In this document: in pieces, positions 1 to 56,536 of the stretch | Numbering within the stretch: position 1 is the first letter of the stretch | Layout of the letters: every line of letters starts with the position of its first letter | Source: Candidatus Moraniibacteriota bacterium | GTDB lineage: Bacteria; Patescibacteriota; Minisyncoccia; Moranbacterales; UBA1568 | Direction: 5' to 3' | Assembly (NCBI GenBank): GCA_037441965.1 | Contig: JBBIRD010000005.1 | Coordinates: 1 to 56,536, forward strand | DNA length: 56,536 nucleotides | Made by a program: the position numbers and the translations under genes | The notes under the pieces: generated by a model | Told to the model about the DNA's origin: nothing | What the model saw: the letters and a program-made list of their open reading frames with translations, nothing else | The model's database searches: none

Positions 1-59
<59 letters not shown>

Positions 60-314
60 AAAATTGTATTTATTATATCGTACTTAAAAAAGTAAGAAAA
101 AATAACAATTTAGTTGGTAGCATCACTGCTACCGAATAGAGCTTCTTCCGTGTAATGTTATTCTTTTCTTGTAAACAAGTCTGGAATACATTACATATAT
201 TTTCTTCCATCTAAAGATGAAAGAAAACAAGGACTAACCACAAAAAATTGTGATTAAATATATTGTGTTTTATTTCTTTCACGAGGGTAAAAAAAATAAA
301 ACGTTTTGGCTCAA

Positions 315-326
315 TTGTTAAAGAAA
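315..326 (-). promoter_or_regulatory. boxA-like antitermination element in the rRNA leader
   Basis: Minus strand reads TTTCTTTAACAA, matching the CTTTAACAA core of the rrn boxA consensus (TGCTCTTTAACAA); it lies between a hairpin and the 16S 5' end. Confidence 0.55.
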
Positions 327-361
327 TTTTTATCTTCTCTTATTTACTTTCGAGAGAACAA

Positions 362-381
362 AAAAAGTCCAAAGACTTTTT
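362..381 (-). promoter_or_regulatory. leader hairpin (boxB-like position; could also be a weak terminator for the upstream membrane-protein gene)
   Basis: AAAAAGTC-caaa-GACTTTTT, 8-bp stem with 4-nt loop, located upstream of the boxA-like element on the minus strand. Confidence 0.35.
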
Positions 382-456
382 ATAACTTCATCAATCAAAG
401 AAACAAGATAAATAAAAGCAAACTGTGAGCATTAATACTCATAAGATTGCTTACCT

Positions 457-484
457 AGTATAGCAACTATTCAAAGCCTGTCAA
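457..484 (-). promoter_or_regulatory. candidate sigma70-type promoter of the rRNA operon
   Basis: Minus strand: TTGACA (484-479), 16-nt spacer, TATACT (462-457); about 400 nt upstream of the 16S 5' end. Confidence 0.5.
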
Positions 485-567
485 GTCCCCTTTTTCATCT
501 CTTGTATATGTAATAAAGAGAGTTTCTTAAATACAGAAAAAATACCTATAATAAAGCATTTCCTATA

Positions 568-1071
568 TTATTTTAGACGATTATTTACAAAAAGAAGCGT
601 AAGCAAAGGAATAACCATCCAGAAGATAAGCGCCATCGGTGACGCGAAGTATCCGTATGCTGAAACAGAAATAAAACTGAGAGCAATTTTATACGGTAAA
701 AACGATAAGACAACACTCACAATAATACCCGTAACAAGAATACTCATCACAAAAAGTCGCCAAAAAATATCTGTCCCCACATTCGAAAAATGAAGATCAA
801 AAAGACGCTTATCAACAGTTGTAAGAAATATAAGGAGAAAGAGAAAGATGCCTGATTTTGCATATGGCGACACAGCAAAAATATCTGATGGAATAATACC
901 TACAAAAGCGAGTGAAATATACACATTGATAAGAATATTGATCATTTTGAAACGACCAAAAACAAACCCAAGAATGAGACTTATACCAATAAACAAAAAG
1001 AGAAGAGAAACATCACCAGCAATATTTTTTGGTAAAACAAACGAAGAAAAAAAATCAAAAAAAGATGCCAT
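568..1071 (-). CDS. small polytopic membrane protein, function unknown
   Basis: 167-aa ORF with about 5 hydrophobic segments; the overlapping plus-strand ORFs look like antisense artefacts. Confidence 0.6.
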   Translation of the reverse strand: MASFFDFFSSFVLPKNIAGDVSLLFLFIGISLILGFVFGRFKMINILINVYISLAFVGIIPSDIFAVSPYAKSGIFLFLLIFLTTVDKRLFDLHFSNVGTDIFWRLFVMSILVTGIIVSVVLSFLPYKIALSFISVSAYGYFASPMALIFWMVIPLLTLLFVNNRLK

Positions 1072-1207
1072 AAAAATAGTTCATATCAATATAAAGCTTT
1101 TTCAGTGTACCTCTCATTATGCACCCTGTCAAAACAAAAAAGACCTCTATCTTCACAAAAAGCTTCTTTTCGGGGTATACTACTTGTATCCTTAATACCC
1201 TCTTTTT

Positions 1208-2686
1208 ATGAATCGAATTCGTCCATTTTTATTCTGGTTTTTTGTCATCACATTTTTTACTACAACCAGCAGTGTTCTTTTTTATACTTTTGGATACCGC
1301 TTCAATTTTGATCGTGGTATTTTTGTTTATACAGGATCTATTTCCATAAAGTCCAAACCGACAACGGTAGATATTTATATTGATAACAAACTCATACCTC
1401 AACAAAAATTAGGGACCATCAATCAATCCATTCATATTGGAGGACTTACTCCTGGCGAACACATCATTGAAGTTACCGCTCCAGGATATACATCTTGGTC
1501 AAAGAAAACAACTATTCAGAGTGGTCTCTCAACAGAATTCTGGAATGTCGTTCTCACTAAGAAAGAATATGATCGAGAAGTACTTGATCACACTGAAGAT
1601 GTCAAAAGGATTTTTCAATCACGCGATAAATGGATTTTAGCTGTTGCAAAAGAAAAAAATAATATCTTAACGGTAGAAAAAATAGATACAGATAACGCTG
1701 TATCTGATAATGTATTTTCTCTTGCCAATGCTTCACTCTCCGAAAATACTAAAGAAAATATTGAATGGTCACCGGATAACAAAAAACTTCTTATACCAGT
1801 TTTGAAAGATAATAAGAGAGAATACTTTATCGTAGATATCGCCACAAAAGAATTGTTCTCACTCAATGAAAAAACACAAAGTGATCAAACAGGCATCGTA
1901 CAAACTCCCAGATGGGATCCATCAAGGAGAAATGCTCTTCTTTATATAAAGAACCATATATTATATCGTTTTGACACAGCATCACCTGATACAGAACCAA
2001 TTATACTCAAAGAAAATGTAAAGAGTTACAATTTTTCTGGCGAAGATATCTATTACTTAGATAGTGAGAGCGGGATAATATATACATTCTTTGGAAATAA
2101 CTTCGACAACAAGTCATCTCAAGTATCGACAACGGCTATCCCGCTTATTGATGAGAGCGAATATACTCTTATATTATATGACAGCACAAGACTCACTCTG
2201 AGAGAAGAAAAAACAGGGAAATTGTGGATTTACAATGATATTGATGATGGCCCTCTACATACACCACTCAAAGAAATTGGAGAAAAAAACATTGATGGAG
2301 TCCAATTTTCTGATGACGGGAAAAAACTTCTTTTCTTCTCAAAAAACGAAATTTATGTCTATTTTCTTCGTGATTGGGATGCTCAACCGATACGAACGAA
2401 AGATACTTCAATACAAATCGCCCGTTTTTCAAGTATAATTAATAACGTTTTCTGGGCAGAAGATTACGAACATATTATTTTCTCTATTGAAAACACAGCA
2501 AAGATCATTGAAATTGATCACAGAGATAAAAGAAATATTGCTGATCTCATCACTCTTCCAGGAGAAATCTTACAAATTTTACCACGCACTGAAGAAAATT
2601 ATCTTTATTTTACAGAAAAATCCTCAAATGGAAATACTGTAAGTCGTATTACTCCTTTCGAAAAAACCAATCTATTTGGTCTCTAA
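1208..2686 (+). CDS. membrane-anchored PEGA-domain protein with a beta-propeller-like C-terminal region
   Basis: N-terminal TM segment; PEGA-like segment (VDIYIDNKLI...GEHIIEVTAPGYTSW); repeated TolB/WD40-like strands (SPDNKKLL, SDDGKKLLFF). Confidence 0.7.
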   Translation: MNRIRPFLFWFFVITFFTTTSSVLFYTFGYRFNFDRGIFVYTGSISIKSKPTTVDIYIDNKLIPQQKLGTINQSIHIGGLTPGEHIIEVTAPGYTSWSKKTTIQSGLSTEFWNVVLTKKEYDREVLDHTEDVKRIFQSRDKWILAVAKEKNNILTVEKIDTDNAVSDNVFSLANASLSENTKENIEWSPDNKKLLIPVLKDNKREYFIVDIATKELFSLNEKTQSDQTGIVQTPRWDPSRRNALLYIKNHILYRFDTASPDTEPIILKENVKSYNFSGEDIYYLDSESGIIYTFFGNNFDNKSSQVSTTAIPLIDESEYTLILYDSTRLTLREEKTGKLWIYNDIDDGPLHTPLKEIGEKNIDGVQFSDDGKKLLFFSKNEIYVYFLRDWDAQPIRTKDTSIQIARFSSIINNVFWAEDYEHIIFSIENTAKIIEIDHRDKRNIADLITLPGEILQILPRTEENYLYFTEKSSNGNTVSRITPFEKTNLFGL

Positions 2687-2707
2687 TATCTCTTTACCTT
2701 AGCCCTT

Positions 2708-3850
2708 ATGTCATCATTTCACGAAAGATTATTCTCATCGATCCCAAATACAGAAAAAGAACTCAAAATAACCAACGAAAATGATACTCATCTCGGGGGA
2801 TGGAATAAAAAAGAAGAAGAAAATATCAACAAAAAACTTTGTTCCGGTTTTGAATCAATTTTACAGACACTCAAAAACAACCCGGAAGACATCCACCAAA
2901 GAATCGACCGACTCAAAAATCTTTCCGATCATGAAAGTATTTTAAAAAAAATTTCTCACTTTATTTCAGAAACAGAATGGGAAATGCTTGCTGTGCTCGA
3001 AGCATACGATAAACCTACTTTTGATCACTCTCTCCGTGTGACTAATTTTATATATACCTTAACCACTGAAAATAACAGAACACAACAATACTTACAAAAA
3101 CGTATTGAGATAGAAGAAAGCTCTTTCGATAAACTTTATTTAGCATCTCTTTTTCATGACATTGGAAAAACGGCTATCCCAAGACACATCCTTCATGATA
3201 ATCATTCAAGACGCGAATGGGGAAAAAGAGCAAACAAATGGGCAAAAACAAACAATAAAGAAAATTATTTCGATGCAAAAAAACTCGAGACGCTCGATGA
3301 AGTAGAGCTCGATCATTATTTTATGCAAATTCATACTCTCAATAAATATGATCCGCTCAATATCGTACCGATAAAGAATTTTTTTAACGAACAAGATTTA
3401 CATATTCTCAAACAACACAGTATCTCTCCTAACGATACTTTTCGTAAAGTACTTGAATGTCACGAAAAAGCGACAGAATCTATTCTTCTTTCAAAGCAAA
3501 TGTATATTACTGCTGATATTGCTTCACATCATCATGATTACGAAAGAAAACCTATCCAACTTGAACGCTATAAAACAGAAATATCAGCCTTACGCCTCGG
3601 ATTTGAATTATCGATTCTACGATCAATGGATGTTTTTGATGCACTTACTTCAGATGATCGTTCCTATAAAACGCCCTATCATCCACTTCTTGCTCTAAAA
3701 ACACTTATTAAAGAAGCGGAAGCAGGATTTACCGAACCAGAACTGACGAAATATATCGTCTCCGATCTCTATGCTAAAATAAAAGAGAGAAATCCAACTA
3801 CTCAAGCAGAAAAAATAGCCCAGAAAAAAATACTCGATTTTATCGCATAA
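2708..3850 (+). CDS. HD-domain phosphohydrolase (HD-GYP-like, degenerate)
   Basis: H..SLRV, LFHDIGKTAIP and ASHHHDYE motifs typical of HD superfamily metal sites. Confidence 0.7.
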   Translation: MSSFHERLFSSIPNTEKELKITNENDTHLGGWNKKEEENINKKLCSGFESILQTLKNNPEDIHQRIDRLKNLSDHESILKKISHFISETEWEMLAVLEAYDKPTFDHSLRVTNFIYTLTTENNRTQQYLQKRIEIEESSFDKLYLASLFHDIGKTAIPRHILHDNHSRREWGKRANKWAKTNNKENYFDAKKLETLDEVELDHYFMQIHTLNKYDPLNIVPIKNFFNEQDLHILKQHSISPNDTFRKVLECHEKATESILLSKQMYITADIASHHHDYERKPIQLERYKTEISALRLGFELSILRSMDVFDALTSDDRSYKTPYHPLLALKTLIKEAEAGFTEPELTKYIVSDLYAKIKERNPTTQAEKIAQKKILDFIA

Positions 3851-3894
3851 AGAGATTATTTTTTTCGTTTTCTTTTGTATACTTTAGAAAAACG

Positions 3895-5781
3895 CTACAT
3901 CTTTTCAGGAACTCGTATATTCAGCAGAGCAAGACCATTTTTTATGACATTTGCCGTTGAACGACTCAACATAATTCTTGATATTCTTAAAGTATCATCT
4001 CCAGTCTTCAATATTGATACATCGTTATAAAAACTATTGAATAGTAAAGCCAATTCCTCAAGGTAAGTACAAATATCGTGTGGCGAATCAGTTTTCTGTG
4101 CTTTGGCAATAATTTGAGGAAATTCCATAAGTTTTTTCGCCAACGAAAACTCATTTTTCGTTTCAAAACAAATATTACTCTCATCTAAAACAATATCTGA
4201 TTCACCTGGAAATGTCTCATCTATTTTCTTCAGTATCGATTGAATGCGTACATATGTGTACTGCAAATATGTTGCACTCCCACCCTCAAAATCAAGCATC
4301 TTATCCCAGTCGAAAGAAATATTTTTTATTCGAGATTGATGAAGATCGTTATAGAGAATAGCACCTACTCCAATAATCTCAAAAATCTCATCTAATTTTT
4401 CTCCTATTAAAGAAGGATTCTTTTTAGAAAAAATTTCTCGTGACTTCTCTACAGACTGTTCTATTAAATCATTCAACTCAATCAGTGTCCCTCTTCTTGT
4501 TGACATCTTCTTGCCTTCCTTGGTTACCATACCAAAATCGATGTGTTTCGCCTTCACCGAATCCGGCAAATATCCAGCTCTTCTCGCAAGAGAAAAAAAC
4601 TGTTTGAAATTAAGACTTTGTTCACTACCAACTACATAAAGAATTGTTTCTGGATTGAAAATCTCATTACGAAACTTCAAAGTAGCCATATCACGAGATA
4701 TATAAAGAGTTGATCCGTCCTGTTTGCGTAACAGAAATGAAGGGAGATTGTCTTGTTGATCCACAACGACTGCTCCAGTCTCATCATCTATTCTACATAT
4801 ACCTTTACTCAAACAATCTTGAACCACTTTTTCTGCTTCCTTTATGAAAAAGCTTTCCCCTATATGCATATCGAAATTGATACCAAGACGCTCATACATT
4901 TTTTCAAAATCGATAACACTCCAATCTCTGAATCTTTTCCATAAGATCGTCAATTCAGGATCTCCATTTTCCAACTTAGCGAATAATACACGCGCTTCAT
5001 CTTCCATTTGAGGATTATCTTTGGCAAGATTATGAAACTTTACATACAGATTTTTCAATTCCTCTATCGGATTTTTTTCTATATCTTCTTCATTGCCCCA
5101 ATGTTTGTATGCAAAAAGTAATTTACCAAATTGAGTCCCCCAATCCCCAAGATGATTATCTCTGATGACAGAATAGCCAGTTTTCTCATAAAGATTAGCA
5201 AGCGCCTGACCAATAATTGTCGATCTAAGGTGACCAATCCCCATAGGTTTAGCGATGTTTGGAGATGAATAATCCACAACAACAACTTTTTTTGCGTTAA
5301 TATCACTCTCGCCATATTTGTCGCCCAATGTAGCAATACAAGAAAGTGTAGAAGCATATAATATGTTCTTCTTTGCTTCAACATTAACGAATGGACCAAC
5401 CGCAACAGCTTTGTCTATAAACTCCGTATGTTCTTCTCTATTGATACCATCCACAACTTTAGAAGAAAGAGTTTGTGGGCTTTCTTTAAGTTTCTTTGCT
5501 AATCCAAATGTCTCAATTGCAAAATCACCAGTAACATACGCTGGCGGAGATTGTAAATCAAATTCTTCATTAAAAATCCCCGGTGATTCGATCGATTTTT
5601 CTACAATACCACAAAGCTCTTTTTGAATTCTGAAAACAGGATATATTTCTTTCGAAATATATTTCCTTTCCATCATTTCACATTTCACTCTATCAAGAAC
5701 AGAGTAAACGGTTGTCATTACCTCTTGCTGATACTGATCAAAAATTGGCGTTTTCTGGTCATTTTTTTTCATAACTTTCAC
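3895..5781 (-). CDS. argS: arginine--tRNA ligase
   Basis: 628 aa; class I HIGH-type motif SSPNIAKPMGIGHLRSTIIG and KMSTRRG (KMSKS-type), with the typical ArgRS C-terminal anticodon-binding region. Confidence 0.95.
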   Translation of the reverse strand: MKVMKKNDQKTPIFDQYQQEVMTTVYSVLDRVKCEMMERKYISKEIYPVFRIQKELCGIVEKSIESPGIFNEEFDLQSPPAYVTGDFAIETFGLAKKLKESPQTLSSKVVDGINREEHTEFIDKAVAVGPFVNVEAKKNILYASTLSCIATLGDKYGESDINAKKVVVVDYSSPNIAKPMGIGHLRSTIIGQALANLYEKTGYSVIRDNHLGDWGTQFGKLLFAYKHWGNEEDIEKNPIEELKNLYVKFHNLAKDNPQMEDEARVLFAKLENGDPELTILWKRFRDWSVIDFEKMYERLGINFDMHIGESFFIKEAEKVVQDCLSKGICRIDDETGAVVVDQQDNLPSFLLRKQDGSTLYISRDMATLKFRNEIFNPETILYVVGSEQSLNFKQFFSLARRAGYLPDSVKAKHIDFGMVTKEGKKMSTRRGTLIELNDLIEQSVEKSREIFSKKNPSLIGEKLDEIFEIIGVGAILYNDLHQSRIKNISFDWDKMLDFEGGSATYLQYTYVRIQSILKKIDETFPGESDIVLDESNICFETKNEFSLAKKLMEFPQIIAKAQKTDSPHDICTYLEELALLFNSFYNDVSILKTGDDTLRISRIMLSRSTANVIKNGLALLNIRVPEKM

Positions 5782-5910
5782 TCATTCATTGCTTATTCTA
5801 CGATTGTGTAGTTTCAGAACTATTCATTGTAATACTATTCGCTTATTTTTATCTCCTAATGTTACTATCTTACAGGAAAAACAGAAAAAATCAACTTAGC
5901 ACAATAAAAA

Positions 5911-5937
5911 AGCATCCAACAAAATTGTTTGGATGCT
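5911..5937 (-). terminator. intrinsic terminator closing the accessory operon
   Basis: AGCATCCAA-(9 nt)-TTGGATGCT, 9-bp stem, followed on the minus strand by TTTTTTATT; lies 79 nt downstream of the last island ORF. Confidence 0.65.
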
Positions 5938-6015
5938 CTTTGTATAATTTTTTGAATTTTTCAATGTCTTTTTTTGTTGTCATTAAAATTATTAAAAGAA
6001 TAAGGATTAAGAGAT

Positions 6016-6315
6016 TTATTCAACCTCCAATTCCTCGTCTTCATAAGTCAGTTTAATCTTTTCATTGCCATGTATTTTGTGATGACAATCTTTGCAAAGT
6101 ATAGTTATATTTTCAACGCTTGTTCTGCCACCTTTTGAATAAAGCTCTTTGTGATGATAGTCTGGCTCGCCATAATCCCTGAATTTCTTGCCACAACCCC
6201 ACTGACCTTTCAATAAAACAGCAAAAGGAAGATTTTTTTTAAAAAAATCACAATAATAATCTAAATATTCCTCAATGTGGCTATTTATCATAATATTTAA
6301 CTTTCTACACCTCAT
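6016..6315 (-). CDS. 99-aa HNH-motif protein with an orphan Walker-A-like N-terminus (probable deletion chimera or remnant)
   Basis: N-terminal FAVLLKGQWGCGKK resembles a P-loop (KAP-like context EEYLDYY...). It runs straight into an HNH core DYHHKELYSKGG...NITILCKDCHHKIH, with no ATPase body in between. Confidence 0.5.
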   Translation of the reverse strand: MRCRKLNIMINSHIEEYLDYYCDFFKKNLPFAVLLKGQWGCGKKFRDYGEPDYHHKELYSKGGRTSVENITILCKDCHHKIHGNEKIKLTYEDEELEVE

Positions 6316-6757
6316 CTCGACCTTTCATCCCAGCAACCACGTGATCAAACACGCCCCTAACAGAGCTATCAATTCTTAATTTAGTATTTTTTGAGTGATA
6401 CCAAAAACAATTATATTTTTCATCAATTTCAAGTTGAATATCTTTCTTAATGCAGACATGATTTCCCATGCCACCATTGTAACCAATGAAAAGATGCTCA
6501 TTTTGTTCAATCAGCTTTTCTGTTGCATCGTATGATTCTTTATCTATGGAAACATTGGTTTCATGTGTAACTAAATTGTCTTCATCCTTTAATAAATACA
6601 TAAGAATTCCTCCTTCATTACCCATAGCCCCCATGGGAGAAACTTCACAATAAATCACTTTATCGAAATCAATGGAATTCAAATTTTCAGCAGTAATGAT
6701 TATACTCCCTTCAAAAACTATCGGCTTTTCCAATACTCCTCTATAAACTATTGTCAT
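6305..6757 (-). CDS. hypothetical protein (150 aa), island gene
   Basis: ORF in operon context; two G-x-MGN motifs (PMGAMGNEGG, YNGGMGNHVC); no family recognised. Confidence 0.55.
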   Translation of the reverse strand: MTIVYRGVLEKPIVFEGSIIITAENLNSIDFDKVIYCEVSPMGAMGNEGGILMYLLKDEDNLVTHETNVSIDKESYDATEKLIEQNEHLFIGYNGGMGNHVCIKKDIQLEIDEKYNCFWYHSKNTKLRIDSSVRGVFDHVVAGMKGRDEV

Positions 6758-6777
6758 AAAATTATTTAATTTGAGAT

Positions 6778-7182
6778 TTATTCCAGCACATACTTCAAAA
6801 GTTCATTTGTGGCATATTTACTTAATACTGGATAACTATAGCCACCCTTAATACTCCAGGACTCCGTATTTTCTATATCTTCTAAGAATTTTTTTAACAA
6901 TTCATCATGATCATACAAATACCAACAATTATTTTTTCTATCACAAAAACAAATTTTAATATCCTTGCCAATATATTTTTTTTCAAATGTCATTCTCCCT
7001 TTTAATTGAACTTTCATATGATTTGATCCATCAAAACTAATGGCTATAAAGTCTGCACCCATCCAATCGTCAGAAAGCTTAACCGTTGTAAATCCATAAT
7101 CAGCAAAAATAGAAGAAACTTTTTGAAAATTATAAATCTCTTGCTGTCTTGCATTTAAGTTTTCATATTTTATCTTTTGCAT
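6778..7182 (-). CDS. hypothetical protein (134 aa), possible minimal PD-(D/E)xK-fold protein
   Basis: WMGADFIAISFDGSNHMKVQLKGR has a D...(Q)xK arrangement on predicted consecutive strands; assignment is tentative. Confidence 0.5.
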   Translation of the reverse strand: MQKIKYENLNARQQEIYNFQKVSSIFADYGFTTVKLSDDWMGADFIAISFDGSNHMKVQLKGRMTFEKKYIGKDIKICFCDRKNNCWYLYDHDELLKKFLEDIENTESWSIKGGYSYPVLSKYATNELLKYVLE

Positions 7183-7205
7183 ATATTTTGGATTTAAACA
7201 AAATC

Positions 7206-7961
7206 TTAATTCTTTATTTTTTCAGTAACAGAATTTATATAACTGCAATAATCACACTCGTGATTAGCTTCTGGTATTTTGTCACCATTCAAACATTTAT
7301 GAGCCTCAATAATTGTTTTCTCAACCCATGAATCGTTACCGGTATATGGAATCAAAGCAACATCAAATTCAAGTTTTTGATCAAATGCTTCACAATCTGC
7401 CTTTCCATTGCAATACACAAAATAACCAGCATCGGAAACCTTGTATCCATTTTGCCTTAATAGCCACTGATACACTTCCATCTGGCGTTTATATCCAATC
7501 TGCCAGTCCTTATTTAATTCAGTTATTTCTTCAACTTTTGAAGTTGATTTATAATCAACCACGATATATTCACCTTTTGAGTTTTGCCAAAGATCATCAA
7601 TAGCACCAAATACTAAGAAATTTGTAGACTCATGCAAATGTTGAATACCCGTAAAATTATGCCTCCATTTATCAAGATCATCATGTGCAACTGGCGTAGC
7701 ATCAACTCCATATTTTTCAATTAATGGGTGCCTTGTTCCGTTATATCGATGCGTATCAAATTCTTGCTTTAACAATGCATCAACTGCAGAATTTAATGCG
7801 AAAGGAAATCCGGGCGGTCTACCAACCCCAAGTTTCCTGTCCAAATAAAAACACCTTGGACACTGTAAAAATAAATCAATTTTTGATCTTGAAAGTTTAA
7901 ATGGCTCTGAAGAGTTTTCATAAAGCGCCTTTGTTCGCTGTGCGTTATAGTACTCTGACAT
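7206..7961 (-). CDS. PD-(D/E)XK nuclease, Cas4/RecB-like, with Cys cluster
   Basis: N-terminal LFLQCPRCFYL; motif II/III GAIDDL...YIVVDYKST; QMEVYQWLL (QxxxY); C-terminal HKC-x12-CDYC, a Cas4/AddB-like four-Cys arrangement. Confidence 0.75.
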   Translation of the reverse strand: MSEYYNAQRTKALYENSSEPFKLSRSKIDLFLQCPRCFYLDRKLGVGRPPGFPFALNSAVDALLKQEFDTHRYNGTRHPLIEKYGVDATPVAHDDLDKWRHNFTGIQHLHESTNFLVFGAIDDLWQNSKGEYIVVDYKSTSKVEEITELNKDWQIGYKRQMEVYQWLLRQNGYKVSDAGYFVYCNGKADCEAFDQKLEFDVALIPYTGNDSWVEKTIIEAHKCLNGDKIPEANHECDYCSYINSVTEKIKN

Positions 7962-7975
7962 ATCATTAAAAAATA

Positions 7976-9013
7976 TTAATTCAAATAAAAATCAAGTGGC
8001 TCTACGATAAAATCATTTCCTTTTTTAGTTATAACTCCAGCAGAAACCAAACCATAATTTTTTTTATTAACCATTTTACTTAAAACATTCTCTATGGAGT
8101 ATTTTTCTTTATCAATAAGTAACTTTTTTAATGAAAGCGCCCACAATGCCGTAGCTGAAATAAAGAATAAATCATGCTCAACTAAATTTTTATAGAATAT
8201 ATCAGACTGGTTTCCAATTTTAGAAGTACAATTAATATGACTGCTGAACAATAAATCACTTTCTCTACCATCTATAATTAAAACTGGATAACTTTTTATA
8301 TTAGACAATCCAACCTCTTGTAAATTTTTTAATATCTCTTCTTTATAGCTTATCATCTGAGAAACATATCTACCTTCTTGCATCATTTTTACAAAACTAA
8401 TTTTTGTCTCAGCGGCAATTAAAAACTCATCGTTAGAAAAAAGACAAATATCTAATCTTCCACCCCTGTCCCTGCTTTGTATGATCATTTTTATTTCTAA
8501 TCCCAACCTACTTTCGGCATAAAGAGATAAAAATTTTATAAGTGAAGCACCCCAGACTGCAATATTCCTAGTCTCATCAACACTTGCAAATTCTTCAAAA
8601 TTTTTATAATTAGTATCGGTAGAAATATTTGCCGAGTATGGAATTTCAACAAGTTCATTATTAAAATAGTTTTCAACTAGCTCTTTATTTTTATCTGATA
8701 TGACATTTTCAAAATCACTGCACCCTTCTTTTAGATTAAAATCATCTTCAATTGAAATTAAATTTCCTGGGCAGTTCAATAAGCAAAATAAACATTTTAT
8801 ACAATGATTCCTATTAATATTTATTTTATCATTATTGATTTGTATGCAATTTATATTATGAACCACTGAAAAATACTGATCCCCCTTACTCTTGTTTAAC
8901 AAAAAATCTTTTAAATATCCCCACTTTTTATTAAAAATTGATACACAGGGTGGTAAATTATTTTTTTTATTATAAAGACAATTCATAGACATTTTTCTTA
9001 ATGCTTTTATCAA
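7976..9013 (-). CDS. putative nuclease: ferredoxin-type 4Fe-4S Cys motif plus PD-ExK-like C-terminal half
   Basis: HCIKCLFCLLNCPG = CX2CX2CX3CP; later GRLDICLFSNDEFLIAAETKISF = D...ExK. Alternative starts at 8992 or 8986 (M8/M10). Overlaps the upstream gene. Confidence 0.6.
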   Translation of the reverse strand: MIKALRKMSMNCLYNKKNNLPPCVSIFNKKWGYLKDFLLNKSKGDQYFSVVHNINCIQINNDKININRNHCIKCLFCLLNCPGNLISIEDDFNLKEGCSDFENVISDKNKELVENYFNNELVEIPYSANISTDTNYKNFEEFASVDETRNIAVWGASLIKFLSLYAESRLGLEIKMIIQSRDRGGRLDICLFSNDEFLIAAETKISFVKMMQEGRYVSQMISYKEEILKNLQEVGLSNIKSYPVLIIDGRESDLLFSSHINCTSKIGNQSDIFYKNLVEHDLFFISATALWALSLKKLLIDKEKYSIENVLSKMVNKKNYGLVSAGVITKKGNDFIVEPLDFYLN

Positions 9014-10169
9014 TTAGATTAACAAGATCTTCAGGCGCCCCGTAATTCAAAATTCCAACATTTAATCCAGTTACTGGCTTTAATAAATTATCGCCAATCA
9101 ATTCATATGGAATACCGGCTGCAAAAGCTATCTCCAACTCTACTGTCATTATCGAATTAAAATCATCTCTATTTATAACAAAATATTCTTCATATTTTTT
9201 CATCTCCTCAATTAATTTATCGAAGTTCAACAAAAAGTTATTTTCAAAACAAAAATTTAAAGTGTAAAGAATTGCATACCTTCTATTTCTTATAATATGA
9301 GCACATTCCATGGTTTTTTGACGAGAACTTTTTTGACCATTTTCCCTTAGCGCCTTTATATCTTTAGTTAAATTTTTATAATCAAATGGCTTTCTTGTTG
9401 AAAAATTACCTGAAAATATTTTTGGTATATTAATTTTTGCATATTTCTGTTCATTTCTTGTTGAATTATTAGTAATATAAGAATCTGTATCAAGATGTGA
9501 ACTATTGAAATTAACTGATTCTTTTAATGATTCTGGGACAATAAAACCCACAGTAGAAAACCAAGCAAGGATACACGATTTCGTTCTCGTGTTTGAATCA
9601 TTTTGAGATCCGCTTGATATTAATATCTGTTCGCTATTGGCAATAACAAACTCCCTAGGCGTTGGATATCCAACAGATATTTTTTTTGCATTAAAGCTGT
9701 CATTGCACTTATTTATTTGAAAAAGCATTCCAACCGCCAAACCATAATTGCACACAGCCTCTCTAGCTATTTCAAGCCACTCATTAGATTCAAATTCTGA
9801 ATTAGCAAATTTAATACCAAACTCAGTAACTCTAAATTTACGCTCTTTTCTATCTATAAGCCCAAGAGCATCTAGTGAATTCATTGAGTTGCTTATCTCC
9901 TTTTTCTTAGTAGAGTCTTCTAGCACACCCCTTGTTAAATAACAGCCAGCTAGACTTAATGGATTTTGCAAAAAAGGACAGTACCTTATATTAAGATTTT
10001 TATCATTTTTTAATAATTTGCAAAAATGATGAATATTTTTCTCCCCACTATCAAATAAAAGATCACCCATTGTAAACTCATTTGTACCAAATTTAGAATA
10101 AGCCAATTTCAATAAATAATACAAGCATCTCAATCTTGCAGGTGGCGTTCTGTTTATCAAATAAGACAT
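8970..10169 (-). CDS. hypothetical protein (399 aa), possible DNA-recognition subunit
   Basis: Operon context, with overlaps at both ends. By memory only, it weakly resembles the N-terminal recognition region of AlwI/BstNBI-family Type IIS enzymes (NRTPPARL; LGLIDRKERKFRVTEFG). Confidence 0.55.
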   Translation of the reverse strand: MSYLINRTPPARLRCLYYLLKLAYSKFGTNEFTMGDLLFDSGEKNIHHFCKLLKNDKNLNIRYCPFLQNPLSLAGCYLTRGVLEDSTKKKEISNSMNSLDALGLIDRKERKFRVTEFGIKFANSEFESNEWLEIAREAVCNYGLAVGMLFQINKCNDSFNAKKISVGYPTPREFVIANSEQILISSGSQNDSNTRTKSCILAWFSTVGFIVPESLKESVNFNSSHLDTDSYITNNSTRNEQKYAKINIPKIFSGNFSTRKPFDYKNLTKDIKALRENGQKSSRQKTMECAHIIRNRRYAILYTLNFCFENNFLLNFDKLIEEMKKYEEYFVINRDDFNSIMTVELEIAFAAGIPYELIGDNLLKPVTGLNVGILNYGAPEDLVNLIDKSIKKNVYELSL

Positions 10170-10651
10170 ATATCAAAATAATTCTTATCTTTATTCAAGA
10201 TATCCCGAATAGAAAATAAGATGAATTTATTTTTTAGTATTTTATTTACTTCTTCAAATAAAAATTTAGTCTTCTCCTTTTCATCAACAAGAATACAACC
10301 GATTATACTTTTTGATGGGAAAACTTTTTTCATTTCACTAATAATAGTATCTAACTTGATTATTTCTTTATCTATCTTTGAATCATTCTTAATTGTTTTT
10401 ATAAGAAATAAATTATTTTTATAATAAAAAGCTATTTCAATCTTTGCGCTCCTGAAGCCATAACTAAATTTAGCATTTACAACTACTGGTACATTTAACA
10501 TCTCCTTAATTATTCCAGCAGAATAAATAATAAAATTATTTTTATTATTAAAATCCAATATTAAATAATCCCTATTAACTCCATTTGGGACATCTAGAAG
10601 AATGCTATCTATGTCAGCATTCATCATGATATTTGTTTTAAAATTATTCAT
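10157..10651 (-). CDS. hypothetical protein (164 aa), island gene
   Basis: ORF overlaps the methyltransferase stop by 8 nt and the next gene's start by 13 nt; no motif recognised; ends in TGA. Confidence 0.55.
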   Translation of the reverse strand: MNNFKTNIMMNADIDSILLDVPNGVNRDYLILDFNNKNNFIIYSAGIIKEMLNVPVVVNAKFSYGFRSAKIEIAFYYKNNLFLIKTIKNDSKIDKEIIKLDTIISEMKKVFPSKSIIGCILVDEKEKTKFLFEEVNKILKNKFILFSIRDILNKDKNYFDICLI

Positions 10652-11453
10652 TTTTTTTCAATTTCTTTTTTATTAACTCGAGATATTCATCATTTAGCTC
10701 ATAGACAACAGCCCTTCTTCCTAATTCAATAGCAACCTTAGCAGTTGTTCCAGTTCCTGCAAATGGATCCAATACCATATCCCCATGAAAACTAAACAAC
10801 CTTATTAACCTCTTTGGCAATTCTTCTGGAAATGGAGCTGGATGTTTTTCCGATTTTGCTTTAGCTGGTTGCATCTCCCAAATTGAGTTTATAGCCCATT
10901 CACTCCATTCCTTATGTGTTAATTTTGATTTTTCTTTAATTTCCTTACTAACTGGAAGTCTTTTTCCCTTTTTAGCAAAAACAGTGATCCATTCATATGG
11001 ATAAGTAGAAAACATATTTGTAGGAAATGGATAACTACCAAAAGAACTAAACCTAACAATTTTTCTCTTATCCCAAATAAATAAAGCAAATTGATACATT
11101 TCCTTCGTACTTTCCATGAATTTTTCTATATCCCCTAAAACTAATTTAGTTTCCCTCCTATCAAATCTAGCGGCTTTACCAGTAAGTAAGAACGGCATTA
11201 TATTTATACAAATCTTTCCATCTGGAGCTAAGACTCTTATACATTCACTCCAAACCTTATTCAACTCATCAATATAGTGTTCATAAGATGAACTTCCTTT
11301 TCCAATTTGCTTTCCATTATTATAATCTTTCAATGTCCAATATGGTGGACTTGTTATTATAAGATTAACACTGCCATCAGGAAGTTCTGACATTTTTTTT
11401 GCATCTTTTATATATATATCAGTTTCGCCTACTTTATAATGATTTTTTTTCAT
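10644..11453 (-). CDS. DNA methyltransferase, N4-C/N6-A family, beta-type motif order
   Basis: Motif IV IITSPPYW near the N-terminus and motif I LDPFAGTGTT near the C-terminus (N6_N4_Mtase-type architecture). Confidence 0.9.
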   Translation of the reverse strand: MKKNHYKVGETDIYIKDAKKMSELPDGSVNLIITSPPYWTLKDYNNGKQIGKGSSSYEHYIDELNKVWSECIRVLAPDGKICINIMPFLLTGKAARFDRRETKLVLGDIEKFMESTKEMYQFALFIWDKRKIVRFSSFGSYPFPTNMFSTYPYEWITVFAKKGKRLPVSKEIKEKSKLTHKEWSEWAINSIWEMQPAKAKSEKHPAPFPEELPKRLIRLFSFHGDMVLDPFAGTGTTAKVAIELGRRAVVYELNDEYLELIKKKLKKNE

Positions 11454-11455
11454 CG

Positions 11456-12529
11456 TTATTTATTCCAAATAATTATTTGTTCTTTCCTATCTGTACTGTT
11501 TAATTTATCAAAAACCTGCGAACTACTTCCAGCGTAACTTCTCTCAATAACTTTGCATTTTTCAAAAGGAGAAATTTCTTTAAAAAATTCTGCACCATTT
11601 ACCACCTTTCCATGAATTTTTTTGTCACCAACCACAAAAATTATAGTTGATCCCTTCTTGCAAACCTTATAAAGCTCTTTCAAAACTATTCTCATATCTT
11701 CCTTATAGGTACTGATATTTTGAATAAGTGTTTGCTTAATTTCAAGCCTATCAGATCTTAATATGGAGTATATTATTTTTCCATAATAAGAAGTATAATC
11801 TAAACAATCAAAGTATGGTGGGCTAGTAAATACATAATCAACACTATTTGGTTTAATTTTTTTTGATAATTTTCGCGAATCATACAAGAATATTTTGCTC
11901 CCATTCTCATCCGTTGGATGAAAATGTTTCTTCACTTTCTGCAAAAATTTTTCATAAAAATCAACTCTCTGCTTTGGGTTCATGTCCTTTCCAACAGAAC
12001 TTGAAGTCCATTTATACCAATTACAAGCACGTGCCGTTAGTGCTATTGCTCCATAAAAAGAAGCTCTCAGATAGTCAGACATTTCATCTGAAAATGCAGA
12101 AATTCTCATGATTTCTTCAGAAGTTGAACTATGAAAATGCTTTGATGCCTCCAATGGCATTTTATTCACTTTTTTTATTAACTTAGCTTTTTCAATTATC
12201 CTTTTAGCCTCTTCAATTACATCATCCTTTTTGGCTAAATATATTTTTCCTCTTGCAATATCTATTGCCAAAGGATTCAAATCAACTCCAATAGCCTTTA
12301 GCCCATACTTTTGAGCCTCATAAACTATAGTTCCTGATCCACAAAAAGGATCGAGTAATACGCTTTTCTTTGGAATTTGTTTTATTACTTGTTCTGCATC
12401 AATAGCTGATATTTTTCCCCTATACGGATATATCCCATGTATTGAATTTGGGTTATTAACGTTTTTTAACAATTTAAATTTTAAAGTATTTGTTTTTTTA
12501 TTCATATATAAAAATAGGCTTGGTGTCAT
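11456..12529 (-). CDS. DNA methyltransferase, N4-C/N6-A family, motif I before motif IV
   Basis: LDPFCGSGT (AdoMet motif I) near residue 60 and FTSPPYFD (motif IV) near residue 235. Confidence 0.85.
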   Translation of the reverse strand: MTPSLFLYMNKKTNTLKFKLLKNVNNPNSIHGIYPYRGKISAIDAEQVIKQIPKKSVLLDPFCGSGTIVYEAQKYGLKAIGVDLNPLAIDIARGKIYLAKKDDVIEEAKRIIEKAKLIKKVNKMPLEASKHFHSSTSEEIMRISAFSDEMSDYLRASFYGAIALTARACNWYKWTSSSVGKDMNPKQRVDFYEKFLQKVKKHFHPTDENGSKIFLYDSRKLSKKIKPNSVDYVFTSPPYFDCLDYTSYYGKIIYSILRSDRLEIKQTLIQNISTYKEDMRIVLKELYKVCKKGSTIIFVVGDKKIHGKVVNGAEFFKEISPFEKCKVIERSYAGSSSQVFDKLNSTDRKEQIIIWNK

Positions 12530-12690
12530 TTTTAAATTAAAGGATTTTTACATCAAACCATCACCTTACTAATTAGGCGTTTTTTGGCTTATTGTAAAGT
12601 TTTGTACACCCTAATATTATCATTAAGTCAACAAAAACTCAAGGATTTGACTAAATTGCCTATGCGACAGTAGATATAGCCAATTTCAGA

Positions 12691-13020
12691 CTACTCAACC
12701 ATCAGCAATAAAGACAAAGAATCTCTAACTTTATCATTATTACCACCCAAACTCCACTGTTTGACTTGATCAAGCGGACAATAACTCTTATAGTCATAAA
12801 TCGTAAATATCATATCCCTCTTGCCACCAATCAAGAATGCTCGTTCAGCTCTCATTTCTCCATCAACCGAATGTCATATTCCCTCTTTAGTACAATCGTT
12901 CGGTTCACCAAACAACATCTTCAATTCTTCGAAACTTGCATGAACAGTGCCAATCCTACTTGATCCAATAGTAGTCTTGTGAGTCGCAAGTTTCAGTATT
13001 GACCTGTTAAGATCGGAAGC
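12691..13020 (-). pseudogene. decayed small ORF with an in-frame TGA and no ATG start
   Basis: Minus frame reads ...IGTVHASFEELKMLFGEPNDCTKEGI-TGA-HSVDGEMRAERAFLIGGKRDMIFTIYDYKSYCPLDQVKQWSLGGNNDKV...; the in-frame TGA is at 12874-12876; the frame is bounded by TAG at 13021-13023 and stops at 12691-12693. Confidence 0.4.
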
Positions 13021-13172
13021 CTAATTATTTTTAAGAGAACAGCCGGAGAGGTACTCAAGCCCTAGACTTTTTCCCTCTCACAATTAGCCGAATAAACGGC
13101 TGCGGTTGCTGTCCGAAACCAAGCGTATGCCACAGGTGAACTCACAACACCGACATTCTTCAGCTCAAAAAT

Positions 13173-13202
13173 AAAAGCACCCATTCATTATAGGTGCTTT
13201 TT
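13173..13202 (-). terminator. intrinsic terminator after rpsI (bidirectional shape)
   Basis: AAAAGCACC-(11 nt)-GGTGCTTTT, followed on the minus strand by TTTTATTTTTG. Confidence 0.7.
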
Positions 13203-13244
13203 CACTTTTATAAGCCTTTTTTGAAGGTCGGCGGAGGCGTAATT

Positions 13245-13763
13245 CTAGCGCTTCGCCCATTGTGGTGAACGACGAGCTTTCTTCAATCCTGGTTTTTTGC
13301 GTTCCACTGCACGAGCATCACGAGTAAGCATTCCTGCTGATTTAAGCACGGCACGAAGAAGTGCATCATGCTTTATGAGTGAACGAGCGATACCGAGTTT
13401 GATGGCATCTGCTTGACCGTGGAGACCTCCACCACGAACGATGATAGATATTGCAAAATTTGATTCTAGTCCAACAAGTTTGAGCGGGGAAAGTGCTATC
13501 AATTCGAGAGATTCCGTACCAAAATATTCACGAATAGCCTTCTTATTTACTAAAACATCTTTACTCTCTGTTTCTTTACTTGGATACAGACGCACCTGAG
13601 CAATAGCTGTTTTACGACGCCCTACAGCATAAACATATTCTTTTGAAGCGCTTTTAACAAGAGGGGTCTTAGGAGATTTTGAAACCTTTTTCACAACTGG
13701 TTTCTTCACCTCTTTTTTTACCGCTTTCACTTCTTCTTTTTTCGTTGTTACTTTCGTTGCCAT
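13245..13763 (-). CDS. rpsI: 30S ribosomal protein S9 with a Lys-rich N-terminal extension
   Basis: GGGLHGQADAIKLGIARSL ... KKARRSPQWAKR C-terminus; about 40 extra K/V-rich residues at the N-terminus. Confidence 0.95.
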   Translation of the reverse strand: MATKVTTKKEEVKAVKKEVKKPVVKKVSKSPKTPLVKSASKEYVYAVGRRKTAIAQVRLYPSKETESKDVLVNKKAIREYFGTESLELIALSPLKLVGLESNFAISIIVRGGGLHGQADAIKLGIARSLIKHDALLRAVLKSAGMLTRDARAVERKKPGLKKARRSPQWAKR

Positions 13764-13769
13764 AATTAT

Positions 13770-14186
13770 TTATTCGTGAGTCACATGGATGATTGTTTCT
13801 TCATGAGCATTGCCTTTATTAAGATGCAATCTTGGAAGCATTTTTCCACGAAGAGCATTCTTTGGCAACATATTATATACTGATTGCCATACTATCTTAC
13901 GAGAATCTTTCTTCATTTGATCTTCAAAATTAATAGAAGTAATACCTCCTGGATACCCACTGAAACGATGATACATTTTTTTACTTGGTTTACTTCCTGT
14001 CACAATCACTTCATCGGTATTGATAACAACAACAAAATCTCCTCCATCAATATGAGGAGCATAACCAACTTTATTCTTCCCCATAAGCAAACAAGCAATT
14101 TCAGTCGACAAACGACCTAAAACTTTACCTTTTGCATCAAAGAGGTGATATTTACGATCGATCATTGTTCTTTTATTCTGTGCCAT
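13770..14186 (-). CDS. rplM: 50S ribosomal protein L13
   Basis: 138 aa, WHLFDAKGKVLGRLST-type N-terminus, immediately upstream of rpsI. Confidence 0.95.
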   Translation of the reverse strand: MAQNKRTMIDRKYHLFDAKGKVLGRLSTEIACLLMGKNKVGYAPHIDGGDFVVVINTDEVIVTGSKPSKKMYHRFSGYPGGITSINFEDQMKKDSRKIVWQSVYNMLPKNALRGKMLPRLHLNKGNAHEETIIHVTHE

Positions 14187-14194
14187 AGTTTCGT

Positions 14195-14560
14195 TTATAC
14201 AAACTCAATAATTGCCATTTTTGCTGAATCACTCTTGCGTGGATCTAATTTTACAATACGCGTATATCCACTCACACGACCTTCAAAACGAGATCCGAAA
14301 TCGCTTAAAAGTTTCTTCGATGCTATTGCAGGAATTAAACCTTGAAGTTCACGGACGATAGCCACTCTTCTTGTGCTATCATTCCTTCCTACTTTTGATT
14401 TATTGACTATTTGATCAATAAAATTTTTAATCTCTTTTGCTTTTGCCTCAGTCGTTGTAATGCGCTCATGCATAATAAGACTGCCTAAAAGTGTCTTAAT
14501 AAGTGCTCTGCGTTGATCTCGTCCTCTACTGAGAACTCTTCCTGAATGTCTATGTTTCAT
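14195..14560 (-). CDS. rplQ: 50S ribosomal protein L17
   Basis: MKHRHSGRVLSRGRDQRRALIKTL... typical L17; follows rpoA. Confidence 0.95.
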   Translation of the reverse strand: MKHRHSGRVLSRGRDQRRALIKTLLGSLIMHERITTTEAKAKEIKNFIDQIVNKSKVGRNDSTRRVAIVRELQGLIPAIASKKLLSDFGSRFEGRVSGYTRIVKLDPRKSDSAKMAIIEFV

Positions 14561-14582
14561 ATACTCGCTTTATTCGGTAGTA

Positions 14583-15383
14583 TTATGCCTCTTCTTTTAC
14601 TTCTTTCTTCTTTGTAACTTTTTTTGGCTTCTTCTCTTTCTCTTCCTTTTTTTCTTCAACTTCCACTTCTTTCACTTTCGACTTTTCTATCAGACCACCT
14701 TCGATTTCTGTCAGTGAAGAGAATTGAGAAACAAGAATAGCAACACTCTTTTCAAAAGCCTCTACTGGAGACATACTACCATCAGTAATAATTTCAATCG
14801 TTACTTTATCATAATCTGTTCGTTTACCAACACGCATATTTTCGATCTCATAATTTACTCGCTTCACAGGAGTATACACAGAATCAACCATCATAACACC
14901 GATTTCACGATCTTCGTTTTCACGACTCTCTGATGGAATATAACCAATACCTTTATCGACTTCGATTTCCATTTCGAACTCAACTTTCTTATCAGTAATC
15001 GTTGCAATAATCTGATCACCATTAACAATTTCTACATTTGAATGATGTGAAAACTGTGATGCAGTAATGACTCCTTCCCCTTTACTCTTCAGGGTAAGTT
15101 TGACAGCATCATCTCCAAATAAACGAAAACGAACTTGTTTCAAATTCAAAATAATTTGCACAATATCTTCCATTACCCCTGATAGTGTAGAAAATTCATG
15201 TGAAACACCTTTGATTTTCACTGATTTAGCAGCAGCGCCTTCCAAAGAAGAAAGGAGAACGCGTCTCAAAGCATTTCCCAAAGTTGTACCATAACCAGGG
15301 TAACATCCTAAGATTTCTATCTTGCCATGATTATCTGCAAGAGCAGTATATTTTGGCTTTTGTGGAGAAGTGATGATCTGCAT
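14583..15383 (-). CDS. rpoA: RNA polymerase alpha subunit, N-terminal domain only, with a Lys/Glu-rich tail
   Basis: 266 aa. GNALRRVLLSS and the rest of the alpha-NTD are present. After about residue 232 only KEVEVEEKKEEKEKKPKKVTKKKEVKEEA follows, with no helix-hairpin-helix CTD. Confidence 0.9.
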   Translation of the reverse strand: MQIITSPQKPKYTALADNHGKIEILGCYPGYGTTLGNALRRVLLSSLEGAAAKSVKIKGVSHEFSTLSGVMEDIVQIILNLKQVRFRLFGDDAVKLTLKSKGEGVITASQFSHHSNVEIVNGDQIIATITDKKVEFEMEIEVDKGIGYIPSESRENEDREIGVMMVDSVYTPVKRVNYEIENMRVGKRTDYDKVTIEIITDGSMSPVEAFEKSVAILVSQFSSLTEIEGGLIEKSKVKEVEVEEKKEEKEKKPKKVTKKKEVKEEA

Positions 15384-15470
15384 ACTGTGTGCGAGTTTCG
15401 AATGAACTGTCGGACCTATTGACTATGGACCGTTCACCGGAAACATTTACTGTTTAAAAAAATTAATAAA

Positions 15471-16103
15471 TTATTTTGAATAATATTCAACCACCATTTG
15501 CGCATCGACGCGTACTCCAACATCTTCATGAGTTGGCATCGAAAGAACCTTTCCTGTTTGATTTTGAGCATCGAGTGAAAGCCAATGCGGAACATCTTTC
15601 TTTGCCTTGAGACTTTCTTCTTGATTTTTGAAAAATACTTTAGATTTCTTGTTTGTTTTCAAAGTAATGGTATCTCCGACATTGATTTCATACGAAGCAA
15701 TATTCATACGAACACCATTCACTAAGAACATTTTATGACTCACTAATTGCTTCGCTTGAGCGCGAGAATAAGCAAAACCAAGACGATATACCACATTATC
15801 TAAACGACGCTCCAAACGAGAAAGAAGCTGATCACCGGTAATTCCAGGTACATTACGAACTTCATCAAAATGATGGCGAAACTGTCTTTCCATTACACCG
15901 TACAGACGCTTGATTTTCTGCTTCATAGCAAGTTGTCGTCCAAATTCACTTCCTCCGCGAGAAGGATTGTGCCCATGGACACCAGGAGCATATGGACGAC
16001 GAACCATAGCGCATTTTGGTGACATACAACGATCTCCTTTCAGAAAAAGTTTTTCACCAGCACGGCGACAGAGTTTACATTTAGAATCAATATTGTTTGG
16101 CAT
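15471..16103 (-). CDS. rpsD: 30S ribosomal protein S4
   Basis: CKLCRRAGEKLFLKGDRC zinc-ribbon N-terminus and an S4 RNA-binding domain. Confidence 0.95.
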   Translation of the reverse strand: MPNNIDSKCKLCRRAGEKLFLKGDRCMSPKCAMVRRPYAPGVHGHNPSRGGSEFGRQLAMKQKIKRLYGVMERQFRHHFDEVRNVPGITGDQLLSRLERRLDNVVYRLGFAYSRAQAKQLVSHKMFLVNGVRMNIASYEINVGDTITLKTNKKSKVFFKNQEESLKAKKDVPHWLSLDAQNQTGKVLSMPTHEDVGVRVDAQMVVEYYSK

Positions 16104-16133
16104 AGTATTTCTTAGCTTTATAACGAAGCGTAC

Positions 16134-16574
16134 TTAGATACGACGTGGACGGCGTGGACGACAACCATTGTGAGGGATAGCAGTCAAATCTTTTATACTC
16201 ACAAGATTGAATCCGTTATTTGCAAGTGCGCGAATAGAACCTTCTCGTCCTGATCCTACACCTTTCACAAATACTTCCAATTCCGCAATACCGTATTTTT
16301 TCACTTTTTCCGTAAGATCAGAAACAACCTGAGTTGCAGCATAAGGAGTCGATTTTTTTGCTCCTTTGAATCCAAGATGTCCTGAACTCGACCAACCCAA
16401 AACAGCTCCATTAAGATCAGAGATGGTAATGATAGTGTTATTATAGGTGCACTGAATATTCGCACGACCTTTCAAAATCTGACGCTTTGACTTCTTTACT
16501 TTCTTTGTAGCAATAGTCTCAGAGGAAACTGTTTCCACAGAAGTTTCATTTTCAGTTTTTTTCACTTCTTCCAT
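16134..16574 (-). CDS. rpsK: 30S ribosomal protein S11 (N-terminal extension)
   Basis: GFKGAKKSTPYAAT ... IPHNGCRPRRPRRI. Confidence 0.95.
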   Translation of the reverse strand: MEEVKKTENETSVETVSSETIATKKVKKSKRQILKGRANIQCTYNNTIITISDLNGAVLGWSSSGHLGFKGAKKSTPYAATQVVSDLTEKVKKYGIAELEVFVKGVGSGREGSIRALANNGFNLVSIKDLTAIPHNGCRPRRPRRI

Positions 16575-16615
16575 AATTCATTTTACTCACTTAGTATACG
16601 ATACGCTACGTTTTT

Positions 16616-17005
16616 TTATGTCTTATCGGCAGATTTCTTACGACCACTTCCCATAGTTTTTCTTGTATTCCCTCTTACAGTACGAGTGTTTGTCTTTGTT
16701 CGTTGACCACGAGAAGGGAGTCCTTTAGTATGACGAGTGCCTCTATAGCAACCAATTTCTTTCAAGCGCTTAATGTTTGATTTCACAATATGACGCAATT
16801 CACCTTCAACACGAAACTTTTTTTCGATAACTTCACGAAGACGGTTTGCATCTTCTAAAGCAATATCTTTTGTACGAGTATCAACATCAATAGCAAGCTC
16901 CTTGAGGATATTTTGGCTCGTTGTAAGACCGATCCCATAGATATAGGTCAGTGCAATTTCTATTCTTTTATTATCTGGAAGATTAATTCCGGCAATTCTT
17001 AACAT
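16616..17005 (-). CDS. rpsM: 30S ribosomal protein S13
   Basis: [26 protein letters not shown]... Confidence 0.95.
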
Positions 17006-17029
17006 AGAGTAATTGAAACAGGATATTTA

Positions 17030-17143
17030 TTAGCCTTGGCGTTGTTTATGCTTGGGAGTAATACAAATAACAAAAAGCTTCCCTCGGCGTTTCACGATTT
17101 TACAATGGGCACAAATTTTTTTCACAGAAGCTCTTACTTTCAT
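17030..17143 (-). CDS. rpmJ: 50S ribosomal protein L36 (not in the ORF track)
   Basis: Minus-strand translation [37 protein letters not shown], 37 aa, between infA and rpsM. Confidence 0.93.
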
Positions 17144-17161
17144 AATTTCTTTCAATGTCTT

Positions 17162-17383
17162 TTATTTATTGCGTAAAACAATTCTTCCCTTACTCAAATC
17201 ATACGGACTCATCTCAAGCGTTACTCGATCGCCTGGTAAGAGGCGAATATAATGAACACGCATACGACCCGAGATATGAGCAAGGACTTCATGACCATTA
17301 TCGAGACGAACACGAAATGTCGTGCTTGGTAAAGTTTCAATAACTTCACCCTCGACCTTGATCAACTCCTTATTATTTCCCAT
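17162..17383 (-). CDS. infA: translation initiation factor IF-1
   Basis: [42 protein letters not shown]...; I start at the internal ATG (17381-17383) rather than the track's 17437. Confidence 0.92.
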
Positions 17384-17500
17384 AGAGTACTCTCTGTATA
17401 TAAGTGTAAAAATCCAAAATGTCTTCTTTATATTCATTACGAAAAAAGAGGACTACTTTCTCTTCTGAATCTCTACAATTTTTTTTCAAAATGTAGTCTT

Positions 17501-17528
17501 ATTGTAGCAGGTATTTGTATCTTGTCAA
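17501..17528 (-). promoter_or_regulatory. sigma70-type promoter of the infA-rplQ operon
   Basis: Minus strand TTGACA (17528-17523), 16 nt, TACAAT (17506-17501). Confidence 0.6.
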
Positions 17529-17591
17529 CACCAGCATCTCAATAAAGAGAAAACTTTCTTTTTTTTATAATGAAAGATCTTTTTTTCGTTC

Positions 17592-18320
17592 CTATTTTCC
17601 AAAACGTCTCCCTCGTGAAATATAATCAGAAATGGCTTCTTGTAAGCATAATTCATCAAAATCTGGGTAATATTTTTCCGAAAAAAAGAATTGAACATTT
17701 GCAATATCCCACATCATAAAACCCGCAGAAAGATGCGGTTCACCGCCGGTACGAATAAGTAGGTCTACTGGTGCTGTTTCTCTCGTCATCAAATGATTTT
17801 TTATTATTTCATCAGTGATTTTCGTACCAGTAGGAAGAGCGTCTATTATTTTCTGAATTGCCTGGCGCATATCATCATCACCGCTATATGCTAAGAAAAA
17901 ATTCAAAAAACGTTTATTGTAATGTTTTGTTGTTTCAAGACACTTGTACATAATTTGTTTCAAAGATGCAGGAAATTGTTCCTCCCACCTACCAATAAAA
18001 CGAATATGCACTTCATCATTATGAATATCCTTGCTGTCTAAAAGTTCTTTGAAATATGTTTCATAAATACGAAGAAGTGCTCGACTTTCAAGCACAGGTC
18101 TTTTGACAAGATTCTCAAGTGATGATCCCCAAAAAGAAATTTCTTTAATACCAAGACGCTTCGCTTCACGAATCAGCTTTTCTGTATTATGCGCTCCAGC
18201 CTCGTGTCCTTCCCACGGATCCAAATGATGTTCCGTTGCCCATCTTCTGTTGCCATCAGGAATAATCACAATATGACGAGGAGCATTTTCTTTATTTTCT
18301 TCTTCCTGATACATTTTCAT
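17592..18320 (-). CDS. uppS: undecaprenyl (cis-prenyl) diphosphate synthase
   Basis: HIVIIPDGNRRWA ... RTGGEPHLSAFMMW-type motifs. Confidence 0.92.
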   Translation of the reverse strand: MKMYQEEENKENAPRHIVIIPDGNRRWATEHHLDPWEGHEAGAHNTEKLIREAKRLGIKEISFWGSSLENLVKRPVLESRALLRIYETYFKELLDSKDIHNDEVHIRFIGRWEEQFPASLKQIMYKCLETTKHYNKRFLNFFLAYSGDDDMRQAIQKIIDALPTGTKITDEIIKNHLMTRETAPVDLLIRTGGEPHLSAGFMMWDIANVQFFFSEKYYPDFDELCLQEAISDYISRGRRFGK

Positions 18321-18353
18321 ACTTTCACAATGAATGCTTAAAAATCTTCAATG

Positions 18354-19430
18354 TTAATATTCTCGTTTTGTCATATAATCCGCTACAGAAAACAAAAAAT
18401 TATATGCTCTTTCATCAATCTTCCCTTTCATATCCATTAATGCTTGTTTACTCTCTTCGATATATGTATGTGCCATTTTTTTTGTACTTTCAAATGCTCC
18501 CGATGTATGTATAATAGTACGAAACTCTTCTATATCTTGTTTTCTTAATTCCGTTCCTAATGAAAGAATATGACGCAAACGTTTCTTTTCATCCTTTGTA
18601 CCATCACGCAATACTCGCGAAACCAACAATGTAATTTTCCCTTCGGCAATATCAGATCCAACAGGCTTTCCTAAACGCTTCTCGTCGCCAAAAATACCAA
18701 GTATATCGTCCTGAATCTGAAATGCAATTCCCAAAGGAATAGAATAATTCGAAAAACCAGACAAAATATCTTCCGATGCTCCTCCGAGTAGTGCTCCTAA
18801 ATGGAGTGGTCCTTCGATGGTGTATTTTGCTGTTTTGTTTCTATACATTGAAAGAATTTCTTCTTCATTTGCATTACTCGAATATTCAATATAGACATCT
18901 CGTATCTGACCAATAACAGTATATGCAACAATAGTCTGCAATTTTAACAATGCTTGAAACTTTTGTTCTAGAGGAAAATGAGAAGAAAAAATAATATCAT
19001 TTCCAAAGGCACCAAACATATCTCCAATGACAAGTGCAATAGAATCTCCAAAATGCTTCGTATCTCTCTTCAAAAAAAGAGTATCTCCGATATCTTTATA
19101 GTGTCTATGAATCGTTTTGATACCGTGACGCATATCGTCTTGATCAATGATATCATCGTGTATAAGAAGACACGAATGAATCATCTCTATACTCATAGAG
19201 GCATCAAGAATAGCCGATTCATCATTCCCTCCAACACCGATATATCCATAATACATAAAAGCTGATCGAAGACGCTTGCCTCCGGCAAGAACGAGAGATT
19301 TAGAATAACGGAGAGCATCCGCAACAAAAATATCCTCTTTCTTAGCTTCTTGTATGGCGCGATCAAAATAAGCTGCGATTTTTGGATCCAGTTTCTTTTT
19401 GAAGGCTTTTAATTCGGTTTCGATATTCAT
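18354..19430 (-). CDS. trans-polyprenyl diphosphate synthase
   Basis: First and second Asp-rich motifs LIHDDIIDQDDMRHG and FQIQDDILG. Confidence 0.88.
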   Translation of the reverse strand: MNIETELKAFKKKLDPKIAAYFDRAIQEAKKEDIFVADALRYSKSLVLAGGKRLRSAFMYYGYIGVGGNDESAILDASMSIEMIHSCLLIHDDIIDQDDMRHGIKTIHRHYKDIGDTLFLKRDTKHFGDSIALVIGDMFGAFGNDIIFSSHFPLEQKFQALLKLQTIVAYTVIGQIRDVYIEYSSNANEEEILSMYRNKTAKYTIEGPLHLGALLGGASEDILSGFSNYSIPLGIAFQIQDDILGIFGDEKRLGKPVGSDIAEGKITLLVSRVLRDGTKDEKKRLRHILSLGTELRKQDIEEFRTIIHTSGAFESTKKMAHTYIEESKQALMDMKGKIDERAYNFLFSVADYMTKREY

Positions 19431-19522
19431 TCAATATCCATTAAAACATAAATGATAGTATATCAAGAAAGAAAATCTAAGACAAGAGAACTCTAAAACA
19501 ATCTTTCTCTTAACATCAACGC

Positions 19523-20239
19523 TTAAAATTGCAAAAATTGTTTGTACTTCATATAAAGTGCATATGTTGCGTTCACATCTCTCATATTATAACGCGCGAT
19601 TTCAATGCTCTTACCTTGAACGAAAAGATCCTTCACATCTTCTCCTCTTATTCCGTCATCTTTCGGGCTTTCGATGCCAAATGCCCGACACCAAAGATGC
19701 AAGCTTCCTTTTCTTCTCAAGGCACCATAGAAAGTCAGTTGATCAAAAAGATCAATATGCTTCACATTTTCAGGTTGATAATGAAGATACTTATTGATGA
19801 GTAGATTTTTCGATGGCTTCATACGATGCACAGCTGAACGAATCATGAGAAATGGTACATCAAAAGATCTTCCATTGAAAGATACAAATGTATCATATCG
19901 TTTTGCCACCTCCCAAAACTTTTCCAACATTTCTTTTTCTGTCATTCGTTCAAATTTATAATCTGCTTCTTCCCTATTCTTCTCATCGTCTTCAGAAAGA
20001 GAATCAAAATAAACTGCACCCTTTTTCCGTTCACCATCATATATACCGATAGCTACAATATGTCCGGTAAGTGGTGAGAGTCCAGTATTTTTTTTGACAT
20101 CTTCCAAAGCAGAATTATACTGCGAGCTTTCTTCTCTTGTATCTTGCCTGATCCATTTTGTAAGCGCGTCCTGACTCAATGGATCAAGTGTATCAAAATC
20201 TTCTCCTACTGTTTCTATATCAAAAATGAGTGTAGCCAT
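19523..20239 (-). CDS. RNase H-fold 3'-5' exonuclease (PolB-exonuclease-like)
   Basis: LIFDIETVG (ExoI), FNGRSFDVPFL (ExoII), YNMRDVNAT (ExoIII). Confidence 0.75.
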   Translation of the reverse strand: MATLIFDIETVGEDFDTLDPLSQDALTKWIRQDTREESSQYNSALEDVKKNTGLSPLTGHIVAIGIYDGERKKGAVYFDSLSEDDEKNREEADYKFERMTEKEMLEKFWEVAKRYDTFVSFNGRSFDVPFLMIRSAVHRMKPSKNLLINKYLHYQPENVKHIDLFDQLTFYGALRRKGSLHLWCRAFGIESPKDDGIRGEDVKDLFVQGKSIEIARYNMRDVNATYALYMKYKQFLQF

Positions 20240-20244
20240 ATCTC

Positions 20245-20574
20245 TTATAATGTCTTACGATTACGGAAAACGAAAAATGATTGCACTAACTTATCAATAT
20301 CTTTTTTCTCAACAATCTCCGCTTCAGTATGTTTCTCAACATATTTTAAAAGATTTTTTCTCCCTTCTTCGCTCTCATACCATTTCTCAAATTCTTTACC
20401 GTATTTTTCGATAATAGTATATTCCTCTTCTCCGGATATTGTTTTCTCATCTGGATAACGATTATGATAGTCAAGTTTTGCAAAATAATCTTGCGCCAAA
20501 TTCTTTGCAAGAAACATTTTTTCTTTCAGAGCGTCATCTTTTTTTAGAACAAATCTTTGTTCTACGATATTCAT
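20245..20574 (-). CDS. hypothetical protein (109 aa)
   Basis: ORF follows the exonuclease gene with a 5-nt gap; no motif recognised. Confidence 0.5.
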   Translation of the reverse strand: MNIVEQRFVLKKDDALKEKMFLAKNLAQDYFAKLDYHNRYPDEKTISGEEEYTIIEKYGKEFEKWYESEEGRKNLLKYVEKHTEAEIVEKKDIDKLVQSFFVFRNRKTL

Positions 20575-20660
20575 AATTATGCTAATACAGATTATAACTC
20601 TATTGTAGCATAAAAAATATTCCTTCTTTATCTGAAAAAGACGAAAAAAATAAAAAATAA

Positions 20661-20909
20661 CTTTCTCCTCGCGCCCTTCTCCTCCCCTAAAAGAGAGAAA
20701 TAAAAAAACATTTCTAAAAAAGAAATGATTTTAATCTGTGTAGCCCTAAGGGGAGTCCTTTTTGCTCCGACAAAAAGCCTGGGCGCTACACACAGAAAGC
20801 TTCATTCATTCGCTTTCTTCTCGCGCCCTTCTCCTCCCCTAAAAGAGAGAAATAAAAAAACATTTCTAAAAAAGAAATGATTTTAATCTGTGTAGCCCTA
20901 AGGGGAGTC
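20661..20909. repeat. two-copy 97-nt direct repeat (20661-20757 and 20813-20909, offset 152 nt, 1 mismatch)
   Basis: 89 nt are identical (20669-20757 = 20821-20909). Each copy contains a CATTTCT-aaaaa-AGAAATG hairpin and the last 17 nt of tRNA-Glu. Confidence 0.9.
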
Positions 20910-20964
20910 GAACCCCTCTTACCAGGATGAGAACCTGATGTCCTAGCCGATAGACGATAGGGCC
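20893..20964 (-). tRNA. tRNA-Glu (anticodon CUC), no encoded CCA
   Basis: Cloverleaf drawn by hand: GGCCCTA/TAGGGCT acceptor (G1-U72), GTCT..GGAC D-arm, TCAGG-TTCTCAT-CCTGG anticodon arm, AGGGG-TTCGACT-CCCCT T-arm. Confidence 0.85.
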
Positions 20965-20984
20965 TTAGAAAAACTATTGTACAC

Positions 20985-22352
20985 TTATTTCCACCATTTT
21001 AGCAACCCTTGTATCTTTTCCATTATTTTTCCCATTGCTTCTTCTGAAGCCATAATCATCGGATTCATAAAAGGCCACGGGGTCATACTTGGATGCGAAA
21101 TGTAATTAAACTTCATCAATGATAAAATACTCAATCTAAGTCCAATAACAAAACTTGCAAGTTCTGCTGATGCTATAACACCCGTACCGAAAGCTTCATA
21201 GCCTACCAAACGCATCTTGGGTCCCGCAAAAATAAGTTTCACTTGTAAATCTTTTGCTCTTATAAGATCTTTATACACATCAGTTGTAGAAGCTGTTCCT
21301 GTTACAACCCATCGAAATTTTTTTCTTGCTTCTGTTTCTGTAAGTCCAACGCCAGCATATTCTCTACCAAGTGTTTGAAAAGCAAACGCTCTCGTGGATC
21401 CATTATAAGCAATAGGAAAACCAGCAATTTGAAAACCAACAATCTTTGCTTGTTGAATAGCACTACTCGCCAGCGCGCTCGGTTCATAATCCCCTGTTAC
21501 TGCAGACAATGGAATAGCACAATCACCACAGGCATAAATATGAGGAATGTTTGTTCTCATTCTTTTATCAACTACGATGCCTCGTTTTGTTGATTCTATA
21601 TCTGTTCCTGCAATAATATCCAAATTCGGTTTTACTCCGACCGCTATAATAACGATGTCTGCAAAAAGACTTTTGTCTTCATTATTGTTTCTTATTACAA
21701 CTTCTTTCTTCCCTACTACATCTTCTTTAATCTCTATAACACTATATCCAAAAAAAGTCGCAACATTGTTCTTATGCAAAAGTCCTACGATTTTTTCCGC
21801 AAATTCTTTATCAGCAATCGCCGAAGAGAGAGATGATTGATATTCTACTAGATTTACATCAAGACCACACTTTTTAAGTGCTCCGGCCATTTCTATTCCG
21901 ATCACTCCTGCGCCAACAACAACAGCACTCTTTGCAGTAGTAATATATTTTTGTATATTCTCTGTATCTTTACTTGTACGCACAGTAAAAATATGTGCGC
22001 CATCAATACCTGGGATTGTTAATTTCACAGGAGAGGATCCTGTAGCAATCACAAGTTCGTCATAGAGAAAAATATTTCCTTTATCCGTATGAACTTCTTG
22101 TGTGTCTGTATTTATTTTCACTGCTTTCTCGTGTATCACTTTCACACCATAATCACTTGCCATACTATCGGGCTGGATCGCATCAGCAAGATGTGCCTCA
22201 TTTGTCAGAATATATGGAGTAGTACAACGACAATAAATATCAGACTCATCTGCCAAAGCAATGGCTTCAAATGCTCCTTTTCGTAATTGGGAAGCAACGA
22301 TACCACTAAACATTCCTGCTCCACCACAACCTATAGAAACTATTTTTTTCAT
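20985..22352 (-). CDS. FAD-dependent pyridine nucleotide-disulfide oxidoreductase (NADH oxidase/CoA-disulfide reductase-like)
   Basis: IVSIGCGGAGMF (FAD), VVVGAGVIGIEMAG (NAD), ACGDCA; single-Cys region YCRCTTPY. Confidence 0.8.
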   Translation of the reverse strand: MKKIVSIGCGGAGMFSGIVASQLRKGAFEAIALADESDIYCRCTTPYILTNEAHLADAIQPDSMASDYGVKVIHEKAVKINTDTQEVHTDKGNIFLYDELVIATGSSPVKLTIPGIDGAHIFTVRTSKDTENIQKYITTAKSAVVVGAGVIGIEMAGALKKCGLDVNLVEYQSSLSSAIADKEFAEKIVGLLHKNNVATFFGYSVIEIKEDVVGKKEVVIRNNNEDKSLFADIVIIAVGVKPNLDIIAGTDIESTKRGIVVDKRMRTNIPHIYACGDCAIPLSAVTGDYEPSALASSAIQQAKIVGFQIAGFPIAYNGSTRAFAFQTLGREYAGVGLTETEARKKFRWVVTGTASTTDVYKDLIRAKDLQVKLIFAGPKMRLVGYEAFGTGVIASAELASFVIGLRLSILSLMKFNYISHPSMTPWPFMNPMIMASEEAMGKIMEKIQGLLKWWK

Positions 22353-22385
22353 TTTTGTTTATATACAAAGAGAAATTAATATAAG

Positions 22386-22456
22386 CAGGGGTGGTAGGAA
22401 TCGAACCCACACAAACGGTTTTGGAGACCGTTGTACTACCATTATACGACACCCCC
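22386..22456 (-). tRNA. tRNA-Trp (anticodon CCA)
   Basis: GGGGGTG/CACCCCT acceptor, ACGGT-CTCCAAA-ACCGT anticodon arm, GTGGG-TTCGATT-CCTAC T-arm, discriminator G. Confidence 0.88.
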
Positions 22457-22563
22457 TTTTTTTTCTGCCTCCCATTTAATATACAATATATTCCCTCATA
22501 AAACAAAACCGCCATCCGCCAACAATGATCGGCGAAGGCGGAAAAGAGAGATTGAGTGAATAC

Positions 22564-22704
22564 CTATTTACTCTCATTGTGAGGTGAATTTTTCTTGCAA
22601 AAACGACAGTACTTCGAGAGTGCAAGCTTTTCTTTCACTTTTTTCTTGTTGCGCTTGGTGTAATGTGTGATACGACCACACAGAGAACACTTCAGTTTAA
22701 CCAT
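22564..22704 (-). CDS. rpmG: 50S ribosomal protein L33 (not in the ORF track)
   Basis: Minus-strand translation MVKLKCSLCGRITHYTKRNKKKVKEKLALSKYCRFCKKNSPHNESK* (46 aa, CxxC...CxxC zinc type). Confidence 0.9.
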   Translation of the reverse strand: MVKLKCSLCGRITHYTKRNKKKVKEKLALSKYCRFCKKNSPHNESK

Positions 22705-22796
22705 AGTATCTTTTATCTGTCCCATATTCCTGTCGATTACTAGATGTTTAATAAAGTTCTTCTACTCTACTAGAAAATATCGTATTCGTCAAACTG

Positions 22797-22869
22797 AGCC
22801 GTTGAGCAGGATTGAACTGCTGACCTCGTCATTACCAATGACGTGCTCTACCAACTGAGCTACAACGGC
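22797..22869 (-). tRNA. tRNA-Thr (anticodon GGU)
   Basis: GCCGTTG/CAACGGC acceptor, GCTC-AGTTGGTA-GAGC D-arm, CGTCA-TTGGTAA-TGACG, AGCAG-TTCAATC-CTGCT. Confidence 0.9.
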
Positions 22870-23047
22870 TTCAATACACAAAACACTTTGTTAGAGTATC
22901 AAGAAATATATGCTCTGGCAAGAGAATAATTCGCTGTATCAATTTTAATCTCACTCCTTTCTAAAACAAAAAGCCTCTTTTCAGAGGTTATCTCATTTGT
23001 ATAAATACACCATCGCAAAACTTTTCGGATTTCTGAGAGCCAAATTG

Positions 23048-23130
23048 TGGGCAGGGAGGGATTCGAACCCCCGAAGGCCGAAGCCGACAGATTTACAGTC
23101 TGTTGTAATAGACCACTCTACCACCTACCC
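23048..23130 (-). tRNA. tRNA-Tyr (anticodon GUA), long variable arm
   Basis: GGGTAGG/CCTGCCC acceptor, ACAGA-CTGTAAA-TCTGT, variable arm CGGCTTCGGCC, T-loop TTCGAAT. Confidence 0.88.
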
Positions 23131-23147
23131 ATTTATACTATCTTTTG

Positions 23148-23220
23148 AGCCACCTGTCAGACTTGAACTGACGACCCACGGTTTACAAAACCGTCGCTCT
23201 ACCAACTGAGCTAAGGTGGC
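23148..23220 (-). tRNA. tRNA-Thr (anticodon UGU)
   Basis: GCCACCT/AGGTGGC acceptor, ACGGT-TTTGTAA-ACCGT, GTCAG-TTCAAGT-CTGAC. Confidence 0.9.
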
Positions 23221-23260
23221 ATTTTTTCATTTTACTTTTTTTCTTAGAAAGAAGCAAGTA

Positions 23261-24040
23261 CTATACTTTTTCTGCAACAATCTTTTCCAAGCGACGAATT
23301 TTAATCTTAACTAATCGAGCAGCTGGATTCAATTTTAACACTTGTTTATAACATTCTTTCGCATCTTTAATATTACCAACCGCCATATAATAATCACCTA
23401 ATTTTTCGTATGAACTAAAATCTTTCGGATTAGAAGCAATACGAGCAATCAGATTTTCTTCATGAATAACATTAGCAACCACTTTTCTATACGACGCTTC
23501 TGGACGTGTCACTTTTTCACTCACCATAGGACGATCATTTTTCTTTTCTTCTTCAAATTCAAACGTACGGTGCGTTCTTCTGCGAATCGCAAACTTCTTT
23601 TCTGTACTCAATGAAGAATCATACGAAGGAATTTCTTTTTCTTGCAATAGTGTCTCTTCGGAAGAGGCAGGAGCATCGTCTTTCGATATTGAAGAAAGAG
23701 GTTCTTCAATATCTTCAACAAATACTTTTGAGGCAGAATCTGCGTTTGTTTTTTGCACTTGTAAATCTTTACTCTTTTCTTTAAAAGATTGTGCAGTATT
23801 GCTCAATACGTTATGCAATTGCAGTGATTTTACCTTAAAACGATATGCTGTTTTTTCCAGAATGTGGAATATAAATTGCTTTATACGGAAAAAAAATATT
23901 CCATTGTGTGTATTCATATCAAGATATGATACTTTTTCTGCAATAAAAGGATCAGAACCTTTCCTTGAAAGATACCAAAGAAGGAAGAAAATACTAACGA
24001 TAATAATAATAGGTGGAACAATAAGATACCACATGGACAT
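23261..24040 (-). CDS. membrane-anchored TPR-repeat protein
   Basis: N-terminal TM (LIVPPIIIIVSIFFLLWYL); C-terminal TPR-like YEKLGDYYMAVGNIKDAKECYKQVLKLNP. Confidence 0.65.
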   Translation of the reverse strand: MSMWYLIVPPIIIIVSIFFLLWYLSRKGSDPFIAEKVSYLDMNTHNGIFFFRIKQFIFHILEKTAYRFKVKSLQLHNVLSNTAQSFKEKSKDLQVQKTNADSASKVFVEDIEEPLSSISKDDAPASSEETLLQEKEIPSYDSSLSTEKKFAIRRRTHRTFEFEEEKKNDRPMVSEKVTRPEASYRKVVANVIHEENLIARIASNPKDFSSYEKLGDYYMAVGNIKDAKECYKQVLKLNPAARLVKIKIRRLEKIVAEKV

Positions 24041-24055
24041 TACACCAGAAAAAAA

Positions 24056-24640
24056 TTACATCTCATATCGAACAAAACCACCGATCTGAATATTCTCACC
24101 AATCTTCTGAATTTTCTCAGTGAGAAGTTCATTTACAGTCTTCGAAGGATCTTTCACAAAAGGTTGCGTCAAAAGAGATTGTTCATTTCTCAATTTTTCT
24201 TCTTTACCAGCGAGAATCTTCTCTACGATCTCTTTTGGCTTTTTTTCTTGAGCTAACTGCTCAATCCAAATTTCTTTCTCTTTCAAAACAGTTTCCATCG
24301 GCACTTCTTCTGGTTTCACATAGCGCGGTGCAGAAGCAGCAATATGAAGTGCAATGTCTCGACCAAATTCACAGAATTCTTCGTTACGAGCAACAAAATC
24401 CGTTTCACAAAACAACTTTACAAGAACACCAATGTGATTATTAGAATGGACATAAGAGACAATAATACCTTCATGTGCATCTCTATCACTTTTCTTTTGT
24501 GCTTTATCTTGACCACGCTTACGAAGAATAATCATCGCCTGTTCTTCATCACCTTTTGCTTCATCAAGAGCTTTCTTAACATCCACAACTCCTGCTCCCG
24601 TTTTCTCTCGTAACATTTTAATTTGTTCCATTGAACTCAT
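24056..24640 (-). CDS. tsf: elongation factor Ts (short form)
   Basis: IKMLREKTGAGVVDVKKALDEA UBA-like N-terminus; LFCETDFVARNEEF. Confidence 0.92.
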   Translation of the reverse strand: MSSMEQIKMLREKTGAGVVDVKKALDEAKGDEEQAMIILRKRGQDKAQKKSDRDAHEGIIVSYVHSNNHIGVLVKLFCETDFVARNEEFCEFGRDIALHIAASAPRYVKPEEVPMETVLKEKEIWIEQLAQEKKPKEIVEKILAGKEEKLRNEQSLLTQPFVKDPSKTVNELLTEKIQKIGENIQIGGFVRYEM

Positions 24641-24711
24641 ATATTTTATCTTAGTCTTTTACAAAAAAGACACGCTTAGAAACATATTATATTGCAAAAA
24701 ATAACTCTTCT

Positions 24712-25536
24712 TTAGGCAACATTGCCAGTCTTTGATCCTGATTTTTTCACAAGAACAATTTTTTCTTTCGTTTCAAGTATTACTTTCCCTAAGTAACCAA
24801 AAAGAAGACGCAAGGACGATAGAGCATCATCGTTTCCTGGAATAGGATAATCAATGAAACTCGGATCAGTATTTGTATCTACAATACCGACAATAGGAAT
24901 ATTCATTTTATGTGCTTCATAAATAACCAGACCAGCATCTTTGACATCAGCAATAACGATTGCGCCAGGTAATTGATGCATATTTTTGATACCACCAACC
25001 TTACGCTCCAATTTTTCCACTTCTTCTGCTTTTTTTGCTTGCTCGAATTTTGTATATTTCTTGAATGCACCTTGAGAGATTTGTTCTTGCGTGTCATTGA
25101 GATATTTCGCGCGTGAATGAATACAAGAAAAATTGGTCAGTGTTCCACCAAGCCAACGATCAATAACATACGACTCACCAAGACGCAAAGCAAGTGACTC
25201 TACGGTATCTTGAGTTTGTTTCTGCATTCCAACAAAAAGAATCGGTTTTCCACTTTTTACAACATCTGCAAGAAATTTCCCTGCAATATGAAGTTTTTCA
25301 TATGTCTTCTCTAAATCAACAATGTTGATATTTTTTCGCGTAGTATAAATATATTGATCCATCTTTGGATGACGACGCGATTTGAGGTGACCAAAATGCA
25401 CTCCTGCCTTCAGGAGTTCTTCAAGATTGACCTGTAATGCATCAAAATTAAATGATGCAAAAAAATGCCCTTTTACTTCTTCAGATGCTTTCGTTACAGG
25501 AGCATCCTTTGCGACCACAGTCGTTTCTTCTGTCAT
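24712..25536 (-). CDS. rpsB: 30S ribosomal protein S2
   Basis: LLKAGVHFGH ... RWLGGTLTNF ... VDTNTDP. Confidence 0.95.
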   Translation of the reverse strand: MTEETTVVAKDAPVTKASEEVKGHFFASFNFDALQVNLEELLKAGVHFGHLKSRRHPKMDQYIYTTRKNINIVDLEKTYEKLHIAGKFLADVVKSGKPILFVGMQKQTQDTVESLALRLGESYVIDRWLGGTLTNFSCIHSRAKYLNDTQEQISQGAFKKYTKFEQAKKAEEVEKLERKVGGIKNMHQLPGAIVIADVKDAGLVIYEAHKMNIPIVGIVDTNTDPSFIDYPIPGNDDALSSLRLLFGYLGKVILETKEKIVLVKKSGSKTGNVA

Positions 25537-25825
25537 AAAATTGTCTTCCTTATAAAATTAATAACCCTCTTTCGATGGGTTTGTCCAACAGAGGACCACC
25601 TATTTATCCTTAAAAAAGCCTTGAAAGCACTGCATCATACAGGCCAGGAACAGACTCATCGGAAAAATATGTTGATTTTATACTCTACTATCTTATTCCG
25701 AGAAACAAGACAAGAGAAAAATACATCGTCTAGAATAACAGAGAAAAACAGATTTGGCAAGAACCCTCTACTTTTATCCTTCCTTTATCCATTCTCTGCT
25801 ATAAAATCATTCGACTTTCGAGGGG

Positions 25826-25854
25826 TTGCCATTTTTTTTCTCTTATGATATACT
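25826..25854 (+). promoter_or_regulatory. sigma70-type promoter upstream of rpmE
   Basis: TTGCCA (25826-25831), 17 nt ending in TGa (extended -10), TATACT (25849-25854). Confidence 0.55.
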
Positions 25855-25889
25855 CCTTCCTACATGAGTCTATATCTAACATTTATTTT

Positions 25890-26165
25890 ATGAAGCAAGG
25901 CATTCACCCAAATTATTTCAAAGAAGCAACAATCACTTGTTCTTGTGGTTCTGTCCTTACAACAGGATCAACCATCGAAACGATGCATACAGAAATCTGT
26001 TCACAATGCCATCCTTTTTATACAGGAAAGAAAAAATTTATTGATGCTACTGGTCGTGTAGATCGCTTCAAAAAACGCGCTCTTAAATCTGAAGAAAAAC
26101 AAGCATCTCGCTTAAAAGAGAAAAAACCACGCGTAAAAAAGGAAGAAAAGAAAAGTGAGAAATAA
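25890..26165 (+). CDS. rpmE: 50S ribosomal protein L31 with a Lys-rich C-terminal tail
   Basis: [20 protein letters not shown]...[11 protein letters not shown]; start moved to 25890 because the track's ATG (25845) lies inside the predicted promoter. Confidence 0.9.
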
Positions 26166-26233
26166 CCTGAGTGATCAGTTTTTTTCCGCTTGTGTGAAGA
26201 TACATTGAGTTTCAAGATTTTACAAAAATACTC

Positions 26234-26283
26234 AAATCCCATATCGTTCTGCAATCGGCGGAAAGTAGATGGGATTTTTTTAT
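26234..26283 (+). terminator. hairpin plus T-run after rpmE (terminator or attenuator before prfA)
   Basis: AAATCCCAT-(26 nt)-ATGGGATTT followed by TTTTTTAT. Confidence 0.45.
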
Positions 26284-26323
26284 TAAGAAATAAAAGGCTC
26301 TCATTCAATAATACATCTATTTT

Positions 26324-27418
26324 ATGCAACAACTCTTTCTAGATATCGAATATGAGCACGAGAAAATACTCGCGCTTTTAAGTGATCCTGAAACAATACG
26401 AGATCAGAAGAAACTCGCTCTTTTAGGAAAACGCAAAGCTGAGCTTGATATCATATTGGAGCATATTTCCCGCCTTCGTATCATAGAAAAGAATATGCGT
26501 AACAATGCTGAAATTACACAAAACACTCACGAAGAAGAAGAACTTCGAACTCTGGCTATGGAAGACAATCTTCTTCTTTCTGCTGAAAAAACAACCCTTG
26601 AGGAAACATTAAAAAAACTTCTTCTTCCAAAAGATCCTGCTGACAATAAAGATGTGATTGTAGAAATACGTGGTGGCGCTGGTGGTGACGAATCATCACT
26701 CTTTGCTGCTGAACTTTTTCGTATGTATTCTCATTATGCTGAAAAACAAAACTGGAGAATCATTATTCTACATTCCAATCAGACAGAAGTTGGAGGATTC
26801 AAAGAAATTGTTTTTGAACTCAATCAAGGATCAGGAGAAACCCCAGTATATCAAAAAATGAAATATGAATCTGGAGTACATCGCGTACAGCGTATTCCTG
26901 AGACAGAAAAATCTGGTCGTATCCATACATCAACCGCTACCGTTGTCGTTCTCCCACAAATAGAAGAGGTAGAAATCACCATTCGTAACGAAGATCTCCG
27001 TATTGATACATTTTGCTCTTCTGGACCTGGTGGACAATCAGTCAATACAACATACAGCGCTGTGCGTATCACTCATCTTCCTACAAATACCGTCGTCTCT
27101 TGTCAAGATGAAAAATCTCAAATCAAAAACAAAGAAAAAGCTCTCAAAGTTCTTCGATCACGCCTTTTTCAACTCGAAGAAGAAAAGCAAAATAAAGAAC
27201 AAGGCGACGCAAGAAAAAGTCAGATCGGTACTGGAGATCGCAGTGAAAAAATTCGCACTTATAATTTTCCACAAGATCGCATCACTGATCATCGTATAAA
27301 AATGTCTTGGAGTAATATCCCTGATGTACTTTCAGGCAATTTTGAATCAATCATTAACGCTCTCGAAGAGGAGGATATACGAAGAAAACTTGAAAAACAA
27401 TCCAAAAAAAATACATAA
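26324..27418 (+). CDS. prfA: peptide chain release factor 1
   Basis: PET tripeptide (RF1 PxT type) in [16 protein letters not shown]; GGQ motif in [12 protein letters not shown]. Confidence 0.95.
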
Positions 27419-27479
27419 ACATTTTTCCATTCTTTTATACTCTCTATTTTTCGTATTTTCCATCTTCATCTGATTTAGT

Positions 27480-28367
27480 ATGATGACAATTCAAGAATTA
27501 CAGAATAACTTCCTCGGCACGAAGAAGGTATCTGCACTCGATTTTTTTGTACTTCTCAGAGCAGTAACAAAAAAAGAGAGAGCATATCTCTTTGCTCATC
27601 CAGAATATGTTTTAAGAAAAAATGAAGAGAAAAAAATACTCTCTTTTTTTTCTAGAACAATAAATAATGAGCCAATAGCATACATCTTAAACCAAAAAGA
27701 ATTTTATGGTAATCTTTTTACTGTTACAAAAGATACTCTCATACCAAGACCTGAGACAGAACTTCTTGTAGAAACAGCATTCGATGAAATTCGTATGTTG
27801 CAAAAGGATAAAAAAAATATACATATATTTGATATCGGAACAGGAAGTGGAAACATTATTATTAGTCTTGCAAAAAAAATAACAACGAAACAAGAAATAA
27901 ATACACCTCTTATAAAATTTTTTGCGAGTGATATTTTTCCAAAAGTTATTGCTGTTGCAAGAAAAAATGCAAAGTACAATAATGTTCATCATTGTATTCA
28001 TTTCCAAAAAGGAACTCTTACCACCCCTTTCAAAAAACAATTGCTCTCAAAAGACAATGATATTCTTATTACTGCTAATCTCCCCTATCTTTCTTCAAAA
28101 ATATATAATCATACATTACCTAATGTAAAAAATTTCGAACCGAAAACAGCTCTTTTTAGCAAAAAAAATGGGCTCGATCATTATTACAAACTTTTTCAAG
28201 AGATAAAAGACATAGAAAAGAAAATTACTCTTTGTATTGAAATAAGTCCAGAACAAACGAATATCTTACAAAAGAATATTCCTCGATTTTTCCCAAATGC
28301 CACCATCAAAATATTCAAAGATCTAGCAAAAAAAAATCGTGTCGTGGTCATTAGAAAAAATGCATAA
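27480..28367 (+). CDS. prmC: release-factor glutamine N5-methyltransferase (HemK/PrmC)
   Basis: FDIGTGSGNI (motif I); motif IV reads NLPY (ITANLPYL) instead of NPPY; position directly after prfA. Confidence 0.85.
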   Translation: MMTIQELQNNFLGTKKVSALDFFVLLRAVTKKERAYLFAHPEYVLRKNEEKKILSFFSRTINNEPIAYILNQKEFYGNLFTVTKDTLIPRPETELLVETAFDEIRMLQKDKKNIHIFDIGTGSGNIIISLAKKITTKQEINTPLIKFFASDIFPKVIAVARKNAKYNNVHHCIHFQKGTLTTPFKKQLLSKDNDILITANLPYLSSKIYNHTLPNVKNFEPKTALFSKKNGLDHYYKLFQEIKDIEKKITLCIEISPEQTNILQKNIPRFFPNATIKIFKDLAKKNRVVVIRKNA

Positions 28368-28381
28368 CGAACTCCACTATT

Positions 28382-28420
28382 AAAAAACAAGAACTCTGCA
28401 TAACAGAGTTCTTGTTTTTT
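28382..28420. terminator. bidirectional intrinsic terminator between prmC and the Lys-rich protein gene
   Basis: AACAAGAACTCTG-cataa-CAGAGTTCTTGTT, perfect 13-bp stem flanked by an A-run and a T-run. Confidence 0.8.
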
Positions 28421-28447
28421 AAAACTAAAAGAAGGAAAACTTTGAAA

Positions 28448-28597
28448 CTACTTTCGTTTCTTGGTGACTTTCTTTACAGCTTTTTTAACGGTCTTTTTTG
28501 CTACTTTTTTTACTGCTTTTTTTACAACTTTTTTAGTTGCTTTTTTTGCTACTTTTTTAGTTGCTTTTTTTACTGTTTTCTTTTTTGCTACTGCCAT
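28448..28597 (-). CDS. 49-aa lysine-rich basic protein (histone H1/Hc1-like composition), not in the ORF track
   Basis: Minus strand MAVAKKKTVKKATKKVAKKATKKVVKKAVKKVAKKTVKKAVKKVTKKRK*; strong SD GGAGGAGGTG (28613-28604) 6 nt upstream of ATG; terminator immediately downstream. Confidence 0.8.
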   Translation of the reverse strand: MAVAKKKTVKKATKKVAKKATKKVVKKAVKKVAKKTVKKAVKKVTKKRK

Positions 28598-29047
28598 AAT
28601 GTTCACCTCCTCCTATACCACTTCTACTTTTTATATCGTATATGTTTATACGATAGTATGTAGAAAGATGGAATTATTTATTTTTGTTTCACATCACAAA
28701 TTTTTTGCGCGTGATACAGAAAATATTTTCTGTACATTTTTATTATACTCTTTTTTTAAAAATTGCATAGAGAAAAAAATATCTGTCAAGAGTCATCATC
28801 TTTATTTTATAAAAAATATTTCTACTTGCATTCATACAATATAAAAAATAAATAAAATGAAAAAACATTTTTAAAAAATATTTTACAAAAAATATATTCT
28901 CTCTCTTGCTTATTTCAAAAAAATAAGTGCCCAAAAATATTTTCTCAAATATTTTTTAAGAAAAAATAAAAATAATGCTCTTTATTTTCTTCAAAAATAA
29001 ACCCTGCATTAAGCTGAAAATAGTCATTTTTGTCTAGTTGACAGTCG

Positions 29048-29076
29048 TTTTTCAAAGACGTAGTATAAAAAGGCAG
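29048..29076 (+). promoter_or_regulatory. sigma70-type promoter upstream of the 29194 gene
   Basis: TTGACA (29048-29053), 17 nt, TAGTAT (29071-29076); leaves a leader of about 110 nt. Confidence 0.55.
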
Positions 29077-29193
29077 AGCGGTCGATTAACTTATCAATGA
29101 ACTAAAAGATAGACATGGTAAGTTAAAAGAAGCTTCAACGTAAGCCAGTACATTATAAATATCTAAAAATCTAGAAAGAGAGGTGAATACAAT

Positions 29194-29778
29194 ATGGAAC
29201 AACAAGATCCTATGTTCGAAGAATCTACTGCAAATCAAGCGAAAGCGTGGGTACAAGACAATCTCCGCATCATCGTCAGTGTATTCATTGTTGCATCAAT
29301 TGCACTTGGTATCTATTCGTACTCACAGCGTACAGCAGAAAATACTAACGATCTCGATACTCTGCTTAATCTCAAACAGAATGAAGCAAGCGTTGAGACA
29401 GGAAGTAAGCAATCTTCTGACGAAGTGAAAGCAGAAGTAAAAAGTGGTGTCGTTGTGACAGAAGAGTTAAGCCAAGAAACAGAAACTTCTTTTGTTGAGA
29501 AAGCGGAATTAGGCAACGGGACAACTCATCTTGCTCGTCGTGCGTTAGCTCACTATCTCGAGAAAAATACAGATTCGACTCTTACTCCAGAACAGAAAAT
29601 ATATATTGAAGATTATCTTCGAAAAAATATTACTCACACTGGTACAGTTACCACAAAAACCTCTATCGAATTCTCTAAAACTCTCATCAGTCAAGGAATT
29701 GAGAAATCAAAAACATTGAACGAAAGACAATTACAGAATTTGAAAAAATATTCTGCACGTGTAAGTGCTTATCGCTAA
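29194..29778 (+). CDS. membrane-anchored hypothetical protein (194 aa)
   Basis: SD AGAGAGGTG upstream; one TM (IIVSVFIVASIALGIY); acidic/Ser-Thr-rich exterior. Confidence 0.65.
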   Translation: MEQQDPMFEESTANQAKAWVQDNLRIIVSVFIVASIALGIYSYSQRTAENTNDLDTLLNLKQNEASVETGSKQSSDEVKAEVKSGVVVTEELSQETETSFVEKAELGNGTTHLARRALAHYLEKNTDSTLTPEQKIYIEDYLRKNITHTGTVTTKTSIEFSKTLISQGIEKSKTLNERQLQNLKKYSARVSAYR

Positions 29779-29822
29779 AGAAAAGAATAGAATTATTGTT
29801 CCTTTCGTATAGTCAAATACAT

Positions 29823-29846
29823 AAAACTCCGCAACTGCGGAGTTTT
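29823..29846. terminator. bidirectional intrinsic terminator
   Basis: AAAACTCCGC-aact-GCGGAGTTTT between convergent genes. Confidence 0.8.
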
Positions 29847-29859
29847 ATGATTCAAAAAA

Positions 29860-30897
29860 TTAAAAATCTTCAGTGATATTTTTCGTTCGAGAATAACGTT
29901 CAATGAAAACAAGAAAGAATAATATACATAAGAAAACAAAGAGGAGGGAAATAAACTTCATTTGTCCCTGCGTAACAAGCGAAAGAAATGCAATCAATAC
30001 TGTAAACGCAAAAAAGAAAAATGAAATTTGTCTTTCTGACCAACCCAAACGAAGCAATTTAAAATGAAGATGCCTCTTATCAGGATGAAAAGGTGAAGAT
30101 CCACTCCTTATACGTTGCCACAGAACAAAAAGAGCATCCATAATAGGAAGAGAAAGAACAAGGAGTGCTGTTGCTATTTTAGTCCCAGCAATCACAGCAA
30201 GTACAGCTATGAGAAAACCCAAAAAAAGAGAGCCAACAGTACCTGCAAGAATACGCGCCGGATAGATGTTAAAGAAAAGAAACCCAAGAGTAACCCCTGC
30301 TCCAATGATAGCCAAAAGCGCTATTGGTGGCTGATACACTTCTGGTTTGAGACTCAAAAGAAAAATAGTAACAAATGTAACAAGAGAAACACTCCCACAC
30401 AATCCATCAAGCCCATCAAGCCAATTCATTGCATTGACAACAAGGAACACCCATAAGAGTAATATAAAAAAAGAAGTAAGTATGGCATTTTCATATGGTA
30501 AAACAAAGATGTCTCCAAACGGATTACTGACTGAAGTAATATGAATACCAAAAAAGAATATTGTCATTGTAAGCACGACCTGAAAAAAAACTTGAATCTT
30601 CCATCCAAGTTCATTTAAATCATCCCATAATCCAAAAAAAAGAATAAGCGCATTTCCAAAAAGCAAACCATAAAATTCTCGCGTCAGAAAAAGATGTGTA
30701 TCAAAGAATACAGCAAATGAGAAAGCTATGAGCATCGAAACACCCCCAAGTCGAGAAAGCACTTTTTTATAACCATGCCGATTCTCTATACGCCATAATT
30801 CTCTTTTAAAAAGTGGTGCCAGAAGAAAAAGAAGTATCAATCCAATAGTAAGAGCAAACGCAATAAAAAATGGTAAGATATATAATTCGGTAAACAT
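29860..30897 (-). CDS. polyprenyl-phosphate sugar-1-phosphate transferase (glycosyltransferase family 4, WecA/TagO-like)
   Basis: Polytopic; VVNAMNWLDGLDGLCG signature. Confidence 0.82.
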   Translation of the reverse strand: MFTELYILPFFIAFALTIGLILLFLLAPLFKRELWRIENRHGYKKVLSRLGGVSMLIAFSFAVFFDTHLFLTREFYGLLFGNALILFFGLWDDLNELGWKIQVFFQVVLTMTIFFFGIHITSVSNPFGDIFVLPYENAILTSFFILLLWVFLVVNAMNWLDGLDGLCGSVSLVTFVTIFLLSLKPEVYQPPIALLAIIGAGVTLGFLFFNIYPARILAGTVGSLFLGFLIAVLAVIAGTKIATALLVLSLPIMDALFVLWQRIRSGSSPFHPDKRHLHFKLLRLGWSERQISFFFFAFTVLIAFLSLVTQGQMKFISLLFVFLCILFFLVFIERYSRTKNITEDF

Positions 30898-30900
30898 AGT

Positions 30901-31308
30901 TTAGTAATTAATAAATACTATTCCTGCTTCCGCGATCATTATTCCAATGAGTAAGAGCGTACTAAAGAAAAGAAGAACATACGAAGCAATTCGTTCTTGT
31001 TTCTGATAAAAGAAATATGAGAAAAAAGAATGAATGAGAAAAAAGAACAATCCTGTCATTGGTAATACATACAATTGCCACCATATACCTTGAAGATCCA
31101 CTCCAAAATAAACATTGTAATGAAAAATTAAAATATCTTCTGATGGTCTTATAAAATACGCAAGAAACAAAAAATTTGTTATAACAAGAAAAGAGGCACT
31201 GCCAAGAAGAAATTGAATGATTTCATTGTGAAAAAAAGTGATGTCAGTATTGATATTCACAATAGAATGTCTATCAGTATTCTTTTTACCTAATAGAAAT
31301 AATGACAT
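30901..31308 (-). CDS. small membrane protein (135 aa)
   Basis: 3-4 hydrophobic segments; 3-nt gaps to both neighbours. Confidence 0.55.
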   Translation of the reverse strand: MSLFLLGKKNTDRHSIVNINTDITFFHNEIIQFLLGSASFLVITNFLFLAYFIRPSEDILIFHYNVYFGVDLQGIWWQLYVLPMTGLFFFLIHSFFSYFFYQKQERIASYVLLFFSTLLLIGIMIAEAGIVFINY

Positions 31309-31311
31309 ACA

Positions 31312-32379
31312 CTATTGTTCAATAAATCGATTATCAGATATCACCTCATGATCCATACCAAGACGCGCGCGTTCAAGATCGTTCGTTACGCGGAATAATC
31401 TTCTTTCCACTTCATCATATTTTTTATGTGCGTTGCCTATATGACTTCCTAGAATATCAAACTCGTCAGTAAATTTTTCATGCTCACGAGCAAGTTTCTC
31501 AAGTTGACCCATAATCTCTTTTGCTCTTTTCTCAATCTGAAGCCCTTGCAATCCAAAAAGTATCGTTCTCATATACGCATAAAAAGAATTTGGCGATACC
31601 GGTATAACACGTTTTTTTGTCAAATAATCAAGCAGTCCTTGTTCATCATCATCTTTAATAATAATTTCATAATAAACATTCTCAGCAGGAATATACATAA
31701 GTGCAAAATCCAAAGTGTTTTCTTCAGGAACAATATATTTACCCGAAATAGCATCTACATGCTTTTTAACATCATTATAAAACTGCTTCCGCGCAGTACG
31801 TTTTTCATCATCAGTCTTTGCAGTCAAGATCCTCTTGAAATTCTCAAGCGGAAATTTTGAATCAACACTTACCAGTCCACCTTTCAACTTAATAATTGCA
31901 TCCACTACTTCTCCGCTCCGGAACATATATTGAAGCACAAAATTTTCTTTTGGCAACATCTGAGAAAGAAGATCTTGAAGCATAAGTTCTCCAAAACCAC
32001 CACGAATCTTTGGCGCCTTTAAAATCTCTTGAAGAGAGGCTACTTCTTTACCAACTTCAAAGATTTTTTCACTCGAATTTTTCATTTGTTCCAAACCTCT
32101 CTGAACATCGGCATACGAACGAGCCGCTGTATCAAGACGATCATCAAGGCGTTTACTATTATCAGCTAAGCGATTATCAAGTGTTTGTTGAAAATGAGAA
32201 AGCTGTTGATTTAAAGCATTAGCGACCGAATAAAGTTCTTTATTCAGTCTTTGCCCCATCATTTCTATTTCTTGTTTTGTATTATTTGTTGATACCTCCC
32301 TCGAACGCAGAGAAAAAACCAACCAAAAAATAAGACTCACAAGAAAAAACAAAAGGAATAGAGTTATCCAGGAAAGCAT
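31312..32379 (-). CDS. rmuC: DNA recombination protein RmuC
   Basis: N-terminal TM plus coiled coil; [10 protein letters not shown] ... [11 protein letters not shown] RmuC nuclease-like core. Confidence 0.85.
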
Positions 32380-32402
32380 AAACAGAAAAATACAATGATT
32401 AT

Positions 32403-33008
32403 TTATTTTTTCAATCCTGAAATGAAACGCTTGAGTTCCGGAACTTTGTTCGTCACCTCTTCATAAGGAGCTTCGAGAAATTCAATAAAGAAACGATCAA
32501 GCATATTTAACCGATAATGAAGCTCTTCATTGTTCATCAAAACAAATCGAATCTCTTTCCCCACTTCAGCTTCAAGATGGGTAATGGCATGTTTTAATTT
32601 CGTACGATTGACATTATTTACAACAACAATCATATCAACTTTACTCTTCGGATAATTCAAAAACAATCCACTAATAAGAATCAGTTTTACTTCACCAATA
32701 ATTTTCAACTTACGAAAAACCTGCGATTGAGCGTGTACATTCAATTTAGAAACAAGACTCTTCAACTCTATATAGAAAGGGAAATTTTCATTAACCATAA
32801 AGGATTTCTTACCCTTACGAGAATGTTCTATAACAAACTTCATTTTCTGGAGACGCATCAATTCTCTCGCCGTATCCGATTTTGAAATCATTGTCTTTTC
32901 TGAAACCATTGCTGATGTAAACTCTCCTCCGGGATTCAGTACAAAAAAACGAATGAGACGCGCGCGAGCTTTCGAACCAAAAAGTGTATCAAAAATACCA
33001 AGTGCCAT
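32403..33008 (-). CDS. putative winged-helix regulator (201 aa)
   Basis: [50 protein letters not shown] resembles an ArsR/MarR-like wHTH; C-terminal half unknown. Confidence 0.5.
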
Positions 33009-33143
33009 AGCATTACATTCATTACAAAATAAACTGGAAAAAGAAAGATTTTTTATTTATTATACGAAAAAAAGACAAGAAAGTCAAAAGCGGTGTTTTT
33101 TTCACAAAGAAAAGGAGAGTAAAAAGAAAAAACATACTTTTTT

Positions 33144-35456
33144 ATGAAGAATTATGTTATAATAAAAGACATATACTTCTCTTCGATCAATGAAGATGAA
33201 GCGTTTGTTTATGTAGATTTCGATCGTGAAACAAATATGTTGGAAAAAAAACAGAAAGATAAGCTAAAATGCCTACCAAATCTTGAAAAAAGAGTTACTG
33301 AGATATGTGTTGAAAATCATCGTACATCAGAACCTTTTATCAAGGTTTTTCAATACAACGAAGAAAATGTTACAAAAAATTCTCTCGGATCATTGGTTGG
33401 TGTTTTTGAGGTGTCTGATAAAAGTGAAGATTCGACATATATCGTTAATTTTATTGCATCAGTAGCAAAGAAAGAATACTTCAGCAATGGACGACGAGGA
33501 TCAATAGAAAGTCTTGAAGCATCACTTCATAAAATAAACATTGCTCTCGCAGAACTTGTTAAAAATGGAACAGTTGCATGGCTCGGAAAATTTCATGGAG
33601 CGATTGGTATTCTTGAAAAAAATAATTTTCATTTTTCAGTAACAGGAGATGCAAAAATATTGCTTATTCGCGAAAATACTCTTTCAGAAATCAGTGATGG
33701 CATTGCTTCATCAGAATCAAAAACGCATCCTATAAAAACATTTGTCGAAATATCTAGTGGGCGATTATTAACTCATGACAAAATCATTCTTACTTCACCA
33801 GAACTTTCTTCTCTCTTATCAAATGAAGATATAGAAAAGAATGCAAAGCGTATGGACGATGAGCATTTCTCACGATTCATACGTACCGTACTTATTAATC
33901 AAGTAAATATCGGCGGATCAATCATTGTTGATATCGACGAACCAATGATTGTCCCTAAAAAGAATCCTAAAAGAACAAGAAAAGAACAACCAGACATTAC
34001 CAATGTTTTTAGTCAAAACACATTTGTAAAAGAAAATAACCCACAAGATAATCCCTCAGAAATCATACATAACAATTCTTCGACGAAAGAAGATGCAAAA
34101 GAGGAAAAATATAGAAACAGAGATACAGGTGATATTTTTATACAAGGAGACTCTTTTCCAGAGACAACAATGCCTATTATAAAGGAAGTTTCATATATTC
34201 TCCACACATTCACAATGACAATATTACACAATGTCTCGAGAAATAATAGAAAACTTCTCTTGTTTATTCGCGTAATGACAGACAAAATCTCTCTTGCAAG
34301 CACAAAGATGTTCGTATCATTACAAAAGAAAATACAAAGAAATTTAAAAAAATATTCTCAATCTTTCCATTCTTCTCTACAAAAAAATGAGAGAGAAAAA
34401 AGAGAAAGCGCTTCTTTCAAAACATCAAAAAAAATAGACACTATTTCTCATTTTTCAAAAAAGATATCTTCACAACTTATCTCTCTCTTAATTCAAACGA
34501 AAAAAAATTTCTCTACTTTTCTTCGAAAATGTGCTCTTCGATATGAAAAAAAGACGCTGATTATTGGGGTATGTATCTTATTTTTCCTCATTTTTTCTTC
34601 TGTATATTTTATTCTTCATACAACAAACACTCAAACGGTCACTACGGAAGAACCAACTACTCTTCCTACACCATTATTTCCAATTCAAACAGAAAAAAAC
34701 GCGCATATATTTCCATCTTCATCCACAATAGTTACTACACTTTCTGATTCTATTCTCACTATGGTCAGTATGAATGATGAAATATATCTCATTACAGCAA
34801 CATCTATCATTAATGTAAATAATCAAAAACAATTTCCTCTCCCTTCAAACAATGGAACTATACAATTTGCTTCAGTTATGGATGATCTTCAGACTATATT
34901 TCTCTACACAAGCGAAAAAACACTCATTTCTTTCACTCCTACAAATAGTAAATTCGCATCAAATATACTCAATATATCTCCCCAAGCAAATGTAAAAGAT
35001 ATTGGTACATATCTCACATATCTTTACATTCTTGATGAAACTAGTCATCAATTGTATCGATTTCCAAGAGCAAACGGCGGTTTTGGAACAGCTACTCCAT
35101 GGATCAAAGAGTCTTTTTCAGTTTCACAAACACCTCATATAGCTATTAGTGATACTATTTTTATTTCTCAAGAAAATAATGTTTCTCTTTTCTTCCGTGG
35201 TCATTTCGTAAAAAATTGTGAATTAGGAGAACTCCCTCTTTCCATCACATCACTTTTCACAAAACCAGATTTTCATTTCGTATATGCTCTCGATACAGAA
35301 AATAAACGCATACTCATCTGGGATCAATCAGGTTCACTTATTGCACAATATTTTTCAGAGGAATTTGCTTCTGCAAAAGAAATAGTAGTCAACGAAGCCC
35401 AAAAAACACTCTTCGCAACTACTGACACATCTTTACTTTCATTCCCTCTTCCGTAA
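33144..35456 (+). CDS. large single-pass membrane protein (770 aa), unknown function
   Basis: Globular N-terminal domain, K/S/E-rich linker, TM (LIIGVCILFFLIFSSVYFIL), beta-rich C-terminal domain. Confidence 0.65.
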   Translation: MKNYVIIKDIYFSSINEDEAFVYVDFDRETNMLEKKQKDKLKCLPNLEKRVTEICVENHRTSEPFIKVFQYNEENVTKNSLGSLVGVFEVSDKSEDSTYIVNFIASVAKKEYFSNGRRGSIESLEASLHKINIALAELVKNGTVAWLGKFHGAIGILEKNNFHFSVTGDAKILLIRENTLSEISDGIASSESKTHPIKTFVEISSGRLLTHDKIILTSPELSSLLSNEDIEKNAKRMDDEHFSRFIRTVLINQVNIGGSIIVDIDEPMIVPKKNPKRTRKEQPDITNVFSQNTFVKENNPQDNPSEIIHNNSSTKEDAKEEKYRNRDTGDIFIQGDSFPETTMPIIKEVSYILHTFTMTILHNVSRNNRKLLLFIRVMTDKISLASTKMFVSLQKKIQRNLKKYSQSFHSSLQKNEREKRESASFKTSKKIDTISHFSKKISSQLISLLIQTKKNFSTFLRKCALRYEKKTLIIGVCILFFLIFSSVYFILHTTNTQTVTTEEPTTLPTPLFPIQTEKNAHIFPSSSTIVTTLSDSILTMVSMNDEIYLITATSIINVNNQKQFPLPSNNGTIQFASVMDDLQTIFLYTSEKTLISFTPTNSKFASNILNISPQANVKDIGTYLTYLYILDETSHQLYRFPRANGGFGTATPWIKESFSVSQTPHIAISDTIFISQENNVSLFFRGHFVKNCELGELPLSITSLFTKPDFHFVYALDTENKRILIWDQSGSLIAQYFSEEFASAKEIVVNEAQKTLFATTDTSLLSFPLP

Positions 35457-35465
35457 GAAAACAAT

Positions 35466-35504
35466 AAAAAAGAGAAAGATTCAATCAGAACCCTTCTCTT
35501 TTTT
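35466..35504. terminator. bidirectional terminator between convergent genes
   Basis: AAAAAAGAGAA-(17 nt)-TTCTCTTTTTT. Confidence 0.5.
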
Positions 35505-35516
35505 CTTCTTTACTGT

Positions 35517-38000
35517 CTACAAAGATTTCTCTGCAAGTTTCATACGACTCATAATTTCACGATTGACAATATTTGCATCACGACCATAACGAAGTCGTGA
35601 AAGTTCTTTCAATGCGTTTGCAATTTCTTGATTCCCTTGCGTTGGAGCGTAGGTTTTCATATTAAATGGTTTCGTAAGCTCATTATTCATCAGCAATCGA
35701 GCGAAACAATTTCGATTATCAACATTCATCAAGTCACGAGCTGTAAATACTGGTAAAAATTGCTTTTCAAGGAATTCAGCGTCTTCTGATCCGATACGAA
35801 AAGCAACAAGCGATCCCACATTACCAAAGACTGCTTTAGATATTTCTTCTTTCAACTGAGCAATAAATTGGTGTGCCATAGTTAATACCAATTTATACTT
35901 ACGAGCCTCAGAAAGAATTTGTGCAATCGAATTTGTCGTTACATTCTGGAACTCATCCATATACAGATAAAAATCCACACGCTCGTCTTCTGGAGTATCA
36001 GTACGAGAAAGTGCTGCCATCAATATTTTTCCCACAATAACCATACCTAACAGACGCGCATTAATCTCACCAATTTTACCTTTTGAAAGATTCACAAGAA
36101 GAATCTTTTTATTATCCATAATTTCGCGAAAATTCAAAGTACTTTTTTGTTGTGCGATAATAGGACGCATCATATCATTCGAAATGAATGTTGTAAGTTT
36201 AGAAGTGATGTAAGGAACCATATTTGCCAAAGCAGCTTCCCCTCCAGCTTTCTCCGCTTCTTTTGTCCAGAAATCATATGCGATCGGATTATTACATTTG
36301 GAGAGTTTATACTTACGAAAATCTTCATCAGCAAGCACTTTAGAAATTTCCATCAAAGTTGATCCACTTTCCGGATCTTCCATAATAAGAAGCATCGCAT
36401 TCCGCATATATTGTTCAAACATTGGACCACCCGTTGCTTTTAAATCATATAATTGATCAAAAATACCAATCATCTCATTTATCACAAAAGTTTTCTGTTC
36501 TGGATGTTTCGGATCGTATTCAAGCATATTGAGCCCGATCGGTCTCTCAGTATCTGATGGATCAAAAAGAATAACATCTTCGGCACGCTCTTTGGGTATC
36601 GATGCAAGAATATCCTCAATAGCATCACCGTGTGGATCAATAAAACAAAAACCATGCCCTGCGTGAGCGTCTTTTTTCGCCATCTCCTGAAGATACACTG
36701 ATTTACCAACACCTGTTTGTCCAATAACATACATATGACGGCGACGATCTATTTCTGTAATGCGAATATCTGTTTTCGTACCACGATAATCATTATATCC
36801 TAAAAGTAATCCATCTTTTGGAACATTCACTGGTGGTGGAGCAGCGCCTGCTTTCAACCATTTTATTTTAGGTGTTTCTGTTGTAGAAATAGGAAAATGA
36901 AAAATACTTGCCAACTCTTCAACAGTAAGAAATATATCTTCTTCGTCATCAAAATTACGAAAAATAAAATCATATATTACGCGTTTTTCTTTGATACGCT
37001 TTTTCACACGAAAACTATTGACTTCAGGATTCGAAAACTGACCGAAGGCATTTTCCATATGACTCAATATTTCTTCAGCGCGTGCTTGTGTATTAGAGGA
37101 TGCAATAAGACGGATATTAGCTCTAAATGCACCCTTATTCGATTTTTCATCAATAGATTTTACAAGATCCTGCTCTTCAGGAGTAAGATTCACAATCTTT
37201 TTCTCTTCAGAGGAACTTTTCTTTTGATTCAAAGCTACACTCAACAAATCTTTACTCAACGCAGATGACATCTCTCCAAGTTGTGATCGATTTGCATCTT
37301 TCAATCGTTTTCCTTCTTGCATTTTTTGTGCAATTTTCTTCCCATGAGCACGCCATTTCCTATCGGCAGGAGAAAGAATAATCTGTATTGCAGCACCCTC
37401 TGAAATACCTTGAAGCTTACTCAAAGAGTTAGAAATTTCATTTAACGGATCAACATCTACGGTACGATAAGTACGGAGAGGAAGAGAATGTGCATGCGAG
37501 AGATCAAGCAGAGAAACAGCTGTATAACTTTGAGGAGAAAATATCGTATAATCTGATACTTTTTCAATAACAGCATGCGGAAAAAAACTATGTATTTGTT
37601 TTTCTGCGTTTTCTCGAAAAATTTTTGGAACTGAGAGATAGAAAAAGATTTCCTCACTTGTCGAAGGATTTACAATTTCACAGACAATGGTCGGAGTATC
37701 AAAAAAAAGTCGTTTCAAGAAATTTCCTTTCGGCTTTAACATTGTAAAAGAAGAAAATAATTGCTCCATAGGGAAAATCTCTTCTTTCCAACTATCTGCG
37801 GATTGCTTTCCTTCGCCCTCTGGGACTTCTTTGCGTGTTACTTTGATCACTTCCAGATCCATATTCATAGACTGATTGACCTGATAACGAAAACGAAAAA
37901 AACTTCGTATGACCAGATAAAAACCACTCACAAGGGTAAGTGAGGCAAAAAAATATACAAGAGGGACGAGAACAATATTGAAATCAAATACAGACGCCAT
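35517..38000 (-). CDS. VirD4/TraG/TrwB-like type IV coupling ATPase
   Basis: N-terminal TM; Walker A VIGQTGVGKS; FIDPHGD; Walker B FYLYMDEFQN. Confidence 0.8.
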   Translation of the reverse strand: MASVFDFNIVLVPLVYFFASLTLVSGFYLVIRSFFRFRYQVNQSMNMDLEVIKVTRKEVPEGEGKQSADSWKEEIFPMEQLFSSFTMLKPKGNFLKRLFFDTPTIVCEIVNPSTSEEIFFYLSVPKIFRENAEKQIHSFFPHAVIEKVSDYTIFSPQSYTAVSLLDLSHAHSLPLRTYRTVDVDPLNEISNSLSKLQGISEGAAIQIILSPADRKWRAHGKKIAQKMQEGKRLKDANRSQLGEMSSALSKDLLSVALNQKKSSSEEKKIVNLTPEEQDLVKSIDEKSNKGAFRANIRLIASSNTQARAEEILSHMENAFGQFSNPEVNSFRVKKRIKEKRVIYDFIFRNFDDEEDIFLTVEELASIFHFPISTTETPKIKWLKAGAAPPPVNVPKDGLLLGYNDYRGTKTDIRITEIDRRRHMYVIGQTGVGKSVYLQEMAKKDAHAGHGFCFIDPHGDAIEDILASIPKERAEDVILFDPSDTERPIGLNMLEYDPKHPEQKTFVINEMIGIFDQLYDLKATGGPMFEQYMRNAMLLIMEDPESGSTLMEISKVLADEDFRKYKLSKCNNPIAYDFWTKEAEKAGGEAALANMVPYITSKLTTFISNDMMRPIIAQQKSTLNFREIMDNKKILLVNLSKGKIGEINARLLGMVIVGKILMAALSRTDTPEDERVDFYLYMDEFQNVTTNSIAQILSEARKYKLVLTMAHQFIAQLKEEISKAVFGNVGSLVAFRIGSEDAEFLEKQFLPVFTARDLMNVDNRNCFARLLMNNELTKPFNMKTYAPTQGNQEIANALKELSRLRYGRDANIVNREIMSRMKLAEKSL

Positions 38001-38035
38001 TTCTTTTTGTTTTATTTCTAATTTCTTTCGTTTTT

Positions 38036-38452
38036 TTAATCTTTTTTAATTAAACCTTTGGAAAGAAGGCTCTCATAAAATTTATCAACTAATTCATCAT
38101 GCATACGGTCGAGCGCATAATAATCACCAAGCGATCGAGCAACATTCACTGCGTGCACCAAACCTTTTGTACTCGCAAGATCGACAAGTTTCTGAATTTT
38201 ACTTTCCTCGTCGGTACTTTCAAGAATATCCTTCGTATCTTGTATATGCGATTCTGTACTCTTTGATAATTCTTGTGATAACGGAACAGAGGATTGCGAA
38301 AGAATCGCTTGAAATTTTCTTTCTGACTGCTCACTCACATTCTCTTTGGAAGGCTGTTGCTCAAAAACAATAGAAGAATCTGGTGCTGTTTTACTCTTAT
38401 ATTCTGACACATCTTGCAATATTTCTCCTTCAATTTTTTTTTCTTCTGCCAT
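38036..38452 (-). CDS. small acidic hypothetical protein (138 aa)
   Basis: ORF in operon with the coupling ATPase; E/S/Q-rich. Confidence 0.55.
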   Translation of the reverse strand: MAEEKKIEGEILQDVSEYKSKTAPDSSIVFEQQPSKENVSEQSERKFQAILSQSSVPLSQELSKSTESHIQDTKDILESTDEESKIQKLVDLASTKGLVHAVNVARSLGDYYALDRMHDELVDKFYESLLSKGLIKKD

Positions 38453-38472
38453 AATACATATTATCTCACAAA

Positions 38473-38778
38473 TTATGCAATGCCTGCTATCATCTCTTCT
38501 TTAAACTTTGTTACTACTCCTCGAATAAAGATATTATACCCTGGAATCTTACTTTCGAGAAATGCCTCAATTGTTTCCTGTGTTGGATTTTTTTCCAATA
38601 ATGCTTCGTACTCTTTTGAACCAGCTTCTCCTATTTTTTCCATTGTTTCAATAAAAATACGCTTCAAAAGTGCTTCTCCGATTTTTGCTAACATCTCTTC
38701 TTTTTTCTCTTCTGGAATATCTTCCAGATGAAAATCCTGAATAAGTTCTGCTTTCAATGCTTCTTGATCAAGTACCAT
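38473..38778 (-). CDS. small acidic helical protein (101 aa)
   Basis: ORF in operon; helical E/K-rich; resembles small CPR-specific orphan families (from memory, unverified). Confidence 0.55.
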   Translation of the reverse strand: MVLDQEALKAELIQDFHLEDIPEEKKEEMLAKIGEALLKRIFIETMEKIGEAGSKEYEALLEKNPTQETIEAFLESKIPGYNIFIRGVVTKFKEEMIAGIA

Positions 38779-38801
38779 AAGAATAATTGTTACTTTTTTA
38801 T

Positions 38802-41750
38802 TTAATTACTTGTTGTAAACAAACCAAGTCTTTGTCCTTTTGGAATAAACGGTGCTACTTTCTTCAAATAATCCATAACTGTTGCATCCGGATGAGTATA
38901 AAAGAAAGTTTTTTTATCAAAACCAGTCGCATACTTATCTATATTCTGAGAAAAATCAGCAAAATTTTTCAACTGTTCACCATTCATACCTGTTACATAT
39001 CCACTCAAAGATCCTTCTTTGTATAATCGAGCATCTTTGATCATATCCATAATTTTTACTTGTCCTATCTGAGATTTATCAATAATAAAATCTTGACCTA
39101 ATGCAGGATTTTCTGTACGGAATATCTGCATATACCAATCATCAACTCGTGATTGAAGAGATACATCAAATGGTGTTTCAAGGGAAGTCTCTACTGGCGC
39201 GGTCGCTACAGATTCAGACACACTCTGAGAAACAGTATTTGAAATATCAGGACTTGATGATGTTGTCATTTGAGAAAGAACAGAATTATTATGTACAACA
39301 GTTTCATTTCCTTTCAAAATATTATCGACTATCTCATTGGTAAGTGTTACATTTGGATGAGTGCGAGCAAAGTCTGCTATCTTTGCATCGTTTGAAGCAA
39401 TAGAGGCAATGTGGTCAGGAGAAATAGCTTTTGCATGACCAAAGGCGTTATCGACAAAATCCTTATCAATACCATGTGAAGAAAAATTAATTGTTTCACC
39501 TGCCTTTAATTGCACATCACCATATTGATCTTTCAGTGTATCAATAAAATAATCTCTCTCTGATCCCTGAAGTCCCATTTTATCTGCCAATCCACCTGCT
39601 ATTTTCCATACTGAATCACCCTTTTGTACAACATAATCTTGATGAATAAAATCACTCACTTCATCTGGTTTTAGAGTGTCTGCAATAGGAGGAACATTGG
39701 CATTGTCAACTGAAACAAACGCTGGTGTTGAAGATATTGGAGATATTTGTGAAGAAGTGTGTTCATTAACATAATTTCGTATAGCATCTACTGACTCATT
39801 TCCACCAAAATGATCCATAGCCATTTGCGTCAAAAAACCAGACCCAACCAAACCACCAACACCAAGAGCGCTAACTTTTCGCAATGTTTTTGCTCGTTTT
39901 TCATTTTGTAATTTTTCATTGAGCTTGGAAATATCATTTTCCAAAAACTCACTGAGTTTATTCAATGCTTGTCCTTCTGTCTTTAATGTTTCTATTTGCG
40001 CATTGATAGCTTCTTCCGCTTTTGCGCTTTCTCTTTTTGATCCTATATTTTCAAGCAAAGCTTCAACACCGACAGCGGTGCCAGCACCACTTGCTATCTT
40101 GCGTAACATCATTACAGAAGCCATAGCCCCGATAGCTGTTCCTCCAGAAAGAGTTGTTCCAATCGTAATGCCTGCCAATGCTCCAGTAAGAAGTAATTTT
40201 TGTTTCAATGGAATGCGATTATACGCTCGACCAAGAGCACCGAGAGAATCTACTATTTTTTCTGAAAATGTTTGATGTTCAGCTTTATATTGCGTTCGTT
40301 CGTTGATGAGATTCGTAGATTCATCTAGCTTATAATAACGAAGCAATTTTGCAATTTTCATTTCTTTCTCTTCTGGAGAAAGAAATCCCTTATTTTGGAC
40401 AGTATCTCTTTGCAAGGCCTGTATTTCAGCATTACACAAATTATTCAAAGCAAGTTCATAAGCAATTTGTGCATCATCTTTTTCTACGCCTTTCTCAATA
40501 CCAAAAAGACTCTTGAATTTTTTCCAAGCGGTTGTATTTTTTACATCAGTTTCCACCCACTTTGTTCGAGCAAGATTTACTTCATTTCTTAAAAGATCAA
40601 TATTACTTATTGATGGTTCTGTTTCACTAGATGGGGCATTTTTTATACTCTCTGATGCTTCTTGCAGAGGTATTTTTTCTTGATTTGGTAATACAAGATC
40701 TCCATTATCTGATGGTACCTCTTGCTGTATTTGAGGTACAGATCGTTCGCTTACCATACCAGGAGTATTCAATACATATCCTTCCTGTCGAAGTTTTTCT
40801 CGCAATGTATCAATAGGAAATGAGCCCATCTGACCTTCTATCTGTATATCAACGTACAAAACATCTTGATAAAAAATATTTTCAATGACCAAATGACTGA
40901 GTGTTCCATCAGCATTCTGCTTCACCCATTGATCTCTAATAAACAATTCATCATAATTCTTTACATCTCTTTCAATATGCTCTGCTTGAGATTCTTCTGA
41001 TGTTAATACATCTTTATCCTCTACATCAAAAGCAGTTTGTTCCCCCTCTTCTTCGGTGCGTAATGCATCCAATCGAGCCTCATGTTCTTTGCGTAAATCA
41101 TCGATATTCCTTGTTGATTCGGTTATCTCTTTCTGCTTATTTTCTTTTTTAGAATGAGTCCTCTTTCGTGGTTTCAACGAAGATTGTACATCAACATCTC
41201 TTGAAGGAATTTGAAAAGGACTTTCTTGCATATTTTTATATTGAGACAAATTAATAGATTGTACTTTCTGTAAAATTGTTTTTAATCCTGAGATATTTCC
41301 TTCACTAAAAAAACGCTTTCCATCTTCTATTAAATCAGCTTTATAGGCATCAAAAAAAAACTTTTTATCATCTGAAACATCCTTGCTCTGTTCTGCAAGT
41401 ATTCGTTCGATATCTTCCATCACGCTGCGAGCCTCATTGGCTTCTCTATGAAACGCAGCCAAACTCAAATCTTTTTTTGATAACATTACTAAATCATTCA
41501 TATCAGGAGAAGAAACGCTTCCTTTTGTATGGATACTAGTACTCGAAACAGGTTGATTTGGAATAAGATCTAAAACCCGTTCGATAAACTCTTTCGCAGG
41601 AATTTCTCCCTTTAGTTTAGGCTGTTTACTTTTCTTCTCATTATTCTGATCAGCTCTCTCACCTTGCTGGTTCTGTTCTCTGAACTTATTTTTTGATTTT
41701 TTTCCTCGATTAGATTGAAACCCTCCAGACTCATCAAAATATTTTGACAT
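38802..41750 (-). CDS. 982-aa membrane protein with a LysM peptidoglycan-binding domain
   Basis: Charged coiled-coil-like N-terminal half; Gly/Ala-rich TM hairpins (LLLTGALAGITIGTTLSGGTAIGAMASVMML; ALGVGGLVGSGFLTQMAM); LysM YVVQKGDSVWKIAGGLADKMGL...LKAGETINF. Confidence 0.75.
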   Translation of the reverse strand: MSKYFDESGGFQSNRGKKSKNKFREQNQQGERADQNNEKKSKQPKLKGEIPAKEFIERVLDLIPNQPVSSTSIHTKGSVSSPDMNDLVMLSKKDLSLAAFHREANEARSVMEDIERILAEQSKDVSDDKKFFFDAYKADLIEDGKRFFSEGNISGLKTILQKVQSINLSQYKNMQESPFQIPSRDVDVQSSLKPRKRTHSKKENKQKEITESTRNIDDLRKEHEARLDALRTEEEGEQTAFDVEDKDVLTSEESQAEHIERDVKNYDELFIRDQWVKQNADGTLSHLVIENIFYQDVLYVDIQIEGQMGSFPIDTLREKLRQEGYVLNTPGMVSERSVPQIQQEVPSDNGDLVLPNQEKIPLQEASESIKNAPSSETEPSISNIDLLRNEVNLARTKWVETDVKNTTAWKKFKSLFGIEKGVEKDDAQIAYELALNNLCNAEIQALQRDTVQNKGFLSPEEKEMKIAKLLRYYKLDESTNLINERTQYKAEHQTFSEKIVDSLGALGRAYNRIPLKQKLLLTGALAGITIGTTLSGGTAIGAMASVMMLRKIASGAGTAVGVEALLENIGSKRESAKAEEAINAQIETLKTEGQALNKLSEFLENDISKLNEKLQNEKRAKTLRKVSALGVGGLVGSGFLTQMAMDHFGGNESVDAIRNYVNEHTSSQISPISSTPAFVSVDNANVPPIADTLKPDEVSDFIHQDYVVQKGDSVWKIAGGLADKMGLQGSERDYFIDTLKDQYGDVQLKAGETINFSSHGIDKDFVDNAFGHAKAISPDHIASIASNDAKIADFARTHPNVTLTNEIVDNILKGNETVVHNNSVLSQMTTSSSPDISNTVSQSVSESVATAPVETSLETPFDVSLQSRVDDWYMQIFRTENPALGQDFIIDKSQIGQVKIMDMIKDARLYKEGSLSGYVTGMNGEQLKNFADFSQNIDKYATGFDKKTFFYTHPDATVMDYLKKVAPFIPKGQRLGLFTTSN

Positions 41751-41811
41751 ACTTATTTTCTTTTGTTATCTATCTTTGCTATAATTGTATCATACAAAAT
41801 AAAAAAAATAT

Positions 41812-43422
41812 ATGCCTTCACTCTCTCATTATCATTTGCGTCATATTACCGTGCGAATTATTCTGCTCCTTATCCTGATCCTCGCCTTCGTTGTCAGAAT
41901 ATATCATATAGATACTTTACCTCTTGGTATTTATCCAGATGAAGCAGCAAATGGTGTTGATGCATTGCAAGCATTAGAAACTCATAACTTCAAACTTTTC
42001 TATCCTGCAAATTATGGTCGTGAAGGACTCTTCATCAATCTTCAAGCTCTCTCCATTTCCTTATTTGGTAATACTATTTTCGGACTAAAAATCTGGTCTA
42101 TCCTTTTTGGAACACTTTCTGTGCTTGGTATATATCTCCTAAGCATTGAACTCTTCCGAAGGCGCATATATGGGCTTATTTCAGCATTTATGCTCGCGAC
42201 ATCCTACTGGGCTATCAATTTTTCTCGTATTGGATTTCGTGCCATTATGACAACCTTTATACTCACTTTTTCTTTTTATTTCTTCTTTCGAGGTCTTCGT
42301 ACAAGGCGATTCTTCCCTTTTCTTTTTTCTGGTCTTATTTTTGGTCTTGGTATTCATACCTATATCGCTTTCCGTATTGCACCTCTTATTCTTCTCCTGC
42401 TTTTACCCGCACTCCTTCTCTCGTACGAAAACTTTCTCAAACGCTATTACAAGCATGCTCTCATATTCATTTTTGGAGCTTTTGTTTCTGCACTTCCGAT
42501 GTTTTACGATTTTTTCATCGCTCATCCAGAGGATTTTGGATCACGATCAGAAGCAGTATCTATTTTTTCTCCATCCATAAATCACGGAAATATATTTGGA
42601 ACATTTACCCGTGCTATCTCCCTTTCACTTATCAAATACAATTTTTTCGGTGATCAAAATTGGCGACACAATTATGCTCCTTATCCTCTTCTTGACCCAT
42701 TTGTTGGAACATTTTTTCTTGCGGGGTTTCTCTTTATTTTTTTTCAAACTCTTCATCTTCTCTTTATTCGTATTCGTTACCATAACAGAGATATGCGACT
42801 CGTCATCAACACTTTTCTCCTTGGATCATTCTTTACGATGCTTATTCCTGAATTTTTAAGCGGGGAAGGATTACCACATGCTCTTCGTTCTATTGGGACA
42901 CAAATGCCAGTATTTCTCATAGCTACTCTTCCTATTATATGGATTTATAAAAAAGCTCGAAGATCAAAAAATGGCCTAAAAATAACACTTCTTTTTCTTC
43001 TTTTTTTCTCACTTTTCAGTAGTGCTTGTTTCAATATTACGAAATATCTCATTTTTTTTGCAAGAAACACTTCGGCTCCAGGATCTTTCAATGAAAACTA
43101 TACCAATATGGGTCGGTATCTTCTTTCTCTTCCGCCTGAAACAAAGAAATACATCCTCTTTGACGATCAAGGAAACGAAGATCTCACCAAACTTCCTGTA
43201 TATGCTCATCCTGTATATTACCTAACCTACAATAAAGTGAAAAATATGGAGATTATCAAAGGAGACACTCTCATTTACGGTCCCGCTATTTTTCTTATGG
43301 TCAATTATAATAACACTCTAGAATCTCGTTTACGAGAACGATTTCCTGATATGAAAGTTGAGCGCATTGATATGAATGGACCGCGTCCTTTCGCAGATTT
43401 CAATGTTATCATATTGCCATAA
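41812..43422 (+). CDS. GT39/ArnT-like polyprenyl-phosphate-dependent glycosyltransferase
   Basis: Polytopic; first-loop motif GIYPDEAANG; about 11 TM segments followed by a soluble C-terminal domain. Confidence 0.75.
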   Translation: MPSLSHYHLRHITVRIILLLILILAFVVRIYHIDTLPLGIYPDEAANGVDALQALETHNFKLFYPANYGREGLFINLQALSISLFGNTIFGLKIWSILFGTLSVLGIYLLSIELFRRRIYGLISAFMLATSYWAINFSRIGFRAIMTTFILTFSFYFFFRGLRTRRFFPFLFSGLIFGLGIHTYIAFRIAPLILLLLLPALLLSYENFLKRYYKHALIFIFGAFVSALPMFYDFFIAHPEDFGSRSEAVSIFSPSINHGNIFGTFTRAISLSLIKYNFFGDQNWRHNYAPYPLLDPFVGTFFLAGFLFIFFQTLHLLFIRIRYHNRDMRLVINTFLLGSFFTMLIPEFLSGEGLPHALRSIGTQMPVFLIATLPIIWIYKKARRSKNGLKITLLFLLFFSLFSSACFNITKYLIFFARNTSAPGSFNENYTNMGRYLLSLPPETKKYILFDDQGNEDLTKLPVYAHPVYYLTYNKVKNMEIIKGDTLIYGPAIFLMVNYNNTLESRLRERFPDMKVERIDMNGPRPFADFNVIILP

Positions 43423-43491
43423 CTTATCTTAATAGAAATATAATATAATTACAGCATTATTTTCTTACAGAATAATGCATATCGCAAAAAT

Positions 43492-45390
43492 ATGAATTTT
43501 CTCAAAAAACACGCTTTGCTTATCGTTATTGGTATTCTTTCTTTACATTTCATTGTAGGACTGACAATTTCTCGTCAAGAATCAATGATCTATGATGAAC
43601 GAGCACATATTCCTGCTGCTTACAGTTATGTTCGCTATGGTGATATGCGACTCAATCCAGAACACCCTCCTCTCGTCAAAGATCTTGCAGGACTCCCTCT
43701 CCTCGCTATGAATCTTGTTTTTCCCCTTTCTGTACCAGAATGGCAAACAGGTACCAATGAACAATGGACAATGGGTGATATTTTTCTCAACTGCACTAGA
43801 CCGGAGATTGCCTGCAACAATGCTGATCGTATTCTCTTCTGGTCACGAATGCCTATTACCCTCCTTGCCGTCATTTTAGGATTTGTTCTTTTCTTTTTCA
43901 CTCGTGAACTTGCAGGAACACTGGCAGGACTTTTTGCTGTCATACTCTATGCTTTCGATCCAAATATCATCGCACACAATCATTATGTTACTACTGATAT
44001 CGGCATTGCTCTTTTCTTATTCCTCGCTTTCTATACCTTTATATATTTTTTGAAAAAACCAACGATAAAGAATATGCTTGTTGCTGGTATTTTTCTTGGT
44101 CTTGCTGAACTGACAAAAGTTTCTGCCATTCTTTTGTTTCCACTTTTTGGACTTTTCGTTCTTCTTTTTATTTTTACAAAACATAAAGAAGCTGGCGATT
44201 ATAGAGAAAATAAAATATGGCGATGGTATATTTTCCTCGAATATAGTATGAAGTTTATTGGTATCATACTGACATGTTTTATCATCATTTGGACAGTATA
44301 CACTTGGAATACCATTCATATGCCGAGTCACACACTCGTTGATTCAGCTAATCTTTACCTCTCACAAAATAATGCACCAGCACATTTTGCTCACGATCTT
44401 GTAGTACAAACCAGTAAAAATGTTTTCCTTAAGCCATTCAGTCAGTACTTCCTTGGAGTTGCTATGATTTTTGCACGTGTTGAAAGTGGTAATCCTCATT
44501 ATTTCCTTGGTGAAGTAACTATGGAACCATCAGTGTGGTATTTTCCTCTTGTCTTTATACTCAAAGAAACTCTCCCTCTTATCATTCTTCTCATACTTAC
44601 AACCTGTTATACCCTGTATCGAATAGGAAGAAATCTCGCGGAAAAGAAAACTTCTTTCTGGGATTTTTTTGCGCATTCTTTCCAAAATAGAATCGCTCAA
44701 TATCTTATGTTCACTTTTATTACGCTCTATGTCTATGTCAGTCTTACCGGAAAACTCAACATCGGCATTCGTCATCTCTTTCCATTGTTTCCTCTTTTAT
44801 ATCTTTTAATATCTAAAACTCTTTTCGACTTTTTTCATCGTCATAATGATGATAAAATATCAAAAAAAATGTTTTCAATTCTTATCGGTATAACCATATT
44901 TATTATCATATCTATTCCAGTGCTTACCTATCCAAATTATCTTTCTTATTTTAACATTGCTGTCGGTGGTAATAAGAATGGGTATCACTATGTCACAGAC
45001 TCTAATTATGATTGGGGTCAAGATCTCAAACGAGTGAAAGAGTTTGTCGATCTTCATAATCGTTGCAAGAAAGGCGAAGAAAAAATAAATGAAGAAAAAG
45101 AATGTGCTCTCACAAGAGAATATCCGACTATTGAAAAAATTCGCGTCGATTATTTTGGTGGCTCTTCTCCTGCGTATTATCTTGGCGATATGTTCATTCC
45201 TTGGTGGGACGAAAGAGATCCTGAACCAGGTTGGTATGCTATCTCATCATTTTTTTACCAAGAAAGTCTCTATAAAAAGAAACCTCTCAATAGAAGAGAT
45301 TATTCCTGGCTGAAAGAAATACAACCCTTAAGGAGAGTTGGCGATTCTATATTTATCTATTATATTCCTGCTAATGTAAAGGAAAAATAA
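43492..45390 (+). CDS. GT39/PMT_2-like polyprenyl-phosphate-dependent glycosyltransferase
   Basis: Polytopic; first-loop motif IYDERAHIPAAY; NPEHPPLVK. Confidence 0.75.
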   Translation: MNFLKKHALLIVIGILSLHFIVGLTISRQESMIYDERAHIPAAYSYVRYGDMRLNPEHPPLVKDLAGLPLLAMNLVFPLSVPEWQTGTNEQWTMGDIFLNCTRPEIACNNADRILFWSRMPITLLAVILGFVLFFFTRELAGTLAGLFAVILYAFDPNIIAHNHYVTTDIGIALFLFLAFYTFIYFLKKPTIKNMLVAGIFLGLAELTKVSAILLFPLFGLFVLLFIFTKHKEAGDYRENKIWRWYIFLEYSMKFIGIILTCFIIIWTVYTWNTIHMPSHTLVDSANLYLSQNNAPAHFAHDLVVQTSKNVFLKPFSQYFLGVAMIFARVESGNPHYFLGEVTMEPSVWYFPLVFILKETLPLIILLILTTCYTLYRIGRNLAEKKTSFWDFFAHSFQNRIAQYLMFTFITLYVYVSLTGKLNIGIRHLFPLFPLLYLLISKTLFDFFHRHNDDKISKKMFSILIGITIFIIISIPVLTYPNYLSYFNIAVGGNKNGYHYVTDSNYDWGQDLKRVKEFVDLHNRCKKGEEKINEEKECALTREYPTIEKIRVDYFGGSSPAYYLGDMFIPWWDERDPEPGWYAISSFFYQESLYKKKPLNRRDYSWLKEIQPLRRVGDSIFIYYIPANVKEK

Positions 45391-45432
45391 AAAACAATCA
45401 GAAATACATTCGTATTGTTTCTTTTTTCTCTA

Positions 45433-46368
45433 TTATTTATCCTTGTTTAATGCTTCCAAAGAAATGTTCTCTTTATCTCCTTCATTACGAAATGCATAAT
45501 ATACCCTATTCTCTGTACGCAGATCAATATATGCTATATTCTGTCGTTTTTGTTGTGGAAGTTCTTTAGCAAAAAGGAGTTTCAATGTATCAAGTGATTT
45601 TTTAAGAGGAATCTCTGTATTCAAATATATTTCCCAACCCTCATCAGTGATCCCTCGAAGCTCTGGAGCAAAATGTGACACAATGGTAAAAGAAGGTAAT
45701 AAAGAAATATTCAATTCTTTTGGAAAGGTTTCGATAAGAGTAAGAAGAAAATGAGCATACTCTGGTTCAAATACTTTGTCACCAACAAGAATGGTTTTCT
45801 TACTCATATCAGACAATGTAATAAGAGCTACTGTATTTTCATCCACAATAGAAGGTGATGCATTGCGTGTTACACCCTCTTCATTTACAAAATACTTCCC
45901 TCCTTCAGTATCCCAAAGCAAAATATACGGTCGCTCAACAATATGAACAGATATTGTTCGGGGAAAAATCCGTTCTATTGAAATAGTCCGTATTAAAGGA
46001 TACCTTTCGTATAACTTTTTCTGCAATGATTGCGGTTGTATCAATCCTAATGAACATCGAGGGACAATCGAAAAATATTTTCCTGAAATATCATTTTGTA
46101 TAAAGTGTTGTATATTTTGAATTGAAATCTCATTCGTTCCAGATATTTCTATTTTTTCGAGACAAACAAAAGAAGAAAAGAAAAAGATATATACTAAAGT
46201 GACAAAAAACAGACTCCACAGAAAAAATACTCCTATTGGAATTTTTTTTCTTTTATCATTCTTTTTATCACCTGAATACCTCTCGTGTTTTTTAGGAAGA
46301 GGCTTGCGCAAGAAAGGTATGCTTTCTTTTTTTTGTTTGAATTTCTTTTTGTTCGAAAAAAACAACAT
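45433..46368 (-). CDS. ftsQ: cell division protein FtsQ/DivIB-like
   Basis: Basic N-terminus, one TM, POTRA-like LEKIEISGTNEISIQNIQHFI, then a beta-rich domain. Confidence 0.65.
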   Translation of the reverse strand: MLFFSNKKKFKQKKESIPFLRKPLPKKHERYSGDKKNDKRKKIPIGVFFLWSLFFVTLVYIFFFSSFVCLEKIEISGTNEISIQNIQHFIQNDISGKYFSIVPRCSLGLIQPQSLQKKLYERYPLIRTISIERIFPRTISVHIVERPYILLWDTEGGKYFVNEEGVTRNASPSIVDENTVALITLSDMSKKTILVGDKVFEPEYAHFLLTLIETFPKELNISLLPSFTIVSHFAPELRGITDEGWEIYLNTEIPLKKSLDTLKLLFAKELPQQKRQNIAYIDLRTENRVYYAFRNEGDKENISLEALNKDK

Positions 46369-46376
46369 AAATGTTC

Positions 46377-47309
46377 TTATAATGAAAGAAACAATGTATC
46401 GGCCAAAAGACGAGCATTACTCTGTGTCGTTTTGAGTAAAGTAAGCGTAGATTCAATATCTTGAAGGAGGCGAAAGAACTGTTTTGTATGCGAAAAAGAC
46501 TTGCTCTCAAGTGCTTGTTTATGAAGACCAGGGAGCCACCATTCCAAAAGAGTAATCATCTCTGGAACATTCTTCGATAATTCTTCTGCTAAAATCATTC
46601 GTTCGCTCAACGAAAGAGTAGACAAACGAAACAGACGACTTAACATCTCTTGTTTTTGATGAAATTTTTTTGGATCAGCAAGAGCTTCCTTTACTACTCC
46701 TGGTCGTCCCAAAGAAAAAAAGAATGGAGCAATCGTTTGTTGATCTGTATGATGAGAAAAAAATAAAGAACGATCTGATTGCATTTCTTCTACAGGAACA
46801 TAATGAAATCTCACGCGCTCTACTCGAGAAAGTAATGTAGAAATCAAATTGCCAACTTCGTGAGTAACAAGAATCAAAACAGCGCTTTCATTTGGTTCTT
46901 CTAATGTTTTCAATAACACATTTTGTGCAGACAAAGAAAGTTTATGAGCATCTTCTACAATAAGAACACGAAAACGACCCTGCATAGGAAAATGACTCAA
47001 AAAAGAAAGTGATTCTCTTATTTCTTCTGCACCAATGTTTTTTTGTTTCGTAATACCTCGTCTTGTCTCTTCTTTTGGTTTCATTACCATCACATCAAAG
47101 GGGTATGGATTGTTTTCACTCGGTTCAAAATGTGGTTGAGAAACTAACTGTAAAGCAAACTCAAAAGCACATAAACTTTTTCCGATACCTTGAGGACCAA
47201 AGAAAAGATATGATTGGCTTATTTTCTCTCTTGTTGCTAAAAGAGCAAGCCGTTCTCGATTTTTTTTATGACCAATGATATTCATAAACTTCGATAATAT
47301 CACAAACAT
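46377..47309 (-). CDS. holB: DNA polymerase III delta' subunit
   Basis: SQSYLFFGPQGIGKSLCAFEFALQL; VLIVEDAHKLS; LLKTLEEP. Confidence 0.82.
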   Translation of the reverse strand: MFVILSKFMNIIGHKKNRERLALLATREKISQSYLFFGPQGIGKSLCAFEFALQLVSQPHFEPSENNPYPFDVMVMKPKEETRRGITKQKNIGAEEIRESLSFLSHFPMQGRFRVLIVEDAHKLSLSAQNVLLKTLEEPNESAVLILVTHEVGNLISTLLSRVERVRFHYVPVEEMQSDRSLFFSHHTDQQTIAPFFFSLGRPGVVKEALADPKKFHQKQEMLSRLFRLSTLSLSERMILAEELSKNVPEMITLLEWWLPGLHKQALESKSFSHTKQFFRLLQDIESTLTLLKTTQSNARLLADTLFLSL

Positions 47310-48445
47310 TTTTGTACAACAGCCTGTATTTCTTTCTTAAAACGTTCTTCGGTAAAATGAGCCACTGACTGCTTTATAGTGTTCTCATTATATGATGCCT
47401 CTTTTTCTAAAAATCTTTTTATTCCTTCTGCAAGAACTTCTGGAGTTTGCGAATGAAAAATCTCTCCTGTAACTCCGCTTTGAATAATTTCCTGAATACC
47501 TCCATATTCATACGCGATAACAGGCACTCCGAAAGAAAGCGCTTCGACAGCAACCATACCAAAATCTTCTTCTGACGGAAAGATAACTGCGCGAGCACCT
47601 CGATAGAGCAAAGCCAATGATTCGTCATCAACAAATCCTCTAAAAGAAATATTTTCTTTCGCCATACGTTCAAGTCGCTTCTTTTCTCTTCCTGTTCCAA
47701 CAATGATAAGCGGAAGTCCAAGCTTGTTGAATGATTCAATGACAATGTCTATTTTTTTCGATGCTGTTAGTCGTGAAATTACAAGAAAATATTCTTTCTT
47801 ATGCGATGAGACATTCGTATGTTGTGATACAATATGTTGCGATAACGCCAGCGCCGGAGGATATATCAAAACACTTTCTCTGCGATAATATTTTCTCACA
47901 CGATCCTGTGTGAATCGTGAATTTACAAGAAGAATATCTGGACGATCTGCTGACTGCTTATCCCAAATACGAAGATAACTCAAAAGCATACGAAGACAAA
48001 TACTTCTTTTTCCTTTTGCTCCTAACTCACTCAAATACTGTTCATGGTAATCCCAGACATAACGCATTGGCGAGTGTATATATGCAATGTGTTTGGTATG
48101 AAGACGCGTAACAACACCCTTTGTCCATGCTCCTGAAGAAGAAATCACGATATCAAAATCTCGCAAATCAAATGATTCAACAACGGAAGAGAAAAATGGT
48201 AAGAAAAATCGATACTGTTTTTTTAAAAAAGATGGAAGCTTCGACAACCAAGAAGTGTGAATATCTCGATCAGAAAAATGTTTCCCCATTATTCTTTCGT
48301 CATATATCAATGTATAAAGAGGAGCAGAAGGAAACATATCCGCTAAAACCTCTAATACTCTTTCAGCACCTCCGTACGCAGTAAGAAAATCGTGTACAAG
48401 TGCAATTTTGAGTTCTTTCTGTTCTCCTGTAGTATCTTGTTGCAT
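47300..48445 (-). CDS. GT-B glycosyltransferase (GT4/GT1 family)
   Basis: EDFGMVAVEALSFGVPVIA E(x7)E-type motif; ends in TGA. Confidence 0.85.
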   Translation of the reverse strand: MQQDTTGEQKELKIALVHDFLTAYGGAERVLEVLADMFPSAPLYTLIYDERIMGKHFSDRDIHTSWLSKLPSFLKKQYRFFLPFFSSVVESFDLRDFDIVISSSGAWTKGVVTRLHTKHIAYIHSPMRYVWDYHEQYLSELGAKGKRSICLRMLLSYLRIWDKQSADRPDILLVNSRFTQDRVRKYYRRESVLIYPPALALSQHIVSQHTNVSSHKKEYFLVISRLTASKKIDIVIESFNKLGLPLIIVGTGREKKRLERMAKENISFRGFVDDESLALLYRGARAVIFPSEEDFGMVAVEALSFGVPVIAYEYGGIQEIIQSGVTGEIFHSQTPEVLAEGIKRFLEKEASYNENTIKQSVAHFTEERFKKEIQAVVQKCL

Positions 48446-48457
48446 ATAGCAATACCA

Positions 48458-49573
48458 TTAAATAATTTCCATTTCATTATAGATTTGTTGCGCACACTTC
48501 TCCCAAGAAAACTTGTGTACATTTTTCTTCTCTTCTTCTATTATATCATCTCGCAATGTCTTATCCTGAAGCAAGGTAATAATGCCTCGTGCAATGTCAT
48601 CAGATTTCAGAGGATCAACATACAAAGCGCCTTTTCCTGCTACTTCTGGAAGAGAAGAAACTGATGAAGTGATCAAGGGTACCCCTACTGATTGTGCTTC
48701 AAGAAGAGGAATGCCAAAACCTTCATAAAGAGATGGGAAAAGAAAAATATCTGCGAAAGAAAGTATTTGCCATTTTTCCTCTTCTGTAATATATCCCATT
48801 TCTTTAATATTATTCCGAAAAGTTGACTGCTTGATTTGAAGTGCAATGGATTCATAACTATACCCTGGTTTGCCTGCCAATATGAGCGTATGTGCGATTT
48901 TTTCTCTTGCTTTCAATATCTCAAAGGCTTCAATAATTCGTTTGATGTTTTTCCTCTCTTCCAAGCGTCCGATGAAAAGAATATACGGTGTTGATATATC
49001 GGAAGAATGTTTCAGAGAGGATACTTCTTTTTTTGTAAAACCCTCATATATTACAGATATTTTTTCTTCTAAAATATGGTACAACTGCACTACATCTTGC
49101 TTTGTATTTTCTGAAACACAAATTATTTTTTTTGCTACCATACACGAAAAGCGTATCGAAAGACGCATATACCACTGATCAAAAAATGAATAACTTTGAG
49201 GACAAAACTCGTATTCCAATCCGTGTATTGTAACAATGGTTTTTTTTGGATGAATGAAAGGTATAGTGTGTGCTGGTATAAAGAGGACATCTGGTGCAAA
49301 TATGAGCATTTCAAGCGAGAGTCTAATCTGAGTCCAAAAACGCGGTGCCCATATCCCTTTGACACGAAAATTTGAAGGTAGGGAAAAATCAATCTCTGGC
49401 AAAACAAAAACTATTCTCCCTTGTTCCCAAGTAATTTTTCTACGTACATACAATGTCACAGTATCCGAATGTGAGATAACATCTCTCAAATGTTTGATTG
49501 TTTGATATGCATATTCTTCAATTCCTGTACGACGTTTGAGAAATGCTCGCGATGCATCGATACCAATATGCAT
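48458..49573 (-). CDS. GT-B glycosyltransferase (GT4/GT1 family)
   Basis: YEGFGIPLLEAQSVGVPLITS. Confidence 0.85.
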   Translation of the reverse strand: MHIGIDASRAFLKRRTGIEEYAYQTIKHLRDVISHSDTVTLYVRRKITWEQGRIVFVLPEIDFSLPSNFRVKGIWAPRFWTQIRLSLEMLIFAPDVLFIPAHTIPFIHPKKTIVTIHGLEYEFCPQSYSFFDQWYMRLSIRFSCMVAKKIICVSENTKQDVVQLYHILEEKISVIYEGFTKKEVSSLKHSSDISTPYILFIGRLEERKNIKRIIEAFEILKAREKIAHTLILAGKPGYSYESIALQIKQSTFRNNIKEMGYITEEEKWQILSFADIFLFPSLYEGFGIPLLEAQSVGVPLITSSVSSLPEVAGKGALYVDPLKSDDIARGIITLLQDKTLRDDIIEEEKKNVHKFSWEKCAQQIYNEMEII

Positions 49574-49606
49574 AAATGAAAGATAAAAAATAAAAAATAT
49601 ATACTC

Positions 49607-50626
49607 CTATTTAGCGAGCATAATACTTCGCTTATAAACATCAAGATTATCAAGTACAATGCCTGATCCTTTCACAACACAAAACGCAGGGTCGTCTGAT
49701 ACATAGCAAGGAACATTGATAGTTTTTGAAATGAGTTGATCAAGATATTTAAGCTGTGCAGTGCCACCAGAAAGCACCATTCCTTTATCCATAATATCTG
49801 CTGATAATTCTGGTGGCGTCTCTTGGAGAACCTGCTTAATAACATTGATAATTTCTCGCAATTCGTCTTGAATAGCTTCCGTGATTTCATTGGAAGCAAT
49901 AGATATCGTTTTTGGTAATCCACCCATCAAATCTCTTCCGTGTACTTCCATATGTTCTTCTTTCACTTGTGCAATAGCAGATCCAATTTTCATTTTAATC
50001 TCTTCTGCAGTACGATCACCGATAGCAATACTATATTTCCTTTTTATATAATCTGATATTGCCTGATCGATACGATTGCCTCCAACACGAGCACTATGTG
50101 CTGATACAATACCTCCAAGAGAGATAACTGCTATCTCTGATGTACCGCCACCAATATTGATAATCATATTCCCTTGTGCCGCGTGAATCGGAATACCTGC
50201 GCCAATCGCTGCCAAGATAGGCTCTTTTACAACATACGCAGATTTCGCTCCTGCCTTGATAGCAGCATCGATGACAGCACGTCGTTCTGTCGATGTCACT
50301 CCGGCTGGAATAGAAAGCACAACTTCTGGACGAAAAAAACGAAAACGCCCACTTACACGATTGAGAAAATATTTAAGCATCGCTTCAGTAACGCGATAAT
50401 CTGCAATAGCGCCATCCTTCAATGGCTGACTTGCAACAATAGTATCAGGTGTTCGTCCAAGCATTTCACGCGCTTCATTTCCGACAGCAATAACTTTATT
50501 TTCAAGAAGAGAGATAGCGACTACTGATGGCTCATTAACAACTACACCTTTTCCAGGAACAAAAACCAGCGTATTCTTCGTACCAAGATCAATACCAATT
50601 TTACGAACAAACATCATATTTACCAT
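49607..50626 (-). CDS. mreB: rod-shape determining protein MreB
   Basis: IGIDLGTKNT, NIGGGTSEIAV, LSGGTAQL actin-fold motifs. Confidence 0.93.
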   Translation of the reverse strand: MVNMMFVRKIGIDLGTKNTLVFVPGKGVVVNEPSVVAISLLENKVIAVGNEAREMLGRTPDTIVASQPLKDGAIADYRVTEAMLKYFLNRVSGRFRFFRPEVVLSIPAGVTSTERRAVIDAAIKAGAKSAYVVKEPILAAIGAGIPIHAAQGNMIINIGGGTSEIAVISLGGIVSAHSARVGGNRIDQAISDYIKRKYSIAIGDRTAEEIKMKIGSAIAQVKEEHMEVHGRDLMGGLPKTISIASNEITEAIQDELREIINVIKQVLQETPPELSADIMDKGMVLSGGTAQLKYLDQLISKTINVPCYVSDDPAFCVVKGSGIVLDNLDVYKRSIMLAK

Positions 50627-50638
50627 ATATATTTCTCT

Positions 50639-51916
50639 TTATCCTTCTTTACATACCTGCTTCACTCTCTTTATCGAAGCACCTATTTTCTGCAATCTTT
50701 CTTCTATACGCTCGTATCCACGATCGACTTGATAAATATCTTCAATGATCGTTTTTCCTCTGGCGCACAACGCCGCAATAATGAGCGCCGCTCCAGCACG
50801 CAAATCATAACTTTTAATTAGTGTTCCTCGAAGCTGAGTTTTTCCACTTACTATCACCTGATGTGGATTGAGCACTGTAGCCTGAGCGCCCATTTTAATA
50901 AGTTCTGATATATAATTAAACCGTCCTTCAAAAATAGTATCAAATATCAAAGTATCCCCTATCGCTTGTGATGCAAGTACTCCAAACGGTGCTTGTACAT
51001 CTGTCGGAAGTCCTGGATATGTTCGTGTATCAAGTTTTGCAACAGCGCGTAATTTTTTTGCTGGAATTACTGTAATAGCATTCTTCTGAATCACAAAATC
51101 TGCTCCAAACTCTCGCAATTTTTCTACAACCAAATCAAGATGTTCGATACGAGCATTCTTTACAGTAATCGGACTCCCAGTGGCAACACCGAGTATCAGA
51201 AATGTTCCTGCTTCATTATGATCAGGTATGACAGTATGTCGTACTCCACGCAATTTTTCGGAACCAACAATCTCAAGAGTATGTGTTCCTAAACCCTTTA
51301 TCTTCGCTCCCATAGCACAGAGAAATTTTCCCAAATCTTCAATATGCGGTTCTGCCCCAGCAATCTTTATAAAAGTTTTCCCTGGCAGACTCGCTGCGAG
51401 CATCATCGCATTTTCAGTAGCTGTCACTGAGAACTCTCGTAAGACAACATTTGCCGAGTGTTTTTTTCTCGCATCAATATGATACTTTTTTTCATCACTT
51501 GTGATATCGATACCCATTTTTTGTAACGCATCAAAATGTGTTCCTACGGGACGAGCTCCGATCACACAACCTCCCGGATGATGAAATATAAAATCATCAA
51601 AACGAGCAGAGAGTGCTCCAAGAAGCAAAATAGAAGATCGGATTTTTTTTATCGCCTCAATGTCTATTTTTTTTGGATCAATATCTTTCGCAGTAATAGC
51701 AACTGTACGCTTTCCTCGCCATTCCACTATGGCTCCCATACTTTCAATGATTTCGATCATACGGAAAACATCTTCGATCAATGGTATATTGGAAATTACA
51801 CAGGTTTCTTTTGTAAGAAGTGTTGCAGAAAGAATTGGAGTTGTCGCATTTTTTGAACCACTCACAATAATTTCTCCTTTCATTTTTTTCCCTCCTTCGA
51901 TTTCAAAAACTTCCAT
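50639..51916 (-). CDS. murA: UDP-N-acetylglucosamine 1-carboxyvinyltransferase
   Basis: VSGSKNATTPIL; PGGCVIGARPV (active-site Cys loop); 425 aa. Confidence 0.95.
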   Translation of the reverse strand: MEVFEIEGGKKMKGEIIVSGSKNATTPILSATLLTKETCVISNIPLIEDVFRMIEIIESMGAIVEWRGKRTVAITAKDIDPKKIDIEAIKKIRSSILLLGALSARFDDFIFHHPGGCVIGARPVGTHFDALQKMGIDITSDEKKYHIDARKKHSANVVLREFSVTATENAMMLAASLPGKTFIKIAGAEPHIEDLGKFLCAMGAKIKGLGTHTLEIVGSEKLRGVRHTVIPDHNEAGTFLILGVATGSPITVKNARIEHLDLVVEKLREFGADFVIQKNAITVIPAKKLRAVAKLDTRTYPGLPTDVQAPFGVLASQAIGDTLIFDTIFEGRFNYISELIKMGAQATVLNPHQVIVSGKTQLRGTLIKSYDLRAGAALIIAALCARGKTIIEDIYQVDRGYERIEERLQKIGASIKRVKQVCKEG

Positions 51917-51997
51917 ACAGAGTACTCTACTAAAAAATAATAATCTCGCTCTCGTCTACAATAAAAAAAGCATCTAGACTCGTCATATACCTTTCCT

Positions 51998-52026
51998 AGT
52001 ATAGCCTATATTCAGCTTTCAATCAA
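51998..52026 (-). promoter_or_regulatory. sigma70-type promoter of murA-mreB
   Basis: Minus strand TTGATT (52026-52021), 17 nt, TATACT (52003-51998). Confidence 0.55.
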
Positions 52027-52028
52027 TG

Positions 52029-52054
52029 AAAAAACTGCTCTATGCAGAGCAGTT
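52029..52054 (-). terminator. intrinsic terminator just upstream of the murA promoter
   Basis: AACTGCTCT-atgc-AGAGCAGTT followed on the minus strand by TTTTTT. Confidence 0.65.
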
Positions 52055-52210
52055 CATATATGACCTTCAAAGAGGTAAAGGCAAAGGAATTTGCCTTATT
52101 AAATATAAAAACAATCGTTTTTGTTTTTCTTTTTATTTTTGTTTGTGTTTTTAAAGTACATTGTTTCGGGTTTCCCCGAGTAAAAGGAACATATTTCTCC
52201 CTCTTACTCG

Positions 52211-52252
52211 GAAAAAGAAAACGGGTCCCTATTTGGAAGGGCACCCGTTTTC
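52211..52252 (-). terminator. intrinsic terminator after trxB
   Basis: GAAAACGGGT(CCCT-atttgga-AGGG)cACCCGTTTTC long hairpin followed on the minus strand by TTTTTC. Confidence 0.75.
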
Positions 52253-52301
52253 TCACTTATAAGTGTAGTATAGCACACTTTTTTCGTTCTGTAAAGATAT
52301 A

Positions 52302-53219
52302 TCATTTCTTACGAAGGAAGTCGTACGCTGACAACGCCGCAATCACTCCGTAACCAGCTGAGATATTATTCTGTCTATAAAGAACGTCTGTCACATCTCC
52401 CACTGCAAAAATGCCCGGCACAGAAGTTTCTGCTGTTCGATTATCGATTTTTATCTCACCACGATCACTCAATGCTACTAGATCCTTCACAAAATTAGAA
52501 TTTGGCGCCATACCAATCTCTACAAAAACACCACTACAAGACAATTTCTTTTCTTCACTTGTACGCGTATCAGTATAAACAAGAGCAGTAACCATTGATT
52601 CACCTTCAATAGATTTCGGAACAGCATAAAAAAGAATTTCTACTTTCTCCGATGCTCGAATCTTTTTTTCTGTTACAGCATCACCTTTCAAAATATCGGA
52701 ACGCACTAAAAGAGTAATGTGCTCCGCATACGGAATAAGATCTTCTACTGCTTCAAGTCCAGCATTGCCTCCACCAACGACGACAACTTTTTTATTTCGA
52801 AAAAATGGAGCATCGCAGGTAGAACAATACACGACGCCTTTTCCATTGAAAACATCTTCTCCTGGAATCTCCAAATGTCGATGATGTCCACCAGAAGCAA
52901 TGATCACTGTTTTTGTTTCGTATTGCGTTTCATCTGAAGCAGTAACAAGAAAAAAAGAATCTTTTTTTTCTATTCTCATTGCTCGTACCCCGGTAACGAT
53001 TTCAATGCCTTCTTGTGCTCTCAAATGCTTCTCCAAAGATTGAGCAAATTCAAATCCTGGAATTGTTACTGTACCGATCCAATTCTCGATACTTGCCGAA
53101 ACCGTCGACTGACTTTGAAAACTTTCTGTCAAAAAAAGAGTTTTCATTTGTTTGCGAGCAGTATATATTCCTGACGCCACTCCGCCCGGACCTCCACCAA
53201 TAATAATAACATCGTACAT
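52302..53219 (-). CDS. trxB: thioredoxin-disulfide reductase
   Basis: [10 protein letters not shown]; redox CSTCDAPFF (CxxC); [10 protein letters not shown]; ends in TGA. Confidence 0.92.
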
Positions 53220-53290
53220 ATTTTTTTATTTATTCAATTATTACTTAAAAAAAGAGAAGCATATTTCACTATACTTCTCAATTGAAACCC

Positions 53291-54097
53291 TTAACGATAC
53301 CCTCCATCTACCATAATGTTTTGTCCTGTGATATACGAAGCGCCGGAACCAAGAAGAAATGCAACGACTGTTGCTACTTCAGATGGTTCTGCAAAATGTC
53401 CGAGCCATATTTTTGCACACTCTTTCTCGTATTCACCATCTGGTAATGTATCATTCATACCTGTATTGATCCAGCCAGGAGCAATGCCGTTCACACGAAT
53501 ACCATATTTGGCATATTCCTCAGCAAATCCAAGTACTTGCATCGCCATCGCTGCTTTAGAAGAATCATAATGCAGAGAATAACTCGCCCATGAATTGATG
53601 CCATTGGTCGATGTAATCAAAACAACAGAACCTTTGATTTTTTTCTCTTTCATTCGTTCAAGTACGATACGAGTAGAGATAAAAGAACCAAACACATTTA
53701 CAGCATACACATCTTTCCATCCTGGAATTTTTTTTCCATCAGGAGAAACAAGTGTGTTTAATGTCTGTTCTACCAAAGGTGTATTGGGCGAAATACCAAT
53801 GCTATCTACCAGGAGAGACACTTCTTCTCCAAGAGCAGATACTGCATCATCAAGCATTTGACGAAATATATTTTCTGTTTCATCGGAACGATCAGAAACC
53901 TGAGCAATAGACACTCTCGCTCCCAGTTTTTCCAATTCCTTCTCGACTTCTTCAGCTTTCGCACGATTTCCACTGTAGGTAATCGTGATTTTCTTTACTC
54001 CGTTAACTACTAATGCTTTGGCAATTTCTGAACCGATACCGCCACTTCCACCTAGGACAAGTGCGTGGCCGGATATTTTTGAAAGGTACTGTTTCAT
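53291..54097 (-). CDS. short-chain dehydrogenase/reductase (SDR)
   Basis: LGGSGGIGSEIAK (TGxxxGxG-type), YDSSKAAM (YxxxK). Confidence 0.85.
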   Translation of the reverse strand: MKQYLSKISGHALVLGGSGGIGSEIAKALVVNGVKKITITYSGNRAKAEEVEKELEKLGARVSIAQVSDRSDETENIFRQMLDDAVSALGEEVSLLVDSIGISPNTPLVEQTLNTLVSPDGKKIPGWKDVYAVNVFGSFISTRIVLERMKEKKIKGSVVLITSTNGINSWASYSLHYDSSKAAMAMQVLGFAEEYAKYGIRVNGIAPGWINTGMNDTLPDGEYEKECAKIWLGHFAEPSEVATVVAFLLGSGASYITGQNIMVDGGYR

Positions 54098-54132
54098 ATG
54101 ATAACTCCTTAATGTTTCTATTAACGAAAGAA

Positions 54133-54390
54133 CTATTGCATTTTGAAGAGAGATTTGAGAGCAGTTTCATCAATCTTCTTCTTTCCATTCCACTTACACA
54201 CAATATCATCTTTCAATAACTCTACGCCTAACATCGCAACTGCTTCACGAATGGCTGTTATCTGAACGATAATATCAAGGCAATCTTTTTTCTCTTCTAC
54301 CATACGACGAATTCCTCCAAGCTGTCCTTCGATGCGTGAAATACGCGAAAGAATGGATGATGACTTCACAACTTTTCCTGAAGTAGCCAT
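54133..54390 (-). CDS. CsoR/RcnR-family metal-sensing repressor
   Basis: ILSRISRIEGQLGGIRRMVEEKKDCLDIIVQITAIREA...; start moved to the internal ATG at 54388-54390. Confidence 0.75.
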   Translation of the reverse strand: MATSGKVVKSSSILSRISRIEGQLGGIRRMVEEKKDCLDIIVQITAIREAVAMLGVELLKDDIVCKWNGKKKIDETALKSLFKMQ

Positions 54391-54463
54391 ACAAAAGAAA
54401 TAAAAAAAATATACCCTACAGGGGTATATTATACAATCCAAAACAATCTGTCAAGTATCTATA

Positions 54464-55867
54464 CTACAAAGCCTCCACCGCTTTACAAAATTGCTCTCCT
54501 CTGTCAAATTCATTTGCAAATAATCCGAAACTCGTAGCCCCAGGAGAAAGCAAAACAATATCTCCATTCTCTGCACATCTTGATGCAATTTCTACTGCTT
54601 TCGCCATAGTTTCAACAATCATAATAGGTCGTGCTTTTTCTTTATCAGGGAGAAGTTCACGAATTTCCTGTACAATCTTTTCTGTTGCATTGCCTCGCAG
54701 AAGAATCAGTCCTTTTGTATGTGAAAGAATCATTTTTGCAAAATGTCCAAAATACATATTTTTATCACTCCCCCCAGCGATCAAAATTACCTGTTGATTG
54801 AACGATTGGAGAGCTCGTATTCCTGCTTCTGGTATCGTAGCTGTCGTATCATTGTAATACTTCACACCCCTCTTCTCACCTAAACATTGAAGACGATTTT
54901 TCACTCCTTCAAAAGAGAGTACTCCCTTTTTGATTATCTCAGGCGAAAGTCCATACGCAAGCGTAGCTGCGACGCCTGCGAGAATATTTGATTGATTATG
55001 CTCTCCTAAAAGTTTGACCTGATCGAAAGAAAACATTTTTTCATCTTTCCCCTGTTTACGAAAATATAACTCATTTTCTTTTCTGTATGTTCCATCTCCA
55101 TCGACATTTTTCTCCGTAGAAAACCAGATGAGTTCACCTGGAGTATCTTGTACCATCTCTCGCACATCACCATCATCGAAAGAGGCAATTGTGATATCAT
55201 TTTTCTTCTGAAAGAGAAAGATATTTTTCTTATCTTCTTTATAAGCAGACATCGTTTTGTAATAATTTTGATGATCTGGAAAAATATTTGTGAGTACAGC
55301 AATATGAGGACTTTTTTGCACAGATCGCAAAGCCGACAATCGCCACGACGATAATTCGAAAACAACAACATCAGTATGCTCTGTTTCTTTCAGTAAAGAA
55401 AGTACGCCTGTTTGTTCAATGCCGACAGATACCACTTTCTTCCCGGCCTGTTGCAAAATATGAGCAATCAATGTTGAGGTTGTTGTCTTTCCTTTGGAAC
55501 CTGTAATACCGATGATATGTTTCTTACACAGTGCAAAAAAAATACTTGAGTCCATCTCAACTGGTATATGATGCTTTTTCGCAAGAAGGATATATTCATT
55601 AGTCCACGGAATACCAGGATTTTTCACAACCATATCAACATTAGTGAAATCTTCTGAACGATGCTGTCCTAATATATATGTGATATTTTTGTATTTTTTA
55701 AGTTTCTCGAGAGACACATTGAGCTCATCTCGTGACTTCATATCAGTCACAATCACTTCCTTCACGCCTTTTTCTACAAGAAACTGTACAGTACCAACAC
55801 CTCCCATATTTACTCCCAAACCAAAAACAGTGACCCGTTTATTTTTCCAAAAAGATTCTTTAAACAT
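54464..55867 (-). CDS. murD: UDP-N-acetylmuramoylalanine--D-glutamate ligase
   Basis: VFGLGVNMGG; ITGSKGKTTT P-loop; Mur ligase middle and C-terminal domains. Confidence 0.92.
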   Translation of the reverse strand: MFKESFWKNKRVTVFGLGVNMGGVGTVQFLVEKGVKEVIVTDMKSRDELNVSLEKLKKYKNITYILGQHRSEDFTNVDMVVKNPGIPWTNEYILLAKKHHIPVEMDSSIFFALCKKHIIGITGSKGKTTTSTLIAHILQQAGKKVVSVGIEQTGVLSLLKETEHTDVVVFELSSWRLSALRSVQKSPHIAVLTNIFPDHQNYYKTMSAYKEDKKNIFLFQKKNDITIASFDDGDVREMVQDTPGELIWFSTEKNVDGDGTYRKENELYFRKQGKDEKMFSFDQVKLLGEHNQSNILAGVAATLAYGLSPEIIKKGVLSFEGVKNRLQCLGEKRGVKYYNDTTATIPEAGIRALQSFNQQVILIAGGSDKNMYFGHFAKMILSHTKGLILLRGNATEKIVQEIRELLPDKEKARPIMIVETMAKAVEIASRCAENGDIVLLSPGATSFGLFANEFDRGEQFCKAVEAL

Positions 55868-56053
55868 AAGATACTATTCATCAAGATATTTCTATTATAT
55901 ACCTCATAAATACAAAAAGACAATCTTCACAAAAAAGTTTCTTCATACTGATTCTTTCCCCCAAAGAAAAAAGAGTCTCTCGACTCTTCTTTCTTACATT
56001 ATACCACATTTCTTCATTTTTTACAAGAATGAGATGATGGCATTCTATACTTT

Positions 56054-56536
56054 CTAATTACCTGGTGGAGCGATTTCTCTCCATGATGATTGAGTACACG
56101 CTTGCGTATTACATGATTCTTGGTTACTGTAAGGATTACAATTAAATCCTATACAACTTATGGTTTTATTGCCTCCTCCACAAAATTTTGAACAAGTAGA
56201 CCCAGTAGTATCACATGATGGAGTACAAGTGAGGTTCACTGTGACGGTATCAACAGCGAATTGCTTAGTTATGTTATTCGTACATTTAACCTTATAATCT
56301 TGTGAGAATTCAGCTTTTGCGTCAAATGTACCATTTTTACCAGATATTAATCCAAACGCTCCACCAATTCCCTCACAAGAATCAGCATTCATAGATTCCC
56401 ATTTCAGTGTGAGATTATCTCCTTTTTTAAGAGGAGTTCCTGAAGTAGGTGTAATTGGATGCTCTCCGTTGATGGTAAGTGTTACGGTAGGATCAGGAAT
56501 CAGATTACAACGTAATCTATTCCAACTGTATCTAGT
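56054..56536 (-). CDS. Cys-rich secreted or surface protein, C-terminal part (ORF open to the right edge)
   Basis: The frame stays open upstream of the track's ATG (...RCNLIPDPTVTLTINGEHPITPTSGTPLKKGDNLTLKWESMNADSCEG...); the last 112 aa contain 14 Cys. Confidence 0.6.
   Translation of the reverse strand, partial: TRYSWNRLRCNLIPDPTVTLTINGEHPITPTSGTPLKKGDNLTLKWESMNADSCEGIGGAFGLISGKNGTFDAKAEFSQDYKVKCTNNITKQFAVDTVTVNLTCTPSCDTTGSTCSKFCGGGNKTISCIGFNCNPYSNQESCNTQACTQSSWREIAPPGN

Follow-up and report, generated by a model that had tools for sequence, protein, structure and literature searches.

The 56.5-kb stretch of Candidatus Moraniibacteriota DNA analyzed in this work (hereinafter the window) contains a minus-strand run of five genes, M1, M2, S, B, and N (Table 1). 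The last of these, N, is predicted to combine a ferredoxin-type iron-sulfur (Fe-S) module with a PD-(D/E)xK nuclease domain. The genes M2 and S overlap by 8 nt, S and B by 13 nt, and B and N by 17 nt. The mechanical ORF of N covers 7976..9013 and encodes 345 aa from a TTG at 9013. Because the homologs are approximately 336 aa long, with a start that corresponds to M10, the ATG at 8986 is the likely start; residue numbers for N (C12 through K204) are nevertheless those of the 345-aa version, counted from the TTG. The M1-M2-S-B-N order is seen in 22/22 loci of class A (the classes of relatives are described below) where the contig allows, and M1 opens the cassette in 19/22 of these loci, i.e., in all whose contig extends that far. 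The other ORFs neighboring it in the window (Cas4-like, 134-aa, 150-aa, and HNH) were considered as further members and excluded, as none of them accompanies the cassette in the 22 loci. The Cas4-like ORF, at 7206-7961 next to N, has Cys residues at both ends (C34xxC37 and a CDYC near the C terminus). A search for a controller (C) protein upstream of M1 found none within the window; small HTH genes adjoin the cassette in the loci L001, L002, and L004. Rfam models run against the whole window recovered five tRNAs only, leaving the 715-bp gap upstream of M1 without a match, and scanning the island for promoters and terminators showed no enrichment relative to shuffles.

Table 1. Genes of the five-gene cassette and predicted features of N, with their positions in the window
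Feature	Position	Strand	Extent	Basis
M1, DNA methyltransferase	11456..12529	minus	357 aa	Pfam N6_N4_Mtase 6e-15, MethyltransfD12 3e-9; PADLOC MTase_II 1e-22
M2, beta-class DNA methyltransferase	10644..11453	minus	269 aa	Pfam N6_N4_Mtase 3.6e-47; PADLOC MTase_II 1.6e-67
S, putative small subunit	10157..10651	minus	164 aa	ORF between M2 and B in 19 loci
B, predicted FokI-type DNA-recognition subunit	8970..10169	minus	399 aa	AF2 model, Foldseek, invariant Cys quartet
N, predicted nuclease subunit	7976..8986	minus	336 aa from ATG at 8986	
Predicted ferredoxin-type Fe-S module of N	8699..8986	minus	residues 10-105	translation, conservation, Fer4 profile matches, 1h98 alignment
Canonical CxxCxxCxxxCP motif of N	8768..8803	minus	C71-P82	CIKCLFCLLNCP, motif search
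Predicted PD-(D/E)xK nuclease domain of N	7979..8596	minus	residues about 140-345	conservation, AF2, Foldseek, sub-threshold HSDR_N_2
Candidate catalytic residues of N	D188 8450-8452; E202 8408-8410; K204 8402-8404; also E147, E173	minus		

Residues 70-83 of N read HCIKCLFCLLNCPG, of which residues 71-82, CIKCLFCLLNCP, form a ferredoxin-type CxxCxxCxxxCP motif; INCIQINNDKININ precedes it. Translating the window in all six frames yields this motif a single time, and CxxCxxCxxxC arises in just 23/200,000 shuffles of the N protein, suggesting that its presence in N is beyond chance. The original prediction had singled out this motif, and it is indeed kept in full, including the Pro, in 96-97 of the 97 homologs (the N family comprises about 97 clusters). 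The four Cys on which that prediction was based are real and conserved (C71 and C74 in 96/96 members, C77 in 97/97, and C81 in 96/97), but they are an incomplete set: C56 (96/96), C12 (86/90), C23 (90/91), and C98 (93/97) are likewise preserved. The idea had been staked on homologs retaining the Cys residues, and all eight are 93-100% conserved across the 97 members. They point to a full two-cluster-type module in place of the Fer4 "half-domain" that had been proposed, and the module is accordingly predicted from its residues to hold two iron-sulfur clusters. C56 together with C71/C74/C77 would provide the ligands of cluster I, and C12/C23/C81/C98 those of cluster II.

In profile searches, the N protein of the window reaches 17.8 bits with Fer4_7 (gathering threshold 27) and 17.3 bits with Fer4_6 (threshold 25), both below the cutoff. 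NCBIfam models return weak ferredoxin-like matches only, far under their cutoffs, and a single-sequence search against the PDB returns only marginal ferredoxin matches. Together with a pLDDT of only 70-81 across the module in the AF2 model and the dispersed placement of C12, C23, C81, and C98, which form no second CxxCxxCxxxCP, the subthreshold Fer4 scores of the window protein could be taken to mean that the Cys serve structural zinc or disulfides instead of Fe-S clusters and that the module merely mimics a ferredoxin. We regard this as very improbable in light of the family as a whole. Fer4_6 matches 55/97 members at E<=0.01 (best E 8.3e-7), and for some members (P0004, P0005, and P0010), the precomputed Pfam annotation already lists Fer4. 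Zinc-ribbon families, which had been named as the competing interpretation, were matched by none of the 97 members in the Pfam scan of this region, where only families of the Fer4 clan (PF00037/PF12837/PF12838) were found. The best match of the N family profile among solved structures is the Thermus 7Fe ferredoxin 1h98, with C56 of N aligned to the distal [4Fe-4S] ligand C20, in register, and C81-P to C49-P. The near-universal CxxCxxCxxxCP with its Pro and the loss of Cys among the relatives in blocks matching two 4-ligand sites (see below) also argue against the zinc or disulfide interpretation. We consider it likely, with good confidence, that N binds at least one [4Fe-4S] cluster.

The C-terminal part of N contains GRLDICLFSNDEFLIAAETKISF, in which D188 through K204 (8402-8452) form the arrangement D188...E202-x-K204. 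The D...ExK signature had been pointed out in the original prediction, and its three residues, along with E147 and E173, are invariant in 97/97 members of the N family; among 72 distant representatives, nearly all retain the same five. An AF2 model of N (pLDDT 87.8, pTM 0.88) shows an alpha-beta-beta-beta core with E147 on alpha1, E173 on beta1, D188 on beta2, and E202/K204 on beta3, so that the D, E, and K residues do fall on the elements of a PD-(D/E)xK core, as the prediction required. In the numbering of the model, which is offset by 8 residues, these elements are helix 139-154 (E147, at its start) and the strands 161-168 (E173), 177-185 (D188), and 189-196 (E202/K204). The Foldseek neighbors of this model are nearly all PD-(D/E)xK nucleases, but the matches are weak: the best PDB hit has an E of 0.03, none in the PDB reaches E<=0.001, and there is one viral structure match at E 5.4e-4. 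These neighbors include SduA, Nt.BspD6I (among the best, prob 0.96), Card1, NucS, XPF, RecE-like exonucleases, and Cas4. At the sequence level, the N protein of the window matches HSDR_N_2 with an E of 0.001 and 19.5 bits, below the gathering threshold of 25, and a few family members match HSDR_N or PDDEXK_4. Cys residues inside the nuclease domain are poorly kept in the 97-member family (C190 49%, C262 74%).

The partner genes place this nuclease in a restriction-modification (R-M) setting. B yields an AF2 model with a pLDDT of 90.3, and a Foldseek search of this model against the PDB recovers FokI 2fok_B with an E of 6.9e-6 and prob 1.00 over about 420 aligned columns. The matches to 2fok_B and 1fok_A span E 7e-6 to 3.5e-5, and no significant match in the PDB was found besides FokI. 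The recognition fold covers B in its entirety, N being a separate, overlapping gene, and a Cys quartet in B (C15/C50/C64/C76) is invariant in 60/60 sequences. M2, which is kept in the cassette, has the motif order SPPY followed by DPFAGTGT, whereas M1 shows the reverse order, motif I (DPFCGSGT) and then motif IV (SPPY). The SPPY in both suggests that their product is probably N4-methylcytosine. The linkage to two different methyltransferase genes is strict across classes despite changed gene order. The earlier suggestion of a restriction-like nuclease is supported in that N always sits with two DNA methyltransferases, but it needs to be revised in that N appears as a subunit of a five-gene system and not as a self-contained enzyme. 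Overall, N is very probably the cleavage subunit of an R-M system.

One might instead suppose that the cassette is methylation-linked but no classical R-M system, for example, with an N that targets RNA or functions in repair, or with a B that is a transcription factor. In keeping with this, the methyltransferases alone reach a curated family threshold, and the loci L016 and L021 carry a damaged M2 yet an intact N, a combination that should not be tolerated with a lethal restriction enzyme unless it reflects assembly errors. Nevertheless, the full-length structural match of B to FokI alone, the invariant PD-(D/E)xK site of N, and the strict two-methyltransferase linkage make such a role extremely unlikely. 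The genomic setting speaks against it as well: class A cassettes lie in unrelated flanks that are often defense islands, with pAgo, GmrSD, Shedu-like, and DUF1016 genes adjoining them. No PADLOC model recognizes N, B, or S, which places the cassette outside the catalogued defense systems. Although restriction enzymes rank among the most intensively studied proteins, no ferredoxin-domain restriction enzyme was found described in the full-text literature that could be searched.

At the position of S, an ORF of 145-178 aa is present in all 19 loci in which the interval from M2 to B is intact. In a comparison by hhalign, a broad S alignment is collinear with the N family over 124 columns (prob 24%, E 8e-4), which is suggestive but not proof of a relationship, and with class A sequences alone the prob falls to 1.4%. 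We interpret S as a fast-evolving protein that is probably related to the nuclease core of N but catalytically degenerate. However, its constant position and this collinearity could be cited for S being a second active catalytic subunit, comparable to the small subunits of BspD6I, BsrDI, and BtsI, with N and S each cutting one strand as a heterodimeric Type IIT enzyme. Moreover, class A versions of S have an acidic residue (RIE/RID) at the equivalent of D188 and, on the strand that follows, a conserved Lys, and class D loci code for two full-length N paralogs. Several observations make an active S improbable. Only R67 and K85 are conserved across the S family; classes B and C have Pro at the D188 equivalent, and there is no ExK; and the second N paralog of class D has itself degenerated, with RLE in place of RLD and a deletion of the ExK segment. 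Furthermore, S has no Pfam, PADLOC, or PDB nuclease match, and its profile retrieved nothing meaningful from the PDB.

The family is rare, being found in 16/185,579 species genomes, mostly of Bacteroidota, and is wholly unannotated. Relatives of N form classes that differ in the number of clusters predicted for the nuclease (two, one, or none). In class B, an upstream Cys and the CxxCxxC are kept, while C12, C23, C81, and C98 are lost together, a block loss of the kind that the two-cluster assignment predicts. An Fe-S module is found on the S homolog of this class in 7/7 loci where S is visible. The N proteins of class C, for which the metagenome scan was run with a class C-only alignment, are free of Cys but keep D-E-K and the same B, M1, and M2 partners. 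In class D, the two N paralogs flank B, the second having the degenerate core noted above. The Cys quartet of B varies in step with these changes: N with the Fe-S motif pairs with a CCCC quartet in 33/33 loci, and N without Cys pairs with a quartet replaced by S-F-D-F in 9/10 loci. The exception, L025, has a B that retains three or four of the quartet Cys though its N has none.

Such joint presence and absence of Cys sites over three subunits, combined with an N motif of the low-potential electron-transfer ferredoxin type, raises the prospect of a redox relay or switch. Here, the clusters of N, those of S in some classes, and a further metal site on the B quartet would be a coupled, redox-active set that controls when cleavage occurs, either in response to the redox or iron status of the cell or by charge transfer along the DNA, and would thus be more than structural. 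Yet the nine Cys-free loci with a replaced quartet belong to one clade, so the co-loss may amount to one or two events, and shared selection against Fe-S dependence would explain it without any functional coupling. L025 breaks the pattern, and the cassette encodes no oxidoreductase or electron donor. Gating by redox strikes us as unlikely, and we similarly consider it doubtful that a multisubunit Fe-S network (two clusters on N, one or two on S in some lineages, and the B quartet) serves as a relay or sensor gating restriction.

The reading that we favor, with a probability of about 0.6, is that N is the DNA-cutting subunit of a rare five-gene cassette encoding a split Type IIS/IIT-like R-M system, in which recognition and cutting reside on separate proteins and the clusters serve assembly or regulation, not catalysis. 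All steps of the mechanism outlined here are inferred from homology and context. M1-M2-S-B-N would be co-transcribed and would constitute a FokI-style Type IIS/IIT system in split form. B, as a stand-alone FokI-type recognition domain, would bind an asymmetric DNA site, and N would be recruited noncovalently and cut nearby through its PD-(D/E)xK site (E147, E173, D188, E202, and K204). S would act as a partner or adaptor and not as a second active site, and M1 and M2 would each methylate one strand of the site, thereby protecting the host DNA. The existence of Cys-free relatives with an intact D-E-K triad indicates that the clusters cannot belong to the catalytic chemistry. They may instead fold a module of N that docks it into the B/S complex, in which case the holoenzyme would be present only if Fe-S maturation and redox state permit. 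We advance this assembly or docking role of the module only tentatively; it is suggested only by the movement of the module between N and S and by the fact that N has no other extra domain.

If confirmed, this arrangement would represent a new cofactor class for restriction-modification. The two-cluster, one-cluster, and cluster-free forms would offer a natural experiment on cluster function because the variants share the same partners. The occurrence of the FokI architecture as separate recognition and cleavage subunits would bear on the evolution of Type IIS enzymes and on modular nuclease engineering; if true, a modular Type IIS enzyme in which the subunits for recognition and cleavage can be separated would exist in nature. 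The module might also couple restriction to Fe-S maturation or to oxygen or iron status, which could in turn bear on the restraint of a toxic nuclease after horizontal transfer. Were the gating by an Fe-S network to be true, it would be the first redox-controlled restriction enzyme.

Among known systems, FokI itself (1fok/2fok) offers the closest parallel to B, which matches the three-subdomain recognition domain over about 420 columns. In both systems, cleavage falls to a distinct PD-(D/E)xK module (in N, a predicted one), and protection of an asymmetric site (in the cassette, a presumed one) would require two methyltransferase activities. However, FokI combines recognition and cleavage in one polypeptide and lacks an Fe-S module, and M.FokI is one fused protein, whereas the cassette has B, N, and S as separate genes along with two separate methyltransferases. 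Moreover, no sequence similarity between N and the FokI cleavage domain was detected, and FokI is absent among the best 50 structural neighbors of N. Type IIT enzymes for asymmetric sites are typically paired with two methyltransferases, one per strand (PMC4081073). BspD6I/BstNBI, BsrDI, and BtsI resemble the proposed system in being multisubunit systems for asymmetric sites with two methyltransferases (PMC4081073) and in their logic of a large and a small subunit. In these enzymes, however, the large subunit is responsible both for DNA recognition and for cutting one strand, and the small one is itself an active nuclease; in contrast, B has no nuclease domain, N has no recognition domain, and S is apparently catalytically degenerate. 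None of these enzymes is reported to carry Fe-S; a 2014 survey of Type II enzymes contains no mention of Fe-S, and iron is absent from its text (PMC4081073).

The combination predicted for N, a PD-(D/E)xK nuclease with an iron-sulfur cluster, is shared with Cas4, AddB, Dna2, and Exo5, and for Cas4, a cluster has been reported to be non-essential for endonuclease activity (PMC8610317). In that group, four Cys on either side of the nuclease domain, one N-terminal and three C-terminal, staple it around a single cluster. In N, on the other hand, all eight conserved Cys lie at residues 12-98, upstream of the nuclease domain, as an independent module, in agreement with the original prediction that the pattern differs from that of AddB, Cas4, and Dna2. 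The 7Fe/8Fe ferredoxins, as exemplified by that of Thermus thermophilus (1h98), share with N the distal Cys, the CxxCxxC, and the C-P in register, but their first Cys motif is replaced in N by the dispersed C12, C23, and C98, and the module of N is fused to a nuclease instead of being a free electron carrier. Ferredoxin-like domains are also known from nonredox nucleic acid machines, namely, the N-terminal 2x[4Fe-4S] domain of ABCE1/RLI and subunit D of the archaeal RNA polymerase. As predicted for N, the cluster domain is there attached to a protein whose own chemistry is not redox, and a structural, assembly, or regulatory role has been proposed for it; the partner domains and the processes involved are unrelated to those of N.

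Five genes of the window run in one direction, overlapping one another or separated by 2 nt, and the last encodes the predicted nuclease subunit N, which is numbered here on its 345-aa ORF. Because its homologs are ~336 aa long, with a first residue equivalent to M10, the probable start is the ATG at 8986, 17 nt inside the end of the upstream gene. The original prediction, of a CxxCxxCxxxCP motif fused to a D...ExK nuclease-like arrangement, was borne out at the residues named. A six-frame translation of the whole window contains the motif a single time, and 23 of 200,000 shuffled versions of the N protein contain it, indicating that the motif is real and no effect of composition.

Features of the window and of homologous loci (L numbers) discussed in the text
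Feature	Sequence	Position	Strand	Description
M1	window	11456-12529	-	DNA methyltransferase
M2	window	10644-11453	-	DNA methyltransferase
S	window	10157-10651	-	small subunit
B	window	8970-10169	-	399-aa FokI-like protein
N ORF	window	7976-9013	-	345 aa from TTG
N residues 71-82	window	8768-8803	-	translation CIKCLFCLLNCP
N D188 to K204	window	8402-8452	-	translation D188-ICLFSNDEFLIAA-E202-T-K204
Cas4-like ORF	window	7206-7961	-	251 aa, Cas4/RecB-family PD-(D/E)xK
99-aa ORF	window	6016-6315	-	P-loop and HNH segments
Low-GC island	window	~5800-12600		
Island border	window	3895-5781		arginyl-tRNA synthetase-like gene
Island border	window	13245-13763		ribosomal protein S9-like gene
Stretch upstream of M1	window	12530-13244		715 bp
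Hairpin	window	13201-13173		strong, terminator-like
tRNA cluster	window	20892-23220		Glu, Trp, Thr, Tyr, Thr
Cassette neighbors	L001	9058-12869		Piwi-domain Argonaute (pAgo), GmrSD
Cassette neighbor	L004	8425-9666		Shedu-like SduA_C protein
Cassette neighbors	L005	4926-7478		DUF1016/YhcG nuclease, PIF1-like helicase
Class D cassette	L026	326-3981		two N paralogs
Damaged M2	L016	4654-5496		MAG locus
Damaged M2	L021	5317-5907		MAG locus

Among the 5.8 billion clustered proteins searched, 96 clusters are relatives of N (37-94% identity), all of ~330 aa and nearly all unnamed, with a few labeled "ferredoxin" or "PreA subunit" by JGI. In a 97-sequence alignment, C56, C71, and C74 (96/96 each), C77 (97/97), C81 (96/97), C12 (86/90), C23 (90/91), and C98 (93/97) are conserved; thus, the four Cys first noticed are present and retained among homologs, but that count was incomplete, as the module has eight. 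E147, E173, R183, R186, D188, E202, and K204 are invariant (97/97). The family is rare, being found in 16 of 185,579 species-representative genomes, mostly of Bacteroidota (Prevotella, Bacteroidales, Flavobacterium, Odoribacter, and Muribaculum), with one match each in an Aenigmatarchaeota MAG and a Prochlorococcus SAG; the clustered-protein search also yielded a Marinobacterium entry.

The AlphaFold2 model of N, built on the family alignment (mean pLDDT 87.8, pTM 0.88), has a pLDDT of 93-98 in the core and 70-81 in the predicted Fe-S region. Its residue numbering is offset by 8 from that of the ORF; E147 lies at the start of helix 139-154, E173 in strand 161-168, D188 in strand 177-185, and E202/K204 in strand 189-196. 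The predicted core thus has the alpha1-beta1-beta2(D)-beta3(ExK) layout that is canonical for PD-(D/E)xK folds, and the D, E, and K of the proposed active site fall on a restriction-endonuclease-like core. Foldseek recovered no close structural relative in the PDB at E<=0.001; the top weak neighbors are nearly all PD-(D/E)xK nucleases, including Shedu SduA, Nt.BspD6I (probability 0.96), Card1, NucS/EndoMS, XPF, LmuA, and McrC. Matches in a viral library comprise RecE-like exonucleases, Cas4, ERCC4, and a "restriction endonuclease," one of them at E 5.4e-4. The D-E-K triad is retained in nearly all distant representatives of N.

Upstream of this core, residues 61-112 of the window N match nine Fer4-clan Pfam models, with the best stretches mostly at 61-94 and scores of ~13-18 bits, all under the Pfam gathering thresholds. 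Across the family, Fer4_6 is matched by 55 of the 97 members (best E 8.3e-7), Fer4_2 by 42, and Fer4_7 by 41, and the Pfam matches of these 97 include neither a zinc ribbon nor another Cys-rich family, which speaks for the ferredoxin-type assignment over a zinc ribbon. The best match of the family profile among solved structures is the Thermus 7Fe ferredoxin 1h98 (E 0.001). Here, C56 aligns with the Cys that in ferredoxins completes, as distal ligand, the [4Fe-4S] cluster bound by CxxCxxC, and C81-P aligns with the Cys-Pro ligating the other cluster. This register predicts a cluster I with C56, C71, C74, and C77 as ligands and a cluster II with C81 together with C12, C23, and C98. The comparison of distant relatives provides a test independent of the 1h98 alignment. 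Searched exhaustively with an HMM, 1.84 billion representatives yielded 129 N-like proteins in four classes by N-terminal Cys: class A with eight, including the window N; class B with four, namely, an upstream Cys plus CxxCxxC, where C12, C23, C81, and C98 are absent together; class C with none; and class D with ~12. The loss in class B, as a block, of exactly the four residues of the putative cluster II matches the prediction of the two-cluster model.

The cassette M1-M2-S-B-N retains an identical gene order in all 22 homologous loci examined, as far as the contigs reach, in wholly different flanks; in unrelated genomes, these include other defense genes (table), and in L001 also an integrase. 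In the window, it lies within a stretch of 29% GC, against 33-37% in the flanks. Pfam and PADLOC identify M1 and M2 as N6/N4-type DNA methyltransferases; in M2, SPPY precedes FxGxG, as in the beta-class order, and in M1 FxGxG comes first. SPPY favors N4-cytosine methylation, and N4-methylcytosine is the product we infer as favored for both. No Pfam family was found for B, and FokI is the sole match of its AF2 model (pLDDT 90.3), over ~420 columns (E 6.9e-6, probability 1.00). The matched region is the DNA-recognition domain, leaving no room for a nuclease domain in B. S, always present in the cassette and fast-evolving, has no match in Pfam, NCBIfam, PADLOC, or a PDB profile search. In a broad alignment, R67 and K85 are its only conserved residues, and the equivalent of D188 is E/D in class A and Pro in classes B and C. 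S aligns with the N core over 124 collinear columns (hhalign E 8e-4, probability 24%), which is suggestive of homology, not proof. Taken with the sparse conservation, the varying D188 equivalent, and paralog decay, this alignment suggests that S is probably a reduced relative of N, likely without catalysis.

The cassette shares the window's low-GC island with a Cas4-like gene, unknown ORFs of 134 and 150 aa, and an HNH remnant; the whole looks like a horizontally acquired defense island within a housekeeping region. None of these neighbors ever co-occurs with the cassette in the 22 loci, and we reject them as cassette members. The Cas4-like ORF (PDDEXK_1, 1e-15; Cas4 models, 1e-8 to 5e-11) begins 14 nt past the N stop and carries Cys close to each end, in C34xxC37 and in a CDYC on the C-terminal side; being unlinked to the cassette in all 22 other loci, it represents a separate "solo Cas4." In the 99-aa ORF, the first ~45 residues match a KAP-type P-loop/PADLOC PDC-S49 N terminus (E 1e-12), including the Walker A GxxGxGK, of proteins ~620 aa in full, and the last ~45 form an HNH nuclease motif (E 2e-9); it looks like a deletion remnant. 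The stretch upstream of M1 contains no ORF >65 aa, Rfam match, or controller (C) protein gene, and the terminator-like hairpin directly follows the S9-like gene; in L001, L002, and L004, by contrast, the cassette has small HTH genes next to it. The tRNA genes, interleaved with a 455-aa ORF in a run of short minus-strand ORFs, are an ordinary chromosomal context, indicating that the window is cellular, not phage.

Variant cassettes show that the predicted Fe-S module is not confined to N. Class B cassettes (L023, L027, L039, L042, L043, L048, and L050) hold all five gene families as well, but in other arrangements. Their S homolog (202-247 aa) matches the S profile in its C-terminal half (E 4e-9 and 6.5e-8), and the N-terminal half consists of a copy of the module, "PPC...LKD.L...C...CxxCxxCxxxCP," that matches the N profile (E 9e-8); hence, either subunit, S or N, can carry the module. 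In the class D cassette, two full-length N paralogs (417 and 406-416 aa, with 10-13 N-terminal Cys each) flank B. In the second paralog, the Fe-S motifs are retained, but the core is degenerate: RLD has become RLE, and the ExK segment has been deleted. This cassette may represent a heterodimeric version of the system that resembles its ancestral state. L016 and L021 have a split or truncated M2 gene, and L021 lacks S as well; B and N look intact, with D-E-K kept. Either assembly or frameshift errors or decaying cassettes are indicated. An intact N without full methylation would be unexpected for an active R-M system.

B has a widely spaced Cys quartet (C15, C50, C64, and C76), invariant in 60/60 sequences, which may provide the recognition subunit with a further metal or cluster site; no such site is known in FokI. 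Among loci with complete N and B, an N with the Fe-S motif pairs with an intact quartet in 33/33 cases. An N without Cys pairs with a quartet replaced by S-F-D-F in 9/10; in these loci, S too is nearly Cys-free (0-2 Cys, no CxxCxxC motif). The nine form one clade, so that the pattern could stem from a single evolutionary event or from two. In the divergent Cys-free locus L025, B keeps C-S-C-C. The predicted metal sites thus emerge from the sequences as a system-level trait across three subunits. The main rival explanation, a genuine redox relay or switch, would span these same subunits, N, S, and B; we regard it as unlikely, and the co-variation could reflect a shared selective pressure instead of physical coupling. 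That the system persists evolutionarily without any of these Cys shows that the predicted clusters are not catalytic.

We favor instead an assembly or docking role for the Fe-S module, with a probability of roughly 40%. In FokI, the cleavage domain is covalently tethered to the recognition domain; a split system would need a noncovalent tether, and the module is the sole extra domain on N. From the domains observed, their conservation, the linkage of the genes, and the fold of B, which is FokI-like, we infer a mechanism in which B would bind an asymmetric DNA site and N, docked through its Fe-S module and partnered by S, would be recruited noncovalently and cleave nearby. Holoenzyme formation would then be contingent on cluster insertion. 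M1 and M2 would each protect one strand, and Type IIT/IIS enzymes with asymmetric sites usually have one methyltransferase per strand (PMC4081073).

The cassette appears to resemble Type IIS/IIT R-M systems in operation but to belong to neither of the nearest families. FokI is a single chain, whereas recognition and cleavage here would lie on separate proteins, B and N. In BspD6I, BsrDI, and BtsI, the large subunit both recognizes and cuts and the small subunit is active, unlike the organization of the cassette. Full-text literature searches and a comprehensive Type II review (REBASE not included) turned up no Fe-S or ferredoxin domain in any restriction enzyme. Cas4, AddB, and Dna2 use four Cys to staple the nuclease domain itself; in contrast, and in line with the distinction originally drawn from these enzymes, the conserved Cys of N are all located N-terminal to the nuclease domain, within a ferredoxin-type module of their own. 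We rate the cassette as a putative R-M system with an unprecedented cofactor module and subunit organization.
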